Source of the DNA: Podarcis gaigeae
Lineage: Eukaryota
Assembly (NCBI GenBank): GCA_964106915.2
Contig: OZ066922.1
Length of the DNA stretch: 64,000 bases
Direction: 5' to 3' (one strand)
Each line of letters begins with the position of its first letter. Position 1 is the first letter of the stretch. Position numbers and translations under genes: made by a program. This document shows positions 1 through 64,000 of the stretch, piece after piece. The notes under the pieces were generated by a model. The model had not been told where the DNA came from. It saw nothing but the letters and a program-made list of their open reading frames with translations, and did no database searches.

Positions 1-385
1 GTTTGGAAACAATATGATTATTGTAGCACCTAGTAAAACATAGGCCTGGAAATAATTTGTAGTGGGGGAAAAAAGAAAATGCTAAATTAGAAAACCATGA
101 TCCATCTTTTAAAAAGGCACAAACAATGCTTTGTAGATTTCGTCTATCATGATATTAAAGCCTATATCAGCCTAGTGAATATCTCCATAAATATATTAAA
201 TAACCCACTTGGGCCACAATCAGTGCTTCCTCCAGGAGGTACTCAAGGGTACGCAGTACTGGCACATCTTAATTTTGGTTTAAAAGCATGGCACTTACTG
301 TAAAAACTTCATGATGAGTGCTGGCCCCTATTTTTCTAGGAAAAAACCCCACTGGCCACAGTTATCTATGCTAATTATTTGTGAC

Positions 386-424
<39 letters not shown>

Positions 425-426
425 AA
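386..426 (+). repeat. (GAAA)n microsatellite
   Basis: About 10 perfect units, seen directly. Confidence 0.97.
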
Positions 427-774
427 ATGTCATCTACTTGTATGTAAAAATTTCCCAGCTCCCTTCCTTGTGGCGATTCTTACTTACCATAAGCTATAGT
501 GGGGCTGTTTATAACCTAGGTCTATGTCCAAGTAGTGAAGCTTCTGATGCTTCAACAAGAGAGGCTAAGGGCAGTATCCAAAAGTGTAGTTCCATTAGCA
601 GAATGGAATGAAGCTTCTCCTTCTTCTGTTCTGTCATGCAGTTTTTCCCAACCCTATGAAGCAGATGTGCAGGAAAGCTTGTGCGACATGTGTAGAGAGT
701 AGACTGAGGGGAAATTCTATTGCAGAAATGCAAACCCTTGTGCTAAAAGAATTACTTCATAGGATACTGCCCCA

Positions 775-1090
775 TTTATTTATTTTAAATACTTTAATGC
801 CAACCTTAAGCAAAACGTCTAGGAAAGCTAAAACTAAAAAAGGTAGCAGATAAATGTAGCCCACAAAATTCAGCGGAACACATAAAATTAGTCTGCAGGC
901 AGCTTTTGACAGCAGAGTTAGCATCAGACAAGCCTCCTTGGGAAGGGCAATCCACAGATGGAGCATCACAACCAAGAAGTCCCCTTCTCCAGTCACCACC
1001 CATCTAACTTCAGGTGGCAGGGGAACACAGAGAGGCCCCTCCAGGTATGACAGAAGGGTTAATGGAAGCTCATGCGGAAGCTCACCCTTC
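775..1090 (-). mobile_element. Degraded L2-type LINE 3' end
   Basis: ttatttatttt tail, then gggaagggcaatccacagatggagcatcacaaccaagaagtccc, similar to the L2 at 20930-20975 (ggcattccacagggcaggagccactaccgagaaggccc). Confidence 0.6.
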
Positions 1091-1632
1091 ATTGTGAACC
1101 CAGCTTACAATTATAACAAAGTCTAGGTTCATTTTCTAATAGGCTCACAAACATTCAGCTCTCCCAGTTCACTGACCTAGGTATGAATACGGTATATTGG
1201 AATGCATCCCAGTGACACTGGACATGCCTGAAGAAGCTCAAGAGTGCCCAGAATTTGCACTAGCCAGCCCGCACTTTTCACAATAATAAGGAAGAACAAC
1301 ACAGAGGGTTGGTAGAGAGCTTCTCTAGATGTGCCAATATTTTGAGCTGCTGCAGAGAATTCTGGCGAAAAAAACCAAGTTTTCTCAAGAGTAGTTTTAG
1401 AACAAAATTAACTATGGTGTGAGGTAGAGCTATAGTGCCTATCGGTTTATAAAAGACTTGCCGTTTTGAAGAAGATTATTTCAGTTCATGGGAGCTATGT
1501 TTTCAGCCAGTCTAGGCAAGTCACGTGATTTCTAACTGCCAGGCATTAAGCTGAGCTGTCTCACAAATAGCTTATGAAAAAGCTGTTATTGAATTCAACT
1601 CAACTCATCTCAGTGCACTAGAGTCTCAAGGC

Positions 1633-1942
1633 ATAAGAATCTAAGAAGAGACCTGTTGGACCAAAGGCCCACCTAGTCCAGCATTCTGTTATCACAGTGG
1701 CCAACCAGATGCCTATGGGAAACCCACAAGCAGTATACACATTATTTGTGATTCCCAGGAGCTGATGTTAAGACGCATACTGTCTCCAGCACTAGAGTAG
1801 CCATGGAGATAGCCTTATCTATGAATTGGTCTAACCCCCTTTTAAAGCCTCAAAGTATGCTACTATCACTACATCTTATGGGACTGAATTCCATAGGTTA
1901 ACAATGCATTGTGTGTAAAAGTATAACTTCATTGGATGACCT
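1633..1942 (-). mobile_element. CR1-type LINE 3' fragment
   Basis: cataagaatctaagaagag..ggcccacctagtccagcattctg..cacagtggccaaccagatgcc matches the recalled squamate CR1 3' end with (TTCTTATG)-type tail, read antisense. Confidence 0.7.
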
Positions 1943-2544
1943 AGGTTAAATAGGATGATTCTAGGGAACTGCAGCCTGTAATGGAGCTAAAACTCACCGT
2001 CTATATATATTTTTATATATGTATGTATATATATTTACATACATGTTTCATTTCTTTTACAGGGAGAAACTAATATCAATAAAGTGAAAACATGATATGC
2101 CTATTTCAATTATGAAAAAAGATGCAATAGGTATTTGTTATGCAGGTCTTTGTCAGGAAGTGGTATGGGCTGGAAATTTGGATTTCTACCAATTAAACAG
2201 CTGTCCTAAGGCAGGCACATTTTGAGAAAATCACCTTTTACTGACAAGTTTGTATTCCATTGAGAGTTTTAACAAATGCAATTGAGGGGGAAATGCAAAA
2301 GACATAATGAAGGGGGGGCAATAAGAAAAGAAAAATAATAAAAGAGTTTTTAAAAAGTCTACAAAATGTTTTTAGGAAATGATGAAATATAAATTAAGAA
2401 AAATAGGTTGCAATGGGGAGCAAGAGAAGAGAGGGGAAAGACAAGATACGGCATTTCTTTTGGGAAACTCACTATTTGTAGTATACAGGTGATATATATG
2501 TTTATGGTGTGAAGTGAAGTCACTGGCGAGAGCTGGTCCTCTTA

Positions 2545-2611
2545 CAGTGATATCCTATACATATTTACTCAGAAGTAAGTTCCACTATGCTCAATGGGAC
2601 TCCCAGGTAAG
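2545..2611. mobile_element. ~90-bp imperfectly palindromic MITE-like repeat (atcctat..tactcagaagtaag..caatggg..cccaggtaag)
   Basis: Same motif order recurs at 13113, 51015, 54783 and 61914 in this window. Confidence 0.65.
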
Positions 2612-2633
2612 CACAGCACAGCACAGCACAGCA
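2611..2633 (+). repeat. (GCACA)n
   Basis: Four full units plus a partial one. Confidence 0.9.
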
Positions 2634-4703
2634 ATGCTAATAACTTAATCACCCCTCTTAGGCAGAATGTATACCTTGCTACCTGTGTCCATTATCATTA
2701 AGAAACGGAACATTTCACAACAAGCTACAGTGAAATAATCCCAGCGATGCCTGTGGCTGAGCTGGAACTGGGACCAACTGGGGTTTCCAGAGGGGAGACT
2801 TGAATTTTGGCAGTACAGAGAAGACAATCAGGTATAGGTCAGCACCAGGGAGAACTATCTACCAAGCACTTCTGCTGTGCAGCCTCCATTTTGACGAGCT
2901 TATATTTCACTCTGTACTAGTCCTGCTGAAATGAGCGCAAGTTACAGGGCAGTAACATTTATGTGGTGCTGTTTATATGAAAGCAACGGTTTTTCATTTG
3001 TAGTCTTGTAATTTATCTGGATTCCCATAATAAGCTGCATATAGAATACTGCACTTATCATAGGGGCTGGTAATTGCCAGTTGACCAGCTTCATTCACAC
3101 ACATGCTCAGCTGCCAATTTCCCTTCCCTCTCTGCTTGGGAAAGTGGAAGACAGGAGCACACAAATAAGAGGAAGAACCTTTTCACTGGAGCACTCCATC
3201 TCTATTCATGCTTGTAAGAAGCTGTGGTCTCTGTCGCCTTTAATTCCAGTCTTCCCAGAAAGCAAAGCTAGGCAGAAAGAGACTGATGTGTGAGAATAAA
3301 AGAAGGAATTCTCTCACTGGCTTGTTCCCAGACTCAATAAATCTACCTTCCCTGATCACATTTTCTTAGCAGGAGGGAAAGTAGCCAGACTGAACTGTGC
3401 CAGGGAATGGAGGGTGTGAAGGAAATGCACATGTTTGTGCTACATGAGAATTATGGTATTCCGAGTTTGGATCAATCTAACTAGCTTGCTATATACAGCC
3501 CCCAGAGTATTGGCACATTCTTTTCACAGCAAGATATGTGGCTCTAACAAAGACATGACTTTGAAGAAGAAGGGCTATGCAGATAAAGGAATACTCAATT
3601 GTCAGTGGCTCCCATTAAGTTCTGTGGAGCAACCCAAATAAGTTGCTCTCTGGAAAGCAGCTGGAAGGATGCAAAACCTGATCCTCACCATAAACGTCAT
3701 GGCAACCGCTATCAGTTTCTCCAAGTGCATCCCTTTGCTTTTTCTAAATAAGATGAAAAGGCATTCTTTGAAACTGTTGTTTTCTTCTGATCTGAGTCTC
3801 AAGGGCAGATAATAGCTTTTTTACCCCTAAGCAGTATTAAGTACCAACCTATTACAGTTACTCTTTTCCCAGGAAAAGATCAGGGGGTGAGGGATGGGGA
3901 CTGATAAAAGAACTATGTATTAATATCTATACTCCTTTCATCTGGTGTCCCTACCTATGAATAATTAATTGACCTGCTATCCCATGAGGATCCTTCGCAC
4001 CATCTTGCCTCGTATCCGTCTTTGAATTGTCCCATACCCCATAGGATGTAGAATCATTTTCCCGAAGCTATATGCTGTTGCCAGAAGAGGAGGCTGAACA
4101 CCAACTCTAAGCCCAGCAAAGCTCATTTAAGAGCAGTTGGGGCAGATTCTGGTTATGAAGCAGGCTTGAATGGCTGACTCTGGAGTCCTAACTCCAACCT
4201 CCAGCTCTTTATTTCATCTATTTTCATCAATCTGCATAACATGTGAATGTCTACATTTATCTCAAGGGATAAGAACTCTCTTGAACTTGATGTTGTTTCC
4301 TGCTTCTTTGTGTACTTTCTAAGTATCATGTGGGCTCAGTTCAAGCATGATCGGACTAAGCAAAATGGAGAATACTTCCTTATTCAAAGGTTGATGAGCC
4401 AGCACAATGCGAGTGAGACAATAGCAGTCTGGTTCCCATGCTGCAGCAATAATACTGGCTACAAGTAATTGTCGCTTATCAACATAATGTCACATAAATG
4501 TAAGATACAATTTTTAATGACACAGTCAATAACCATTTTGCATGGGGGTTATGTTCTGGCCCCCGCATGCATTAGCCGAGCACAAACAAGCACACTCCAT
4601 CCCTGTTCCTTCCTTTTAGTGATGTTAGATCACTTCTGAGTTCGGCACTATGTGTGCATGGTAGCGTGTCTTTCAGATGCGCATTAATCGGTCATTGCCT
4701 GTA

Positions 4704-4953
4704 CAGTCGTACTTTGGAAGTTCAACAGAATCCATTCTGTAAGTCCATTCAACTTCCAAAACATTCAGAAACCAAAACACTGCTTCTGATTGGCTGCAGG
4801 AAGCTCCTGCAGCCAATTGGAAGCTGTGGAAGCCCCGTCAGACGTTTGGCTTCCAAAAATAGTTCGCAAACTGGAACAGTCACTTCTGAGTTTGTGGCGT
4901 TTGGGACACAAAACGTTCGAGAACTAAGCTGTTTGAAAACCAAGGTATGACTG
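4704..4953. mobile_element. Tc1/mariner (Tigger-like) MITE
   Basis: TIRs CAGTCGTACTTTGG / CCAAGGTATGACTG, left TA flank at 4702-4703, internal palindrome gattggctgcagga..tcctgcagccaatt. Confidence 0.8.
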
Positions 4954-6811
4954 AACTGTTAAAATTAACTCTTCACAATATAGAAGGCACAGCGGGTTAG
5001 AATAGGGAAGAACAAACTTTTATGGTTAAAACGAATTACATATTACTAATGTCCATTGAAGAAGACTTGAAACTAATTGTAAGATGCATTGTTTTGTGAA
5101 TTATCTAAGGAGAATAGCCACAATCTAAAACATCACTAATAAGACTCTCCTACAAAACCGTAGTCATGAAGAGAAAGTCTCTTCAGTATAGCAGTGCAGC
5201 AAAGAGATTTCAAAGCTAATATAATTTTTTGCATTTCTATCCTGCCCCATTTCATAGGATCAGTGTAGGTCATAACCTCATTCTAATATTACTGAAATGC
5301 ATCCTGAGGTAATATTTCATTTTAAGGAATTAAAAATGTAAGATTCTTGAATTTTACTTTTTGGCTATATACAGTAATTATAAACCTCTGAGAGGCCATA
5401 GCTAAGCCAGTGGCAAAATAATTTATGTTTTTTTGATTGAGACAGCATTTCTCAAAGGACTACAAATGATTTACAACAGAGCAGTCCCACAGAGAACATT
5501 TTTACTCCAGTACATATAGTTTAGGGATTGCAGCTAACACTATAGACTTGGAGCATTCTATATTTATCAACCAGAATTTTCTACTCAAAGGATACATAGC
5601 AGCTTTAAGAAACACCTTTTGGATTTGTCGTTTTTATCACCTCCATCTAGAGTGCCTGCTGACAGATCAGCAGCATGTCAGAAATGGGCGAAGAACATGA
5701 AGACATGAAGTGTAAATTTCATGAAGTCTGTTGCTCCTACTATGCCATATATTTTTGGCCAGTAAGACAATATAAGTACTTGGTTTCAACACCCCATGTT
5801 GTGCATCTCATCTCAGTAGCAATTACAGCAAGAGTCCAGCTGTAAAAACCTGATGGAGATGCTGTGCAGATTCAAAGAATCAAAAGCACAATTCATTAGA
5901 AGTGCTTCACTTGGTTTCTGAAGCATTTTCGCTACAGGCACACACTGGCAGAGGGGTTCAAGGTCATTCTTATTCTTGCCTTTTTCCTACTCAGCAGAGG
6001 GCAAGCTACTGGAAAGCAATGCAGAAATGGAAGATTACTACAGATACAACATACAATTGTTCATGAAAGAGTGTTGGGGGATGATGGAAAAAGCACAACA
6101 CAAAAGAAAGAAAAAAGGAGACCTTGAGCTCATTTTTGAATTAAGCACTCTCTGTTACAAAATAAAAATCGGCTGTTTTAATACCATTTATAGCAAACCA
6201 TACTGACAACTAAAATATTCATAAAAACACTGCAGTCACATTTTTTGTTCAATAATAACCAAATTATGCTACTTAATATTCAGACATCATAACAATAACC
6301 CTTGATAACACAAAAATCAAACGTGTTGACTGCACTTTTAAAGGATTCAAGAAACACATGCACAAAATGGGTTTTCACTGTTTCACTATAGGACTGCAGG
6401 CTGTGCCAGTGTAACAAGGCTGCTGTTAACAATTAGCAGTATTCTAGACATTTTAATCATGGCAAAGCTGATTATTCTTGGTAAGCCTTACTCTCTTTTT
6501 TTCTTCATGCAATCAAAAGCTCCAATTAGGTTTTTCACACCAAGTTTTCTTCCCTTAAAATATTGCCCTTCAGTATGTGGGTTATGACTTGAACTTAGCT
6601 GGGTTTCACCATCACAACAACTCTGCCTTTTGGGGGGAGAGGGAAAGGAGAATAAGAAAAAGGAGGGGGCCTATAACAATATATTAAAGATAACAATAAT
6701 ATCTCATATATCATTTTTATTATGTATTTTTGAGTTTTTAACATGCATTTTTATGTTGTGAATCACCCTGAGAACTACAGATAAACAGTGGTATACAAAT
6801 GGAGAAAAATT

Positions 6812-7165
6812 ATGTTAAGCCTGGGTAAGAAAAACCTGATATGTGACATGATAGAAATCTTCAAATATCTGAAGGGCTGTCACATGGAAGATAGAAGAAG
6901 CTTGTTTTCTGCTGTTCCAGAGGGTAGGACCCAACCCAATGAATTCAAATTACAAGTAAGGATATTCTGATTAAACATTATGAAGAATTTTCTGACTGTA
7001 AGAGCTGTTCAAAGGTGGAATGGACTCCTTCGGAGGGTGGTGTACTCTCTTTCATTGGAGGTTTCTAAATAGAGGCTGAATGGCCATTTGTCGGGGATTC
7101 TTTAGCTGTGACTAGATGAACCTTGGGCTTCCTTTCAACTCTGCAATTTTATGATTCTATGATTC
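6812..7165 (+). mobile_element. CR1 LINE 3' end
   Basis: ORF2 C-terminal remnant (DMIEIFKYLKGCHMED..SLFS..PEGRT), 3' UTR and (ATTCTATG)n tail at about 7146-7165. Confidence 0.9.
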
Positions 7166-7364
7166 AGTTGTAAGACTGGCTAAAATTTGTGGTTTTATAT
7201 GGTGAACAAAGTAGAGGACATACAAAAAATATTAATTTTCAACTATTACACAAAACTTTATATCTATGTGTATGTAAATAATGACATGGTTCAAAAGTCT
7301 CTTGTGAAATATGCTATTTGGAACTCTTACTAACTTCTCATCTTCAAGTCAGAATATCTTAAGA

Positions 7365-8094
7365 CTTCAAGGACAATCACCAGGGCACAAGCTTGGAGAG
7401 TGTGCATGGAGGTCCTGGGCTGCCCAGACAACAAGACCCCCCCCCCCCTGGCCTTACTGATGTAGTTCAAAGGAAAGCAAAACAATACATTCAGCACCAA
7501 CCTGGCTACAGGAGGTGCCAGAAGTAGGCATACAAGATGCCATCCAACCACCTTTGGGACTCTACTCCGTATTTGTGTAGGATTTGCTCCTTAGCCTTTT
7601 GTACTCAATAAGGCAGTTGGTATGGATTTTTCCTCAGGGTTTACTCCTGAAAGCTTTCTCACGAATGAGTATAGCTGAAAGGGGGTGGAGGTTTAGGATC
7701 AGAGTATTCCTTCTCCTAGATGGGCTACCTTCCCAGATTGATGAGCCCCATCTGCCCCTCAATTCCCTCTATAGCACATGCTGAATCTGCCTTCTTGACC
7801 ATTAGACTTGCTATTGGTATTATCCGCTCAATCAGGCAGAATCTGTCTTTGCATGCAGGAGACAGACAAATCCCTCACTCACCAAGGGTTTGATACACAT
7901 CAGCTAACCTCACCTGTTTTAGCCAATCAGTCAAAGCAATTACCTGGGGTGTGGCCACTGCTGCATGCTGACAGCTTCTAGGAGATACAGATGAGAGTGG
8001 AGACCAGTGGTGGATGAACTACGGTACCCAGATAGAGCATGGTGTGACCCCCACCAAAGATATTTTCCCTCCCTTAACACCCCATACACCCCCT
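7365..8094 (-). mobile_element. RTE-clade LINE 5'-UTR-derived element
   Basis: Minus strand ggggctcatcaatctgggaaggtagcccatctaggagaaggaatactctgatcctaaacctcc resembles the recalled RTE 5' UTR motif; a second copy in opposite orientation lies at 22915-23240. Confidence 0.55.
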
Positions 8095-9525
8095 CAAGGC
8101 CAATATCTTCATAATTTATAAACATGTTTTTTTAAGGACATGTAACTACACTCCAAATGCAATTACCTAAATTTGTATCCTCTGTGTGTGCATTTAATTT
8201 TCATGAAATTGTATTATTTCTTATTTATTTCTTTATTTTAATATGCTTTTGATTAAATAAATAAAAAGAATTTTTTGTTTTAAAAACCCCAAAATGCCTC
8301 TTTGTATATGCCACCAGTGGATTAAAACTTTGATATCAAATTCAGGTTATGGTGGTATGCACTGATCCTAGCAGTACTCCTGTAAAGGTTAGAGATGGTT
8401 AAGGGCGACAGGCAGGATTCCTGATTTGAGAGGTGAGGGCTTGGGGTAAAGAATGGGGTAGAGAATGCACAATAGAGGAAGGATTAATTAACATATATAC
8501 CAGTTCTAACAAAATAATACCCACCTGCTGGTAAATTTTGCAAAAGTTGGGAATGCTCCAGCCATCATTAAGCATTTAGTCCTCCTGATTTCAGTAGGAG
8601 AGATAGGCAAGTTCACTAACTGTTTGAAATCACTGAGTCTTAAGAGTGCTTAAGCTGGATTGTCCTATTTGCTTCTAACCGCTAATATTCTGTATTACGG
8701 TATTGCAAAACTGGAGAATCAATTTATGTCAAAGTCAAAATGGCTTAAGTGTTCTCGCAAGCAGGCTACCACTCAATTCACTATAATAAATTATCACATT
8801 TTCCTTTTCTTTTGGCTTAGAAAAGCTATTTCATACTTATGAATTCCAATGATCAAAATAATTCTGCCAATTACGGTGTTCCATTCTGCTATGCATAGTC
8901 AACTATGTAATGCAATAAACTATGCCTGAATGGTCTGTTTACCCCACAGCAAGTTACAAGGAAAACTCTTTCCCCTTAAAGGACTTGTCTCTTTGAAATG
9001 CACAAACTGGCAAGAAGCCAAGGGAAGCTGGTGCTTAAGAAACCAAGACTGAGCAGTGCCTGTGTGCATTTCAATCTCAGCCAACCGCAGTAAATGTTAT
9101 TGGAGTTTTTGTGCTGTAAAATTGCTGCTTTCATGCCCATTGCATCTGACAATAGGAATCCTTGATCTAGCATGAGGGAAGGAGGTTGATGTGCCTTCTA
9201 GTCAAAATTCTGCATTCCTTAAAAACCAGGGATACTACTTCAGTGTGCTCTTAATGGGTTAGTGACAGCAAGATTCATGTCAATGGTGCATCCGGACAGA
9301 GAAAGATACTAAATGGAGAAGTCTTTTGTAAGAGATGGGGAAGAGCAGAAAATTTATTCTTTTAAAGTTACCCTGAAGCTTTAATGGGAGAAGGGAATAC
9401 ATACAAAGGCAAAGTCTGCTGAATGAATAGCTGAAATCCTTTGCAGCAACTTTAAAGCTTCTATTTCAATTTGCAAAGATTCTTGCTAGAATCTGGGTTC
9501 AGATTTAAAGTAATTTCTAATGATG

Positions 9526-10139
9526 CAGGGGCAGATGTACCTACAAAAGCAATGAAGTTTAAGTTTCAGGGGTCCCAATATTGGAAGGGCCCCAAAAGCG
9601 ACACTTGTCCATCTTGCTTAAAATAAACAGGTCCAGTAGATTCACTCAACTCAAATAGATTAATTTTGGAGGGATATATTTCCACAACCCCAAAGTTTGA
9701 GAGTCAGTAGTGCATATGTTGCAAAGGCGGAGCGTTGTTGGCCGTTCTGCACTTAAATTCTTTCTATATATTGTCTCCGGAAAATGACATTGCAAAGTTC
9801 TCCAATTATGATACTGGATGTGAAACTAAAAATAATGAACTGGACGTGAAACTAGAAAAAAACAGAAAAGAACAACAGAATAATAGAATTGTAGAGTTGG
9901 AAGGGACTACAAGGGTCATCTAGTCCAACCCCAGTGACTTTGACAGGTGAGATAATTCAGGACAACAATTTAAATCAAAATCTGAGATGTAATAGGGTTG
10001 TGTTTTTAATGTGGTGATATGACATGGAACAATCTCATTGAATAAGATAACAGGGGTTACCCAGACCTCACTGCTGGTTGAGAAGGGTCCCCCATAACAG
10101 TTCAAGCTTCAGGGCTCCAAAAGCGTAGGTCTGCCCCTG
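9526..10139. mobile_element. Putative non-autonomous DNA transposon (hAT-like ends)
   Basis: CAGGGGCAGATGTAC / GTAGGTCTGCCCCTG are 13/15 inverted; the motif aag(t/c)ttcaggg occurs near both ends; no clean TSD. Confidence 0.5.
9876..9932 (-). mobile_element. Short CR1 3' tail fragment (nested)
   Basis: atagaattgtagagttggaagggactacaagggtcatctagtccaacccc is the reverse complement of the CR1 end at 7110-7165. Confidence 0.8.
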
Positions 10140-10151
10140 ATGATATGCAAC

Positions 10152-10290
10152 AGGGATTTGAAAGCTTTCTGTCCTTCAGATGTTGCTGGACTCCCAACAC
10201 CCATCAGCTCCAGCCAGCTTGGCCAGTGATCAGGCATGATGGGAGTTGTAGTGTAGCAATGTATGGAGGCCCACAGGTTCTTCACCCCTC
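10152..10290. mobile_element. Palindromic hAT-type MITE, old copy
   Basis: cagatgttgctggactcccaacacccatc..gatgggagttgtagt..tggaggcccacaggtt; same family as 51506. Confidence 0.75.
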
Positions 10291-11439
10291 ATAAGCAACT
10301 ATTTAAAAAATCATAGGTAAAAATATAAGATTTAAAAACTAGTTTCATTTTCAGTTTGGTGACCCTAACCAAATTTCACCACTGTCAACACATTCAGCAG
10401 GATTTTAATGTTATATTATTAATCTGGGAGAGGTATGACCTTAAACTAAGCAATCTTATTAATAATGCACAGTAAGCTGAAATGTTGCAAGCCTGCTGAA
10501 GTGGTTTGCTGTACATGTATTCTCAATGCTATTTAGTCCACTTTTCAATAAATACAATCACAGACAGAAATATATACAACAATGAATGGACAGAATTTAA
10601 GTACAGGTAGGACTTGAAGTAGAATGTTTAGGAGCTCCACAGAACTTATTCAGTGGAAAAAAGAAGTCAGCAAAGGCTGATAAAATTGCACATTCTTCCA
10701 AGAGGATTTCATCCAAAGACACATTTATATTCACTTTGACCACACCATGCATTATTTTATAAAACTCTCATTGCCCCCCACCCCTTTTCTAAACTTAAGA
10801 AATCCTAACTGGAATAGTAGTCTTTCCTTGCAGGAACCAGATTTGACAACAGATCTATATTTTTATACAGGAAGCTTCTATGGTCATATAGAGAGCAGAA
10901 GGTAAAGAATCCTATTTATGAAACAAAGTGAACACCCCTTCATATACCCCTATCATATCCCTCTTATTCTCCTTTAACTCTCTCTAACTTAAAAAAAACC
11001 CTCTCCCTAAACTAACAACAATAACAACAACTGTCGCAAGCGTTCCTCATAGGGAAACTGCTCCTTTCCCATGAAGGATGGACAACATGAATTACACATT
11101 TGCAAAGCAGAAAATGTATGGAATCCACTGTACAGGATGTGGTGATGAGTACTAGCTTAAATGTTGGCTGGCAGCACCAGGCAGCATGGCTGGGCAGCTG
11201 CTCCTGGCCTTCCTCCTTTTTCACCCACAATGCTACTTCTGGTTCCTCTGTTAGTGTCACCACATCCACTTTATGTTCATGTTATGTGTGGAAAGGTCCC
11301 ACCCACTAGCCTCTACAGTAGTGGACTTTTACTGACCAGGAGGATTAGAGATAGGAGCTGGGGGGGCACCTATTGCAATGGGCATGATCTTATGGGCATG
11401 GTGCTGATGGAGAAATGAAGGCTGAAGCTTACCATGTTT

Positions 11440-11688
11440 AAGAAGAGAAGAAGAGTTTGGATTTGATATCCCGCTTTATCACTACCCGAAGGAGTCTCAA
11501 AGCGGCTAACAATCTCCTTCCCCTTCCTCCCCCACAACAAACATTCTGTGAGGTAGTGGGGCTGAGACTTCAAAGAAGTGTGACTAGCCCAAGGTCACCC
11601 AGCAGATGCATGTGGAGGAGAGGAGACGCGAACCCGGTTCACCAGATTACAAGACTACTGCTCTTAACCACTACACCACACTGGCTCT
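11440..11688 (-). mobile_element. Full-length tRNA-headed MIR/Ther1-derived SINE (Squam3-like)
   Basis: Minus strand A box tggtgtagtgg, B box ggttcgcgtc, core gtgaccttgggctagtcac, (CTT)n tail; homologous to 60111-60264. Confidence 0.85.
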
Positions 11689-13112
11689 CTGCTTAATGCT
11701 TAATGGCTTTCAAAGTGGATAAACCAAATATATACAGCCTCCAGGTTTCAGTACCATTTGGGGTCAAAAGGTGGTATAAAATGTTTATAAAAAGAAATGA
11801 ACAGGAACACTTATTTTTCATGCGTTGTTGACCAGAGTTAAACAAACATTAATCCGGACTTCCCCAGTTCCGATATAACGGGAATGCTTGTATTAATCTA
11901 AAATGGGGTCTTTGTGCCAAAAGCTTAAGAATGGCGGAAGCCTGGTCTCATTAACAGGCTTATGAAGCCTACAATGATTGTCCAAACCAGGCCAATGTGG
12001 GTGTGAGTGTTCTCTTAAAGCTGCGAAAGCCATAATCAGTAAAGGAATAATTGGTTTTGGCTTCTCTCTCAGGTAACATATATTTTTTAATTTTTTAAAA
12101 ACAACAACTGGAAAGCAAATATAACCTACAGCTGTTTGTTATAACCAATTGCCCACCACTTTGTATAATTTGATTTTGGTAGGGATAGGTTGAGATGATG
12201 GGGAACTTTAATTTGCTCTTGGCAGAAGAACTGAATGCTTAATTAAACCGAACAACTGTACATTTTATTTCACATTAGAAGAGCAATGCTGACAGGTTTT
12301 TGGCAGGATGATTAAAAGAAATATATATATATGTATGCTAGATTCATCAAATCAAAGATCAGAATGAGATCAAAAATAATTTGGCTGGTACTCAGGAACA
12401 TTTGTTGACTTTTAAAAGCCACTCCATTTTCCTTAAGCATGTTGAACAGAGAAATTAGTTGAACTGTACATAAAGGATATTGACCTCCTTCTTTATTGTC
12501 TGGTTTTGTATGAGGGGAGATTAAATGCCTTTATGGCTAGCTACTGAGAAATGCTTCAAGCATTCCTGTGCTAGTGCTGTGTATAAATCATAACAAATCA
12601 GTGGGCTTAGATGAATACAACATGCATTTTTGCAAAATGTACATGAACAAGCTTGCTTCATATTTACTGAGGGGTTTCCCCCCCTTCAAATTGTTGTGTT
12701 TGAATAAACATCTTTGTAGTGTATAAACAGTTTTACCAAGATGCCTGTTATTCTCATTCTAACTGTATTTACTTGAAAGTAAGTGCCATTATTCACAACT
12801 GAACTGTCATTAAAACAATTGTGCTTAGGACTACAGTCTAAATGTTATTTTGTCTACACTAAGGGATACAAGGCGGGGAGAGAAAAAAAACGGAAGGAAA
12901 ATAATGTAAGAACATGGATAGATTTGCACAGAATGCCACGGTTATGGGATAAATGTTAAACCTCAGTAATTTTAATCCACAAAGCAGATAACCTTTGAAT
13001 CTTCAAGTTCAGTTTCTGTTAGACTGAGTCTACATATGTTTGTTTCTTGATGATCTAACCAATTCATTAAAAAAGCAAAATATGTACTCTTGTTTAAGCA
13101 GACAAGAAACTA

Positions 13113-13202
13113 ACAGTGAAAACATGTACACCTCTACTCAGAAGAAAGCCCCAATGAATTAAATGAGACATTTCCAGGTAAGTGTGTACAGGATTGAAAA
13201 CT
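13113..13202. mobile_element. ~90-bp palindromic MITE-like repeat
   Basis: tctactcagaagaaagccccaatgaattaaatgagac..ccaggtaagtgtgtacaggattg. Confidence 0.65.
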
Positions 13203-16200
13203 AAAAGAACAAGTCTCTTCTTTCTGTGAATTTATATAACCTTTACACCAGAGCATCTACGACAACCATCTCTTTCTAGTTGGTTTTTGATAAGCCTTAC
13301 TCTGTAAGCTACAGAACTAGTCAACCGCCTCCATTGCATAGGAGATGCTTGAGACCTAAGTATTGCCTCTTCCTATGCAAGCTTGCTTGTTCTTCTAAGT
13401 CTCTGCAGACACCAGAAAGGTGACCCTGGAAAGAAACCTGCCAAATTTCAGACAATTCAGTCCAAAGACTTTAGTGCTAGGCATTATTTAAATTGTTTTT
13501 GCGTTGGGGAGAAGTAAAAGACATTCACTGAAATGTGAAAACACTTCCTCTGTGTACAAGCCTGATGAGCCAATCACAATGGAGCTCTCCTTCAGCTCTC
13601 CTCTATCTCCACCTACGGCAACAAGCTTGCAGACATTATTCCTGCTTTCAGCAGTTAAAAAACAAGGGAAAAGTCTGGGTTACTGAGGTGTCACAATGTG
13701 CTTCAAGAGCCCCCACTTTGATTCGCACCACCTTGTACAGATCCCACTTCAACTCTGACAAATAAACTCTGCTTCACCTTGGGATTCAGGACTGAGCTGA
13801 ATGCAATGCACATCCCTAGTATACGGTATATTTTATATGCTTTATATATAATAAATGGAGAGTACATACTGCTGTATAAAATGATTTTATAAAACCGCCC
13901 AGATTGTCCAGTTCGCCACTATTACTGCTGGTTGCTGATGCATGCTAAATTTTTATTTATTATTGTTGTTTGATAGGTAAACATATATTTGCCTTTCCTA
14001 GCACAGCACTTTGTCTTATGAGGCACCTGGATTACTCAACTCTGCTGGTACGCTCCAAGTACAAAACATGCTAATGTTATTGGAGTCAAAGATTGTGTAA
14101 TAACAAAAAAAATGTACGTAAATGTTATTTCAGGCGTGGTAAAAAAAAATACATATTCAAACAACTGAATTAGAGCACTGAAATAACACCACACATAAAT
14201 GGCTCACTATCATATTATGAGCCAATTGTTCACTAAAATTATATATACCAATTTACACATCTGTCAACTAATGTTGCAGTAATAAAATATAGGTGCCCTT
14301 ATACTAGAGAAACCAGGCCACCTTTTGCAACGATGCACTGATCAGAATTTTTTTCTTCTTGTTTTAAAATTTAGGAAGTGGTAGCACTTTTTTCATTTCC
14401 CTCAGGAAACACACTTGCACTGTAATATAATCCACTGGCAGGAAAGTTTTCGTACTATCCAGCCTACATTTTCTCTTCCTAAATTTTATTGCTCACAAAT
14501 AAATTATATGCAATGCACAGGGATATATCTTCCATTCTTGATGTTCTGTTTCTTCCCTGTCCATTTTTAGCCAGTATGTGCAATATATATACAGCCTTTC
14601 AAAGATTTCCATGTGTATCAACCCCTTCATCTTCATGGTTAGTTTTTTTTTATACTTTATTGAAAACTTTTAAATTGATTTTTTTTATATCCCCTCTTCC
14701 TCTTAAAGGAATCTGGGGCAGCAAAAGTATCTAATAAAAATGCAATTAAAGATAAAATGAAAACATATTTTAAACATTTAAAAACTGTTAAAAACACTTA
14801 GAAATTGCTTTGTGGCTACATATTATATTTTGAATTACAAATCATTTCATTTGTATACTTTGAAATTTTTCTTTCTGTTTACTATTCTTACTCATTAAAA
14901 CAATAAAAAAATCAAAAGCATAGAAATGATGAAGTGCAATAAAATATGCAACCATTTAAGGAAAAATGGCTGCTTTTTATACCATGATTCCCATTTTTAC
15001 ATACCATTGTAAGAGTCTGCTTGACAGCCACATGACATGGAAACCTTAGCCCTGTTGAGACATTCAGCCTTATCAGCCTTAAGGCTGAATACAGAGCCAA
15101 GACTGTACATGCCAGTCCAACGCTTCCTGCAAGTTAGGTGCACCCACTGCACCATCCAAATTGCACATGCCTCTCACTGATATCCGAAGGGGACACCTAA
15201 GTATATTCATCCTAACATGCTTAGAAGTTGCCTCATGATCAGGAACCTTGATAACACAACGAACTTGGGGACAGGAGGAGCACCTTCATCATTTCCCCAA
15301 AAAGGTTCTCCTTTTTTGTATGTTGGGAACATTTTCTCATAACACAGTATAATAGGATACCTAGGGCCTACTTCAAATTAGCTGCTTAAAAACTCACACC
15401 CATAATAAATATGGAAATGTGGGTGCTTAAACTCACTATTACCACACCTCTATTTGAAACCCTAGTGTGCAGTCACTAGTGTGGAGTACAGCATGCCAGA
15501 ACATACACTGCTGTCCCACAAAAATATCATATTCCACCTGAATCAACTATTAGCCCTGCCAATGGCAGCAGGGAGGAGATGATTGTTGCTGTCATTAGAG
15601 ATGGAAAGATATATAAAATATTTCTTTGAAGTTAATTTCCTATCTGAATATTAACTGATTTTTAGTTGGGTAGTTATGTAAATTTCAAGATATCAAAAAG
15701 GATGTGATTCTGTCACTAATATTGTACACACACAGTTTTCACACTCGAAAAATGCTCAAACTCACACTCTGCAAAGGTCAACTTGTACAATGTGCTCCTT
15801 AGCAAAAATAGGACCTGGGAATTATCAGCTGCCTACCAATCATGAGCCCTGTTTGTCCTTCTCTGTGCTTTACTTTTCCTGAAATGCCCCTAAACATATC
15901 AATGAGGCCTATCTCACTACCGGGCAATAATTATATTATCCTTATCCTTATTCTTATTAAAAACACAAACCCTCATAATTGCCAAGCAAGCATTTAACTG
16001 CTGCCAAGCAAATAAATTCATAATACAACAGCAAAAAAATGTGTGAAATATTTGGTCTTAGAAGGTTGGCTACATAAATAATTTATATATTTGCACAGTG
16101 AAGCAGCTATGTCAGGAGGCAGCTACTGGGCTGGGAAGCAATGGCAAGGTATTGGAGGTCAGCGGTGTATGCCAGGCAGCTTACCCTGCCACTCTGCGCT

Positions 16201-16232
16201 AACCCTATTGCCTTCATGTATTCATGGAGGAT

Positions 16233-16618
16233 AGATATACATGGGTGGCGCTGTGGTCTAAACCACTAAGCCTCTTGGGCTTGTTGATCAGAAGATCAGC
16301 AGTTTGAATCCACTCAACAGGGTGAGCTCCCGCTGCTCTGTTCCAGCTCCTGCCAACCTAGCAGTTCAGAAGCATACCAGTCAGGGCAAGTAGATAAATA
16401 GGTACCACTATGGCAGAAAGGTAAACAGCGTTTCCATGTGCTCTGGCTTCCATCATGGTGTTCCATTGAGCCAGAAGCAGTTTAGTCATGCTGGGCACAT
16501 GACCCAGAAAGCTGTCTGTGGACAAATGCTGGCTCCCTTGGCCTAAAGCAAGTTGAAGGCTGCACCCCATAGTTGCCATTGACTGGACTTAACTGTCCAG
16601 GGGTCCTTTACCTTTTAC
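16233..16618 (+). mobile_element. Sauria SINE, full length
   Basis: gggtggcgctgtggtctaaaccact head, gtagataaataggtacc core, (ACCTTT)n tail; probable TSD catggaggat / catggacgat. Confidence 0.9.
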
Positions 16619-17122
16619 CATGGACGATGCTGTCCCACTGGCAGCACTGGGCTTTTGTAAGTGATACAAGAGAGAGGGTGCTTCTCTGTCAGCAAAATGT
16701 CTTGGGCTGGTGCTGGTTGTGTTCAAACATTACGGATTATCTGTGAGCTTACGAAGTCAATTTGGTACAGGCAACTAGAGTATATTTTTACAGCAAAGCT
16801 GAGCTAAATGGCATACAACTGGAAAAGAAACATCTACAAATCTAGGCAGGTATTGACTGCAATTATGTACAATTAAGAATTAATGTTTCCTATATAATGA
16901 AAACACTACTACATCAATTAAATTAGGACTTTTTCATTAAATATGTAAGTAAATAAACAACAAAAAGTGATTCTGTCTTCTTATTTTTGCTTGGTTTCAA
17001 CAAAGTAAATCTACTTGTGCTTTCACATATGCACTTCGCTAATATTTCATTAGAATGAAGAAACAGGATGAAAAAAAAACAAAAAGTGCACTTAAACTAT
17101 GGACAAGATGTACTGATCTTAC

Positions 17123-17332
17123 CATGACCTGAGGCAAAAACTGAAACAGGACCGGTCTGTACTAGATAAGAGCTGGCAGTATAGTCCTCATCAGTGTCAG
17201 AGTCCTGAACTGGCTGGATAGCACTAGTACTTAGCAACCATCTTTGGTTGTCATGGAGATTAGGTGATGGAGGAGGGGAATGTAAATGTTCAATAACGGA
17301 TTGACTAGATGAAGAGGATGGCATGGGAGGAC
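17123..17332 (-). CDS. TENM3: Internal (probably cassette) exon of a teneurin, intracellular-domain Pro/Ser-rich segment; best match teneurin-3
   Basis: Minus strand: acceptor ttttttccttag|GT (AG at 17333-17334), 210 nt open frame (G)PPMPSSSSSQSVIEHLHSPPPSPNLHDNQRWLLSTSAIQPVQDSDTDEDYTASSYLVQTGPVSVFASGH, donor CATG|gtaaga (GT at 17121-17122). From recall, the peptide parallels the teneurin-4 insert (SPPPSPPANESQRRLL..DSDSEEEFVPNSFLV) and teneurin-2 (DTNPDEEFSPNSYLL). Phase 1/1 fits insertion at the TENM3 SEN/EQP junction. The paralog call is less certain than the teneurin call. Confidence 0.85.
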
Positions 17333-17379
17333 CTAAGGAAAAAAATAAAAATATATATTTTTTTAAAAAATGGTTAGGG
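17333..17379 (-). promoter_or_regulatory. 3' splice site: branch point and U-rich tract
   Basis: Minus strand CCCTAAC (17373-17379) matches YNYTRAY, followed by an A/U-rich tract and ttttttccttag with no intervening AG. Confidence 0.7.
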
Positions 17380-18206
17380 TTGTATGAGTGACAGATCAAA
17401 AAATACTGTTTACATCCTTCAAATTATATCTACTGTATTTATAAAAGTTTAATAAATCATGGTCAAACAAAATGATAGCACATAATGAAAATGTTCATTT
17501 GAAATTCATGATGCTATGGATAGCTTCTGGTATTGACATTGTATATATGATGCTTGTTTTCCTGAACAACTTAGTTTTTAGAACCTAGTTGTACAAAATA
17601 GCAGAACCGGATAATTTAATTATTCAGTTTCACTTTATTTTAATATTAATTTAGAGTTTTAAAACATCTCTGACTGCAAACTTTGACTCAATGGTTCTGC
17701 TCTGGTTTCAGAGACTAAGAATTTGCATAGCCCACTTGCTTTAATCTATTTCTTCTTTATTGTGTCTGTAGAACAGAACAGAGCACTTTGGAATCTGTAA
17801 TCCTGTACAGGACAAACATCAGTATGTTTTACAAATAGACTGCAAGACAGGAAATGACAGGAAGTGAATATGGATTTTATACTAGCAATAGAATACTTTT
17901 TCTTTCCAATATAATACTTTTTGAATGGGGGGGCACCTATACATTTGACAAATCATTTTGCTCAGACTCTTATCTCCTGCATAGACAATGATATTTCCCC
18001 CCTTTAGGCATGAAGAGACTGGCCTAGATTTAAGAAACCTAGAGATCCATTTTCACAAAATTCCATGTTGCTAACATGCATGAATAATTTTTCAGATTTC
18101 ATTGTATAGATAACAATTGATAACTATACACTGATCCAAGCTGAAATCCCACCTTACACATGGACTCATTGATCACATATTCAAATGTCTTACTTATCAA
18201 AGCATG

Positions 18207-18402
18207 TAATTACAGGTAGGTAGCCGTGTTGGTCTGCCGTAGTCAAAACCAAAGAAAAAAAATTCCTTCCAGTAGCACCTTAGAGGCCAACTAAGTTTGT
18301 TATTGGTATGAGCTTTCGTGTGCATGCACACTTCTTCAGTATCTGAATAACAAGCTTAGTTGGTCTCTAAGGTGCTACTGGAAGGATTTTTAAAATTTTG
18401 TT
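18207..18402 (-). mobile_element. Penelope-like element terminus with inverted partial copy; contains hammerhead core
   Basis: 13-bp TSD ttatcaaagcatg (18194-18206, 18403-18415); inverted arms 18264-18304 / 18346-18386; homologous to copies at 33726 and 59230. Confidence 0.8.
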
Positions 18403-18414
18403 TTATCAAAGCAT

Positions 18415-18765
18415 GGTTTAGTGTGACATGAATGAACCATAGCAAGCCTTGGGATCACATGCTTCCTGTCTCCTCCCCCCCCCCCCCCTGTGGCTGCAAG
18501 GAGTTTGGAGGCTTCTATTTTAAGTCACCCAGAGTGACATGTTATCTGGAACTATGATTAATATTAACTATGGCTAGTTCAAATAAGCCAACTAGACAAA
18601 CCACAGTTTAAAGTTGTGTTTTATACTAATTAGAGCAACGTCAACCACAGTTTGTAAGTCCAGATGGCATGACAAATCATAGTTAACCAGAAGTGGAAAT
18701 GAAAGCTTCCGATGTCCTCCTTGCAGATGTATGGAAAGAGGGGAGGAGTATGTGAAGTTTGATCA
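18415..18765. mobile_element. Old inverted-repeat DNA element
   Basis: Degenerate inverted arms (cacatgcttcctgtctcctcccc vs ggggaggagtatgtg; repeated aaccatag/aaccacag/ctatggct motifs). Confidence 0.35.
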
Positions 18766-20738
18766 TGTCCATTAGAAGATTTTGGAAGTGTCACTCTTGT
18801 ATTCAATGTCCCATCTTATAAAATGGAACAGTGGCCATCTACCATATCATCTTAGCCTTAGGACATGACAGAAGTAAATCTAATTATGTGTGTATACGCA
18901 AACTATAAAGTTACACTTCAAAAAGTTCATAAAATGTTTTCTGTTAAAACAGGATCATATGCAGCTGAGCCAGAAAAAAAATGCATAGGTAATATATTAT
19001 ACCATAAAATGGCCAGATTTCAGGCATTCTCTTCTCTCTATAACACAATGGCTATGTAATAAGTGACTTTTAATTATGAATCCATTTTATATTATAGACC
19101 CCCTGTATGCTATCCAACCTGCATAACTTGGCACTGGCATTTATCTCTCTGCTGGATACTAGAGCCTTTTGCAGTCAACCTGTGGTGACAGTTATCTCTT
19201 AATTAAAACCCTACATGCAAATAGCATTACTGAAAAGTGCTGTAGCAGAGCGCACACAAAGCACTATTATTTGTAACGGCACAGGCCTTGTTATCTTCAG
19301 TTTTAATACTGGGCACTAGTGTACTTAGTGTGAAGTTCTCCCTCTGGGAAATATGCTTAACAAATTCTTATTACTTAAGATAGTAATAGATATTTCCATA
19401 GTCGTGACACATTAGTTTTTTAAAAAAAATTTTTTTTTACAATGCTCCTTCTTTAAAAGCAATTTTTATGCAACGTCTCTTTTTTTAAAAAAAACACTTA
19501 GACAACAAAAACCAACAACGTAGTGGATGATGACCCATTTACCCTTGCATCAAGAAGTATGCTTTTGAGTTTCAGACTCCTCCGAATTCTAATGAACTGT
19601 CAGCTATATCTCAAGATACAAATCTGAGAAGAAATGATATACTCCCTTAAATGGAGCATTCAAAGGTGTCATTTATAAACAAAAAGGGTGATTACTTAGG
19701 TGTTCATTTGAACTCAATAGTAATTCTTACAGAGCAGAAGCAGCTGAAGTTCATAAAACACGAGCTGGGGTTCTACCATTGTCACATCTTTTCCTTCAAA
19801 ACACCCCCCAATCATTTCTCTATGCTTATTATGCTCCCCTACCCTGGGGAATTCCCACACAAAGCCTTTGCTTCTTCTTCATCATCACAAGCTTCCAGCA
19901 CAGTTCACTTACTGCTTCTTTCCTAGACTCAGTTTACCATCACAACAGAACCCGCCCTTCACATCATTGTTTATATTTTGCTGCTTATTCATCCTCTTCT
20001 TGGGTTTCCTTGATTCTACTTCATGTCTGGAAGCAGGGCTTGGTACAGAACATGCCTCTGTTGTTATCGCAGCATATATGCTCAGAATGTGAACTGAAAT
20101 TGCCCGATATTTCTATGTGGCCACCAGATGTCTACTCCCTTTTGAAAAGAACAAGAACATTTTGCTTAGAGGTGTCATAAAAGCGACACTCTTCAAAGCA
20201 TCTACCCAAAGCAGGAGTAGATGCTGGCTTATTAGACTGAAAGGCGCGCTCTCTCACCAGGTTCAGGCAACCCCCAGCCTGCCCATTTCCTTCCTGCCAG
20301 ACTCCTTACTTACCACCAGTCCAGAGGTTGGCACTGGCTATTGGCGCTCTCCTTAGCAGGCAATTCTTCCCTATAAAGAGTTAGAGGCATATCTTTATAT
20401 CTTATATCTTATAAAGATATAAGATGTTTTAAGGGGAGCTGTAGTCTTTGCCCACAATGAAGCAGTAGGAGGAAAATGAGATGTTGGCGGAGAAAGAAAG
20501 GCTGTCAAGCTTGGTGAATGGATTTTGGCCCCTCAGGCTGCTCTGGCTCTGGGCCGTGCTCTCTGCCTAAGAAGAGCTGGCACATGTTAAGTACTAAGGA
20601 AATGTGCTGCAGTAGTTAAGAGTTGTTAGTGTCATTACGCAAGAGGAGGAAAGAACAAAACCAGAATTAGCTGGCTTTGGCAACAATTCACCTCTTCCCT
20701 CTGGCCTACTATTACCACTGGACACAGGCTGCCACTGA

Positions 20739-21741
20739 ATATAATAATAATAATTTATTATTTATACCCCGCCCATCCGGCTGGGTTTCACCAGCCACTC
20801 TGGGAGGCTTCCAACAAAATATTAAAATACAATAATCTGTCAAACATTAAAAGCTTCCCTAAGACAGGGCTGTCTTCAGATGTCTTCTAAAAGTCTGGTA
20901 GTTGTTTTTCTCTTTGACATCTGGTTGGATGGCATTCCACAGGGCAGGAGCCACTACCGAGAAGGCCCTCTGCCTGGTTCCCTGTAACTTGGCTTCTCGC
21001 AGCAAGGGAACTGCCAGAAGCCCCTCGGCACTGGACCTCAGTGTCTGGGTGGAACGATGGGGGTGGAGATGCTCCTTCAGGTATACTGGACCGAGGCCGT
21101 TTCGCAGCGGTTCTCAACCTGTGGGTCCTCAGATGTTGTTGGACTACAACTCCCATCACCCCCTGAGCTCTGGCCTTGCTAGCTAGGGGTGATGGGAGTT
21201 CACCAACATTGTAGTTCAACAACATCTGGGGACCCACAAGTTGAGAAAGGCTGGTTTAGGGCTTTAAAGATCAGCACCAACACTTTGAATTGTGCCCGGA
21301 AATGTACTGGGAGCTAATGTAGGTCTTTGAAGACCGGTGTTTTGTGGTCTCGGTGGTTGCTCCCAGGCACCAGTCTAGCTGCCACATTCTGGGTCACCTT
21401 CAAAGGTAGGCCCACATAGAGCGCATTGCGGTACTCCAAGCGAGAGATAACTAAAGCATGCACCACTCTGGTCCGCAGGCCGATAGACAGTCCGCAGGCA
21501 GATAGGGTCTCAGCCTGCGTACCAGATGGAGCTGGTAAACAGCTGCCCTGGACACAGAATTGACCTGTGCTCTATGGACAGCTGTGAGTGCAAAATGACT
21601 CCCAGGCTGCACACCTGGTCCTTCAGGGGCACAGTTACCCCATTCAAGACCAGGGAGTCCTCCACACCTGCCCACCTCCTGTCCCCCCAAAACAGTACTT
21701 CTGTCTTGTCAGGATTCAATCTGTTAGCCACCATCTATCCT
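20739..21741 (-). mobile_element. L2 LINE, 5'-truncated, frameshifted
   Basis: RT C-terminal remnants MVANRLNPDKTEVL, LGVILHSQLS, AQVNSVSRAAVYQLHLVRRLRPYLP; (TTA)n tail at about 20739-20765; possible TSD ccactga (20732-20738, 21742-21748). Confidence 0.9.
21105..21253. mobile_element. Palindromic hAT-type MITE nested in L2
   Basis: Arms cagcggttctcaacctgtgggtcc / ggacccacaagttgagaaaggctg interrupt the L2 at ccgttt|agggc. Confidence 0.85.
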
Positions 21742-22914
21742 CCACTGAGGAGCAGCACAGTTAAGTTCATGGAAAAACTAGTTTTAGTGGTGTGAAATTC
21801 CTAGTTAAATTATTCAACAGTAGGAGACAGCTCAAACTGTGCAATTAAAAGAAGTCTGTGTACGAATTCCCCACAAAGAGAGAATTTTTTTTTTTTAAAT
21901 GTTGTTGTAGCTATTATGGCAACAGCCGCTACCTAGCTAGTACATCATTAAAGGAGGTCAAGTTAAGCAATTTACAATCAAGTATGGCTTTCCTCCAACT
22001 TTAGCAAGTAATTTTGTATGTGACGATCTGAGCTCTAACTAGCATACATTCAGTTAGACTAATCTGGCATACTATTCTTGCTGGGTACTTTTTTGAAAAG
22101 CTAGCAAGCGTAACACATTGCTCTGTGCCAAAGCCAAAGTCTGTATAGCCAGACAGAACTCGGCATGAATCTCAAGTTAAACATAAGGGAATGTTTCAGG
22201 GGGTTGAGATTCATAAAATATTGTTTTCTTGGTGCACAGGCCAGCGAAATCCACAGTCGAAGTTCTTTTGTGAAGCTAAACTGCCTTTAAGCAATGAAGC
22301 AGTATAAAGGAGACAGCCCTTGCATCTTTAGAAAAGCTCCCAGTCCTGGAATCTGGGCAGGGACCCCCTGACTGTTTCCATTCTGAAGGGAGCCAACTCT
22401 TTTTAAAGCTTCCATGCCTAATTATGCACAGCTGCTCCTGATTAAAGCTGAAGCAGGTAGACTCAGTTTTAGGAGATGCTCTCTTAACAGAAAATCACAA
22501 CGGTCCTTTAAAGTCTAACTCTCCTAAATATGAACATCTGATCATGCTTAGCTTTCCCAAATGTCTTTTCAGTTGTATACACACTCCCTTTTGGAATAGT
22601 GAAACAAAAGTGCATTGCTTAGGTCACACTGAAATCAGATTTATTTTATCCTAACAAGACTCCTGTGCTGGGCCTCAGACAAACTCTGCGTGGGCCTGCA
22701 TACAACTATCTGCATCCATGCCCTATTCGTACTTAATTGGAATAATAGAATCAACAGATCAGAAGATGGGGGAAACACAAGAACAATACCATGAACACCT
22801 ACTGATATCAATGGGAAAAACTAAAGTTACTCCACATATTCAAGTACTTCTGGGTGTGGACTTCTCGAGTCTAAATTGAATGGGGGAAACTGGAGTAACA
22901 GCTAAATAATTCTC

Positions 22915-23240
22915 AAATGGGTCTCAAACCGTCCATGAGTGAGGGACTTCCCCTGCGTGCGAAGACAGGCTCTGGTGGATTCAGCAGACGAGAATAATAG
23001 TGGGTTCAATGATCAAGAAGGAAGTTCCTGTAGTTGCTGTAGAGCAGGCATCCCTAAACTTGGCCCTCCAGCTGTTTTGGGACTACAATTACCATCATCC
23101 CTGACCACTGGTCCTGTTAGCTGATGGGAGTTGTAGTCCCAAAACAGCTGGAGGGCCGAGTCTGAGAATGCCTGCTGTAGAGGCAAGTGAGGGGCAGGAG
23201 GGTATCTTTGAGAGAAGAAAAGGCTAAGGAGTAAACTCCA
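22915..23240 (+). mobile_element. Second, internally deleted copy of the RTE 5'-UTR-like element
   Basis: gagtgagggactt..tgcgaagacagg..gatcaagaagg..gtgaggggcag..aaaaggctaaggagtaaac aligns by eye to the reverse complement of 7580-7900. Confidence 0.6.
23045..23174. mobile_element. Palindromic hAT-type MITE
   Basis: Perfect 8-bp TSD ctgtagag (23037-23044, 23175-23182); ends CAGGCAT / ATGCCTG. Confidence 0.9.
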
Positions 23241-25813
23241 TATACACTGCGCAGGCTTGCTCCCTGGAGATGTCACTGTGTGGTTTGACTTTGACCCTGG
23301 AAGCATACTCCATTGCCTTTAGAGCCAGACGGATGCCAACAACAACAATGCTCAAATGTGGACAGGCCCTAAGAATGTGAGAGGACCCCAGTGGGGGCAG
23401 TCTCAGTGGAGCTTTTCAGCCAGTCTGGCAAGACACAAAGGTGTCAGGACTTGACGTGGAGCTGCGTGGCGATAATCTACATTGGCAAGACACAGCACGA
23501 CATGCAACAACTTAAAAGCCTGTGTACAGGAGAGCTTGGCTCTGGTCCCACGGATGTGGGGAGTGGGGGGAGGGAGAAGACAAAGGGAGGGAAGAGAGAT
23601 AGAGCACAGAGCGGCAAAGGAAGGATGTGAAGAAATACGAGACACAAAGTGAGAAGACCAAAGAGTTTTAGAACACAGGAGCAGCAGAGGGAAATTGCCC
23701 TTCCATAGTGAGGGCTAAGGGGAGGACAGAAGGAAAGAGGAACAGGAAATACTGGTCTGGGGCTGTTAACCCCACTAGTGAGCCAGAAAGGGGAGGAAAG
23801 CATGTTAAGAGAAGGAAAGCTGAATGTAAAAAACAGGGAAGGTCCTGTGATGACCAGGGGAAATTTCTAAGGATAAGAGACTACCTGGGGGTATGGAGAA
23901 CTCTTGGGACCAGAGCCAGGGTGCCAGCTGACAAGGAAGAATAATCAAAGGTGTCTAGTGCATATTTGCAATCCAGACAACTTTCATAATTACTATCTGC
24001 AGATTTTAGTCTTTTGGTGGATTGTCTGATTCATTATTAAGACTGGTGGCCATAATGAATTAAGGTTGTTAGGAAATAAATGCCTTTTCTTATTCATCTT
24101 ATAAGGATCATCACCACCAATTAAGGAGCTAGGAGGTGTAATTATTTGAGAAAGCATACTTAAATTGGCTGAAACAAATAGTTAATTGCTTTTGGCACTA
24201 TCAGACTTAGTATTATATCTGGCATTCTACTGGCAATCTCAGCAGCAGCTATCCTACAAAATAATTCACACAGATCATGTATAAACTGGAAGATTATTTG
24301 AGAAATAGAAAAAATACAGAAAAATTATTAAATGTTGCCCCACATAATAGTGCTCTCACAACTAAAATGACATTTACTGGACACTGATGTTCTCATTATA
24401 CTGAGTCTGTAATTTATTTCTCTGCTGGAACAGAACTTAGGAGCTAGGCCCATGTGGAGAAAATGTTCTTGCCCATAGAACAAATGGAGCACCACAGGCA
24501 GGAAGCTGGAAAGCTTAAATAAAAGACCCTAATATTATCACCCAAACTTAGGACACCACTGGCTTGGCTAAGACAACACAGCAGTGCAAAAAGGGACTGG
24601 AGGCTTAAGGGTCAGAAACTCAGGAAATAACAGCTCAATTCAGATACCACTATGAAAAGTAGCATCAAATAGCAGATGCTGAATATTTTTCAGCTTGAAA
24701 GTATGGATACTAGTTTCCCCTGTGAATACAAAATGCACAGTTCACACATTCTGTTGTTAGAGGAAGCCTAATTTACATACTTTGCACAACCCAGATTGCA
24801 ATCTTATACAGACCTACCTGGGAGTAGGTCTGTATATATACCAGATTTCAATGTAATAATCCATTTTTGAAAGAATTCATAAATTTTTAGAGATAGTTGG
24901 AGTACAAGACCGGTTTAATGTGGGGGCAAAGGAGCAGGGAGAAGGAAAGAAATAAACTTACTTGTAGAAAAGGCTAAGCAGGGTATCACAAAAATAATTT
25001 TGGCCTTAACTCAAGCTTAGAAGGAATCTGCCCCATATCATTATTTCAAAATGTTATGTGTTATGAAAAAAGAAGTTGTAATGAATGTTCCTTGGAACAG
25101 TATTACCAAAAAAACAAAATAAAGACTAGAATAGAAGTCTTTTTAAAAATCACAAAAGCGACCAATTTGTGTAATACAAACAAAACCAGTTATGCCTTAT
25201 AATTCTAATCTAAACGAAAATGAAAAACACAGATGAACATGTAGACCACAACCAATTTTAGCCCAACAAGAGGGGGGAAACAATTCCTAGGACAGAGGAA
25301 ATTATTGTTTACACAAGCCTAAAACCAGGAGTAACTAACGCTTTCACAAAACAGCTTCCAAGTACTTCAGCGTATGTTCAGGGATGAAAGAAATGCCAAC
25401 TAGGCCATCCAAATCTATCAACAGACAGAGGTTATCCATCTGTTTGAAGGAGCATGAAAGCACAATCCCATCTGAACGCTGTGCAAATTCAGCAGCAACT
25501 GCTTTTAATCTAAATAGTTGAAGCAGGCAACAGAAACCCTTTAAGCCTGCAAAATTCTAGGGGAAAAATCATTGAAATGTTTAGCTTAAGATGCAGTTCA
25601 TAAGAAAGCTTAGAATGAGCAAGATGAAAGAGTGTACAAATAAAGTGGCTAAAGGAATAGATTCGAAAACAAGCTGCTATTGATCAACAAATTGTCATTT
25701 TAATAATGCCAGCAAAATTATCTTCTTTGTCTCCCACTTGCAACAAGAGTTTTGCTTGAGTGCTATTCTGATGCACTGTACTGTGTGTGAATTGTTAAGA
25801 AAACTAATAATTT

Positions 25814-25832
25814 GGGTGGGTGGGTGGGTGGG
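25814..25832 (+). repeat. (GGGT)n, G-quadruplex-capable
   Basis: gggtgggtgggtgggtggg. Confidence 0.85.
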
Positions 25833-27049
25833 TTAAACAGTTATTTGTTCTGTTGTTACTTGATGTATTGCATTCATCAACCTTTGCATAACTGTTACTG
25901 ACTCAAAAATGACAAATATCTGTACTGCTGAAGGCATTTTTATTACTCTGTACCTAGATACAATTCTTGAAAATAAATAAAAATATATCCCGCCCCCCAA
26001 AATGACCAAAAAGTGAGCAGCCCTACCTCCCCAAATATCACTATGGCATGCCTACTGCTCTCCAACATTAGCTATTGCCATTATATGTGGGTCTTTATGC
26101 AAACAATTATGTATAAACTAGGGTTACTTTGTGGGTTCGAAGGGCTAACAAACACACAGAAGAGCAGTTCTATGTGCTGGGGAAATGTGGGTACTACCTT
26201 TATTAAAAAGTGTCCTTTCCACACACAAAAAACCACAGTGGATTTAGCAATATTAAAGGTAAATGACAGTTTTCTTTCCTTCTGTCTGCTTCTGAAGAAA
26301 ATGGAAATGACTGTGTGAGTACTTACAGGAATCCTGGGATATGAGCAACCATAGTCTAAATGAATGCATAAGCTTAAAGGGTGCTTGCATAATTGCAACG
26401 GGGTCGTATAGATTCTTATTTCCAGGCCTACTTCAAATGCCTGAAAGATTTATGAGGCCCACTAGTCACAAAACAGAGGTGCAGACCCAGACCCAGTCTC
26501 AGAATGATGGCAGGTGGAGGCAGAGTTTGGCATAATCATGTCACAATTACCAACATCACTTTCTATTGATGCCAATTTTTGGAAATTGCTACGTTCTTTC
26601 CTGTGTTTTTTCCTTGCACCCAGAAGGAACTCTGCTTTCCTCAAGCTAAGTTTGATCTGAAAGTTTTGTGAATCCTTATCAGTTCAAACAGGATTTGCTG
26701 ATCCAGAGGCTCTAAGCAGGGAAGACTTTTAAAAATATCTATATTCCCATTGCCAGTCCCATATACATCTTATTATTACCCATTTCCTGTAATTTCTTCT
26801 ATTCTCTTTCCCTACTCAACTTGTACCCTATTCACCTTTCCCCAAACCGCCAGTTTCTTTCAACTCTCTTGTCTTGTCTTTTTGCATTCGCTTCTTCCTC
26901 CAGTAACAGCTTTGGTTTTTATTACAACAACAATAATCATCTCACTTTCTAATTTACTTTAACACTTCCTCTGAAAAGGGAGACCTTCCTTTCCTCTGCC
27001 CACTCCCAGCAAATTTCCCCTTTCCCAGCTATCTTTACGCAGCATACGA

Positions 27050-27445
27050 TTAGTTTCTGGTATTGGCAAGATTTGCATAATGAGTTGATTATTTCCATTA
27101 TTTCCTATGGGAACATTCTAATCTGTGATTTCTCTTATCTCCACCCCCCCCCCCCAGTTTCAGCCCAAACTGCTGCAGCCAACCAGAGCAAAAGACAAAT
27201 ACAAGGAAAAACTGTTCCCTATCTGATCTCTCCTGCTACCTGAATGGTCCGATCTCCCTCCATTCATGGTTTCCTCTCAGAATGACTGCCAACAGCCAGT
27301 GAAACACAGACAAATCTGAACAGCCAGAGTTTGCCACTTCCTTATATCAGAATCAGCTATTCGTGTAGTGAGGTTTGGGTATAATTCTTTTGTTCGGATA
27401 ACTGAAATTCCAGATAACCAGCTTTCCAATAGTAGACAGCACAGC
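27050..27445. mobile_element. Old dispersed repeat, copy 1 (partner at 57480-57820)
   Basis: Shared blocks atttccattat.tcctatggg, gctgcagccaaccag..caaaagaca..aaggaaaaactgt, gaatcagc..tagtgag.tttggg.ataatt..ggataa.tgaa. Confidence 0.7.
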
Positions 27446-27827
27446 TGACATAATTACTTTTTACATACTTCCCTATTCTGCAACAACAGGACTTCCGCAC
27501 ATTAAAGTACAAACTATCCCAGCAAAGCTTCTATTCATTTCAGCAATAGAATTTATTTATGTTGCGTATCGTGGCTACCAATTCATTCTAAAACAGAAGT
27601 GTAGCACACATATTTCACAGAAAGTGTAAACTATATGCTAGGCTAATTGCAGAAGGGACAGAAATAGACCTACAACAGAAAATCATAACAGTCACGAGAC
27701 AAGGCCCCTTTCAGGCCAGGGGTTGTAACCAAAGCTGCTGTTCCACTAGACTTCAGAGAACCTCAACAAAAAACAAATTTTTTCAATTGACTTGCCTAAG
27801 ATCCAGGACGTATGGCAGCCCTACCAT

Positions 27828-27869
27828 CTCCTCTCCCTTGCAACCCCTCTCCTCTCCCTTGCAACCCCT
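27828..27869 (+). repeat. 21-bp tandem duplication
   Basis: ctcctctcccttgcaacccct x2. Confidence 0.9.
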
Positions 27870-30800
27870 CTCTACACCCTCCAGTGGGGGCCCTCCAGAG
27901 CAGATTTTGAGGGCGCTTGGGTTGAGGGAGGAGAAATTCCATTTTTGTGGAACTCCACAGAGTGCTGGATGGAACCTCAGGGCTGGGTTTGGGGTATTAA
28001 AAGAAGAAAAGAAACAGAGCTTGCTGCTACTCATAGCTAAGGATCTAAGGATGGACTCAAATCTGGTCCTGTGCAGTCTCTGCCTAACCTTTCCCTATGC
28101 TCCATCCAGTCTTAGTCTTGCTTCCCTTCTGAGTCAGCATCCAAATCATGCCCACTTGCTTAGGAGGTCCATGTTCTGATTCTATCCTCCACTGGTGACC
28201 TTTATAAAACCCAGCTATAGTACCAGTCACCTCACAACACATGAGAATGAATTCAGTATATCAGTTCAGCTGAATGTGGGAAAAGCCACCCATTCAGTTG
28301 TTTAAAACTTGTGGCTCACCTAAAGGACTATAAGAACAGAACCAACATCTGTGCAGCCAAGAATTGGTCAGCAGCTGCAGCAAACAGGGTTTCCCTTTAA
28401 TTACAAGTGTAGCAATTTGTCTAGTTGCAGCGAACTTCTTCCACATGTGGCAATAAGCATTGCAGCCAATGGCTCCACTAGGAGCAGCAGCCCCAAACAT
28501 TTTACTGCCTAGGGTGGACCATACTGCACTCCTCCCCACATACAGATGCAAACCAGACTGGCAGCTGAATCTATATTCAACACTGGTAATGGGGCAGTGT
28601 CTTCCACCGTAGGGGGTGCAAGGCTGACCACATAGTACACACAGCTGTCTACAAACACCTTATTGCTGCTCCGTACGTCCAACACTTGAGGCAGCTGCCT
28701 CCCTCTGACTAAATGACAGGCCATCCTTGTCTGCCAGCATCGAACAGATACAGCAGAGGAGAGGGAAAGGGCAGGATGACTGCGAAGTACTCTTGTGTGA
28801 AAGTTCCACTTAGATATATTGTTGCACCAAGTAAATCTGTTTAGAAATGGGAGATCACATTTCCAAAGTTTCCCAGAGAAGTGACAAGCCAACAGATGGT
28901 AAATAACTTTTGGTGGCTACATATCTGGACTGTAGTTGAGCCAAGAATCAACAGGTGAAAAGGGCTCTCTGCATTCCGCTGTACTTTCAGAGAGGCCGTC
29001 TATCTCATTTGTCTTCTTGGTGTAACCTCTTTGTTCTCCTCACTATTGAATAGTTTACTTACTTGCTTAGTGGCACTGTCTAGCCTCACGTATATTTCTG
29101 CAAAAATGCTTTGAATGAATTCCAATTCAGTCAGTCACATAAAACTGCAGCCTATTTCTCCACCCCTGCCCGAGGTTGCATAATGTCTGATAATAGAAAA
29201 CATAATCCTCTATTTCATAGCCGAATGGGATGTGTTCGTTTTTCTTGTATATTCTAATCCTTATATTATTGTACAAGTCAAATAACACAATTGACTTGAT
29301 TTTAACGTTTTGCTAAAATAAATGTGACTTAGATCAAAAGTCTGTTTAATGTTAAAATAGAAACACATTCAAGAAAAATAATTTACTACTCAAATCAGGA
29401 AAGCATGATTGTACAAGAAAGCGGAGCACAAGACTAAAAAGATAAAATGTTTAAATCATTAGGTTATTGCAATTCAAGCTTTGCGTTGTGCTGTTTAGTA
29501 AGTTACTTTCGTGTTCATTTTGTTTGGTCAAAATTATAGTTTATGTACAGTAGGAAAATTCCTTTGTAATGCATACTTCCCGATTTGTCCAACATAAGCA
29601 GGTTGTCATTTTCAAGTGATTGCTTATAAAGGGAATTCAGTAAAAAGTGTCGGCGGGGTGGGGTAAGGGAGTTTCAATAGTGGAATGGTATTTTATTGAA
29701 GCCATAGTAGAAAAACAAACAATAGTAAGAGATAGCTATGTGGAACATTAATATTTTTAATTTGCAAACAAGCAGAAATCCATCAAGTATCAATACTTAG
29801 AACTTTTTCCTCCAGCAACGAAACATATAACCAATACAACTGCAAATACATTTACAACTACAAATAGATTAGGACACACGTACAGACACAACCACCAAAG
29901 TTATGAGAATTCACTTCCATCTACTCACACCCTCCAACTTTATTTTTCACAAAATGTAGCTAGACTAGAATATATTCACAAAGGAGGAGAAAGTAGAACA
30001 GAAAACACTAAATCAATGAACACACTAAACCTTTCAATACTCTTCTTTACATAGGCAGGACTAACTAATCACATGTATAGTAACTTTTGTCAATTTTGTG
30101 CTGTGGCAGGATTGTTAAACTAATTCCAGCCATTGGCAGGACAGCACAAAACTAAGAACAGTGTGACTGGTCCCTTAAAAGGGCCTGACATGCACAGATT
30201 CAAACTTTAATTTCATCATGCCGTTAGAAAATGCTGAATAAATGAACTTTTAGAAAAGGCCATTATAACTGGGTTACTCATTACAGATCTCATTACAAGC
30301 TATCTTTATAATGTACACCTGACAATATCATGTAAATGCTGAGCTTTAAAGGTCAACTTAACTAACAGAACAATTCTACTATTTATAGCGAAGGGTGAAC
30401 TTTTCTTATTTGGATGCTTAAGCAGCTAACCCTTGAGTTTAATGTAATTAGGGAAGGGATATTCAATTTACAGTATCCCCATGTAATGATAATTACATTG
30501 GTCCCAAAAAGCTGTGGGTAAGCATAAGAAACCTTTGTAATTACATCCTGTTTTCAAAATGACTTTAGTGCTGTGAACTTGAAGCATTTCAGCAAATGAA
30601 GGCCAATGCACATAAAATGAAAACTACAGAGGGTTTAAGAGCTACACTGTTTAACATAATGAGCAGTACTACCAGGGGAAGATCACAAAATGCATTCTAT
30701 AACTCACCCCGACAGCCTATGCCATCCCCATTTCTCTCACAAGCATCCGTTAAAAAACACAAAGGACAGCTTCTACCTCTCTTTTTCCAAATTCCTCATG

Positions 30801-32581
30801 AAGACACTTCAGATTCTTCACTCAAGAAAGAGGCTCAGAAGAGTCAGTTCAAATAAACTCTCTGGGATTACAGTAGCACACATTGTCCGAAGGTTTGGCT
30901 TCTGATTCTGTTTGTTCGAAAGAATGGCAGAGAGCTATGAATATGAAACCATTCTCTCCTATGTGCATGGCAGATTAGCTATGTCAGCATTCCAGAAGGA
31001 CCAAGGTGGAAAATAAACAAATATACATCCTCACACCAGCTGCAGCGATCATTCTCTGGAAAATTATTCAGGCATTATGAGACACAGTATTAAATGCTGC
31101 CACTTGCAGCTTCACAGCTTTCTGAATATTCACATCAGAATGGAATGAGCACTTATGAACATCTTCCATTAAGTTTTTTTCTTTTAAAAGGGGAAAGCTG
31201 ATAGGCAAAAGGCTTGTCATCATAGCATGACTTTACACAGGTTTTCTTCAATGAAGCAGTCAAGTGGACTATGAGAAAAAAGGGCTGGGTGCACAATGGC
31301 TTCTCAAGAGAATCTGCAGTAAACTTTCTACTATTTGACATCATTTGCGAAACACAGAAGGGCAAGTATGCATTGCAAGGCCTTTCGGAGACCCTCTAGT
31401 ATCCCAATAAAGATGCCCACAACACTGATAAATTTCTAATCATCTGGGACACGATCCATGATTGATAGTGAAACTGAATAATGTGGAAGTGAAGTTTAAC
31501 ATACTAGTCTGGGCTAAACTGCAAATCTTGAGAGATCATTTATTTTCAAGGAGTGGAACAGGGTTAGGGTGTAATAGTAATCTAAACTCAGAATTTTATG
31601 CCGTTGTTTAGCCTATCATAACAGGAATTTTGGAATTTTGTATTTATAATTTAATTTAAATGGGTTAATTCTTTTATTAGACTATATAGATTGAGACAAG
31701 CTTTGAATAAATTATTTGCCTATACAGGCCTAACATATATGCTCTTTTAGATTAGTTTAGGATCATGATTCCTTTTCCTAGTTTCCCATAATTTATTGTT
31801 AATATCAATAACAATACTAAATATTCCTTATTAAAATATAAATTATGTTGAGGCATTTAGGACCGAGGAACCAGAGTCTCGAATATTCTTAAATAATTTA
31901 CAAATCAATTTTGCTGAGTAGCTCAAAATTATCACAATCTATTAAAAGGTTTATTTAGCATCCGATGAATATATTATCTGATCTGAAAAAACATCTTCAC
32001 AACAGTTTACTAATTCTTATCATTACACAGATTATTGCACTTTAGCAAACCAAATGATTGAACCAATATATATAATTTTATCTAATGACAGTTAACAATA
32101 AAATATTATTGCAGTCTTAATGGATTAATGCCACTTATGAGCAACACAACATTGCATTACGATGACACAAACCCTTTCTGATTGTTATAATTTTTCATAT
32201 GAATGCCTTAAAACCTTATCAGAGGGAAATTGTATTTTAATGCTATTTCAAATGTCATTTTTAAAGGATTTTTACAATTCCCTTTCATAAAGTGGAATGC
32301 ATGCTCTGAATTGCTACAACTAGCTTTTCTCATTGATGCATATACTAAATCACTCTGAAAATTTTCCACCAAAAGGAAATCCTAACAGTCCTAACAGTTG
32401 GGGAGAACAACCCTTTTAATGTGATCCATTCTGAACACATGCAGGAATCTACATACCAAGGTGTGTACACTTTTAAACATAAAAGTGGTATTATTTAAAT
32501 AATCCTGGTATTTTTAAATAATTCTGGAGATTTTCCAAAAGGGAAAATATGGCTGTTTTACATTATCATAAATTGATAATA

Positions 32582-32823
32582 CAGTGGTACCTCAGGGTAA
32601 GTACTTAATTCGTTCTGGAGGTTCGTTCTCAACCTGAAACTGTTCTTAACCTGAAGCACCACTTTAGCTAATGGGGCCTCCTGCTGCTGCCGTGCCGCCG
32701 GAGCATGATTTTTATTCTCATCCTGAAGCAAAGTTCTTAACCTGAAGCACTATTTCTGGGTTAGCGGAGTCTGTAACCTGAAGCGTATGTAACCTGAAGC
32801 GTATGTAACCTGGGGTACCACTG
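32582..32823. mobile_element. Tc1/mariner (Tigger-like) MITE
   Basis: TA|CAGTGGTACCTCAGG ... CCTGGGGTACCACTG|TA; internal repeats aacctgaagc. Confidence 0.9.
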
Positions 32824-33641
32824 TACCCTCATATGCAGTAATCTACATTCAAACAGATAATTGCTTCATTGATTGATAAAGAGATAATGTCCTGCCTTTC
32901 TAGAGAATTATATCTAGAGAAGTATATATATATTGAACTGGCCATTGTTCCTCTACACAGGACTATTCTAGGACTACACCTAAAGATTGTGCTTTGCTGG
33001 ATGGCAGATACAAACAGAAACCTGTCTCCCAATGCATTTGCATCTGTAATATGAAGTAGGTAGAGAATGTAATCTATTATGTAATGAAACATCCTTGATA
33101 GGATGAACCAAGTAATTTTTCTTTGAAAAAATCTTGTCCAGCTTAACAATCTATTCTGAGCAAATTATCTGTTTTATGTTAGAATATATTTATCCATTTG
33201 TGATATATAAATAAGCATTGTACACTTTGGCTGCAAGAAAACTTCTAATGTAAAGGGCCGCTGCAGCACTGTAGGAGTGTTAAAGAGTTTTTCCTCAAAT
33301 TGTGGGGGTTTTTTGCACAGGGTTAACTATTTGAGTACACAGTATTTAAAACTTTTGTTATATTCTTTATCATTATTTCATTGTTTCTGTGTTGGAAGTT
33401 TTACATTGATTTTTCTTTTCAAGTTATCAAGACCCATGGCTAGTACAATGAATTTGGTGACAATCTTGAGAGGGATTCAAGACAGTTTTACATTAGTATA
33501 TATTTTAAATAGACAAATATGATGACTAAAAGAAACTGCAGCCAAATATTAAAAACAAGCTAAAACAAACTAAGCAGCAGTCCTATGCAACTATGTCGAG
33601 ACACAGTTTTTACTGAACGGTTGTGTGACTTCCTCTTGAGT

Positions 33642-33705
33642 AAAGCTCATACCAATAACAAACTTAGTTGGTCTCTAAGGTGCTACTGGAAGGAATTTTT
33701 TAAAT
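33642..33705 (+). mobile_element. Penelope-like terminus fragment
   Basis: aaagctcataccaataacaaacttagttggtctctaaggtgctactggaagg; lies outside the TSD of the neighbouring copy. Confidence 0.8.
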
Positions 33706-33725
33706 TATGTTTAGGATTGTGCAGT

Positions 33726-33907
33726 TACAGATAGGTAGCCGTGTTGGTCTGCCATAGTCAAAACAAATTTTTTTTTCCTTCCAGTAGCACCTTAAAGACC
33801 AACTAAGTTAGTTCTTGGTATGAGCTTTCGTGTGCATGCACACTTCTTCAGATACACTGAAACAGAAGTTTCCAGACCCTTCTATAGAAGGGTCTGGAAA
33901 CTTCTGT
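33726..33907 (-). mobile_element. Penelope-like element terminus with short terminal inversion
   Basis: 16-bp duplication tttaggattgtgcagt (33710-33725, 33908-33923); 50-bp palindrome at its 5' junction. Confidence 0.85.
33818..33855 (-). ncRNA. Minimal type I hammerhead ribozyme motif
   Basis: Minus strand GTAT-CTGAAGA-A-GTGTG-CATG-CACAC-GAAA-GC-TC-ATAC: CUGANGA and GAAA boxes, stem II, palindromic AGCT in place of stem III, UH cleavage site, 4-bp stem I. Activity untested. Confidence 0.65.
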
Positions 33908-33973
33908 TTTAGGATTGTGCAGTAAGGCTACAATCCTAGACACACTTTGGAAGCAATCCTATAGCAAGATCTG

Positions 33974-34108
33974 CAGGGATCTTAACCTCGGCTCACCAGA
34001 TGTTTTTCGCCTACAACTCCCATGATCCCTAGCTAGCAGGACCAGTGGTCAGGGATGCTGAGAATTGTAGTCTCAAAACATCTGGAGGGCCGAGGTTGAG
34101 GAAGCCTG
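33974..34108. mobile_element. Palindromic hAT-type MITE
   Basis: aacctcggc..ccagatgtttt..ctacaactcc / aattgtag..aaaacatctggagggccgaggtt; loop agctagcaggaccagtggtc as in 51506. Confidence 0.85.
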
Positions 34109-35839
34109 GGTTAGGATCAGTGGATCTCTGGTTGAGCCAAGTGGTTCCTGGCACAGCTGCGCTATGCTGGCATATCTCTGCTGTTTCAGCTCAGCTGGAA
34201 CCCAGCTGGCTGAGCCAAAGCCAATGGATCTTAAGCCAGCACTAGCCCTGAAAAGGGGGTGTTCTAGAAATGAGGTGGGACCAAAGATAGGGAATTTAGG
34301 GTGGAAATTAAGTCCATTCAGCTACATGATGTGATCTGGCAATCTGTCATAAGTTAAATCAGCAAAAAGGGTGGTGTAACTCAGGCAGCATTTGAAAGAC
34401 TTGTTTCCCTCTGCCAGGCTCTGGCCGCCTCAGCTGGTAGTAGCCACGCTGCCAACGAGAGTTATTTGATGTTACCTTATGCCATCTTAAATTAGATTGG
34501 CTTGCTTTATGCCAGCTTCTTTTATACAGGATTGCTTACTTGGAAGTATGACCATAAACACAGTGAGATTTTCTTTCCAGTAAACATGCATAGCATTGTG
34601 CTGTACAGCCACAGACTAAAACAGCAACAGCAACAGAGATATATATACTGATCTAGTTTTAAAATAAGTGTTTTATACATGCGAATAATCCATATGGTAC
34701 AAGAGCACAACGACTGGCGAAAGAAGAAACAAATACAAAATGCTGGTACAAGCAATCACCAACACACTGATGACTTACAGTTATTTCAACTGAGTATTTC
34801 TGGCTCACTGTAAAATATAGTATCAGTCCTGAAGAGTACAAAGCTTTTTAAAAAAAATAATCTGCAATGGATCATGTATTTATTCCAGTGGAAACATATT
34901 TTATTGCTATATTCCTCTAGAAAAATTGCTTGAAAGAATAAACTATTGCATGCTGTCATTCTTACGTATAATGCGTTATGCTAAAAGTGTCAAATCCTGT
35001 TACAGCATCTGCTTGTGATATTTTTATGGCATAAAGGATCTGTGTTAGGAAACCAACAATTCAAACAGCACTAGTTCATTTTAGAACTAAAAGGTAAACT
35101 ACATTTAAAAGATGGGAGAAATCTAATAGGAAAAACCTACATCTGAGTCTTTCTTAAGATTCATATTTGATTGAATCATGTGTAATTTTACCGTAAGTAA
35201 AATAGCTGTGATTCTGCTTTAGAAAGGCCTAGAATATTCACTGAATAGGACTGTGGAGTTCAAAGAAGGCTGCCAAAGTAAGTATTTTTATGGCTGGAGC
35301 ATTTCCTTAATCATTCCAAAGGAAATAATTTTTCTAGCAGATGTAGCATCAAAACTGGCTATAACTGTCCCTTTTTATTTTTTTAGGCAATCCATCAATC
35401 ACATATTATTGTTTCCACTTAATAATTAACACTGATACCACACTGAGTATCTTATTATAGCAATCATGGACACAATTCAGAGAATCCCTTTACAGCCAGT
35501 TCATTCATTCCCTATTTATTTCCTAGCAGCAGTTTGTTGTCCTGCATTGAAGATTCTGCAACCATTTGTGCAGCACTTGAGTGTGCATCTGCATATCTTC
35601 CATGAAAGAAAGCACAGAAACTTCTTTGCAAACAATCAAACAGAGGTTGCTTGGTATGGTTAGCTGGTCCAAATAAATTACTGTGCAGTACGACATCCAT
35701 AACTTTCAGGTCTAAATGGCTACACTGCCAACAGAACACTGTGAACTGCTAGTGGGGCAGGTAGAAACATTCACACTGATAACAAAATACTATACCTAAG
35801 ATACAAAGAACTCTGTTATATCTCGGCATCAACACTTGC

Positions 35840-36510
35840 TATGTTTACAGTCATACATAACATAGACAAAAGATAGCATAGGTATAAAACAAACGTATGA
35901 CAGTAATAACAACGTATCTAAATTCTTCCAAGATTATTTAAATCCTCTATGTCTTAAATTATACTTCCCTTCCACTCTTTCCATGGTTAACTATCTACTA
36001 TCCTTTTAACTGTGTTTTCTTTACTAAATTATTTTCATTACCTTACATAATATCATATTATAACTGCTGCTGAGTATTTTTTCAGCCTGTTACGATTATT
36101 TTATTGTTATATTTTAACATATAATCCGTATGTAATATCCAATCCTCTTTCAGGCTCTTATTTCTTTATCTGTCATACTAGCTAGTTCTATGTAATCTAT
36201 TATTTTGAGATGCCATTCTTCTCTTGATGGTACTGTATCTGTTCTCCATTTGGGGAGAAATAAAATTCAAGTGGCTGTTGTCACATACATCCATAAGGCA
36301 ATTTGTGTTTTTGGGGGGATTTCTGTCATTACTATTCACAGAAGAAAAGCTTCTGGATTTTGGGGGGACATTATTCTAAACATTTTCTTTAATTTATTAT
36401 ACACCATGTCCATTTTTTTTTGTTTTTTGTTATCCTACATGACCACCATAAATGATAGAATGTACCAACTGTTTCTTTACTTTTCCAACATTTTCCCCAG
36501 CAACAAAAAG
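35840..36510 (-). mobile_element. L1-clade LINE ORF2 3' fragment
   Basis: Minus-strand translation across frames: CWKSKETVGTFYHLWWSC (CCHC-knuckle remnant), VYNKLKKMF, PEAFLL, KWRTDTVPSREEWHLKIIDYIELA. The 3' boundary is approximate. Confidence 0.8.
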
Positions 36511-37838
36511 GCAATGTTATACCTTTTTCAAAGTTTAATTTATTCAGATATCAACTATTATGTATTAATATATTTCTCTTTCCTGTTTTTTACTGATTTC
36601 CACTGTCCTGGTCCAGAGGTAATTCTTATGTAAACAGAAGTGCTTTCTAGGATTTAGTCTTGTGCCTGCATACATCTGTTGTGAAAATGTAAGCTCTGGC
36701 ATCTGGAACGACTGCTGCTTGCTGCTCCCTTGTAGCACAGCACCACACATATATTTAGAGCACTGTAATCTCTGGTTACAGTTCACCTGTCTAGGGCCTA
36801 GGGATTGGTTACGTACAGACATCCTCTTCCCTCAATGTCCCAAGAGGTGATCCGCAATGAACAGAACTATATTATGTTTGGGGACAGAGTAGGTTGCTAG
36901 CTCACGGCAGCATGAATACGTGATCAGGGCTATAATGTTAAATCTTTCAGCATTTGCCCCCAAGAACCTAATCTCACATAAGATGTACAAAATTGTATTT
37001 TCAATATGGCACGAAATATTTCTTTAAGCAGCTATATACAGAATGAATATGTAACCATATACAGTCTTATCTCATTTGTTTTCTGTGGTTAATTTCAGTA
37101 AAGGGTTTGGTATTTGCCACTATTAAAAGGTTTATTGTGTTGTTAATTAAAATAAGAACAAAGTAAGAATCTTCCACTTCTTTAAGTTTTCCTTGTCTCC
37201 TAATTCCAAATCTCCAGAGGTCATCAGTATGCATGATTGTAAGTTTATGCTTCTGATTTAAGTACCTAAATTCATGGGATGACATGGCATCACAGGACTC
37301 CTTTCAGTTAAGTGGAAAGTAAAACAAACAACTTACTGTTACTCATGTCTAAGCAATTGTAAAAAAAATAATAATCCTAAATTCATCATGCTTGGTGTCA
37401 TTTATTATTGTAATGTTCTGTACTGTATTTCCAGTTTGCTTTCATTGCACTCTGATGAGAACCACCTAGGAGTTCTCAACACGAAATCCGGGTCTTGGTA
37501 ATATAAACCAGGCCATCATCCTCAACTGTAATTAAATCATTAACAACAGATATTTTATTTTGGACCAACGTGACAATTAGCAGCAGCTCCAACCACTCTG
37601 AGGGCATACGGGGAAGACATTCCTATGCAGAGTATGACTAACCTTTTGGCTCTGCAAAATAGTACTGGTGGCGAAACTGATAAAGTAGTATAATTTATTT
37701 TGCTACTGCTTAGCAGCAAATCTGAAGGGCAGCCGTTTTGGAGTGGTTTCCTAATAGTTCTCTCGGGAGGGGGGGCGGTATAGGAAGAGATTGTGGACAA
37801 TGCAGAAAAGGGGAAGAGGAGACTATTAAAACCCAGTA

Positions 37839-37985
37839 CAGTGGTACCTCTAGTTACGGGCTTGATCCATTCTGGGGTGCGGTTTGCACCCCGAAAAATC
37901 TGCAGCTAGACCGCCGCTTCTGCGCGCACGCTTTTGTATCCTGAAAAAATGCAACCGGAGACTGACGTAACAAGAGGTACGACTG
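37839..37985. mobile_element. Tc1/mariner (Tigger-like) MITE
   Basis: TA|CAGTGGTACCTCTAGTTACG ... CGTAACAAGAGGTACGACTG. Confidence 0.85.
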
Positions 37986-39747
37986 CATCTGTACTAAGGG
38001 CCTCTTGTTAGTTGCTTGGGGGCTTGAAGTAGGGGGAATGCGAAAGAGAAATGTGAGAAAGAAACAACACTGGATCCAGCCAATGATAGACATTTTCAAC
38101 TAGTGTTTGTTTCAGGGCAGAAGTCTACTATACATAACGTACTTAACTCTCCCACAACATACTTAACTCTCCCACTGACTGAAAAGTGATCAGTTTTAGA
38201 CAGACTGCCATCCTTTGGAGAGTTAAAACACAAACAAAGCAGGAAAGTTGGAGTCGCTATCACAATGCTATAAATCATATGTTTTTTAAACCTTGACCCT
38301 ATTAACTAAAAATGGATAGCTTCCATCTTATAAGGTAGACATCAAGACTAAGAGAAAGAAATATCTAATTTTCATTACGTAAAGGTGATGTATCCTTGGA
38401 TGTCGTAATACTATGTAGGTCAGTCTTACAGGCTGGAAGAGAGATATTAACAGTACCTCAGAGCTTGCTGCATTCGACTGGCAAATGTACCAGGCACTGT
38501 GATACATGCATGAACAAACTTTCGCTATTAGGAGAATTAGTAAAAGTTACTAAAATGTATGCAATTCAGGCAGTACAGAATGGAAAATAAAATAAAAGAC
38601 TGAGCCTTTAATACTTGGAAACAGAAAATGCCTTGCCACATTTTAATTATGCTACAGAGCAGCACAACTTTGCAGCATTTTATCTTCAGTATTAGCGACT
38701 TCAATTCTCCTTTTTTTTAAATGGTTCTCAAAAGCAATTTTATCCATGAATTAGTTTATCACATCAATTTCATAGTGTCCGCCTTATGGCTCAGGTGCAA
38801 GGCAGTTCATGCTGATGCTGCTACAAAGAAAATACTCCTTCAAGCCACAACAATCAAGTGGCCCACAGTGATGCTATAACTCTGTCAGACAATGCCTGCA
38901 TTAGACAGAGCAAGTCAGTGGCTGTACATTATCAGGAGATCATAACAGATTTTGACGGACTCTGCTAAAAGCCTGAATATAAAATTGTAGTGATGTATTC
39001 TTCTCAGAAGGGGGTGGGGGTAGGGAGAGGACACATTTCAGGCAAAAGTAAACCTTTCCAAACAGGAAATTTCCCTTACTGGATTAATATTTGGATGGCA
39101 GCTTTCACATATGTACACTAATAAAAGGAGAGAAAATGCTTAGGCTGTCAAATGAACATTTGTAGTTCTAACTGTCTACCTGTCTAAATTTATATCATAA
39201 TTTTTATTTAGGATATTCTCGGATTACTTTTAGAAGGGATGGGAATGTATTCCTATGTTCTAAATAGTGGTGATGGAGAAGCCCACAAAGAAAATACTCC
39301 TCCTGCATTTTCTGAGGGTAGCTACCCATTGCTCAATCCACTAGTGACTTGCTCATGTTTCACCCAAATAGAGTTTGGTATTATGTTTAAACTAGACAGT
39401 GTATTTGCTACAGATTTTGCTTCTACCTAATCAAAACTAGTCATGAAATACTTCAATTTTCAGGGAAAGGACACCTCTGAATGCAACTGCTGGAAAGCTA
39501 TTCAGCCCTTATGTTTTGCTCACAAGCATCCTAGAAGAATCTGCTTACCCACTGTGGCAAACAAGATGTTGGACCAAATGAGCTTCATTTTGGTCAAGCA
39601 CATCCTATGTAACTATTTGACATGGATGGCACTTTCTAAAACAGCTTCTTCCACACAAAATGATTTTTTTACTTGTGCAGCTGGCACAACATGGAACAGA
39701 ATTTTAAACTATTTTAAATTATTTTGGTTTTGCGTTGGAAATTCAAA

Positions 39748-39748
<1 letters not shown>

Positions 39749-39781
<33 letters not shown>
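39749..39781 (+). repeat. (CA)n microsatellite
   Basis: Seen directly. Confidence 0.97.
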
Positions 39782-39783
<2 letters not shown>

Positions 39784-41036
39784 GTTTGAAACATATAAAA
39801 ATGATTGATAGTTTTCTCAAACACTACACTAAATAGCACTTAGTACTGAAGTCCACACTGGAAATTATTTACTATATTATTAAGCTTATCCCTGTAACCA
39901 TGAGGGGATCAAAAATACAACACTCTGGTAACCTATGGATGTTCATATAATGTGGGAATTCCCAAGGGTAATAATGGCATGATGAGAATGCTCCATATCA
40001 TCTTAGCTTCCATACATTACCGAGGTTGAACCAAATCATGGTAACATAATGAACTGGGCCATAATAGTGTTTCTGTAAGCCACAGGCATTTTGTAACACA
40101 AGTGCTAAACCTCAAGAATAAGATGCAATAATTTCTTTTGCTTGCTAAGCAGAAATGTGAATGGTATGAAAGAAACCTTATCTCTGTAGCTATCAAAGAA
40201 CAGAGACTATAAACTGATTTGATTTGATTTATTACATTTCATTCAATGTGAGTAAACAGCATGCTGTTTTTTGTCCTACATGGCATTGATCTTTAAAGAT
40301 ATACAATTTTAAATAGCAGAAAATATTTATCTTATTTAGAACTAAAAGATAACTTTATAATATTAATTGTTAAGACTTGTGCAAATATAACAGCAAAACT
40401 ACCTGAATAGGTCTTTTATAGAAGAATCAAGCATAATTTTGTCTGGAGAACTTAGAAACAACAACAACAAAAGACTACAGCAAAATATATGAACATCTGA
40501 CAATGCTGCTTTAATGAATGCCCATTTATGAAGAGAGACAATGAATGAAAAGCTACATAACCTCACCACCTATTCAATGGATAGAAGAGATAACATTCAA
40601 AACCAGTTGCAGAAAAAGGTTGCCTTCAGTCAGCATTCTCTGTATGAACTTCAATATCTGAAATTATAACTCAGAATACTTCTGCTCCCTAAAGTGAGTA
40701 CAGTGTAATTTTTCCAGTAATTACCTGCAAATACAATATCTGGGATTTGAGTATCAGGTGTAATAATGCTTTTGCGGATGAAAATCATCACATCATAAAT
40801 CTAACATATTCTTAGAAGAATCCCACACTATCTTAGAGCTGCAAAATTACAGAGGCTAGGGAAATTTGACAAAACAATCACACCATTACCTAATTCCCAG
40901 AAAGCATAAATTTAGAAGATGAAAAAAGAACCGGGAGGAATTTATCCAAACAGAAGAATCAACTGCAATTTCAAATCTTCTATGAAGTCAATCTGCAGTG
41001 TGTTTTTGTTGTTGTTGTTAAGAACCCTCCAGGAAA

Positions 41037-41206
41037 GAATAAACAAAGCTGCCTTGTACTGAATCAGACCACTTGTCTAAACTGGCTATTGCTGGCTCTT
41101 CTGGACAGGAGAATTTCCTGGTGCTACCTGGATATGCTGGAAATTGAGCCTGAGACCTTTTACATGCAGAACATATGCTCATTCACTGAGCTTACAAGAC
41201 TTCCCC
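41037..41206 (-). mobile_element. Old tRNA-headed SINE with CR1-type tail
   Basis: aagctgccttgtactgaatcagacc ... attgagcctgagacctt..catgcag..cactgagct; related to 50048 and 54175. Confidence 0.65.
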
Positions 41207-44200
41207 ACCAGCTCTATACACCTCTCAGTAATTTTACAGTTCTTTTTCGTGCACACTTTTTCTTTACACTCAAGCAGGAACCAAATTGTAAGTCTGAGCT
41301 TTGGGATACTACCTGCTGTGCTAATCAACAATGCCTGCAGCTTCCTACAACCTTATAGGCTGCATTTTCATGAATATATATCTTCTAAATATCTCCTCAG
41401 TGGTAGTAGTAGTAAGAGTGGAGAAATCACTTAGGTTTTAAGCGTTTCACTATGCAATGCTGAACTGGGCTCCCTCAGAGGAGCTGGCAAGAAATAATAG
41501 CAAGAACAGGACAAGTTAGGGTATTTTAAGCTAATAAGTGCACACACAGCTTTCACATAATCTCATCTAACTCATTATACTTTTCAACAGAGGCAGTGGG
41601 CATGCTCAGTAGTGATGAGGCAACAGGGAGTGCATTTTCATATATACGCCCTCTCTGTGCAAAAAAGCTATGAAAAAGTTCTATTACCAAGAAGACGGAA
41701 CACATTTCCATTGGCAAGGCTCTCTCATCCCAATCCAGTCAAGCAGAGATGACTAACTGGGGCAGAATGTGGCCTGAGATACACATTCTACTGAAAAGGG
41801 TGCAGTGAGAATGGATGACATTTCTATCTGCATTCTCTAGCTCCACCCACATCCATAAGTGGAGTTGAAATTCTTGGCAAGGAACATGTCAGCAGATTGT
41901 GGCAACTCAGAATGTATTGACCCAGTTTGTTGCACACAGAGATGCATTCCCTCTTTGTCTCCCAGAGTGAGGCCAGTTGAAGAACTTATTTTGCCCACCA
42001 TAACACCGTGACATGGCCACATCTGATTATATCACCATGGGATCATAGAGTGAAAAAGCAATTGCAAGCCATCTCTCCATCACTTTTAATTATTCTACAA
42101 GATGTGGAGGGGAAGGGAAAGTGCAGCCTTTAAAGAAACAGACAGCTTCTCAGATAGGGTGGGGCTAAAAGGTAATATCTAACTGGTCAGCCTACATAAA
42201 GTATTCCAGCCAACACTGGTCATAGGGAGGTCTCCGGCTCTTGTCTGAACAACCAGATTTGATGCTACACTAGCATTGACTGGACTATATCTTGCAATGT
42301 CCCGGTTTCTTGAGATGTGCCAGTTTCATCTTAAAATTGAGTGCCCCAGTGCCTCCAAGACCCCAACCTAGGGGAAGACAAATGCTTCATTCTAGATATG
42401 CAGAATTAAGTTGAAGGTTAAGCATGTTAGGTCCGCATCATTGAGGAGTGTCTCAGAACCACCAACAAATTGTAGTGTTTTGTTACACCTTGGTTACAGC
42501 AAATCATAGAAGTTTGTAGCATATCGTGAAATGCGAAGAAGGCACAAGTATAACCCCACAAGAATAGCAGCTTGTGTGGTTTTAGAGAGCAGAAAGCAAA
42601 CAGACCCCAGAAAATTCTTTTCTAGACTCAAATCAACAGAAACCAAGAAAATCTGATAGAAAACGTGATACAAACAGGAAGACTTTAATTACAATACACA
42701 TCTCTTTTAATAGGAATGGGTTAGTCATGTATCATGTATCATACTAATATGTTTCCTGCAAAAACAGCATATTTTTTATTGATCAGCTTTTATAATAGGA
42801 ACAGTATTTATTTATTTTGATATATGCCTAGCAGATGCATTTAAGGAGGTCAAAAGTACGGTAATCTAAACCAAAGCAGTTAGAGCTGATCACAGCTAAT
42901 GCATTCTTATTTTTCTTCTTCGGGAAATCCTTTTAAACATATAAAACTCTGAGGTTTACATTTTCACTTTGCTATTTGGTTGCCAGTTCTTTTCTAGAGT
43001 GTCTTATGGGATATGTTCAACCTAAAAAGTATTTCATTGTGCAGTGACCCAAATACTTTGAGGTCTTGCGGAAGTGAAAGCATACACCGTTCAGATAATC
43101 ATCCGGGACATAGTTCCAATGAACATTGGCGATACTAGAAACTTCAAGTATCATTTATCTATAGATAAAAGAAGGAACAGGCCAGATATATAATATTTAA
43201 TTAACTTTACGTTCCATAATCAGGAGCACATAAAATGAGAAATGTCTGTTAATACAAAAATTCAATGAATAGTGGGTAGGGCAAGGGATCAAACATGGTG
43301 CATCATTTCTGAAAGACTGCACTGACTTATAAATGAGGCACTAAAGTCAGCTTAATTCCCAGAATTTTAAAAAAGCAAACTATTTGAATCTTATTGACAA
43401 TGCCTGCAGTGTGGCACACTGCTTACTAAGTATCATCGTTCAAACATAAAATATTCACTGAGAGCTGTGAAAGCAGCAAACACACTATATTAGCAAATTG
43501 ATAATGAGATATTTGGAATTGCACACAACTGTAGAAACAAGTTCAAGGCTTTGTATGAGGATTTAAAACTATGATAAAAGTTTGAAAGCCAGACTTCATC
43601 AAATCCACTGATAACATTCCATTTCAAATGGCCGGAGAAGCAATGCTGTACATACTACTTTTAAAAGATAAAAAAAAGCAAGTTTGGATTTGAGCTCAGA
43701 ATTATTTAAAGCAATGACAGGAGTTTTACTACTGAGAGGATGAAGTCTACTTGCCTTGCAACAAAAAATGTATGTGCAAAACACAGGAGGGGGGGGGATA
43801 TATATGTACATAGGACTACCGCCTAAAAGCATGACCAAACTCAGCATGACAGAGTTCAGATTTAGTAGATCTTCAGGTTTCCTGGCTGAGACAGGGCTAT
43901 GCCGAAGTAAGTCCCTCACTCTGACTGAGTCTGAGATATGCTGACATCAGTTCCCCACACAAGCATTCTGGGGGCAGCGTGGGGCAAAGTGAGACTGACA
44001 CTTATTCCAAACCCCTTTCAGTTTAGCAATGTGATCAACCCAGAGGAACTGGGTTGTAAGTCAAATTCCTCCTGAACAGAGTTTTGAATAGGGGGAACCT
44101 ACGCCAGTGTACTGTGTGCTGACATAATCTACACCAGCTTTATACAGTTAGGTTTGGTCTGTACATGTGTTTTGTAGGTATTTTTTTAAAAAAATAATTA

Positions 44201-47200
44201 ATATTACCACTCCTTGCTGCATTATTATTTTAAAAAATGTATTAGTTTATCATAATGCTGGCTGAACATCATGAGAATTTCACATTATCTAAATTCACCA
44301 AAACATGGAAATATCATCTTCAGTATCTTTTAACCATAGTTAGGGCTTAAACTGACGTGTGTCTTAATCATGGTTAGTGCCATCTGAGGTTTGCTCTTAG
44401 CCAGGACTTGAAGATGACATGTTTCAAAATCCTGTTTAGTGTTGATCATAGTTGAGGCTAACATGAAAAGTGAAGGGGATTCTTCAGGCTCCTGTGCTGG
44501 CCGAGATGAGGGCTTTGGCAAATTAGCTTCACTTTTACAGAACAGCATTATGTTCTATCCAGGGATCCTAATTTACATTGAACTCAGTTTAGTTTAAATC
44601 AACCAGTTCAATAACCCTATTTCTTGTTACATTTACCAGAGTTTGTTTTAAATGGTTTACTAAGGCTCTTTGAAGTCCATTCATGTAGGGCTACGCCATG
44701 ATTTAACATTATGAGTGAATGCAAGCGGTCATGTCTACACTGGCCTTGGGAGGCATGTGAATAGGATACAAGAGGGGAATTAACTATTCTGAAGCTTCGC
44801 AATAGGTACAGAACAGATTAGGTTTGTAGATTATTATAAAATAAGTAATTCTGAAAATAACAAAGACAAACTTCAAGAAATGCATTTCAAGAAAGACTTT
44901 TCAAGAAATGCATTTAATCTGTTCAATATGTATTTTAAGTGCTCTATGTAACATAGTTTTCTTCCTGCCAACCCATCCCAGAATAAAACCTTTAGCAGAA
45001 ATAAGCATGCCAAGTTGCACATTGTATAGGAATGTCAGAACATTTCATTTTATCTCCCTACAAATGTATAAACGGTATCCAATTCCAACCAGTTGTAATA
45101 GACTTATGCCTACTGATTTCACAATGCACAAAAAGTGAAGATTTTTAGCCCCAAATAAATCTTATACATGAAATTCACCAAATGCCTATGCAACCCTGAA
45201 TTTTTATTAGCTCTGTATCCAGTAATCTTGGGAAGAAAAATAGATAGACTGAAAACAGACAGCAGAACATAAAAAGCCTTAATTAACTATAAAGCCAACT
45301 TACAAACAATGCTGATCAGTCTACCAAACCCACACAAATCTAATCAGAATACCAATTTTTTTATTTATTTAAAATATAAACTGCCTGTGATCCTACTAGA
45401 CACCAGATTGATTTTGTAATAAAAATATAATAAAAACAACACAACACCCGCCATCCAACAATATAACTGAGAGACAACAATCAGACTGGTTGCCTGGAAC
45501 AGTAGGATTTCCAAAAGAGCAAAGGAGAAGAAGGGGCAATATCTGTACGACAAGAACATTATTTAGGAGTATACACGTAAGCATAATTCTATTACCATGT
45601 TTATAGAATCATAAGACTAGAAGCGCAACCTGAGAAAATGGTTGCAGTCCTAGGAAATCCACATCAATTGAACAGATAGGTATGTTTATGCATTCTGCTT
45701 CCTTAACTACTTCAACCCTCCCTTCTGACTTCTCTTTTTTTTTTGAACTAAAGTATGTGTGCGCACACGCACGTGCTTATGTGGGTGTTGGGTCATGTAT
45801 CAATAAAATCTGTCCATATCAAATTACAATAGTACATACTTAAGACCATTTCTCTATACACAAATACATTGATCAATCTAGTACTGTAAAACAAATGTTT
45901 CTCCCAACCGTTGGCATACACACATAGCCCTGCAGAGTAATTAAAATTGTCCATAGTAAATCAAGAGCAGCCAAAAAGCAGAGAGAGAGAGAGACTTTAC
46001 ATGTACTCATTTGTCATATACAGCTTAAAGAGTGCCTGTCATGTTTGACAGGTCCAATATATGATCTGTCTTCTCCCACCCCTCCTTCAGATACTTAAAA
46101 TGACATTTTCTATTTTATGTCTCCTTCTTGACAAGGAGGAAAACGGGATTTGTATTCCTCCTCTTTCAATATACTAGAGCTGTTAAAAATCTTAAACTCC
46201 CATCTGCTTAGGGCACAATAAATAAATAAATTACGGCCACAAAGATGAGCATATGATAGAGAAAACTATGAAGATGAACATTCACTCCTTACTGCTTTCC
46301 AAAATAAACGAGAGAGAGATATGGACTTGTCAATTTTATTATTCTCTAAAGTGTTAGAAATAGGATTCTGTCAGAGAACGACAGTGAGGATGTTTAAGAC
46401 AAATCACCTAAATTTATAATGTCAACTATTCAGAGCTCATGTTTTACTTTGCATTACACCCAATTTTGTTTGTGACTTCCAAAGCAGTTGCTGAACTAAA
46501 CAAATCTCTGACATGCTTGTTAATTGAACATAACAATCAAAAGCATCTTGTCCTCAAATTCAGTCCTTTCAAAGAAGGCCAGGCTACATGCTACGGTATT
46601 AATTGGAAAAGCATTGACATTTTTAATTTTAATTTTAAATTTATTGGAAATGCTATGTTCTGTCTTTGCCATGCATAATGGGCAGATCAAAAAATCATAG
46701 TGCAAAAACCAGATTACTCAACATCTGAGGAATCAACTATAAATGCAGTATGGTTGTTTCCTTTGCTCCACAAAGCTGTCAAGGAATAAGTACTGTCTGA
46801 AACTGTGGCACACCAGTATGTGCAGCAAGGAGAGAGAATATGAATGCAGTCACACAGATACGCACACTCCCCTCTGTGAGAAACTTGGTTTAATCTTGCT
46901 ATATCAGCTAGAAGAGCTATTTTTACTATAACAGGTAGCCTATTAGGCACTGCTGGGACACTGCCCATGGGCAGCTGTTGGAGAAGTATTTTTAAGAATA
47001 CAATTTTTACAAAGCATTGAGCTGCAGGGGTTTAGGGGACAGAAAGCTCTAAAGTACTGATTGCACAGCAGTGTTATCCTTCAGGCAGGGCTGTGTTAAT
47101 ATGCCAGAGCTGCAACAGCAACAAGCCACAGAGTAAGACACACAGATAAGTGGCCTCTTCCTCTTTTCAGATATATTTGGATTTAAAAGGCTATTGTATT

Positions 47201-47407
47201 CTTCTTTGTTCAGAGTGATTGTGCTTATCGAGCACTTCTACGCAAAGAGATAATGGATTTGATACACTAGCATGATACTAGTAATTCAGAAGCAGAAAGT
47301 ATTGGATGCAGAGAGCAGAAGGCAAATAACCAACTCTGGTGTTCTGCAAATGTTTGCAGAAGTGCAAGCAAAAAAGCTCTCAGAGCAGTAAGAGGAAAAT
47401 TCCATAG

Positions 47408-47503
47408 CAGGGGACAGGAGACGTGACCCTCCAGATGCTGCTGGACTCTAGCTTTCATCAGCCAATATGGTCAGCGATAATGGGAGCTGCAGTCCCAAAA
47501 TCT
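47408..47503. mobile_element. Palindromic hAT-type MITE, degraded
   Basis: ccctccagatgctgctggactctagc..atgggagctgcagtccc. Confidence 0.6.
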
Positions 47504-50047
47504 GTAACTCAAAACCCAATACTATCAAAAACAGAGGATGAATTTCCAGGGAAAAAATCCAGCTAGAGTTAAAAAGCATTCTTCCATGAAGCACTCTTTC
47601 TTCAACAGAGAACACCTGATCTGTATACATCTGTCAGTTGTGTTAGAGAAAAGAACAAATTGAGCTGTCTGAGGAATGGAGGGGTGCCTGGCTTGGTGGG
47701 GAAAATATTTTTGTAACACATATGCCTCCTGCTGATCGAGCTATCTTTCTCTCTCTCAGGGAACCTTTTCTTCTATAAAGTAATGGGGGGGGGGAGAGCT
47801 TATGCATTGGGCTACCTTGAAGAAAGAACAGCTTTTTCTAGAGCATGATGTTTCTATTGCAAATGGTGTCATAACCCACTCAGAGCCTAACTCAGAAACC
47901 AGTAACTTTCCTGGAAGAAGACAACACCAGTACTAGGAGATCAATGACCTATTCCTGCTTACCATCAAGGTGTATAATTGGTTAATCCAGTGCTACCACT
48001 ACCATTTGGCACCACCTCAGGTGGTGGTGATGCTTGGGGGGGGGGGCAGCAGGCACACCAAGCATTCCTCTTCAGCCCCAGGCAATCCCCTCCGCTGCAC
48101 AACAGTGCTGTGTGTGCTACATGGCTTGACCAGCATCCCCTAACCCTCAGGCATGCTGGATGATACGTTTGATGACCACTGCTAAAAAAAGAGTTAACTG
48201 CTAGTCTACCAGGCTTCAGAGGGGGGTGGGCAATGGGGAGACACCATCTTGTTCTTTGCCTGAAGTAGCAAAATGTCTTGGACCAGCCATAAATTGGTCA
48301 CAGCAACTGAGCTGGTTTCACTCAAAGAGCCCGATGTCTCAAGGCAGCCTGAGATTTTTATAAGTTCTATTTTCCAGCCTTCCTAGAGCACCATTGGCAA
48401 TGGACCTGAGTTTCAGTTCAATTTAACATCATTTCAAGCCTGGCCATTAAAGAGGCCAGCAAAACATTAAAGTTGATGAGATGCACCAGAGCCTCTCAGT
48501 TCGGCCTGAAAGCAGTGTCCTCTTGGCAGAGTGCTATGTATCACTGCTGCAACATTCTTTGGCAACCATTCAGGTCTCTCTATCTGGCCCTCAGAGCTCT
48601 CCTCAGACCATACCACCCACTGGCCCTGCTTCACATCCCAGGTGCTATTTTTGGCTAGAATGTATCCTTGATTGTTAATGTATCTTGCTTGCCTGGATGG
48701 AGGAGAGAAGAATATAGTAATGTGTGTAGACACTAGCCTACTGTACGATGGTAATGTTCACATTCAAGCTATCCTCTGCTGTCTTAGAGCTGTTGTACCC
48801 TCTCTTCCTCCTGAATGTGTTCTAGCCATAAAGCCCCATGTAGGTTCATTGTTTTCTTGAGGCAAGGCTTCCTTGATCCTAAATGGACTGTACTATTCCA
48901 GTGCTGACCAAACTTGACTCACCACTGGCTTTTTAGCAGTACCCCTTGCCAGTTTATTGCCTGATGAGATGCAGCAATTATGTAATATAGTAGAAAGTCT
49001 TCAAGCATTAACAAGTTTTAGATTGGATGAACGGCCAAATGTTACATCCCGTTTCTTTCCAAAACTTTCTCACATAATTTGTATATGCAGGTGAAAGGAA
49101 TCTTTCATTTTACTTCAGATTATTTGGCACTCCCGCTTAAATATTGAATAATAAATGCTAATTTCAATAAGATATACCTGTGACATTGCAAGTTCTGCTG
49201 CTCAGACATGCTTCAGTTAGCAACAACTATCTTTTGATGACCACATTCCGTATGCTTTTTCATATCTGTACTACAGATATCGATTTTGCAGAGGAAGAAG
49301 CTTCGTTATTAGAGCACGGCAGAATCATGCTGATTATGATGCTAATAAGTGGTTCTCTTAATTAACCACAAACCACATGGAATCTATTTAAAGATGTTCA
49401 CAGGTAATATGAAAGCTCTTTCAAGTGGAAAAATATCATTAATTGGAAAAATTAATAGATCGTTGCTTTCATTTAAGAAAAGCAAACTTAATTTTACAAC
49501 AAGTTATTAAATATTTTAGAGTATGTTATTTAATCATTTGATAAGTGATTTTTTCAACAGCTTTTCTTGCCTGAAAGCAACTTCCACAATGACAATGTAA
49601 ATTCAAGAGTGTAAGCTTAGTTCTCATACCTACAGTAGCAGAGAGGTTTTTCTTTTTTCTTTAAACTAGTCTGAGGTCTTAATGATGTTTGAGAAAAGGT
49701 TCCAATAGTGAGTTGAATTGAGATAGGAAGTTTACAAGATGGCAAGGAGTAGAAAAAGCAGAATATTAAGGATAAGCTTTACCATGAAGCTCAACCAAAA
49801 ATTTCATTAAATATTCAGTAGCTCATTTGAATTTTCTGTGTCAACTTCTCCTCCCAACCTATCCTGGGAATGCAATCAACTTCAACAGTGGGGGGGGGGG
49901 GGGAAACAGGACTTAATTTAATTATATTAGCACCAACTATGACAGACTGAAACTCCAAGGAGGTCTGGAAAATAAAAAATATATATGTTGATGGGGATTA
50001 TGCCAACAGCCAGAAAACATGGAGACAAAAATGTGATAGAGGAGGAG

Positions 50048-50240
50048 GGATGGGCAATAGCTCACAAGCTGAAACATGCTTTGCATTCCTAAGGTTCCAG
50101 ATTTAGTGACTATTCTCTCAGGTACAGTGCTTGGGAGAAAAATATCTGGCACGTTGGAGAGTTGCTGTAATGTGCAGCAGAGAGTACTGTGCAAGAGGGG
50201 CCAACTGTCTGATTCTGTACAAGGCAACTTCACAAATTTG
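50048..50240 (+). mobile_element. Old tRNA-headed SINE with CR1-type tail
   Basis: tagctca..catgctttgca..aaggttccag..ttggagagttgctg..tctgattctgtacaaggcaacttc. Confidence 0.55.
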
Positions 50241-50282
50241 TATGACGTGGCTGAGGCAAGAAAAGAGATCAACATTGCACAT

Positions 50283-50333
50283 CTAGTATGAGGTGATGAG
50301 AATAAAAACTAGTATGAGGTGATGAGAATAAAA
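50283..50333 (+). repeat. 26-bp tandem duplication
   Basis: ctagtatgaggtgatgagaataaaa(a) x2. Confidence 0.92.
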
Positions 50334-50491
50334 AGAGAGGAAGAATAACAGTGTCATCTTTTAAATGGCACCAGCTGAAAGAAAATCTACTGTTTAACAA
50401 ATTTTAAGATCTGCAGAGAGCTTTTCAAATAGAACAAGAAGGGGGATGATACATACACACAAACAAATAAAACATTTATATACAAGTGTGT

Positions 50492-50492
<1 letters not shown>

Positions 50493-50525
<33 letters not shown>
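50493..50525 (+). repeat. (CA)n microsatellite
   Basis: Seen directly. Confidence 0.97.
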
Positions 50526-50527
<2 letters not shown>

Positions 50528-51014
50528 AATATATATGTGACTCATTACTAAAATCAACAAGTTTTAAACTTGATCATGAATTTGAAGATGTTTGTTCAAA
50601 CATATGAATAATTACAAAAGACCTAACAGAGTACTGTAATTGAAGATAATCTAAAACTTCAATTTGACTGTGGAAGTAATGGATTTACTCTACAATAATC
50701 AATAAGGCTTCCATTTACCCCATAACTATCTTGCTTCCCCCCCTCAATTTTTGCTATTGATTAAAGCAATACTTCAACATTTATCAGTTTGTTATTTTGT
50801 TGTTTGTATAGTTTATGCTCTCCATTTACTGGCATATAATAATCTTGCTGATGACAACATGTATGAAATTGGTTCCTTATGTTTATCTATTACTGAACTA
50901 TCTATATAGTTTAATAAGAAAAATACAAGATATAACAGAGTCTGATATGCTACAATTCTTAATATAAAATTTACTTTTTTTAGCTCCACCCCCACAATGG
51001 GCATTCTGAAAAAT

Positions 51015-51100
51015 TATAATTCTATGTCCACCCAGAAGTAAACCCCACTGTCTTCTGTGGGCCTTACTCTGAAGTGTGTGGGTACAGAATTGCAGGCTTA
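51015..51100. mobile_element. ~90-bp palindromic MITE-like repeat (a second degraded copy follows at about 51120-51190)
   Basis: cccagaagtaaaccccactg..gggccttactc..cagaattgcagg. Confidence 0.55.
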
Positions 51101-51505
51101 GTTACTTTTAGGGAGAGATGTGCAGTCTGATTCTCTTCATGTTTACACAGAAGTATGACCCACTAAATTTAGAGTAAAGGACCGCATACTCTATTCTGCT
51201 CTGAACTATTCCTTCACCCCAATCCTGCGCAAATTTTGCCAGTTGGTGTGTTTTACCCTTTTTTCATGGATTCTACTTTGGAACTAGATTGGTGTAGATA
51301 TACTTGCATGCTGTTGGTATTTTGAAGTTTTCTTTTAAAAAAATATGTAAAAGGCAAGCTGTGAAGTTCAAAACTGTAAATTGTTCTTTGAGAATAGGAC
51401 TGTCATGTTGGACAATTTTTGTATTTATAGGGAAGGAACAGAAGGGAAAGGCTAAAGAGGAGATGGATGTGGTTGGAAGGTTAATGAGGATGGATGTGGT
51501 TAGAG

Positions 51506-51641
51506 CAGTGTTTCCCAACCTTGTGCCTCCAGATGTTTTTGGCCTACAACTCCCATCATCCCTAGCTAGCAAGACCAGTGGTCAGGGATGATGGGAGTTG
51601 TAGGCCAAAAACATCTGGAGGCACAAGGTTGGGAAACACTG
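51506..51641. mobile_element. Young palindromic hAT-type MITE
   Basis: Perfect 58-bp arms, 20-nt loop, perfect 8-bp TSD ggttagag (51498-51505, 51642-51649). Confidence 0.95.
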
Positions 51642-53789
51642 GGTTAGAGGAGTAAGGGACAGCATCATATGGGTGCCTACTGAAATTTTTGTAACCCATG
51701 GCCCTCAAAAACCTGGAGTTGGTCCTGAAATTCTCTGGCAAATTTAAGTCATGTATTTCACTTTGATGAAGAAAAGAAAGCACAAGTGCTATATTAGACT
51801 TAAGAACAGCTTGGTGTTGCCATACAATAATATGAAAAAAACACTTAACAAAGTATGCCCCTGCCAGCAAACTGTGGTGTGTTACGGAAGATGGGGTTCC
51901 TGAAAGCTTACATTTCAAAGATATGTAGGAGAATTCTTTAAAGAAAACATTTTAATGTGCAATTCTGTTTTAACAGCAAAATCTGCACTTATTTTAGATC
52001 TTGTACAGATGGCATTATTTTACTAAATTGATGAATATGCATAACATTCAAAGGCTAAAATGTAAAGTGGATTGGAAAGATTTTCATTTAATTTAACTAA
52101 TTTCTTATTGCTCAAGGAAGTTACAGGTTCTAAGCAAAACCTGTCTGTTAAGTCTAACGGTATGATCCTTCATAGGTATACCTGTGAACTGCTTGCTGCC
52201 ATAAATACAGATAAAAATGGTATGCAGGTCCATCCTTAAGACCCAGCTCCCTCTCAAGACCACCTTATGCGGGAGGGTGGTGACTGGGACTTGTTCCTCA
52301 TCTCACTAACTGCTTCAGTGGTATATCGTTTGCCTTGCTGTTCCCTCTTAATCCCCACTATAGTTTCCTATCTTCATAAGTCACACCCACAAGGTTCATC
52401 TGACACCACAAAAGCTTTCATGCTGAATTTGGGTGAATAATTGCAGCTACAAAGAAAAGTTTAAAGTTTTTCATGGAGTAAGAACCAGGTAATGGCTGCA
52501 ACGTGAGATTGATAAGTAAGTTAATGTATATGATTTCTTAGAATTTTATTAGACAGCCACAATTATTATCATACTTGGTTGCAGTAACATATTTTTATTA
52601 TTTGTTGTAACAGTACAAAAAGTGACCATTTGCTCTTCTGTAAATTTTTAAGGCTCTTTTAAAGCCATGTGTTACAAAATAATCCTGTAGATTTAGTAAT
52701 GCTTTGACAATAAAAGGTTTAGTTGGATAAAATATTCAAAGATAACCTTCTAAGAAAATTGATGAAAAGCTTAAAATAGTCTTCTCATCATACAAAAGTA
52801 TTGTGCTAAACTAATAGTATGAGATAAATGTGTATAAAATGCTAGCAATCATTTTCAAATGGTAGAATATAGTAGAATAGACTTTATAGTAGAACAGTCC
52901 CCCCCCCCCCCCCCCGCCGTTACACTCTCTTTTCCAAAAGGTTTGGCAGAAAAAGTGGGGATGACTGTTCTTAAATGCTCACCACAGTAATTGTTATATA
53001 CAATTAATTTACTGCCACAGGCTGTTAAAAAAACAACATTCAATATGTTTTAAGAATAACTGAATCGCTAAGGAATAAGCACTTGCAATGTATTAAGTGA
53101 AACATTAAACACAAGTGTAGCTATATAAAGCAGCCCTACTTCAATACTCCAGTAGACAGTAATTTAAGTTTGTATCTGTCACCGATAAAGATTTCAGAAC
53201 ACCTCTGCGATGACTGGGGGAGGGAAAGACTGGCTTTAGATGAAATGCTGTTTTTAAAAGAAATTACTGCTGTAGATGTGGAAGTTCTTATTTCCACTAT
53301 GGCCTAGACGTATGGCACAGAATTTAGTTATAAAAGCAAGCCTGCATTTCATGGGCATATTATCGTTCTGTAGCAAGAAAATGTAAATGTGCTAAGTCTT
53401 TAATTTTATGGCGTTTTAAATACTGTTGTTCCAGCAGCTCTGACAGTACTATGGTGGAGCTGTCATTTCCATTATGAACTCTGTTTTTCAAACACTCTTA
53501 TTTTACCAGAATACATATCTGGTGGTGGAAATTCAGTAAACTAATGTTCCTATTAATTCGGATATTACCCCCCAATGTTTTGAAAAGTACAGGTTTTTGT
53601 TTCATAGGCTTGAGTTGTATAATTAGAGACCCTGGCTAGGTCTTAGTGACATGTGTATAGACTTCAGGCTTGTCTCCTCCTCCCACTCTGCATCTCCTTT
53701 AGTGCAGCATAAGAATTCAGACATACATACTTTAAAAAAACTAATTGCAGTTTAGCTTTACAGCCCAACCCTAAACCTTGTTACCTGTC

Positions 53790-54165
53790 ATCCCATGCCT
53801 GAAGATCTGTGTGATAGGCCCTGCTGAGAGGTCATTCATATCTCATGGTGTGACAATGTGGAGCATGATCTTATCTGTTGTAGCACCCTGCATGTGTAAT
53901 TCCCTCTTCGGAAAGATCCAGTTGTCCCAAACACTGCTTTTAGGAATCAGATTAAGGTAAATTTATTTTGCCTGGCTCATGGATTTAGCTCCCGGGAGAG
54001 ATTTCCGCTGGATTGACTGAATTTATTGATGTTTTGTTGTTCTGTTTTAGGATTTGTTTGATGTTGTAAGTTTTACGGTTACTGTGCAGATTTGTGAATT
54101 TAATATATTGTTAGGCACTGCCTTGGGAACTTTTGAGCTGAAGTGTGGAATAGAAATATAATAGC
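53790..54165 (+). mobile_element. Degraded L2-type 3' end
   Basis: tctgttgtagcaccc..tgtgtaattccct, T-rich UTR, ctgccttggg..gtggaatagaaatataat tail. Confidence 0.55.
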
Positions 54166-54174
54166 AGTGATGAT

Positions 54175-54360
54175 GAACACAGGAAGCTGCCTTATACCAA
54201 GTTAAACCACTGGTCCATCCAGGCCAGTATTATTGATGCTGACAGCAACTGCTCTGAAAGGTGTTAGATAGAATCTTTCCTAGCCCTGCCTAAATATGTT
54301 GGGGACTGAACCTTTTGCACTGAAGGCATGAGGTCTATCACTGATCTACAGCTATTCCCC
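54175..54360 (-). mobile_element. tRNA-headed SINE with CR1-type tail
   Basis: aggaagctgccttataccaag..accactggtccatc..ggggactgaacc..tctatcactgatctacagctattcccc. Confidence 0.7.
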
Positions 54361-54520
54361 AAACTAAGGGTCCCCCCTTAAGAAAGAACCTTCATAAATG
54401 AAGTTGACTTGTCTCAGTAGACCATAGCTAAGACAATCAGAGTTTGTCCTTGTTCATATATAGCACTAACTGCCTAGCTTAAAATTCAAGTGAAAGCTCC
54501 TGATCTTCTTGTGGCCACAC

Positions 54521-54589
54521 GAGAAGAGAAGAGAAGAGGAGAGGAGAGGAGAGGAGAGGAGAGGAGAGGAGAGGAGAGGAGAGGAGAGA
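54521..54589 (+). repeat. (GAAGA)n/(GGAGA)n pentanucleotide microsatellite
   Basis: Seen directly. Confidence 0.97.
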
Positions 54590-54782
54590 CCACCAATGTC
54601 TTACACAACACTAAACCATAGTGTTTATACGAATGCCAAATGATCCAAACAAAGAACAAAAATTCTATGGACAGTTTACAGATCACTGGGATTTTCTCTA
54701 CTTCTTTTTACACATTTTATAAAGCTTGGCTGTATTAAAAAAAAAGAACAAGGGGAAAAAGGAGGGAAATTATACACATAAT

Positions 54783-54995
54783 AGTGCAATCATTTCCCAA
54801 TCTACTCAGAACTGTGCTCAATGGGGCTTACTCACCAAGCAGTGTGTTTAGCTAATTTGGTGCCCTCTAGATGTTGCTGGACTACAAATCCCACCATCCC
54901 TGACTATTGCCCATGTTGGCTGGGTCTGGTGTGAGTTTTAGCCAAACAACATCTGGAGGGCACCACACTGTCTACCCTCAATTTAGGATTATAGC
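54783..54995. mobile_element. ~90-bp MITE-like repeat interrupted by a palindromic hAT-type MITE (about 54850-54980)
   Basis: gtgcaatc..tactcagaa..caatggggcttactc [ggtgccctctagatgttg..caacatctggagggcacc] ttaggattatagc. Confidence 0.65.
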
Positions 54996-55844
54996 TGCAG
55001 AGGACAGTCTGAGAGATCACTTCTTGGGAACAGAGGTCATCTCATGCAATTGCGCATACTGACACTAGTACCCCCTTCACCACTGATCTTGAGATAGGAG
55101 CAAATTCTCAAGGCTTTGAGGGATTAATACTAGCTTTGGGGATGAGAGTCTGCATCTTTTCCTCTCTGGGAAGCTGGACAGCTTTCTTTCTTCAAATTCT
55201 CTCTGGACCCAAAGGCACAGCATGGGCCAAAGAGATCTGGGCACAGGAGGCCAAATACTATCTCTTGCGAAAAGTCATAAATATGCATCAGTCCCCATCT
55301 CCAGAATCTGTGAGTTTGTTAAGAATAAAGTTTAGGAGAGGAAGTGGAATGCAAAATAGTGAATTGAAAAAGAAAGACACATTTCAAGCCCAACCATTCC
55401 ATGCAGCTACTTAAACGTAAGCTTATAGTCTCCTTGTGAATAACATAGCAACTGGAATGGTCAGGTCAAAACACAATTGTCCCAGAGTATATTACTTCTA
55501 GTAAAAAAAAAAAAAAAGCTCCCTCAAAACTAAGAATGGCACATTTATCTTGTAATACACTAAGTCATCAATAAGCCCTCAGTTTTTAAATGAGTTCATT
55601 TACTTTCACTGGCTAAAACAGTAAAAGATTTTGTAAGACCATAAATGTTAATCTTCTCTCATCCACAAAATTATAATCCTCTGGGTATTTTGCTTCCCCC
55701 AGTAGTAATGACAATATGTAGTTTGACTTTACCTATGAGATTGCTTTACCCTACATGTGCCCGCCCACTTGACCGCTTTGATCAGTTGAACTTACACAAC
55801 TACAGTTGCCACACAATCCCTGTTCCACATTTGTAATACCTTGA

Positions 55845-56057
55845 TCCTTTAGTGTGGCAGCACTGACACTTTGGAACTCCCTGCCTATTGAGATCAAGCA
55901 GTAGCCTTCACCTGCTAAAAACATTCCTGTTTTAATCTGTTTTAGAATTTTTAGTTTTAAAGTAGGGTTGTAGATTTTTCTTGGCTAGTTTTATTGTTTT
56001 ATCTTTTGTAAACTGCTTTGTGGTTTTTTTACAATTAAGTGGCGTATAAATTTTATG
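55845..56057 (+). mobile_element. Degraded L2-type 3' end
   Basis: cctttagtgtggcagcac..tggaactccctgcc..ttgtaaactgctttg..ggcgtataaat. Confidence 0.65.
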
Positions 56058-56700
56058 ACTTTATTTTGGTCATGGGACCATTTTTTTGGTCATTCCTCTT
56101 GTATGAAAAGGAATTGCAGGCCTCTTTACCTCTACCACACATCTTTGCTGGCCATTATGGCAGTTGCTTCAGCACCACTTCTTTTTAAAACAATCTTCTT
56201 CCTGTTGACTACCTGAAGCTAGACAATCAAGAGGTTTCCATGCAGTTTTTTGGTTCTGGGTCTATAATTTAGGTATTTGTGGGCAGATGCTAGTAGGATG
56301 GCCTGGGATGCTAATGCTCACCAAACAACCTAGGAATAAATATCTGAATGTGCATCCCCTTGAAAGCAATGCAGTATAGATAGGCAGTATTTACACTCAG
56401 ATGAACATTTTGATGAACAGTTCATAATACAGTAAGTGACAGTTTCTACATTTTGACCTCCTGAATTGAAATGGGGTGCCTGTCTTGCCATGCTGTGCTG
56501 GAATTTAATGTCCTGCCAATGCAGTGTGTCCTTGGCAATAGGCCAAAGCATGTCCTGCTCCACCACAAACAAGACTGTACCTCTCTAAAAGTCACCAAAG
56601 CATGTGACATGAAAATTTCCACAAAACCTAGGTTCTCACCTAATGAGAAATGGGAAGAAGATAAAATCCTCAAATGCTAAATTCCAACTCCTAGTGATCA

Positions 56701-57353
56701 GGGCCACTGGTCCCATCACCTCCTGGCAAATAGAAGGGGAAGAAATGGAGGCAGTGAGAGATTTCACTTTCTTGGGTTCCTTGATCACTGCAGACGATAA
56801 CAGCAGTCACAAAATTAAAAGACACCTGCTTCTTGGGAGAAAAGTAATGACAAACCTAGACGGCATCTTAAAAAGCAAGAACATCACCTTGCCAACAAAG
56901 GGCTGCATAGTGAAAGCTATGGTTTTCCCAGTAGTGATGTATGGAAGTGAGAGCTGGACCATAAAGAAGGCTGACCGCCAAAGAATTGATGCTTTTGAAT
57001 TATGGTGCTGGAGGAGACTCTTGAGAGTCCCATGGACTGCAAGAAGATCAAACCTATCCATTCTTAAGGAAATCAGCCTTGAGTGCTCACTGGAAGGACA
57101 GACCGTGAAGCTGAGACTCCAGTACTTTGGCCACCTCATGAGAAGAGCAGACTCCCTGGAAAAGACCCTGATGTTGGGAAAGATTGAGGGCACAAGGAGA
57201 AGAGGATGACAGAGTACGAGATGGTTGGACAGTGTTCTCGAAGCTACCAGCATCAGTCTGACCAAACTGTGGGAGGCAGTCGAAGACAGGAGTGCCTGGC
57301 GTGCTCTGGTCCATGGGGTCATGAAGAGTTGGACATGACTAAACAACAGCAAA
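56701..57353 (+). mobile_element. BovB (RTE) LINE, 5'-truncated
   Basis: ATGPITSWQIEGEEMEAVRDFTFLGS..IVKAMVFPVVMYGSESWTIKKADRQRIDAFELWCWRRLLRVPWTARRSN..SLEKTLMLGKIEG; (CAA)n-like tail; TSD agtgatca (56693-56700, 57354-57361). Confidence 0.96.
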
Positions 57354-57479
57354 AGTGATCATTAGATTTTCACACCTGGCAAGTTCAATTCTTACCCTAT
57401 GCTACAGAACAAACACAAACAGGTCTCATTTTCTGAACACCATGTATTTCCACTAAATTGTTAAGTTAGGTGAGCGTTT

Positions 57480-57820
57480 GCATAACAAGCTCACAATTTC
57501 CATTATATCCTATGGGGACATTTATATGCCATAACCCCCCCACAATTGCTTCCAAAAATGGCTGCAGCCAACCAGCAAAAGACAGACAAAGGAAAAACTG
57601 TCCTGCTCTCTTATTTGTCCAATCTCTCTTCCCCTTCCTTCTCTCCATGGTCTACCAGAAAATAGCTGTCGCCAACCAGAAAAACAGAATAAGTCAGGGA
57701 AAACTCTGGCTGTTCAGATAGCTGAATCAGCCATGCATATAGTGAGCTTTGGGCATAATTATTTGTATTTGGATAAGTGAATTTTCACATAATGAGAGGG
57801 CAGATAGTGGGAGCTGTGTG
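57480..57820. mobile_element. Old dispersed repeat, copy 2 (partner at 27050-27445)
   Basis: Collinear shared blocks in the same orientation as the 27 kb copy. Confidence 0.7.
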
Positions 57821-59229
57821 GAGTAGGAATTGCCTATCTAATAAATTGCCTTCTGTTTTTTGCTGAACATGAAATAATTTGAAAAATACAAATTTTACTT
57901 TTTAAAAATTCCCTTTATCATATTCTGGACAATAAGCATCCCCATTAAAAATAAATTATTTTATTGGTACCTTCATCTGCGGGGATTTTAAGCAATTCAG
58001 GTTCCCCTGGATTGTGTCACCCTATTTGTTCCTGACTGTCAGAAGCTAAGTAGCTGAAATGGCTTAGTTTCCAGTTGGATGGCGTTTTGTAAAGCATTTC
58101 ATGCACTGGAGGAATCTGGAGTAGACACTAAGACCAATATTAATCTTTGTTGATCGGGAAGAATGCCAGGAGTAGATATTTGAAGACAAGGATTAATATG
58201 GGAATGTAGAAGAAATCCTTCCTTACTCTTAGCCTTTTATTTTAAACAAGAACAGTGGAATCTACAAGACACTGGTGCTCTTACATTTCGGCAGTGCTCC
58301 TTCTGCGTGTCACACTCTTATTACTAATGCCTGTGGTGTCCATGTGTCAGACGAAAAGCTTGTCCTTCTAACGTCTCCATTGTAATGTGGAAACTCCTCT
58401 CTCCACCTAACACATTTGCTAAGGCCACTTTAAAAATAAGTTTCACATAATTTCCAACAGAAATATGGACAGCAGTGAAGCAAGATTCAAGTTAACTAAG
58501 AAGAATAAATAGTTGTAAAGAAAGCAAGTTCTTATGCCCATATCTAGTAGCAGCTAGTCCCAACTTAAGAGAGTAGTATAAATTTAATGCTCAAGGGCTG
58601 GCATCACTGTATGGTTGCTGAAGCTTCTGCACCCACCTCAATTTTCTTCCGTCTACGGTCTCCTGGGGGTTGGAGCTATGACAGCTGCCTGGGTGAAGAA
58701 GAGGAAGCAGTACTGTAGTAGCAAATTCTCCTAGCTGCACTGATCAACTACCTGCTTATAAACCAAGCAAGAACAGCTAGGAGGAATAAATAATGACTGC
58801 CTCTCCACAGGCTACTGATCAGTTGCCCATCCAGTAGCACAAAAGACAGCAGCTTCCATCAAGGATAACTTTGGGGGGGGGAGAGAGAAACTTATGGTGG
58901 TGGCACTTTGCTGCAGGTCCTTTCAAACCTGGAACCAGCCCTGATAATGCTGGTTTTCTGCTAACCATCATGCCATCAGAAGCTGGTAGCAAGAAAATAC
59001 TTAGATCCTCCCCTCCTATAACAAATTCCACCCCATGGAATTCTTAACCCTGCTGTTAAGACATATCAGGAAAGGCCTTGACCAGAGTTGAAGCTATCCA
59101 AGGTATTTGCTTAACCAGGATTTACAATCTTTAACAGGAATAAACAGGTTTCTCATCTTAACCAGACTGAAGTAACTTCAGCTGCAGTCAAGAGAGGCAC
59201 TTGTATAAACATTAACCACTATGTGAAGT

Positions 59230-59363
59230 CAAAACTGAAGAAGTGTGCATGCACACGAAAGCTCATACCAAGAACTGACTTAGTTGGTCTTTAAGGTGCT
59301 ACTGGAAGGAATTTTTTTTGTTTTGACTATGGCAGACCAACACGGCTACCTATCTGTAACTGG
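59230..59363 (+). mobile_element. Penelope-like element terminus with hammerhead core
   Basis: 13-bp TSD cactatgtgaagt (59217-59229, 59364-59376); CTGAAGAAGTGTGCATGCACACGAAAGCTC at 59235-59264. Confidence 0.85.
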
Positions 59364-59472
59364 CACTATGTGAAGTGTATGTTTGTCTAAAAGGGTATGA
59401 GAGAGATGCACCAGGGAAGGCAGAGATTATAAGGAACCTGCAAAAGTACAGGCTTTTCCTAATCTGTTAGGA

Positions 59473-59800
59473 CAGTGGTTTTCAACCAGCGTGCCGTGGC
59501 ACCCTGGGGTGCCTTGAATGATGGCCAGGGGTGCCACAGGTAACACTAACGTCTGTCCCTCGTTCCTTCCCGCCCTCCTCTGATGCTGTCTCACATCTCT
59601 GCCTCCCAAAGGCTTGCACAGCTGTTTGTTGCAGAAGCCCTGGCTACAAGCACTGCAAGCGAATGGTGCCTCTGGGGCAGGGGGATGCTGGTTGTTGAGT
59701 TGAGGTGGCTTTAGAGCGAGCAAGCAAGCAAGCAAGCGGGTGAGGGTAGGGGGTCAGGGGGAAGGAGGGGAAGGGGAGCACGAAAGCGAGAGAAGAGGAA
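59473..59800 (+). mobile_element. hAT (Charlie-like) transposon end fragment
   Basis: CAGTGGTTTTCAACCAG.GTGCCGTGGCACCCTGGGGTGCC terminus; partner TIR not found, right boundary approximate. Confidence 0.55.
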
Positions 59801-60110
59801 AAGGAGCTTTGAGGCAACATCATTCAGCCATCCCATAAACAAATCAGAGTGAATGCTTATTAAATATAGAAATTTAACAAATATAACATAATAATGATAA
59901 TAAATGGTCAGCATCATCTGATCTCGCTTCAAATACATCAAGATGAGTGCTCATTAAACAAGCCATCTGGCAGCACTCAGAATTGGTGAAAAAGAATGTC
60001 TTCCATTACCTTGGAATCCTATCACTTCAGTTCTCCAAGTAAGAAACATGAGCAAATATAACGATATGTTTTTATATTACTGAGGGAAAAATTAGAGTAC
60101 AACAGCATAA

Positions 60111-60264
60111 CCTTGGGCCAGTCACACTTCTTTGAAGTCTCTCAGCCCCACTCACCTCACAGAGTGTTTGTTCTGGGGGAGGAAGGGAAAGGAGAATGTT
60201 AGCTGCTTTGAGACTCCTGAAGGGGAGTGAAAGGCGGGATATCAAATCCAAGCTCTTCTTCTTC
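60111..60264 (+). mobile_element. 5'-truncated MIR/Ther1-derived SINE (Squam3-like)
   Basis: Highly similar to the reverse complement of 11440-11595; (CTT)n tail. Confidence 0.88.
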
Positions 60265-61376
60265 ATAACTAACGTCACACCTCAAACTAGTTGGCATATG
60301 CACAAAAGAGCACTTAGAAGAAAACTTCCATTTGTTCATATTCTGTCATTCTACAAAAATGAAGATCTTCTTGTTTCCATATCCTTCATCTCCCCTTTAA
60401 GCACTGAGATGTGGTTTCCTCAAAAGCAAAATACTCATTAGGTTACTTGTCTGACACAAGCAGATCTTGAATCAATTTAGCAAGCATGAGTTATAATTGA
60501 CTTGGAAAGGAATTATTTCTGTTTATGAGCCTCCTCAGATGTGTAGCCAAAGGGACAATTTAGAAATATTTCAGCCAAGTCAGATATACAAACGCAATAT
60601 CTAGCACTCAGGAAAATTATAGCATGTAGATTTATGTCATTTCCCAAGAACTCTGTTTCCACAAATGAATGAATGGAACAGAAACACTACAAATATGAAT
60701 ACACACGTCAGATGAATATTTGAATTATTCTTCCTCTCAATGTCTAATAATTGAGATTTAACAAATGTTTGTTTCAATATGCCACATTAGAATATGCAGT
60801 GCTAGTTTGTAGAAAATTGGTCTAAGGTAGGATAGTAGGCTTAATTCTATTATTCATGATATGGAATCATGAACCAACTGCAATTTTATCAATCAAAATA
60901 CATGCCTTTGAGTTCAGTTCTAAACATATTGTTTGTATTGACTTCAATTTCTCTCAAATAAGTTGCTCACCTTGACAACTATAAAGCCCAATAAAGAAGT
61001 CCCATTAAGTTTTATGCAACTTTCTTCCAAGTAAATATACACAGGTGGAATAAATATTAATCAGAAGTAACTTCCATTGATTTCAGTGAGGTTTTCTCTC
61101 GTTAGTGAGTACAGGATTACAGACTGAACACCGTGGAAGGGATGGTACTGCATGACATATATCAGTACTGTACACTGGCACAACTGGCTGTAAAAGATTG
61201 CCATTATTTAATTCTCAAGTATTGCCTATTATTACCACAATGACTGTATTGCTGTAGTGCATGGAAATATGTTTCTCGTTTCTACAAATCTGACAATTCT
61301 ATCCAGAAATACTGATCATATCTGAAATAAGCATGGTCCCAGAAATTCCACCCATAATCTAGATCCACATACATAT

Positions 61377-61738
61377 AAAAAGGTAAAGGTAAAGGTACCC
61401 CTGACCGTTAGGTCCAGTCGCGAATGACTCTGGGGTTGCGGCACTCATCTCACTCTTTAGGCCGAGGGAGCTGGGGTTTGTCTGCAGATAGCTTCTGGGT
61501 CATGACGCCAGCATGACTAAGCCGCTTATGGCGAACTAGAGCAGCGCACGGAAATGCCGTTTGCCTTCCCGCTGGAGCAGTACCTATTTATCTACTTGTA
61601 CTTTGACGTGCTTTCGAACTGCTAGGTGGGCGGGAGCAGGGACCGAGCAATGTGAGCTCACCCCGTCGCGGGATTCAAACCACCAACCTTCTGATCGGCA
61701 AGCCCCAGGCTCTGTGGTTTAGCCACAGCGCCACCCGA
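61377..61738 (-). mobile_element. Sauria SINE, near full length, CpG-rich (young)
   Basis: (AAAGGT)n tail, tacctatttatctac core, cacagcgccacccg head. Confidence 0.92.
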
Positions 61739-61913
61739 TATACAAATATAATAATAAATAAATTATGAATTCCTCTATGACATATGGAGAATGATTTTAA
61801 AAGAAAAATTGTTTATTAATTATTGTCATGTTGGGCAAAATCAACACTGCCACAGATACAATCATGCTCCTGAAGTATGCACCAGCCAGCAAATGACTTT
61901 CAACATTTGCTTA

Positions 61914-62004
61914 CAGCGTAATCCTAACCATCTCCACGCAGAAGTAAATACTACTGAACCCAATGGGGCTTGCTCCCAGGTAAGTAGGATTAGGATTTCT
62001 GCCT
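61914..62004. mobile_element. ~90-bp palindromic MITE-like repeat
   Basis: aatcctaa..cagaagtaa..caatggggcttgctcccaggtaagt..ttaggatt; ends inverted. Confidence 0.65.
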
Positions 62005-63745
62005 GAATAAACTGTTTAGTGCTTGTACAATGATTCTAGTTCAACATACTGCAAATCATTTTGACTTTTAGTGTGCACCACTGTTGGTTATAGAAACTGG
62101 GGTCAATTCTGTCACATTCTCTGTGAGTTTAAGTCAATATTACTCAAGTATGTAAAATTCCACCCAGTTTAAACATACAGATACCCAAGGACAACTTTGC
62201 AGAACTACAATATCCTATTCAATGGTGTTCCTTGTGATAGATGGCTGTTTTAGTGGTGACATCCATCCAGAGAACTGGGAGATTATTTTCACTAGTTCTT
62301 CCTCTCCGTGCAGCTCCCTGCACACTCCCAAAACTGCTAAAGGGTTAGGATCATAATATGTGACAGTGGAGCATGTATAAGCCCACTTCACCCTGTTACA
62401 CTTAACGCTTCTGCCCCCGGCCTGCCTGTTCCACCTCCTTTTCCAGCCACTTCTGGGTTGCTGTGATGTGCGCATGCACAGCCACACATCAATTGGACAT
62501 GCATAAATTGGCCATTGTCTGTAATACATACATGTGTGCACACCCAAACTATGATAAGTTGGGATTCAAGTGAATCCTGAAGTACTGATTGCCTATGACA
62601 AAATTTGGATCAATATTGTAAGGGGAACTGCATCATTTTTATCTCATTTTGTATCTTACAAAACAGCTGTTTACTCCAGCACATAACTAAACAATAGAAG
62701 TTACCAGCATGCAAACAATTAAAGAAAGTAACTGTAACTTAGTGCACAAGAATCACAATGCCTTAAAGTGTGTACAAGTCCTTTGAAGGCCAAAGCTTTG
62801 TTTGTCCTACAGATAGCTTCTCCAACTGAAAAGCGTATGCCTAGAATTCATGCTCTGTTATACTCAGTCTGATCAATTAGTAATAAAGAATAATGGTTTT
62901 TATCCGTGGAGTGAGATCACCTGGGCTCACTGTTCACTCATTACTTTATAGGTTGAAATGCCAGTCCTTTATGAGTCTCTGGAGCATGCATGCCCCTTCA
63001 TTACAGGGAGAAAGTAATAAGTGAATGGGGTAGCACAGCATTTATATGAGCGTGATATTTTTCTGAAAGCCCAGTAAAACAAAGCCATTCTTTACAAGGA
63101 CAGGTTGGTGGGCAGGGAGGTATTGCATTCAAACAAATGCTGCATAGCCTATTCGCTCTTTAATTTCTACTTGTAGTGAATGGAAGGGGCATGCATGAGC
63201 AAAAGACTCATACCAAATTGAGATTTCTCTGGGGAAATTAATGAGCAAACAGGCCCGCAAGGTTGGTTCAAGCCATAAATACTCCACATCTGAGCTATCC
63301 CATTAGACTGTATCCTGGAAGGAACTCTATTTGTTGTCAAGAGCAAAACAAAATCTCAATTAACTCAATTACATCCCGGTATATAGAGCCTTTCTAGAGG
63401 TGTCTCTGAAAAGTGTTCCAAAAGATTGAGTGACCTGTAGGGCAATCTGAAGAAAGCATGACCTCTAGGCTCTGCAAAAGAGGCCAATCCCGCTCCATCC
63501 AAGTCTGAGGGCCAAACATGTTAATTGCATGTTAACAGGAGCTCAGGACTGTGGCAGAAAAAAAGTCATACTTCCCCTCTCACCCCCAGCATTCCAAGAC
63601 TGTTCAGGCTTCCCTTACCTGCTATTTACATAACAAACAAACAAAAAAAATGGGTCTGTTAATGGCATTCATTAATTCCACATCTAGCTTAGTCCCAAAA
63701 TACACAAAGAAATCAGGGGAGTATAGGATTGAGTGTCTCTTTCTC

Positions 63746-63749
<4 letters not shown>

Positions 63750-63808
<59 letters not shown>

Positions 63809-63822
63809 ATGAATGAATGAAT
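63750..63822 (+). repeat. Compound (CA)n(GA)n(GAAT)n microsatellite
   Basis: Seen directly. Confidence 0.97.
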
Positions 63823-64000
63823 CAAGGCATAGAAGCAGTGAAGATCCACATCACTTTCATCTTCTCTAAAGCTCAGCAAAAATTGAAGCAAAACCCTTCC
63901 CCTGAGTCTTCTGAGGTCTCTCTCTCCTCTCACATTTTGCCTTGCATTTTGAGGAAGGAATGAAGTAAGCAGCTAAAGTATTAATGGTTCTCTAGCATGA

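Follow-up and report, generated by a model that had tools for sequence, protein, structure and literature searches.

Minimal hammerhead ribozymes in the pLTRs of Penelope-like elements (PLEs) form a described class whose hosts include turtle and snakes (Cervera and De la Pena 2014, PMC4209133). According to the available part of that report, the single Schistosoma motif is inactive, while dimers and trimers have low activity. The hammerhead of the Anolis element PAc is described in the accessible text of a later study (PMC11167929) as cutting only with protein and as dispensable for insertion in vitro; the same text reports no RNA-seq ends at the hammerhead site. For Xenopus dimer elements, cleavage in one out of nine is given in the available portion of a bioRxiv retrozyme paper (10.64898/2026.07.22.740005), which also covers the vertebrate distribution of Neptune elements. 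Our literature search found no hammerhead described in a teneurin gene.

Here we analyze a motif of this class in the window, i.e., the whole 64-kb stretch of DNA under study, where it lies in a teneurin intron. It is a PLE terminal-repeat hammerhead in a truncated intron stub, and fold predictions together with the anatomy of the locus make it very likely that this copy, whose predicted fold is a closed one, is an inert passenger.

The motif, the insertion that carries it and the host gene

The minus strand from 33855 to 33818 reads GUAU CUGAAGA A GUGUG CAUG CACAC GAAA GC UC^AUAC, exactly as the original prediction gave it. It constitutes a minimal type I hammerhead, an assignment that draws on this sequence and on the 11,151 exact copies of its 34-nt core in the genome (5,575 on the plus and 5,576 on the minus strand). 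The core boxes CUGA-N-GA, GAAA and UH are all present, and the core and stem I are unmutated. Read from the sequence, C3 is 33851 and C17 is 33822. The cut had been predicted after the UC at 33822-33823, which holds as to the dinucleotide: these positions are the U-C pair itself, and the scissile bond is 33822/33821. Stem I has 4 bp and stem II has 5 bp, or 6 if a C-G pair closes a 2-nt loop. The additional nucleotide that follows position 9 and precedes 10.1 is the A at 33844, and the pair G10.1-C11.1 is G33843-C33830. Helix III is absent and positions 15.2-16.2 are palindromic (A-GC-U). Stem II with its loop (33830-33843) is also a perfect palindrome, of 14 nt, which dominates predicted dimer folds and within which several 5' inversions begin.

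A descriptor scan of the window returned four CUGA-N-GA...GAAA candidates with a stem II of at least 3 bp. Three are the same motif, with C3 at 33851 and 18339 on the minus strand and at 59235 on the plus strand; the fourth is weak and unrelated. A helix I of 4-5 bp is present in the 33.8-kb copy and absent from the 18.3-kb and 59.2-kb copies. Taken alone, the 38-mer folds into stems I and II at -6.8 kcal/mol, but 61 of 200 shuffles fold equally well, so the argument for a hammerhead is based on the core boxes and on family membership. The covariance-model search that had been suggested as a check gave no hammerhead match at E<=10 with Rfam models (29 matches for the window and 16 for 33780-33900), and neither Rfam nor folding indicated a canonical monomer fold with helix III. 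The miRNA matches in these scans are hairpin repeats and lie under gathering scores. The predicted PLE origin, minimal type I architecture and AGCU palindrome are borne out by the sequence and the family; judged by its sequence, the motif is a real PLE minimal hammerhead of the already described kind.

The motif is carried by a 182-bp stub (33726-33907), a 5'-truncated pLTR with a tail and a 5' inversion, inserted between exact 16-bp target-site duplications at 33710..33725 (left) and 33908..33923 (right). The truncated pLTR and its tail of ~38 nt occupy 33726..33886 on the minus strand and are recognized by identity to long copies of what appears to be a Neptune-like PLE. Identity to the pLTRs of five long RT+EN copies is 98-99% over 111-112 nt, and a sixth long copy matched too. 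The tail begins with the start of the element's ORF (ATG at 33755-33753, MADQHGYLSV), identical to the ORF start of the full-length copy described below, and ~30 nt of the ORF are retained. On the plus strand, 33883..33907 is an inverted piece of the same pLTR, found by blastn and predicted to fold as part of a 23-bp hairpin. Such 5' inversion is typical of PLE insertions. Reverse transcription would have started in the tail and passed the cut site; a short inversion would mark its end, 35 nt upstream of the core. The differences from three young copies come down to a subfamily position, an A/T tract and at most one other base, and this near-identity argues for a recent origin. The flank of the insertion is itself repeat-like.

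Next to the stub lies an older, separate antisense fragment of the same family (33642..33701, plus strand; 93-94% identity), which starts with AAAGCUC. In the pre-mRNA it is complementary to the 3' half of the hammerhead and is located ~170 nt downstream of the core. Orthologous contigs under three other species labels extend 29-45 nt into this fragment, which is therefore common to those three species labels.

The host gene, identified by Pfam profile search for Ten_N exons, encodes a teneurin and is located on contig C19, minus strand. The one exon inside the window (17123..17332, minus strand; Ten_N 160-225, E 4.4e-11) encodes part of the intracellular domain, is 210 nt long, AG/GT bounded and phase-symmetric, and is a plausible candidate cassette exon. 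The next upstream Ten_N exon is ~128 kb away. In C33, one of the four teneurin paralogues, there is no match to Ten_N segment 160-225 among the matches listed. As had been proposed, the 33.8-kb copy is intronic and sense to teneurin, and the descriptor scan confirms the second same-strand core (C3 at 18339); both copies lie in the same ~128-kb intron, with exon 17332-17123 following 16.5 kb and 1 kb downstream, respectively. The 18.3-kb copy (18210..18339, minus strand) belongs to an older subfamily; its core is intact and it ends at C3, without the 5' strand of stem I. It is accompanied by a 13-bp duplication (18194-18206 / 18403-18415) and a 5' inverted arm (18346..18404, plus strand), and the insertion is predicted to form a hairpin of ~39 bp with the core in the loop. 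A third copy, absent from the original prediction, is antisense to teneurin (59235..59363, plus strand), also ends at C3, and has a 13-bp duplication of its own (59217-59229 / 59364-59376).

The window contains other repeats. Short hairpin repeats, MITE- or SINE-like, make up a second high-copy family; they occur at 33996-34110, 51532-51615, 23065-23154, 10180-10262 and 54869-54954 and give weak scores with the mir-5408 and mir-727 models, under gathering scores. Translations of 56613-57358 and 20859-21795 resemble the ends of non-LTR retrotransposon ORFs, which we take to be RTE/Bov-B-like and L2/CR1-like, respectively.

The element family and the RNA it is copied from

A relaxed minimal-hammerhead pattern has 13,237 matches in the genome compared to 1 for the reversed control, so the motif is not due to chance. 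Among the collected cores, 44 of 57 are identical and the others carry single or double substitutions with no compensatory changes seen; the family is too young for stem covariation among the 57 cores to be informative. Long copies extend upstream into the C-terminus of a GIY-YIG domain. Six of them have frames of 517-706 aa, and both of the frames that were scanned hold RVT_1 and GIY-YIG; the core is located 183-184 nt past the ORF stop in five of the six and 160 nt past it in the sixth. One of eight loci chosen for an N-terminal match, L248 (C17:77539000-77548000), is a full pLTR-ORF-pLTR unit. Its ORF of 910 aa has no stops and contains RVT_1 (E 9.5e-12), with YIDD at 551, and GIY-YIG (E 7.8e-6). 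Each pLTR carries one core; the spacing of the two is 3,010 nt, and the ATG lies 63 nt downstream of the cut site. The two L248 cores are natural dimer partners. In L251, another of the eight loci, our script found no ORF. Among the listed matches to the N-terminal query are four frames of 921, 931, 933 and 966 aa; three copies with frames of this length (921-966 aa), together with L248, suggest that the family may still be active.

The RT-EN linker of L248 contains a CX4CxxC motif (CNKPRCQLC at 770). The CCHH endonuclease motif is CQQC...H...H in L043-L048, with the second Cys replaced by R in L248. Hallmarks of EN+ PLEs are found at both loci: the pLTR tandem in L248, and the 5' inverted truncated copy, tail and target-site duplication in the 33.8-kb stub. 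From these sequence features the family appears to be Neptune-like, Neptune being preferred over Nematis only on vertebrate distribution. An ORF start at the loop II ATG, as in PAc, was considered and rejected: in both young subfamilies that frame is closed by a stop after 9 codons, and MADQH is the start of the long ORF. We also rejected a non-LTR retrozyme, as no tandem array of hammerhead-bearing units occurs in the 18 TRF rows and the stub derives from an autonomous PLE.

Some copies are arranged differently. At C1:5570058-5570133 and C1:3476886-3477112, same-strand cores 42 and 193 nt apart form natural tandem dimers. In ten copies, including L256-L261 (e.g., C1:76208441-76208494), the 5' inversion is joined at a stem I microhomology; they have a long perfect helix I, the anti-core hairpin described below is gone, and the core-opening cost in L077 is 1.0 kcal/mol. 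By their predicted folds, these copies are better candidates for activity than the 33.8-kb copy.

If the ribozyme cut its RNA before insertion, copies beginning at the scissile bond would be expected. Of the 14,669 copies that carry 25 nt after this bond, 164 are without C17. Non-consensus counts at a neighboring A, a neighboring U and a matched C, all of which mix junctions and substitutions, are 79, 72 and 124, respectively (164 vs 124, p = 0.02). The first 30 of the 164 comprise 12 substitutions and 18 junctions, and an inverted piece of the element sits beside 9 of the 18 junctions; 5 of the 10 places with stem-I-joined inversions adjoin G-class copies among those without C17. Stem I microhomology thus explains part of the C17 excess, which could otherwise be a trace of cleaved templates. 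Copies beginning at the scissile bond number about 98, or 0.67% (0.45-0.86%), and with only ~0.7% of copies beginning at the cut site, we rejected the idea that 5' truncation is mainly due to cleavage. Read-through of the site in most copies agrees with templates that were uncut or re-ligated; a re-ligated circular template leaves no ends, so junction counts cannot separate uncut from re-ligated RNA. In the life of the element, the core would, in the absence of helix III, have to dimerize with the second pLTR of a tandem transcript in order to cleave. The element's own protein would probably assist and would need to open the anti-core hairpin, and most insertions would be copied from RNA that is intact across the cut site.

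Folding and the fate of the motif in teneurin RNA

Folds were computed with ViennaRNA, which gives equilibrium folds that ignore kinetics; Mg2+, tertiary contacts and protein were not modelled. The element itself encodes an anti-core hairpin, UUCAG-UGUAU-CUGAA (33847..33861, minus strand), which appears in the folds, is also found in long pLTR copies, and is predicted to hide CUGA together with stem I's 5' strand. In the intact pLTR, UUCAG is located directly upstream of stem I and is complementary to CUGAA. Such a built-in hairpin could explain protein dependence. In the 5' pLTR of L248 the core-opening cost is only 2.0 kcal/mol, so the masking hairpin alone is weak. The corresponding cost at 33.8 kb is 3.7 kcal/mol before the antisense arm and 15.7 kcal/mol after it. 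In folds of the nascent transcript, P(stem I) is <=0.012 at 10 of 10 lengths and the CUGAAGA box is mostly paired with the upstream anti-core segment. The antisense fragment 33642-33701 is predicted to form a duplex of ~54 bp with GAAA-GCUC-AUAC and the sequence that follows, and the unpaired probability of AGCUC is 0.000 once this arm is included. The 321-nt fold at 33.8 kb has -156.5 kcal/mol (z = -18), and the 18.3-kb hairpin has z = -14. In teneurin RNA, then, the core would first pair with the anti-core hairpin, and ~170 nt later GAAA-GCUC-AUAC would zip into the long duplex with the older antisense fragment, leaving no productive partner.

The 33.8-kb core, lacking helix III, needs a partner, and the original prediction proposed that the 18.3-kb copy could play this role in cis, leading to co-transcriptional cleavage of the intron upstream of a cassette exon; in the reading weighed here, this would influence that exon. 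Both cores are indeed exact, sense and in the same intron, the exon is phase-symmetric at 210 nt, and conserved intronic hammerheads of amniotes provide a precedent (PMC6155905, in its available part). In the dimer geometry, stem I is made of the 5' strand from one copy and the 3' strand from its partner. A 4-bp stem I is possible between the 33.8-kb 5' strand and the 18.3-kb 3' strand, but the 5' side of the 18.3-kb copy forms 0 bp with either 3' strand. With the 5' stem I strand missing from that copy, the only site open to a heterodimer is 18310/18309, ~1 kb upstream of the exon, and not 33822. A cis dimer cutting 33822 is thus unsupported on two counts, since the 33.8-kb core is also predicted to be sequestered before its partner is made: its GAAA-GCUC would enter the ~54-bp duplex within ~180 nt of synthesis, whereas the partner follows 15.5 kb later. 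Transcription of 15.5 kb takes minutes of elongation. The intermolecular helix III would have only 4 bp. The double-hammerhead dimer reaches -12.7 (A:A) and -13.8 (A:B) vs MFE values of -36.6 and -34.7, a gap of 18-24 kcal/mol (~21 kcal/mol for the cis dimer), and in the dimer MFE structure the two molecules are joined through a duplex of the 14-nt palindromic stem II. A dimer with swapped stem II was considered as well and rejected by reasoning, as by its geometry it cannot also form helix III.

The spacing of the two cores is likewise at chance level. The genome-wide density predicts a same-strand neighbor within 15.5 kb for 11-13% of cores, and the expected probability that a 128-kb intron holds one or more additional same-strand cores is 38-43%. 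Among the first 100 cores listed, which come from a denser stretch of C1, such a neighbor occurs within 15.5 kb for 28, within 3 kb for 10 and within 300 nt for 4. In a family of more than 11,000 copies, the pairing of the 33.8-kb and 18.3-kb copies is expected by chance; the host gene has two more sense cores, four in all, and three antisense ones. The four teneurin genes, measured from the first Ten_N match (the second segment in C33) to the last-exon domain (1,536,742 bases), contain 8 sense and 10 antisense cores; both stems are present in 4 vs 7, and tail-bearing pieces number 9 vs 8. The 95% CI of the sense share is 0.22-0.69, this small count excluding only a strong bias, and a moderate depletion of sense copies is possible. 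With the core sequestered, the stem I strand lacking, the spacing at chance level, 8 sense against 10 antisense cores and ~0.7% of copies starting at the cut site, regulation by intron cleavage is not supported, and dimerization of the two cores in nascent teneurin RNA is the least probable of the readings considered here, hardly to be credited.

It is also conceivable, though very unlikely, that the 33.8-kb copy is silent alone and is occasionally cut in trans when the element protein is expressed, in the germline or upon de-repression, as a side effect of the transposon without host function. The protein-assisted cleavage of PAc (PMC11167929, available part) would fit this, as would the frames of 921-966 aa in a family that may still be active, the first ~30 nt of the ORF kept in the stub and the small excess of ends at C17. 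However, the same text on PAc states that activity depended on an RNA that includes the initial 172 nt of the ORF, of which the stub has ~30, and the antisense duplex is predicted to remove the cut site. Slightly less probable still is an effect on the host by way of long dsRNA hairpins of inverted fragments (A-to-I editing or dsRNA binding) and not by catalysis. The strongly negative z-scores of both hairpins speak for it; against it, 16.5 kb separate the 33.8-kb hairpin from the exon, and inverted stubs are very common. Just as remote is the broader idea that thousands of sense intronic cores are protein-gated ribozymes, with the ORF protein opening the hairpin and allowing dimer cleavage of host pre-mRNA, so that at the 18.3-kb site, near a skippable exon, transposon activity would be coupled to splicing. 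Were host pre-mRNA cut by intronic copies under control of the protein, thousands of sites would be open to changes in splicing by the transposon.

An inert passenger folded shut thus remains our preferred reading of the 33.8-kb copy, which in itself matters little, being one stub among thousands of a kind already described from reptiles. The family, being young and uniform, with long frames, a ribozyme 63 nt before the ATG and tandem cores at a distance of 3,010 nt, lends itself well to studying the role of PLE hammerheads. Cleavage at both L248 cores would free a unit-length RNA of 3,010 nt that comprises a 63-nt leader and the whole ORF.

Comparison with known systems

The Podarcis motif closely resembles the metazoan PLE hammerheads as described in the available part of PMC4209133. 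They share the type I core without helix III, the palindromic 15.2-16.2, the extra nucleotide after A9, G10.1-C11.1, the 4-bp helix I and the location in the pLTR, as well as thousands of dispersed truncated copies and close opposite-strand pairs. The Podarcis family differs in its very uniform copies, in their number (13,237 vs ~4,000 in coelacanth and ~9,000 in Xenopus) and in the 14-nt palindrome of stem II.

PAc (Poseidon_Ac) of Anolis carolinensis (Frangieh et al. 2024, PMC11167929, available text) is likewise a squamate PLE with a pLTR hammerhead, a tail within the 5' end of the ORF and insertions that come mostly from uncut RNA. It is, however, a Poseidon element whose ORF starts at stem II and whose cut is 26 nt after the ATG, whereas here the cut is 63 nt before it. 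The Podarcis family also differs from PAc in its CX4CxxC RT-EN linker, which is as in Neptune/Nematis. With these EN+ PLEs, as presented in the available part of PMC8557442, it shares a single ORF with RT plus GIY-YIG at the C-terminus, a CX2-5CxxC linker and CCHH, along with partial tandems, 5' inverted copies and a 30-40-bp tail.

The domesticated amniote hammerheads of RECK, DTNB and C10orf118 (PMC6155905 and PMC10761166, available parts) are, like the one described here, type I, sense and intronic. They are canonical, conserved across amniote groups and active in vitro, whereas the 33.8-kb copy is a young transposon stub without helix III that still has its duplication and inversion.
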